From Candidatus Thorarchaeota archaeon (GTDB lineage Archaea > Asgardarchaeota > Thorarchaeia > Thorarchaeales > Thorarchaeaceae), in NCBI GenBank assembly GCA_048884965.1, contig JBHLQH010000061.1, positions 1 to 13,875 on the forward strand: a stretch of 13,875 nucleotides of DNA. Reading direction: 5' to 3'. The notes beneath the pieces were generated by a model. The model made no database searches and had not been told where the DNA came from. It worked only from the letters and a program-made list of their open reading frames with translations. Positions 1 to 13,875 of this stretch are shown piece by piece. Numbering within the stretch: the first letter of the stretch is position 1; each line of letters begins with the position of its first letter. A program made the position numbers and the translations under genes.

Positions 1-52
1 GCCTAGGATAAAATACTACCATCTTACTAATTTACCGACATCGAAAAATGAT

Positions 53-256
53 ACGTGTACGAGCTTGATAGAGTACATCAAGAATCTCATAATGTACACT
101 TGTATAGTGGAAAACAAGAGGTTCTCGTGTACCCAGACAATTGATGTTCTGCTGAAGTCTACGTAGAATAACTCAAATCGCACAATAGAAGCTTGAGTAC
201 ACGTAAGACATACTTCCAATTCTCTCAGTACACGTTATAGAGTATAGGATACACGT
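53..256. repeat. Cluster of GTACACGT-like 8-mers (6 on + strand, 2 on - strand)
   Basis: + strand: GTACATCA 73, GTACACTT 94, GTCTACGT 157, GTACACGT 197, GTACACGT 228, ATACACGT 249. - strand: ACGTGTAC 53-60, TCGTGTAC 125-132. Confidence 0.75.
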
Positions 257-480
257 ATGAAGCCGAGCCTCTCTACTCGAGATAATCTAATGGATTGCAT
301 ATGAGATAGCACGAAGAAGTATTTGGTCGTCTGTAATACTTAGACAGTACCATTTTCATTTGGAATGAGGCCTTTGAGGCAATCCTTGACGTGTTATTTG
401 GGATCTCTGTCCTTCTATCACTTTGTCCAGTAGTAGCCCAGTAGATTTTCCATTTCCGATTTGGTAATTAAAAACATCGT

Positions 481-720
481 TTCTGATTTAATATATATTG
501 TCGTTTGTTCAAACACATGTCGAATATTTATTTTTCTATCCCTCAATTTTAGGTATTTCTATTTAATACAATATCTATCTAAGTTAATCATAAGTGCCAA
601 TAATGGAACAATATTGTACCATGTAAGGCATTATTGCTATAATAATTATAATACAATTATACTATTATTATAATAGATATATTGAATAGGTAAAGTGAAT
701 TCTTCTCTCTCGACTTCTTT
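481..720. other. AT-rich non-coding tract (possible DNA-unwinding element)
   Basis: Hand count: 57 G+C in 240 nt (about 24%), and only 3 G+C in 641-680. Coding regions are roughly 40% by spot counts. No credible ORF. Confidence 0.6.
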
Positions 721-1232
721 GATCCGTAATTATGTGTCATCATTGAAATGAACCGTATACCTAGAAAGTGTGGTATACAATCTACAACACTATTTTTGTA
801 TGAAATAACCCTGATTATCCTCGAAAAAGGGTAGCAATACACAGTAATTGAGTATGGTTTTTGATGATCTATGGGGTTGGGGTACCTATCCGTATTCGAA
901 AATTGAATACGGAAACTAAGGTCCTATTTTAGGAAAGGAATTGATGAACCTGGGAATCTTGATACAAGTGCATCGAAAATAATATGATGCCAATTTGTGC
1001 AAATCTATAACAAAATTAATGTAGCCTTTGAATATATGCTATTATGATATATCAAGAGGCACTTTATATAGATAATTAGATAATATTTTGATGTTACACT
1101 CAAAATGGATGATATTAACTATGGTGAAGTTGTGTGCTTTTTGAGAGTGATTGAGGGATAGAAAGAAGCTGACACCCTTGATGTTCATCAAAGAAATTGA
1201 GGGTTAGAAGAGTTGAATATTGAGGTTTTGAA
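533..1232. repeat. ATTGAGGG(A/T)TAGAA motif: perfect 15-bp inverted pair plus two direct copies
   Basis: TTTCTATCCCTCAAT (533-547) is the exact reverse complement of ATTGAGGGATAGAAA (1150-1164). Further copies: ATTGAGGGTTAGAA (1196-1209) and ATTGAGGTTTTGAA (1219-1232). Confidence 0.8.
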
Positions 1233-1389
1233 TAAATAAGTAATCACAAGTTCATTTTTATACCCTCTGTGAACACTCTTATCCGTGTCTGAGATACGCT
1301 AAGTTTAACTAAGACTATGCCTACACTAGATGCACTCGATATGTAGGATGGCTGTTGTTAGACTGAGCCGTTATAGGTAGGAAAACCCC

Positions 1390-1752
1390 ATGGTATCCAT
1401 ATTCATAATCGATGACGAACCGATTCTTCATAGGCTCTACAAGGATGTATTTGCAATCAAGGGACATGAGGTGGTTGCAGATGCATATGATGGTGAAGAA
1501 GCTGTTCAGAAGTATACTGAAATGGATCCCAAACCTGATGTATTGATTCTCGATCATCGAATGCCAAATAAAGACGGGCTCGAAGCGATGAAGGAGATAC
1601 TTGGAATAGAACCTTCCGCGAAAATAGTCTTCATCAGTGCAGATGCGAATGTGCGAGAAGAAGCTATGAAGAATGGAGCGATAAGCTTTGGACTTAAGCC
1701 TGTCACAATCAGACACATGCTAGATTTGGTCGAGACAGCTGTATCAAATTAA
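1390..1752 (+). CDS. Stand-alone response regulator receiver (CheY-like) protein
   Basis: IIDDE acidic pocket, LILDHRMP phospho-acceptor Asp, FISA switch Ser, GLKP Lys-Pro. 120 aa with no output domain. Confidence 0.95.
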   Translation: MVSIFIIDDEPILHRLYKDVFAIKGHEVVADAYDGEEAVQKYTEMDPKPDVLILDHRMPNKDGLEAMKEILGIEPSAKIVFISADANVREEAMKNGAISFGLKPVTIRHMLDLVETAVSN

Positions 1753-1786
1753 TTATTTACCTGTCAATACAATAGTATCAGAGAAT

Positions 1787-2167
1787 GTGACTGAATGGGT
1801 GAAATCTTTGAGAGTGGTAATCGCAGGTGATGTTCCCCTTTTGAAATCACTTGTCAGAATGGCAATTGAAGAAGCAGGTTATACTGTAATCGGAGAGCCT
1901 GACAATGTCGAAGATCTACTCGCTATTTGTAGTTCCCATAAAATCGGGATTGTGCTTCTCGACCTTTCAATATCGGATTCCGAAAGGATGCGTGTGATTG
2001 AGAAGATTCTGGATATCGATACATACATCTCGATTATTGCGATCTCTGATTTTGTCGACGATGACAACGAACAGGTGTTATTTGCAGGTGCTCGAGGTTT
2101 CCTGCAGAAGCCATTCTCCATGTTTGACCTCATTGACATGATGAAAAAGGTCGAGCCTATTCTTTGA
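1787..2167 (+). CDS. Stand-alone atypical receiver domain protein
   Basis: Receiver fold pattern: VVIAGD, IVLLDLS, IAISD, GARGFLQKPF. Acidic pocket and the MPxxDG loop are degenerate. GTG start (1799 is an alternative). Confidence 0.88.
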   Translation: MTEWVKSLRVVIAGDVPLLKSLVRMAIEEAGYTVIGEPDNVEDLLAICSSHKIGIVLLDLSISDSERMRVIEKILDIDTYISIIAISDFVDDDNEQVLFAGARGFLQKPFSMFDLIDMMKKVEPIL

Positions 2168-2920
2168 TCATTCTGGAAGACGCGCATCAGGAAATACTTC
2201 TATTCCATCATTCTGAATCCTGAACATCACTGGTTTCATCACATGATTGGCACCACGCAACTTGATGACTCTCAGCGTTCGTATGTAATCCCCTGTTGCA
2301 TAGATCGTATCTAGCTTTATGACGCCATCGCAGATGAAATACGGCATCTCGTCATTTTGAGCTCCACTAAGAGAACGAAGCTCATGTGTCAGAAGGACTG
2401 TGGTGTTCTGTAGCACAAGCTCCCGCATGAACCCATATACCATTTGTCTGACTTCGAATCTATTCCCTGCAAATTCAAGCAAGGGACCTAATCCATCAAC
2501 GACAATATGTGTTGCCTGAGTTTCCTCAGCTTTTTGCTTAACAAGATCTGCCAATCTTGGAACAGTAAATGGTTTTTCCCTGAAAAGTGGATGTTCGAAG
2601 GCTATTAGATAATCATATCCAGATTCGGTTGGTACCAATCGAAGGGTTCCGCTTAGTATAGCTAGTTTCTTTTCGGCAATTGCAGCATCAGGATTCCAAC
2701 CAAATGCTTTCATGTCTTCAATAATGATATCTGAGGACTCATCAAGTGAAAGAAGAACTGCTTTCTGACCCTTCTTTATTGCATCAAAGATGAAATGCCA
2801 AGTGATGATACTCTTTCCTGTTCCAGGACCTCCAGCAATCAACATTGAGCGTCCTTTGATATATCCACCATTTAGCAGCTGGTCTAATCCTTCAATCCCA
2901 CTACTAATTCGTTCTTTCAC
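2168..2920 (-). CDS. Single-domain KaiC/RAD55-family (RecA superfamily) ATPase
   Basis: ISSGIEGLDQLLNGG N-terminus, Walker A GGPGTGKS, SLDES (DE at the KaiC EE site), Walker B IVVDG, DGVIKL, and RTLRVIKLRG K-x-R finger. Confidence 0.93.
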   Translation of the reverse strand: MKERISSGIEGLDQLLNGGYIKGRSMLIAGGPGTGKSIITWHFIFDAIKKGQKAVLLSLDESSDIIIEDMKAFGWNPDAAIAEKKLAILSGTLRLVPTESGYDYLIAFEHPLFREKPFTVPRLADLVKQKAEETQATHIVVDGLGPLLEFAGNRFEVRQMVYGFMRELVLQNTTVLLTHELRSLSGAQNDEMPYFICDGVIKLDTIYATGDYIRTLRVIKLRGANHVMKPVMFRIQNDGIEVFPDARLPE

Positions 2921-3077
2921 CTTTCATCCTCTCAGCTCTAGTCCATCATAGTTTAAGATATATTATTTGTTAGCTTAGCCTAATCAGGCGAAGAGAACTA
3001 CTAGAACCCTTTTGATGCCGACATTTGGGTTCTCTGGTCGTTCAAAGACAAGCTAAGCGAGAGAGTGAAGAGGACTA

Positions 3078-4658
3078 TTGAAAGATAATCCTGTAATACC
3101 GGAATTTGCAATGTACGAGGACCGTCTTACTGACTCTGAGAAGAAGGAGATTGCAAACCGTTTGACATCAGGTTTCAGAACAGGAAAGGATAGATTCCTT
3201 CACTTCACGGATATACTATCTGAGTATGTTGGAAGCGGTGAATGGCACAATCTCAGTGATGGGTTTCTGGCAATGTGCGCAAAGGCTTCCTACCTTCGAG
3301 GAATGTATGGATACAACCAGCAGCTCGCAAAAGGGACGGACAATATTATCTGTAAGGGATATGCTGCAGCAGCATATTGTCGACAAAGTTTGGATCCTCG
3401 TTGGCTAAACAACCTGAGAACCTATGTCAACCAATCCTGGCAGGCGAAGGATTACATTGCCTTTGCAGAGCTATCCGGACAACTCGCTTCAATCCTTATT
3501 GATCTTGGTTACACTGAAAGAGCAAAGCAGGTGGCATCTGAGAGCATAGAGAAAGTGACACAGGCAACGGCAAAGGATCAGAAGATTCGCACTAAGGTGC
3601 AATCTGCCCTCTTACGTTCTAGAATCCTTATGGCAAATGTGGATATCCAAGCGGGGGCAAGGGATGATGCTCTTGTTCGACTAGATTCAGCTGAAGACAC
3701 AGCTCGAATTCTGAATAACGATCTTGCTCTCACGGATGTTCGCTACTATCGTGCGAAAGTCTTGGAAGAATCCAAGGAGTACGATAGAGCTACTGATCTA
3801 CTAAACGCGGCTATTCGAAAGTACGACCGTATGGGCTACCTTCAAGGTGTTGCTGATGCGAAGAACCTCCAGGGTGTCCTCTTCATGGAACGAGGATTTC
3901 ATCAAGAAGCACGTGATCACTTTGAGGAGTTATTAGTTATTCAGCAGCAATTGAATGACCAAGTGGGTCTGGCCAAGACTTTGATCAATGTCGGTGAGAT
4001 TGACAGAGGATTAGGTCAATACGATCAGATGGAAACCTATAATCAAAGAGCGTTGGAGATAAGTCAGGAAGCTGAATTCATGCGCGGAATCGCCATCTCA
4101 AAAATCAACCTCGGCGATGTGTCATTCCAAAGGGGTGATTTTGAGAGAGCACTAAGGTACTATAGCGAGAGTATGGAAGTCGTTGACTGCTCTGGTATGA
4201 AGGATTTGAGAAACCTAATCAGCTTCCTAATTGGCGATGCACTATTCATGTTAGAACGCCCCGAACAAGCTCTTGAAGCGTATTTAGTTGCGAAAAAGAA
4301 CGCACAGGAGGCGAACTATCTAACTGAGGTTTTCAATGCTGAGGTCAGCATTCTCGTAACTCAATACAAAACAGGACAATCTCCTGATCTCTCCATCCTA
4401 AAACGAATCAAGGATGTGATTGGGGATAGTCTAGAATGGAAACAAGCGTATGATAGCAGTATGATGAGAGACCTTAGAGCTAGTATCTTCCAAGACTCAT
4501 CAATTGAGGGTGATATGTGTATCTTCTATGACCGAGAGAAGAATTTCGAATGCAGAGTAGAAAGACAGAATTCAAAGACTGGTTGTACAGGAAATCTATT
4601 CTGGAAGATTTCGATATGTCCCTATTACATTGAATTTCTTGAGAAACTTGAGAAGTGA
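3078..4658 (+). CDS. Tetratricopeptide-repeat protein (40-residue TPR_12/MalT-like repeats) with C-terminal four-Cys motif
   Basis: Repeated units such as LAKTLINVGEIDRGLGQYDQMETYNQRALEI and IAISKINLGDVSFQRGDFERALRYYSESME. TTG start with a purine-rich GAAGAGGA upstream (ATG 3111 is an alternative). Confidence 0.9.
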   Translation: MKDNPVIPEFAMYEDRLTDSEKKEIANRLTSGFRTGKDRFLHFTDILSEYVGSGEWHNLSDGFLAMCAKASYLRGMYGYNQQLAKGTDNIICKGYAAAAYCRQSLDPRWLNNLRTYVNQSWQAKDYIAFAELSGQLASILIDLGYTERAKQVASESIEKVTQATAKDQKIRTKVQSALLRSRILMANVDIQAGARDDALVRLDSAEDTARILNNDLALTDVRYYRAKVLEESKEYDRATDLLNAAIRKYDRMGYLQGVADAKNLQGVLFMERGFHQEARDHFEELLVIQQQLNDQVGLAKTLINVGEIDRGLGQYDQMETYNQRALEISQEAEFMRGIAISKINLGDVSFQRGDFERALRYYSESMEVVDCSGMKDLRNLISFLIGDALFMLERPEQALEAYLVAKKNAQEANYLTEVFNAEVSILVTQYKTGQSPDLSILKRIKDVIGDSLEWKQAYDSSMMRDLRASIFQDSSIEGDMCIFYDREKNFECRVERQNSKTGCTGNLFWKISICPYYIEFLEKLEK

Positions 4659-4704
4659 GAAAATCTAACGTACTAGCAGTGATTTTTGAATGACACCACT
4701 TATG

Positions 4705-4712
4705 TATATAAG
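4705..4712 (+). promoter_or_regulatory. Candidate archaeal TATA box for the GvpD-like/REC/inactive-KaiC operon
   Basis: TATATAAG about 40 nt upstream of ATG 4752, with SD-like GGGGAT at 4740-4745. Confidence 0.4.
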
Positions 4713-4751
4713 GCCATTATAACAACTTCAATCGCAATAGGGGATCGTTGC

Positions 4752-6137
4752 ATGAGTACTATCGGTGGAATTCCTCCGAATATAGAGGAGGTGCTGTCAT
4801 CTGACAATAGCTTTGTATTGGTAGTGCTCGGTCCGCCTGGTACAGGAAAATCCTTGTTCGTACAGGAGATTGTAAGACGGTACGAAAGTTCATTGATGAT
4901 AATAACTAGTGCTGAAAACTATGTTACAACGAATCAAAATCTTTCACAGGATATTAAGAATTGGGATAAAAGACATCTATCGCTGCCCTATTGGCATCGA
5001 ATGAGTAAGGAATTACCTCAAGATGCAACATTGACGGAGAACCTCAAGATTCTCTTGGAAATAGATTCGGATATCCCCTCAGTAGATATTGTTATAGTAG
5101 ATTCATGGACCGATTTTCAGGAGCCAATTGATACCAGTAAGAGATATGCAATTCAGCAAACTCTGATTCATTCAGTCAGAAAAGAGAAGAAGAAACTAAT
5201 TCTAGTCACTGAAGGAACTTGGAGAGATCAAGATTCACTTTCATTGTTTCATTCTGCGGATGGAGTTATCCAATTAGAGAAGATTAGGGATAACCAAAGG
5301 ATGTTTCGTCAAATCGTGATCGAAAAGATGCGGTCACATCCGATTGGTCAAGATTCCTTTCTTTTTACTTTATATGATGGTCGATTCACATACATTCCAT
5401 GGTACAAACATGAATACCCTGCAATAACTGTTGAAAGAGACCCTATACCTGATGCCTCTCCAGAACATATGTCAACTGGAAATTCTAGTTTAGATCATCT
5501 TCTCTCTGGCGGTTTTGAGAAGGGCCGATTGACATTGGTTGAAGTAGATGATCTCTCGGTTCCATACTTGGAAACGATATACATTCCCTTCCTCTCAAAT
5601 CACCTTCAACAGGGACGCCCTGCAGTGATATTGCTGCCTGAAGGATGGTCTCCTGAAACCTTCTCCAAGAGTCTTTCTCAATTCGTAGACAAATCTCACG
5701 TTGATGAGCAGGTTGTGTTCTTTGGACGACAGGCCTTAGGCACCCATACGAATACCCGTGGCATTGACTTGGATCCATGGAAAACACTCCAAGAAATTCG
5801 CTATGAATCCGGGGTCCTCGAACGGAAATTCAACCATGAGGTGACAGAGCTATTCGCTTTGGATACGCTTGAGAATATGTATGGAGCAACGAATGTGCGA
5901 AGTTTGATGGCTGAGATCTCTGCTTCGTTATCATCAACGCAGCGATCAACAATTTCTGTCCTGAGCAAAGAGCAAGCGATACGAAGTGAATCTATTTCAC
6001 ATCACATCCACCTGAAAGTTCAAGAAATAAGCGGTGTACTTAGTGTGTGTGGCATCACTCCACGCACAAATTACTTGGCAGTTCGACAGATTCTCTCTGG
6101 TGGATTTCTTGATTATGATTTACTACCAATTGTATGA
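4752..6137 (+). CDS. GvpD-like two-domain KaiC-superfamily ATPase (intact N-domain, degenerate C-domain)
   Basis: IPPNIEE..LVVLGPPGTGKS Walker A, IVIVDSW Walker B, LILVTE, ADGVIQL..RQIVIEKMRS..FLFTLYDGRF. The second domain STGNSSLDHLLSGGFEKGRLTLVE lacks the P-loop GKT, as in GvpD. ATG 4752 is preferred over TTG 4686. Confidence 0.88.
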   Translation: MSTIGGIPPNIEEVLSSDNSFVLVVLGPPGTGKSLFVQEIVRRYESSLMIITSAENYVTTNQNLSQDIKNWDKRHLSLPYWHRMSKELPQDATLTENLKILLEIDSDIPSVDIVIVDSWTDFQEPIDTSKRYAIQQTLIHSVRKEKKKLILVTEGTWRDQDSLSLFHSADGVIQLEKIRDNQRMFRQIVIEKMRSHPIGQDSFLFTLYDGRFTYIPWYKHEYPAITVERDPIPDASPEHMSTGNSSLDHLLSGGFEKGRLTLVEVDDLSVPYLETIYIPFLSNHLQQGRPAVILLPEGWSPETFSKSLSQFVDKSHVDEQVVFFGRQALGTHTNTRGIDLDPWKTLQEIRYESGVLERKFNHEVTELFALDTLENMYGATNVRSLMAEISASLSSTQRSTISVLSKEQAIRSESISHHIHLKVQEISGVLSVCGITPRTNYLAVRQILSGGFLDYDLLPIV

Positions 6138-6147
6138 GTGATAAACT

Positions 6148-6525
6148 ATGACGAAAAACAAGATCTTGGTCGTGGACGACGAAGAGATTACAACGGAACT
6201 GGCGAAGAAATTCTTGGAACGTCATGGATTTGAGGTTATTTGTGCCTACGACGGAGAAACCGCGTTGGAAACAGCTATTACCGAGAAACCAGATTTGATC
6301 CTCCTTGATGTCATGCTTCCAAAACTTGATGGATTTGAGGTCTGCAGGCGTTTGAAGAGCAGGGAGGAATTCAAAGCAATACCAATTCTAATGTTCACAG
6401 CTAAAGGATTGAGCAAAGACATCCAAGAGGGTGAGGAAGCCGGAGCTGATGAATATATCATTAAGCCCTTTTCAGGAAAGGCATTGGTTGCAACAATTAA
6501 GAAGCATCTGCGACTTGAGGAGTGA
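6148..6525 (+). CDS. Stand-alone response regulator receiver protein (canonical)
   Basis: ILVVDDE, LILLDVMLPKLDG, MFTA, ADEYIIKPF. 125 aa with no output domain. Confidence 0.95.
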   Translation: MTKNKILVVDDEEITTELAKKFLERHGFEVICAYDGETALETAITEKPDLILLDVMLPKLDGFEVCRRLKSREEFKAIPILMFTAKGLSKDIQEGEEAGADEYIIKPFSGKALVATIKKHLRLEE

Positions 6526-6539
6526 GAGGTTATTATCAA

Positions 6540-7220
6540 ATGACAGGGACTCCAATGGAGAATCATTTGGCCCCTTCCATAGTTGAGAATTTATTAAAGA
6601 AGCCTCCCAAGGGATATGTCTACTTGGTGATGGCATCTCAAGAAAGTCATTATGATCTATTCATGACCACGGTGGTTCGCAGTGCAATCGAGAATAACAT
6701 GAAAACCCTCAATGTCGTTACTGAGGCAAGAAATCGACAGCTCATGGAAGATATGACCCGTTTGCAATCTGATGAATTCCACATTCTCGAAATAGGATAT
6801 GGGCAAGAGATTCTCGGTAATCATACCTGCTCTCCGCATCTTCATGAGATCAATATCATGATGCGAAGCCTGAGGAATGTCATCTGTCCGAAAGTGGTCA
6901 CATTTGAGGCTTTGACTCCTTTGCTAATTGATTTTTCAGCACGCGATGTCGTTCAATTCTTCAAGGAGAGCGTAGAGGAGAGTATTAAGAATGGCTCAAT
7001 TGAGTTCTATCTCATTCATGCTGACACAGCTGATTCTGTTACCATGAACCAACTGTTCTCGCTGGCTCAAGGTATTATAACTCTAACAACTGCACGTGGA
7101 AAGCACTATCTCACCGTGAAGAAAGCGACGGGAATCGAGATGCCCTTCAATCCTATCGAATATGTACCTAGTATGCAAGGAACTGATAGAACGAAATGGC
7201 GTATTGAGCTAAACTGGTGA
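6540..7220 (+). CDS. Inactivated KaiC/RAD55-like ATPase domain protein
   Basis: Colinear with the KaiC fold but catalytic motifs are lost: VENLLKKPPKGYVYLVMASQESHY (no GxxGxGK), VVTFEALTPLL (Walker B region), LAQGIITL, LTVKKATG (no Arg finger). ATG 6540 follows GAGGT. GTG 6522, overlapping the upstream stop, is an alternative. Confidence 0.72.
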   Translation: MTGTPMENHLAPSIVENLLKKPPKGYVYLVMASQESHYDLFMTTVVRSAIENNMKTLNVVTEARNRQLMEDMTRLQSDEFHILEIGYGQEILGNHTCSPHLHEINIMMRSLRNVICPKVVTFEALTPLLIDFSARDVVQFFKESVEESIKNGSIEFYLIHADTADSVTMNQLFSLAQGIITLTTARGKHYLTVKKATGIEMPFNPIEYVPSMQGTDRTKWRIELNW

Positions 7221-7221
7221 T

Positions 7222-7905
7222 CTACTCAAAGTCAATTTGAATTTCCTGACTATCATTCTTCTCTTTTTCTTCATTAGAGAGACGCTCTTCAAAGGTGTTC
7301 AAAACCTTCTCAAGAGGTTTTCTAGTCGATTCGGTGTCGTCAACGGCCACAGGGCTGATATGCTGTCTTACGAGTTTGCAACTCTCGTCGTCCCATTCAC
7401 ATTCCTCCATGATTTCCTCAATCTTTCTGATATACTGCCCTCTCTGATTGACTAGCTGCATACTCCTTTCTTCTAAAGCAGATATCTGACGATTGATCTT
7501 TTCGATCTCCTGCAGAAGGACGCGTACAGCTCTAACATCATAGCGCTGCTTGGGAATTGAGACTCGTGATCTAATCATTGTGATGTGAGTTTCATGTGGA
7601 CGTAGATGTACAGCAAATGAGTTGGGAAGGATGGTTGTGGAAAGACCGAATCCAGAGCGGAGTTTGTAGTAGGTTCTTTCAGGACCAAGACTTGTTTCAC
7701 CCGCCTCAGTTTCTACTATTTCAGCATTCTCAAGCACCTCAAGATGCTTGATGATGACTCGCGAAGTATATCCTAATGCCTTGCTGAGCTCATACGGATA
7801 GTAAGGTCTCTGAGCAAGTAGTCGTAGAATCCTCCTACGTGTGATGTGACCTAGTGCTTTGAATACCGTGTCTAGATAATCTGCATCTTTCCTTGAACTA
7901 CTCAT
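7222..7905 (-). CDS. ArsR-type winged-HTH regulator with C-terminal coiled coil, resembling the archaeal Phr/HSR1 (COG1777) family
   Basis: ALGHITRRRILRLLAQRPYYPYELSKALG..KHLEVLENAEIV..GPERTYYKL matches my recollection of the Phr pattern LGNETRRRIL.LL..RPY.VSELS..LG..EHL.ILE.AGLI..RKYY. Heptad region LQEIEKINRQISALEERSMQL follows. Confidence 0.88.
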   Translation of the reverse strand: MSSSRKDADYLDTVFKALGHITRRRILRLLAQRPYYPYELSKALGYTSRVIIKHLEVLENAEIVETEAGETSLGPERTYYKLRSGFGLSTTILPNSFAVHLRPHETHITMIRSRVSIPKQRYDVRAVRVLLQEIEKINRQISALEERSMQLVNQRGQYIRKIEEIMEECEWDDESCKLVRQHISPVAVDDTESTRKPLEKVLNTFEERLSNEEKEKNDSQEIQIDFE

Positions 7906-7923
7906 CTATTCTCCCGTCCAATT

Positions 7924-7955
7924 AATCAGAATATCCATAATGGATTTTGCTGATT
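7924..7955. promoter_or_regulatory. Imperfect 32-bp inverted repeat just upstream of the wHTH regulator (candidate operator or 5' hairpin)
   Basis: AATCAG-AATATCCAT-A-ATGGATTTT-G-CTGATT, with one mismatch and one bulge, 19-50 nt upstream of ATG 7905. Confidence 0.5.
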
Positions 7956-7963
7956 CATTCTGT

Positions 7964-8113
7964 TTATAGATATTCAATTGAATTCCATATTCTCTGCAAG
8001 AAGATTAGCCACTCCTTATAGAGACCATCATCAAACCAGAAACCTTGCTGTAGATCGTTTGTCCCTCTCTCCTCTGGGGAGGGTTCATCATCTATGTATA
8101 TTCTATCCATCAT
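7964..8113 (-). CDS. Small hypothetical protein, 49 aa (not in supplied ORF track)
   Basis: Hand translation: MMDRIYIDDEPSPEERGTNDLQQGFWFDDGLYKEWLIFLQRIWNSIEYL*. SD-like GAGTGAT upstream, upstream TATA candidate, fills the gap co-directionally between two - strand genes. Confidence 0.55.
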   Translation of the reverse strand: MMDRIYIDDEPSPEERGTNDLQQGFWFDDGLYKEWLIFLQRIWNSIEYL

Positions 8114-8141
8114 ATCTATCACTCTGGAAGTTACCGCTTTG

Positions 8142-8194
8142 CACTATACTAGTGAATAAGTGGTCACTAGAACTAGTGAATATTTGGTATATAA
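8142..8194 (-). promoter_or_regulatory. Candidate TATA box with tandem palindromic operator
   Basis: - strand CAAAGC-TTATATA (TATA at 8194-8188). Perfect TCACTAG-AA-CTAGTGA at 8164-8179, CACTA-TAC-TAGTG at 8142-8154, and direct repeat ACTAGTGAATA at 8148 and 8172. Confidence 0.5.
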
Positions 8195-8234
8195 GCTTTG
8201 AGAGATGTACATAATCTACGGACGCAGTGTGTAC

Positions 8235-8543
8235 CTAAGGGAGTGGTTTTCGTTCTTTCCTTTCTGGAATTTCAGTAACTCCCTTCACCACCGATCGATG
8301 TCTGTATTTTTCGAGGAGTGTGTCAGCTTTCTCGTATATCGGTCCCTGTCCTGCAAGGTAACCTCCAGATACACCATCCTTGTTGGATATTACAGGCCTA
8401 GATCCTACCATGAGTAGATGCCGCAAGAATTGAAGATCTGTCACTTTTTGACCCATTCGCCGCTGGTACCTCATCTTCTCTTCTTCCCATGTCAGAATAT
8501 CATGCTCAGTCAATCCCTTGAAGAGCTTGTTCTTTAATGTCAA
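8235..8543 (-). CDS. Hypothetical basic protein, possibly ribbon-helix-helix-like N-terminus
   Basis: Strong SD GGAGGT before TTG. Strand-helix-helix pattern ending GQKVTDLQFLRHLL. The fold call is tentative. Confidence 0.7.
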   Translation of the reverse strand: MTLKNKLFKGLTEHDILTWEEEKMRYQRRMGQKVTDLQFLRHLLMVGSRPVISNKDGVSGGYLAGQGPIYEKADTLLEKYRHRSVVKGVTEIPERKERKPLP

Positions 8544-8641
8544 TATGCTACCTCCCGGTCAACATTCTAAGAAAGTTAACCCTCTTTCCACTATAACTCG
8601 ATGTATCACGGGAGTAATACACGCAGCAAGGACTACGGAAT

Positions 8642-9772
8642 CTAGCCATTCCCATTGCCTTTGGATGATGCAGAGCTAACGGTTTCACTCGGTTCTTTCT
8701 TTTCTTCTGTTGTGCCATTAGGTGCTGGTGTAAATGCTGCAGCAGGACTATGGTAAAGGGAAGGTGATTTCCTCTTTTGGAATTGAGTGACCGCTCTCCA
8801 CGTTGCTGATTTGTCTGCTATGACACCGAGCTTCTTTATTTTGAACATAATTACCGCTGCTACGTCGATCAAAATAATGTTCATTCCAAGTAGAGCCAAG
8901 GAACCTAGACCAATTTGAATTCCTGCTACTGACCCGTTGATAGCTCCTAAAGTCAACATCATTCCAACATTCACAGCTGGAGGCATCAATGCTGCAGATA
9001 TTGCCACACCTACAAGGGAGGACATATCCCCTTTGGTGACAGAAACAGCGACTGCTGCCCCTGAGAATATTGCTACTCCAACGTCCAGAGGTGAGAATGA
9101 TCCTCTTCTTGTAATTTCTGTAAGGACGCCTGAGCCCATCCAATCCGTTGCATTCCACTGTGCTTCAATATTAGTCATCAGTGGCGCATCTAAAAGAGGC
9201 ATGAGTATCGCTATAATGATACCAACTCCAAAGCTGAGTCCAAGAGCCATGAGTTCCGTCTTTGTGCCTCTGATGAATAGCTGCCGATCTCCGACAACAT
9301 ACCCTAGGGCAACACCAAGCATCGGACCCATTAATGGGGATAGTAGCATTGAAGCAACGATGATTGTACCATTATTCTGGATCAATCCAATCCCTGCCAT
9401 CACAGCTGCGAAGATAATGAATGCGATGAAGTCAAAGCTTAGAGATGCCTGTTTCTTCACATTATCATAGATTTCTTCCACAGCAAGTGTTGCTTCTCGC
9501 TGTATCCTCTTCTCTTGAGTGTCCTCACTAACTTCTCTCGGAAGAGATGCTTTTAGATCCCAGATATCGATGAAGCCAAATTCAACACCTACTCCTCTGC
9601 TCTTCAGGCCTTCCATCGTATCGCTGACTGCATCATCAGCTATCCTGAATTGCAATAGGTGTGCATTATCGGTGGTGAATCGTATGACGTTCTTGATGTT
9701 CAAGACATCGATAAGAAAATCAAACACCGCTTCGGTCTTCTCATAGGGAACGGTAACCTGAACTTGTTTCAC
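8642..9772 (-). CDS. TIGR00341 / DUF389 family membrane protein
   Basis: Soluble N-domain MKQVQVTVP, then AGIGLIQNNGTIIVASMLLSPLMGP and LVGVAISAALMPPAVNVG signature segments. Several TM helices and a low-complexity C-tail. Confidence 0.92.
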   Translation of the reverse strand: MKQVQVTVPYEKTEAVFDFLIDVLNIKNVIRFTTDNAHLLQFRIADDAVSDTMEGLKSRGVGVEFGFIDIWDLKASLPREVSEDTQEKRIQREATLAVEEIYDNVKKQASLSFDFIAFIIFAAVMAGIGLIQNNGTIIVASMLLSPLMGPMLGVALGYVVGDRQLFIRGTKTELMALGLSFGVGIIIAILMPLLDAPLMTNIEAQWNATDWMGSGVLTEITRRGSFSPLDVGVAIFSGAAVAVSVTKGDMSSLVGVAISAALMPPAVNVGMMLTLGAINGSVAGIQIGLGSLALLGMNIILIDVAAVIMFKIKKLGVIADKSATWRAVTQFQKRKSPSLYHSPAAAFTPAPNGTTEEKKEPSETVSSASSKGNGNG

Positions 9773-9932
9773 TGACTTACAGCCCCACGAATTACTGGAA
9801 GACCTATGAATGGGCTATTAAACTTATTCAACGATACATATTATGTCGATTGTAATACAGGTATTATTAGGATATATCTCTAGATGTCACTAGCGTCAGC
9901 TTTTTTGGGGGATTCCACAATGGGCGCGTGCT

Positions 9933-10604
9933 GTGAATTTGATGGGTGTTGTAGAGATTCTGATAATATGGTTCAGTCTTTCCTTGACAGGTGCTCTTGC
10001 TCCTGGTCCTCTCTCTGCAGCAGTCGTTATGCAATCAAGCAAGCATGGTCGGTTTCATGGGATGTTACCAATGGTAGGCCATGCAATCGTCGAGATAGGT
10101 ATAGTTGTGGCTATAATCCTTAGCGCTCAAATCTTTGCATTTGATGCACTCACACAAGCTCTTTTGATAGGGATTGGAGGAATCGTGATAGTATTCTTCG
10201 GGGCACTCGCTTTGAAGGATTACAAGTTCGAAGCGCCAAAGGAAGGAGTCGCGCTGGAGGCGAAGGGGACTAATCTCACAAGCGCCCTTGAAGCTACTAC
10301 TCAAGGCGCAGTTGTCAGTATTCTTTCACCATATTTCTTGATTTGGTGGGCTGCAATTGGTTTGAGTAATGTTACATTGCTTATTGGAGAGCTTCAAGTT
10401 GGTGTAGGAACCGTCCTCCTAGCTGGTGTTCTAATTTACCTTACACACATATCCACAGACCTCTTGTTCGGAGCATTTCTCACCTTAGGTACAGATGCTG
10501 CGAAGAAGAAAACAGCAATAGGTGGTATCAACTGGATCAATGTTGCGATCGGCTTATTCCAAATTATTCTAGGTATCTACTTTGTGTATCTAGCCCTCAC
10601 TTAG
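9933..10604 (+). CDS. LysE-family translocator (amino-acid/metabolite exporter)
   Basis: SLTGALAPGPL..G..MVGHAIVE and SILSPYFLIWWAAIG motifs, about 6 TM segments. Start may be ATG 9942. Confidence 0.9.
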   Translation: MNLMGVVEILIIWFSLSLTGALAPGPLSAAVVMQSSKHGRFHGMLPMVGHAIVEIGIVVAIILSAQIFAFDALTQALLIGIGGIVIVFFGALALKDYKFEAPKEGVALEAKGTNLTSALEATTQGAVVSILSPYFLIWWAAIGLSNVTLLIGELQVGVGTVLLAGVLIYLTHISTDLLFGAFLTLGTDAAKKKTAIGGINWINVAIGLFQIILGIYFVYLALT

Positions 10605-10645
10605 ATGTCATAAAGGATATCAGCATTCCTTACACTTCTGCGAGT

Positions 10646-11263
10646 GTGATTGTATTGGCAAAAGTCGTCTTGTCTGGGTTTGAGCCATTTGATGGATATT
10701 CTATCAATCCATCAGCAGAGCTTGTAAAACTGCTACATGGTCAGAGGATTCATGATCATAGTGTGAAGGGCATAGTACTACCACTAGATTACAAGAAGGC
10801 TGATGGCATCTTGAAGGAGTTCATCTCTAAGGAGAAACCCGAGTATGTTCTCTGCTGTGGTCAAGCTAATCGTCCTGTTATTACACTAGAATATGTAGGC
10901 ATAAACATCCTAAACACCGAACGTGCAGACAACTACGGTAACAAGCCTGAATCGCACCTTATAGATCCTAATGCCCCAGCAGCGTACTTCTCAACTCTCG
11001 ATGTCCATAATATTGTAGGTATTCTGAAAGAAAATGGTATTCCTGCAGGAGTCAGCTATCATGCAGGAACCTATGGATGTAATTGGATTCTTTTCTCTAT
11101 CCTTCATTGGCTAGCAATAGGCAATGTTCAAGCAAAAGCGGTCTTTGTGCATGTTCCGCCCTTGCCCGAACAGTCGATTGAGAAGAATGACTCAAGTCTA
11201 GCTACTATGCCATTAGGACAAGAGGTTGATGCTCTCAAGATCATTATCAGTTCTATTCATTGA
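10646..11263 (+). CDS. pcp: Pyroglutamyl-peptidase I (peptidase C15)
   Basis: SGFEPFDGYSINPS, ITLE (catalytic Glu), PAAYFSTL, AGTYGCN (catalytic Cys), FVHVP (catalytic His). Confidence 0.95.
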   Translation: MIVLAKVVLSGFEPFDGYSINPSAELVKLLHGQRIHDHSVKGIVLPLDYKKADGILKEFISKEKPEYVLCCGQANRPVITLEYVGINILNTERADNYGNKPESHLIDPNAPAAYFSTLDVHNIVGILKENGIPAGVSYHAGTYGCNWILFSILHWLAIGNVQAKAVFVHVPPLPEQSIEKNDSSLATMPLGQEVDALKIIISSIH

Positions 11264-12009
11264 TTGGCTCTTTTGATCCAGATTTGAGGGAATGCTTTCA
11301 CAACTGCCATTGTTACTATTGTGCTTACTACTATGGCAATCGTTCTCTCAAAAAGCATCAAAGGGAATATTACAAAGCCAAATGCCGCTGCTGGAACCTG
11401 AAGGAAATAGACTGCACTTAATGTCATCATTGAGAAATCCGTAATTGTCCCAATTATTACAAATGGTACTAGTGTAAGAATACCTCGTTTGCTCATATCT
11501 CCAATATCCAATTCTGTTCCTGTCAGTTGAATAAGTAGTGCAGCTACCAACGCGATTCCATAGTAAAGCATGAACCACCATGCCTGATAGTTCACAATTT
11601 CATATAGGATAATTATGGCATAGAAGTACGCAGCTGTCAACCCCGTTGCAGGAATCCATCTTCCTCGAACATATGGAGTTGCACAGAGACCTGTCAGTAG
11701 TCCAGAGATGGCTGGCGCAAGAATCAAAATCGGTATGACCTGAAAAAGACCACCAGACCCTCCGATAATAAAGACAATGACACCACCTACTAATCCGAAG
11801 AAACTACCTTTCCAAGGTCCAAGCAGTATTCCGAACAAAGGTGCAAGCACAAGTGTAAGACTTATGGAAGCTGTTGCTCCAATGAATACACTGATTGGAA
11901 TTAGAGAACCCAACCCATACAGAGCCGCTAGTATAGCTCCAATGGCAAATAGTACGGTATCAGAACGCCCCTCAACATAGGTGAGGTGAAGGCTATCGCT
12001 ATCACTCAT
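11257..12009 (-). CDS. Polytopic membrane protein, ECF transporter S-component-like
   Basis: ILAALY..LAPLFGILLGPWKGSFFGLVGG pattern typical of S-components, 7-8 hydrophobic segments. Substrate unknown. Confidence 0.7.
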   Translation of the reverse strand: MSDSDSLHLTYVEGRSDTVLFAIGAILAALYGLGSLIPISVFIGATASISLTLVLAPLFGILLGPWKGSFFGLVGGVIVFIIGGSGGLFQVIPILILAPAISGLLTGLCATPYVRGRWIPATGLTAAYFYAIIILYEIVNYQAWWFMLYYGIALVAALLIQLTGTELDIGDMSKRGILTLVPFVIIGTITDFSMMTLSAVYFLQVPAAAFGFVIFPLMLFERTIAIVVSTIVTMAVVKAFPQIWIKRANQ

Positions 12010-12106
12010 GATCTTTACCTCTATGCTATGGGGTCACTCTCAAATCGCAAACGATTCCCTTATGATACTTGTGCTAAGAGTCAGGTTGAGTGGATCTACT
12101 TGATAT

Positions 12107-13360
12107 TCAATCTTCAGCAAGTCGCAAAGCGACATTTGCAATTGTGCCTTGTTGCCAATCTTCAGGGATTCGATTTTCAAACCAGAGATATCCACCATAG
12201 TCCTCAATAATCCGCATCACTATGCTTAGTCCTAATCCAATACCATCAACGCTGTCAGTTAGGAATCTTCCTGCGATTCTAGGCTTGATATTCTCAGGTA
12301 TTCCTCGACCTTTATCGATTACACGAACTCGAACATATTCAGATGACTGTTTCCAGCAGTCTATCTCTATGATAATCTCTTCTGTCTTATTCTCTAATGC
12401 CTTGAGTGCATTTGATAGAAGATTGATGAAGACATCTTGTAGTAATTCATCGGCAAGCACACGTGTATCTGTTCCCATTTGAGAAACGATTCGAATATTT
12501 GCCTCTGGATGGCTCGATTTGATGGTGGAGATACTAGATTCGATTGCTTTCTCCAAGTTGTAAGAACTGAGTTTCTGCTTAATCTGTGCAGTGAGCACTC
12601 TCCTTACACGATTCAACAAATCATTCGCCTCTTTCGACTGTGCCAAAGCATCATGCAGCAATCCATAGGTTTTGGCAGAATCGTCCCATTTCATTGCCAT
12701 GAGTTCAAGGATTATCGTCAGGGAACCAATCGAACCACGAATGTCATGAAACAATAAGTCAAGAAGTAGATCGGATCTTCTCCTTGCACGTTTACTATCT
12801 TCAAGTAGCATAGCATGTTGGATCGATAAGCGAAGAGGGATAAAGAACTCCTTTGAAGCCTCAAGATACCTTTCAATCCGATCAGGTATGATGACATTTC
12901 GTACTTCAACGATCATCTTCGGTGTACCTTCAAAGGGGAGGAATATTATCGTCTTTGCATCAATCTCTGTGATATATCGTTTGACTTTGTCTGGTAGATT
13001 ACTTGGTTTGGCGTCCTGAAGGTTGTAATATGTTTCCCCAAGTGAAAAAATAGAGGAATAGATTTCAGAATTGACTAAATGCCTTGGGTACCACGTATCA
13101 TGTTGCCTGAAATAGGGGAGTGAAAAAATCTCCCAAGTCCCTTCTTGAAATTCTACAGCAAGTGATGGTGAACCACCTGTCATCGTAGCTATTTCCTGAA
13201 GGACTGTTGCCAGAATTTGATGGGGGTCTGAGCTCTCGATAAGAGCTCCAAGAATGTATCGTAACTGTGTGTAGTATATGGAATTCCTTTCTAGTTCCCT
13301 TAATCTCTCTTGGAATTTCTTCTCGTCCTCCGATTCGGAATTATCCTGCTCGCCATTCAC
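12107..13360 (-). CDS. Soluble sensor histidine kinase (GAF-like region + HisKA + HATPase_c)
   Basis: H-box LLFHDIRG, N-box VFINLLSNALK, G1 DKGRGIP, G2 GIGLGLSIV, GGYLWFENR..GT. No TM segment. GTG 13360 overlapping the upstream TGA is preferred over ATG 13375. Confidence 0.92.
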   Translation of the reverse strand: MNGEQDNSESEDEKKFQERLRELERNSIYYTQLRYILGALIESSDPHQILATVLQEIATMTGGSPSLAVEFQEGTWEIFSLPYFRQHDTWYPRHLVNSEIYSSIFSLGETYYNLQDAKPSNLPDKVKRYITEIDAKTIIFLPFEGTPKMIVEVRNVIIPDRIERYLEASKEFFIPLRLSIQHAMLLEDSKRARRRSDLLLDLLFHDIRGSIGSLTIILELMAMKWDDSAKTYGLLHDALAQSKEANDLLNRVRRVLTAQIKQKLSSYNLEKAIESSISTIKSSHPEANIRIVSQMGTDTRVLADELLQDVFINLLSNALKALENKTEEIIIEIDCWKQSSEYVRVRVIDKGRGIPENIKPRIAGRFLTDSVDGIGLGLSIVMRIIEDYGGYLWFENRIPEDWQQGTIANVALRLAED

Positions 13361-13875
13361 TGGTAAACACCCCATTTATTCCGTGCTTCAGCTATCTTGT
13401 GAAGAATTCTCTCCGATACTGAAGAAGGGATATCGCCATGATGGTCGCATATAATATAGCCTCCACCAGAAGCTGCATCATTGATACATCGTCTTACTTC
13501 ACTCTCAGCTTTCTCTTCATTCCAATGGGTCATCGCGATGTTATCCAAATTTCCAATCAGGATCAATTTCTTGCCGTATTTTTCTTTTATAGCCCTTAGA
13601 TTATCGGAATAGGACACAACGATCCCTGGAATTCCTACTTCATCAATCAAGGTTGGCAAGATACCCGGTGTTTCACTTCCAGCCAAAGCGAACACAGCTG
13701 CTCCCTTCACTAATTTGTAGAATTTCTTGTCTGCCTCTAATGAGATAAGGCGATATTCATCAAGCTTCATTATATGACTGGATGAAACAGGGTTGAAGAA
13801 AGCCAGTGCATGTACTCCTGTCTCTAAGAATCGATTGGCTAATTCGACCGTATAATCTACAATATAATTCACAAC
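13357..13875 (-). CDS. Uroporphyrinogen decarboxylase / MtaA-CmuA (MT2 methyltransferase) fold protein, 5'-truncated by window edge
   Basis: TGVHALAFFNPVSS, IKEKYGKKLILIGNLD, EVRRCINDAASGGGYII, GDIP. The frame is open to the window end. Confidence 0.85.
   Translation of the reverse strand, partial: VVNYIVDYTVELANRFLETGVHALAFFNPVSSSHIMKLDEYRLISLEADKKFYKLVKGAAVFALAGSETPGILPTLIDEVGIPGIVVSYSDNLRAIKEKYGKKLILIGNLDNIAMTHWNEEKAESEVRRCINDAASGGGYIICDHHGDIPSSVSERILHKIAEARNKWGVYQ

Follow-up and report, generated by a model that had tools for sequence, protein, structure and literature searches.

The stretch of Thorarchaeota DNA analysed here (the window, 13,875 nucleotides) contains a seven-gene locus, g1-g7, which is best explained, with a probability of about 0.6, as a signalling locus of one Thorarchaeota family composed of two separable modules: a receiver-TPR core (g1, g2 and g4) and a trio of KaiC-fold genes (g3, g5 and g7) with the receiver g6. 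The core is near-constant across the family, and g3, g5 and g7 are lost as a set. The core resembles a split version of the archaeal REC-TPR response regulators, and its link to the KaiC set is a putative one, drawn from synteny in this one family. All seven open reading frames described in a sequence-only reading of the window are present, with the domains that it gave them, in the order receiver, atypical receiver, KaiC, TPR-Cys4, double KaiC, receiver and dead KaiC. These genes, the adjoining g8 and the conserved elements of the locus are as follows:

g1, 1390..1752, + strand: canonical stand-alone receiver, core member (PF00072 Response_reg, 76.9 bits)
g2, 1787..2167, + strand: atypical stand-alone receiver (PF00072 Response_reg, 55.6 bits)
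g3, 2168..2920, - strand: single-domain KaiC-family ATPase with intact motifs, trio member (PF06745, 159 bits)
g4, 3078..4658, + strand: TPR solenoid, member of the invariant core (several Pfam TPR families)
C-x10-C-x10-C-x10-C segment of g4, 4518..4619, + strand: candidate metal site in the small C-terminal part
g5, 4686..6137, + strand: double-domain KaiC-like protein, active-motif N-domain and P-loop-less C-domain, trio member (KaiC, 50 bits)
g6, 6148..6525, + strand: canonical PhoB/OmpR-type stand-alone receiver, 10 nt past g5 (PF00072 Response_reg, 101.9 bits)
g7, 6522..7220, + strand: 232-aa KaiC-fold pseudo-ATPase without Walker A, trio member (AlphaFold2 and Foldseek)
g8, 7222..7905, - strand: ArsR/Phr-like winged-helix protein, convergent on g7, candidate DNA-binding output (HTH_5, 39 bits)
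Conserved non-coding element, 794..911, + strand: about 480-600 nt upstream of g1, core 803-856
Cis-element upstream of g4, 2987..3016, + strand: GCGrA-N8-ACTAGAAnCCTTTTGA, core 3001-3015

The separate fates of the two modules were seen in a survey of 85 genomes from 16 genera of the family. The core g1-g2-g4 occurs in 70 of the 85 genomes and in all 16 genera, g4 itself being found in 70/85 and 16/16, and the trio occurs in about half (g5 in 33/85, g7 in 37/85). At least 12 genera, with 20 loci between them, share the order g1-g7, and in these full loci g1-g7 plus g8 follow one another in identical order at 37-97% identity; a synteny survey had been proposed with the sequence-only reading, and within the family the neighbourhood proved to be conserved. 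The block sits at a fixed chromosomal position, not in an island, and the flanking genes g9-g12 are likewise syntenic across the family. Four forms of the syntenic site were identified, g1-g2-g3-g4-g5-g6-g7|g8, g1-g2-g4-g6|g8, g1-g2-g4|g8 and g1-g2-g4, and in at least 23 loci g4 and g1/g2 are unchanged and no KaiC gene is present. The circuit of the sequence-only reading is not one indivisible unit: these loci keep the receiver-receiver-TPR core after loss of all three KaiC genes.

Forty-four loci were chosen through g5 and g4 matches. On a maximum-likelihood tree of g4, a single protein, built with a quick search and no outgroup, 11 changes of state are counted for g5, 11 for g7 and 11-12 for g3, against two for g1, one for g2 and two for g8; nearly every locus has g1 together with g2 and g4. 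The trio has been lost about 11 times, all three genes each time, with g3 and g7 following g5 in 8/8 independent contrasts on well-supported branches (sign test p = 0.008). Four loci (L104, L105, L106 and L125) still have pseudogene traces of g3, g5 and g7 where the intact genes once stood, so the changes were losses, and given that the three genes are not adjacent, each loss took several deletions; g4 and g6 remain though interspersed among the lost genes. This repeated joint loss indicates that the trio most likely acts as one unit. The receiver g6 is present in 21/21 trio loci versus 11/23 trio-less loci, and its pairing with g5 is also kept in four other Asgard families; always alongside the trio, and paired with g5 beyond the family, g6 is regarded as an obligatory partner of the trio. 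Four genomes of genus g12 (77-92% completeness) gave neither g6 nor g8 at any position, and the core and the motif upstream of it persist in this genus; the core therefore needs neither.

Within the trio, Walker A, the catalytic Glu and Walker B are present in g3 and in the N-domain of g5 and absent from the C-domain of g5 and from g7. The Walker A (GGPGTGKS), LDE and Walker B (VDGLGP) motifs of g3 are conserved in 18 orthologues, the DE pair is kept, and both g3 (159 bits) and the g5 N-domain (50 bits) exceed the PF06745 cut-off of 26.6 bits; g3 falls under every NCBIfam equivalog cut-off. Translation of g5 probably starts near 4749. Its KaiC match spans residues 45-231, followed by weak PAXNEB and RadB-type matches at 260-335, and its profile aligns with double-domain KaiC chains over two stretches (E 3e-18). 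The N-domain keeps GxPGTGK[ST], the Glu (20/21 orthologues) and the Walker B Asp, and in the C-domain E-V-[ED]-[ND]-L-x-x-P-Y replaces the P-loop in 21/21. All 21 g5 orthologues match KaiC, 17 match GvpD_P-loop (E <= 0.01), two weakly match GvpD_bR2, and 18 give weak PAXNEB matches, all of which lie below or near threshold and cover the common N-terminal motif only. Identity of g5 with GvpD was rejected, its GvpD_P-loop score of 21.6 bits lying under the 24-bit cut-off, and the label 'GvpD-like' in the sequence-only reading was a loose one beside the 50 bits for KaiC; the gas-vesicle family PF00741 has no match in the genome, nor in the control genomes.

The likely start of g7 is the ATG at 6540. 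No Pfam or NCBIfam model matches g7, Pfam likewise gave none in 22 aligned orthologues, and a profile search against PDB sequences returned nothing; the fold search alone gave matches, in which the AlphaFold2 monomer model (pLDDT 86.5) was aligned by Foldseek with KaiC, PH0284 and FlaH in the PDB (E ~1e-11, TM ~0.7). The Walker A position reads MASQESHY, and the earlier description of a fully degenerate KaiC-like protein holds. Given that the likeness is one of fold, with no Pfam match, g7 is filed as a KaiC-fold pseudo-ATPase and not as a member of the sequence family. The g7 family is very small (23 matches among 1.84 billion representatives), and since hhalign relates g7 to g5 weakly (probability 39%), derivation of g7 from g5 is not claimed.

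Of the five receiver residues used to judge membership (the acidic pair, acceptor Asp, Thr/Ser and Lys), all are present in g1 and g6, and g2 lacks the first acidic one. The full set is kept in the orthologues of g1 (DD, D55, S83 and K103 across 39 of them) and of g6, for which the best NCBIfam matches are PhoB-type receivers. The first acidic position of g2 is Gly in 37/41 orthologues, so that one Mg-binding acidic residue is gone; the second is D/E in 39/41, all 41 have the acceptor Asp and the Lys, 33/41 have the S/T, and overall sequence conservation is low. No cognate histidine kinase is encoded in the g1-g7 block. One lies in the same window at 12107-13375, 5 kb away, and is syntenic in the closest relatives only. 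The genome contains 11 receivers in total, three of them at this locus, and about 29 HATPase_c genes over cut-off, mostly kinases, located elsewhere than the block; the 'kinase-less' of the sequence-only reading is accurate for the block itself and, given these genes, of little weight.

The solenoid of g4 consists of 12 repeats (~25 helices, residues 8-471) in an AlphaFold2 monomer model with a pLDDT of 91.6. Foldseek matched it to LGN/Pins, APC5 and RapF (TM 0.50-0.67 for RapF), a result generic to TPR solenoids, and membership of the Rap family is therefore not claimed. All 44 orthologues have the four cysteines of the C-terminal part (C481, C492, C503 and C514), a protein atlas search with this Cys4 tail returned no usable look-alike, and within the phylum sample the C-terminal 126 aa are confined to the one family.

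Downstream, g8 ends 2 nt past g7 and has a C-terminal coiled-coil-like tail; its Phr_regulator match is far under cut-off. It adjoins the block in 38/43 loci, keeps its place beside g6 where the locus is rearranged (L113-L115) and is absent next to the intact trio in L049. The earlier statement that no DNA-binding output is encoded applies inside the block, but the ArsR winged-helix gene g8, a candidate output, directly adjoins it. Two conserved non-coding elements, both specific to the locus, accompany the core. The one upstream of g4 is the sole alignable block of its intergenic region and probably serves the g4 operon as promoter or operator: its core (<=2 mismatches) lies 74-108 nt upstream of g4 in 34/43 loci, trio present or absent, it was found upstream of g1 in 0/39 loci and upstream of g8 in 0/38, and the 4.09-Mb genome contains a single exact copy of the core. 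The element upstream of g1 was detected by blastn in loci of several genera, again with the trio present or absent (for example 91% over 54 nt in L108); its alignment has 25 invariant columns, and a palindrome, GTATTCG-N5-CGAATAC, follows the core at ~886-908. No second genomic copy was found by blastn and no Rfam match was obtained, the whole window giving no Rfam or tRNA match. Its candidacy as a structured RNA is unsupported, the RNAalifold energy being only -2 kcal/mol. The word AAAAGGnT is possibly common to both elements and is too short for a claim.

In the proposed mechanism, g3, g5 and g7 would most likely be subunits of a single complex that mixes ATPases and pseudo-ATPases. Histidine kinases encoded elsewhere in the genome would phosphorylate g1 and g6, and phosphorylated g6 could act on the KaiC complex by changing its assembly or its nucleotide state, and from this complex the signal may pass to gene expression through the adjoining ArsR-type regulator g8. 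The TPR protein g4 would bind the g1/g2 receivers regardless of the KaiC set.

A wider reading comes from the trio beyond the family. In Asgard families f16 and f17 g3-like and g7-like genes are neighbours, and in other Asgard families the genes next to trio homologues encode TackOD1-HTH regulators and small GTPases of Ras-, Arf- and RagA-like type; outside the Thorarchaeota family, trio homologues are found without any TPR gene. It is tentatively suggested, as a less probable reading, that the trio is an obligate ATPase/pseudo-ATPase switch older than the family, a portable hub which is here wired to receivers and a TPR protein. Were this true, the archaea most closely related to eukaryotes would connect bacterial-type phosphorelays with GTPase signalling of a eukaryote-like kind.

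It is unlikely that the locus is one integrated circuit, as the sequence-only reading had it, with the TPR protein as scaffold for mixed active/inactive KaiC rings and with phosphorylated receivers controlling these rings. The parts are adjacent, g4-g5-g6-g7 are co-oriented in 20 loci, and a long TPR solenoid such as g4 is of the type that binds partner proteins; the scaffold idea has partial support. However, g4 and g1/g2 are the same in the loci that have no KaiC genes, and the trio homologues outside the family do without a TPR gene. Furthermore, columns of g4, g1 or g2 conserved only in trio loci were looked for in the orthologue alignments and none were found, which argues against g4 being mainly a KaiC-ring scaffold. 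Equally doubtful is the opposite reading, that a receiver-TPR system and a KaiC/receiver/ArsR system are two unrelated neighbours with no functional cross-talk. Family-wide synteny extends to unrelated flanking genes (DUF389, LysE and pyroglutamyl peptidase), core and trio have separate evolutionary fates, and trio homologues elsewhere accompany GTPases. Against it, g3 is located within the core, between g2 and g4, and g5, g6 and g7 trail g4 by gaps of at most 27 nt (g4-g5 27 nt, g5-g6 10 nt, g6-g7 overlapping or 15 nt apart) with no alignable promoter-like block between them, the sole conserved element being upstream of g4; the tight gaps and the single element suggest one transcript.

That the trio comprises RadA/Rad55-type recombination mediators, and has no part in signalling, is improbable. 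The protein-atlas clusters nearest g7 are named RAD55 family ATPase and g3 and g5 give weak RadA/RadB/RecA matches, but KaiC models outscore the RadA/RadB models by far, no repair genes lie near the locus, and the neighbours are receivers and a winged-helix regulator here and small GTPases and TackOD1-HTH regulators in other lineages. An anti-virus defence system is highly improbable: the content of the locus does vary between close relatives, but its chromosomal site is fixed, Pfam finds no nuclease or other effector domain in g1-g7, and the PADLOC matches are generic (TPR, REC, P-loop, Csa3 wHTH), none to a system-specific protein model.

For the favoured reading of two separable modules, repeated natural loss marks out the gene sets, with g3, g5 and g7 together, g6 as their required partner and g1-g2-g4 as an independent core, and these sets give a short list of complexes for reconstitution. 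Sister genomes with and without the trio form a natural set in which to seek targets. In other Asgard lineages small GTPases are neighbours of the trio homologues, which suggests that prokaryotic and eukaryote-like signalling may be connected in a way that can be tested. Studies of archaeal KaiC-like hubs are few and, to our knowledge, none concerns Asgard archaea.

Among known systems, the Elp4-5-6 ring and Rad55-Rad57 are hetero-oligomers of RecA-fold paralogues, some of them dead, that work only together. The trio is similar in having several distinct RecA/KaiC-fold paralogues, some without a catalytic site, and in the weak PAXNEB (Elp4) match of the g5 C-domain; it differs in that homology evidence ends at the superfamily. 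In the cyanobacterial clock, receiver-fold domains (the KaiA N-domain and CikA) contact the KaiC system, and g5 shares the head-to-tail double-domain architecture of KaiC. However, the g5 C-domain lacks a P-loop, g3 scores 83 bits against the 546-bit cut-off of the circ_KaiC equivalog, and no KaiB in the genome exceeds the cut-off, the only match being a weak one at another locus; a KaiABC oscillator was rejected on these three counts and nothing suggests an oscillator here. Identity of g3 with the archaellum ATPase ArlH/FlaH was likewise rejected (NCBIfam ArlH, 61 bits against a 215-bit cut-off). The Rap-Spo0F pair is an instance of a TPR protein binding a receiver. REC-TPR fusions and links between REC and iKaiC have been reported in archaea (PMC5847659), and the archaeal REC-TPR regulators resemble the present locus in having receiver and TPR in one system (PMC5847659). 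The REC and TPR parts are here separate genes, and the Cys4 tail of g4 is specific to the family.

In Haloferax volcanii, motility and cell shape are regulated by CirA, a single KaiC-like protein that affects transcription, and its Walker A glycine mutation G33E is classed as disruptive (PMC10983859). The likeness lies in a KaiC-like ATPase acting as a regulator; CirA, however, is a lone gene in an archaellum cluster, and no archaellum genes are found at the g1-g7 locus. The closest parallel is the class of archaeal KaiC-like ATPases proposed as signal transduction hubs by Makarova et al. 2017, linked to iKaiC and receivers as summarised in PMC5847659. The sequence-only reading had drawn this parallel from the receivers and inactivated KaiC paralogues, and it fits that summary. 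As the class is outlined there, KaiC ATPases, inactivated paralogues and REC domains share one conserved neighbourhood in both cases, and signalling would run through protein-protein contacts, not REC-HTH fusions (PMC5847659). Relative to that outline, the Thorarchaeota parts are separate genes with no fusions, three KaiC-fold genes with fixed activity states are lost as a set, and these are joined to a receiver-receiver-TPR-Cys4 core in one Thorarchaeota family only. In that account (PMC5847659) the class is recognised by a conserved neighbourhood that combines a KaiC-like ATPase with iKaiC and signalling domains. The g1-g7 locus has all of these, and is a new variety of the KaiC signalling hubs proposed for archaea.

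All seven open reading frames claimed by the sequence-only reading were found, each where it had been placed, in the window, which spans a complete 13.9-kb contig from a metagenome-assembled Thorarchaeota (Asgard) genome. The genes, with their Pfam matches, are as follows.

1390-1752: g1, receiver (Response_reg)
1787-2167: g2, atypical receiver (Response_reg)
2168-2920, minus strand: g3, KaiC-like ATPase (KaiC)
3078-4658: g4, TPR protein with four cysteines (TPR families)
4686-6137: g5, double KaiC protein (KaiC in the N-half)
6148-6525: g6, receiver (Response_reg)
6522-7220: g7, KaiC-fold protein (no Pfam match)
7222-7905, minus strand: g8, ArsR/Phr-like winged helix-turn-helix gene, ending 2 nt past g7
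12107-13375: histidine kinase gene

The block was said to hold neither a kinase nor a DNA-binding output; no kinase lies within it, but g8 follows g7 after 2 nt and a histidine kinase gene is present further along the contig. This HATPase_c gene and the end of a URO-D-fold gene overlap (12107-13875 together), a pair that is syntenic with the cluster in the closest relatives only (L031, L034). The emphasis placed on a kinase-less block is not sustained: given about 29 HATPase_c matches above cut-off genome-wide, kinases in trans are plentiful and the absence of one is not a distinguishing trait. The genome also has 11 receiver domains, of which 3 are at the locus, and 8 KaiC-family matches above cut-off. 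No KaiB match in the genome reaches the 27-bit cut-off; the single weak one, at 25.2 bits, is a 112-aa ORF beside a second KaiC pair on contig 18 (24965-26642), one copy of which carries an in-frame TAA stop. PADLOC found no defence system.

The active sites are as originally described and are conserved likewise across orthologues. Both g1 and g6 are canonical receivers, while the first acidic position of g2 is Gly in 37/41 orthologues and its acceptor Asp and Lys are retained in 41/41. Walker A, the catalytic Glu and Walker B are retained in g3 and in the N-domain of g5; two stretches of the g5 profile match double-domain KaiC chains, and the P-loop is present in the C-domain in 0/21 orthologues. 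Sequence models missed g7 in 22/22 orthologues tested, and its family has just 23 matches among 1.84 billion representative proteins. The AlphaFold2 model of g7 (pLDDT 86.5) matches KaiC, Pyrococcus PH0284 and FlaH by Foldseek (E ~1e-11, TM ~0.7) and the P-loop is absent, so that g7 is, on its predicted structure, a KaiC-fold pseudo-ATPase.

In the synteny survey that the sequence-only reading had proposed, g1-g7 with g8 were found in the order and orientation of the window at 20 loci of the window's Thorarchaeota family, from at least 12 genera and at 37-97% protein identity. Gene order alone says little, given that synteny extends to the flanking genes (DUF389, LysE, pyroglutamyl peptidase and an unknown 250-aa protein). 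Gene content varies: g4 occurs in 70/85 family genomes, 16/16 genera and 21/23 high-quality genomes, g7 in 37/85 and g5 orthologues in 33/85 family genomes, with remote double-domain g5 homologues (26-31% identity) in other families of the phylum. The neighbourhoods of g4 in genomes without g5 gave three reduced forms at the same chromosomal site, namely g1-g2-g4-g6 next to g8, g1-g2-g4 next to g8, and g1-g2-g4 alone, and a further, rearranged form that keeps g6 and g8 together. The locus is thus modular. One bin holds two full cluster copies (L034 on C150, L041 on C166); given that the former, at 79-97% identity, is closer to the window than are members of the window's own genus, C150 is probably mis-binned (bin contamination 7%). 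In a single-contig genome (L117, G320:C1, 234500-253500), the first 53 residues of g4 are missing, and the 8.6 kb retrieved past g4 yielded neither g1 nor g2, a rare instance of erosion of the core itself.

State changes counted on a maximum-likelihood g4 tree of 44 loci, selected by g5 and g4 matches (the tree being a quick search on a single protein, without outgroup), number 11 for g5, 11 for g7, 11-12 for g3, 6 for g6, 2 each for g8 and g1, and 1 for g2. Among well-supported branches, 8/8 independent contrasts have g7 and g3 changing along with g5 (sign test p = 0.008); g6 does so in about half of them, and g8 does not. Given that the retained g4 and g6 stand between the non-adjacent g3, g5 and g7, each joint loss of this trio amounts to two or three separate deletions. 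These changes are losses, since intact sets lie on the deepest branches and remnants of all three genes, broken by stops and internal deletions, persist at their original positions in four loci (L104, L105, L106, L125). Two further loci have an interrupted g3 beside intact g5, g6 and g7, through one in-frame stop (L031, 10700-11446) or a frameshift plus stops (L041, 11116-11861), which is either a first step of decay or sequencing error. Reduction is nested, the trio going first, then g6, then g8: g6 is in 21/21 trio-bearing loci, and in the genus labelled g12, four genomes (77-92% completeness) still carry g1-g2-g4 but yielded neither g6 nor g8 at any position.

The predicted structure of g4 (pLDDT 91.6) is a solenoid of ~25 helices reaching residue 471, beyond which a small part bears four Cys that are invariant across 44 orthologues; among 400 genomes of the phylum, the C-terminal 126 residues are confined to the window's family. 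Its structural matches to LGN/Pins, APC5 and RapF are of a kind common to TPR proteins in general. Across g4, g1 and g2, no column is conserved solely in trio loci, and the reverse count is also 0, so at the level of sequence no trace of KaiC gene loss can be detected in the core, which weakly disfavours g4 as chiefly a scaffold for KaiC rings. The original model of one circuit, in which phosphorylated receivers control mixed active and inactive KaiC rings on a TPR scaffold, therefore has partial support: its domains, active sites and synteny hold, while the modular structure and, weakly, the lack of a trace of KaiC loss in the core count against it.

Two conserved non-coding elements accompany the core.

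794-911: element ~0.5 kb upstream of g1, strongly conserved across several genera
2987-3016: element upstream of g4, GCGrA-N8-ACTAGAAnCCTTTTGA with core CTAGAACCCTTTTGA, 74-108 nt upstream in 34/43 loci

The g4 element is the sole alignable part of its intergenic region, is kept in loci with or without the trio, and its core has a single occurrence in the 4.09-Mb genome. The g1 element contains two short palindromes, ATACAC-N5-GAGTAT and GTATTCG-N5-CGAATAC, with no second copy found in the genome; it was also considered as a structured RNA, for which there was no support. Both resemble dedicated promoter/operator sites. The g4 motif is retained in genus g12 although g8 was not detected there, so g8 is not its sole possible binder.

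Parts of the trio recur in other Asgard families. The g5-g6 pair is retained in four (L055, L057, L058, L059, L069), and g5 stands alone in f11. Strong homologues of g3 (E 1e-55 to 1e-59) in families f16 and f17 adjoin g7-like and sometimes g5-like genes, among Ras-, Arf- and RagA-like small GTPases and TackOD1-HTH_AsnC regulators, with no TPR or receiver genes. Homologues of g3, g5 and g7 lie amid such GTPase and regulator genes at L064 (G117, 5014-14341) and L100 (G125, 2295-7200), from two other Asgard families. The KaiC set thus predates the Thorarchaeota family, and its partners differ in other lineages. We infer that a single mixed ATPase/pseudo-ATPase complex is built from g3, g5 and g7, of which g6 would be a phospho-dependent partner; g8 may be the transcriptional output, and g4 may bind g1 and g2.

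CirA of Haloferax is a KaiC-like ATPase able to regulate transcription (PMC10983859), and REC-iKaiC and REC-TPR fusions are described in other archaea (PMC5847659). Makarova et al. 2017 proposed a class of KaiC signalling systems, as summarised in PMC5847659, and by comparison with the class as outlined there the Thorarchaeota locus is a new form of such a system.
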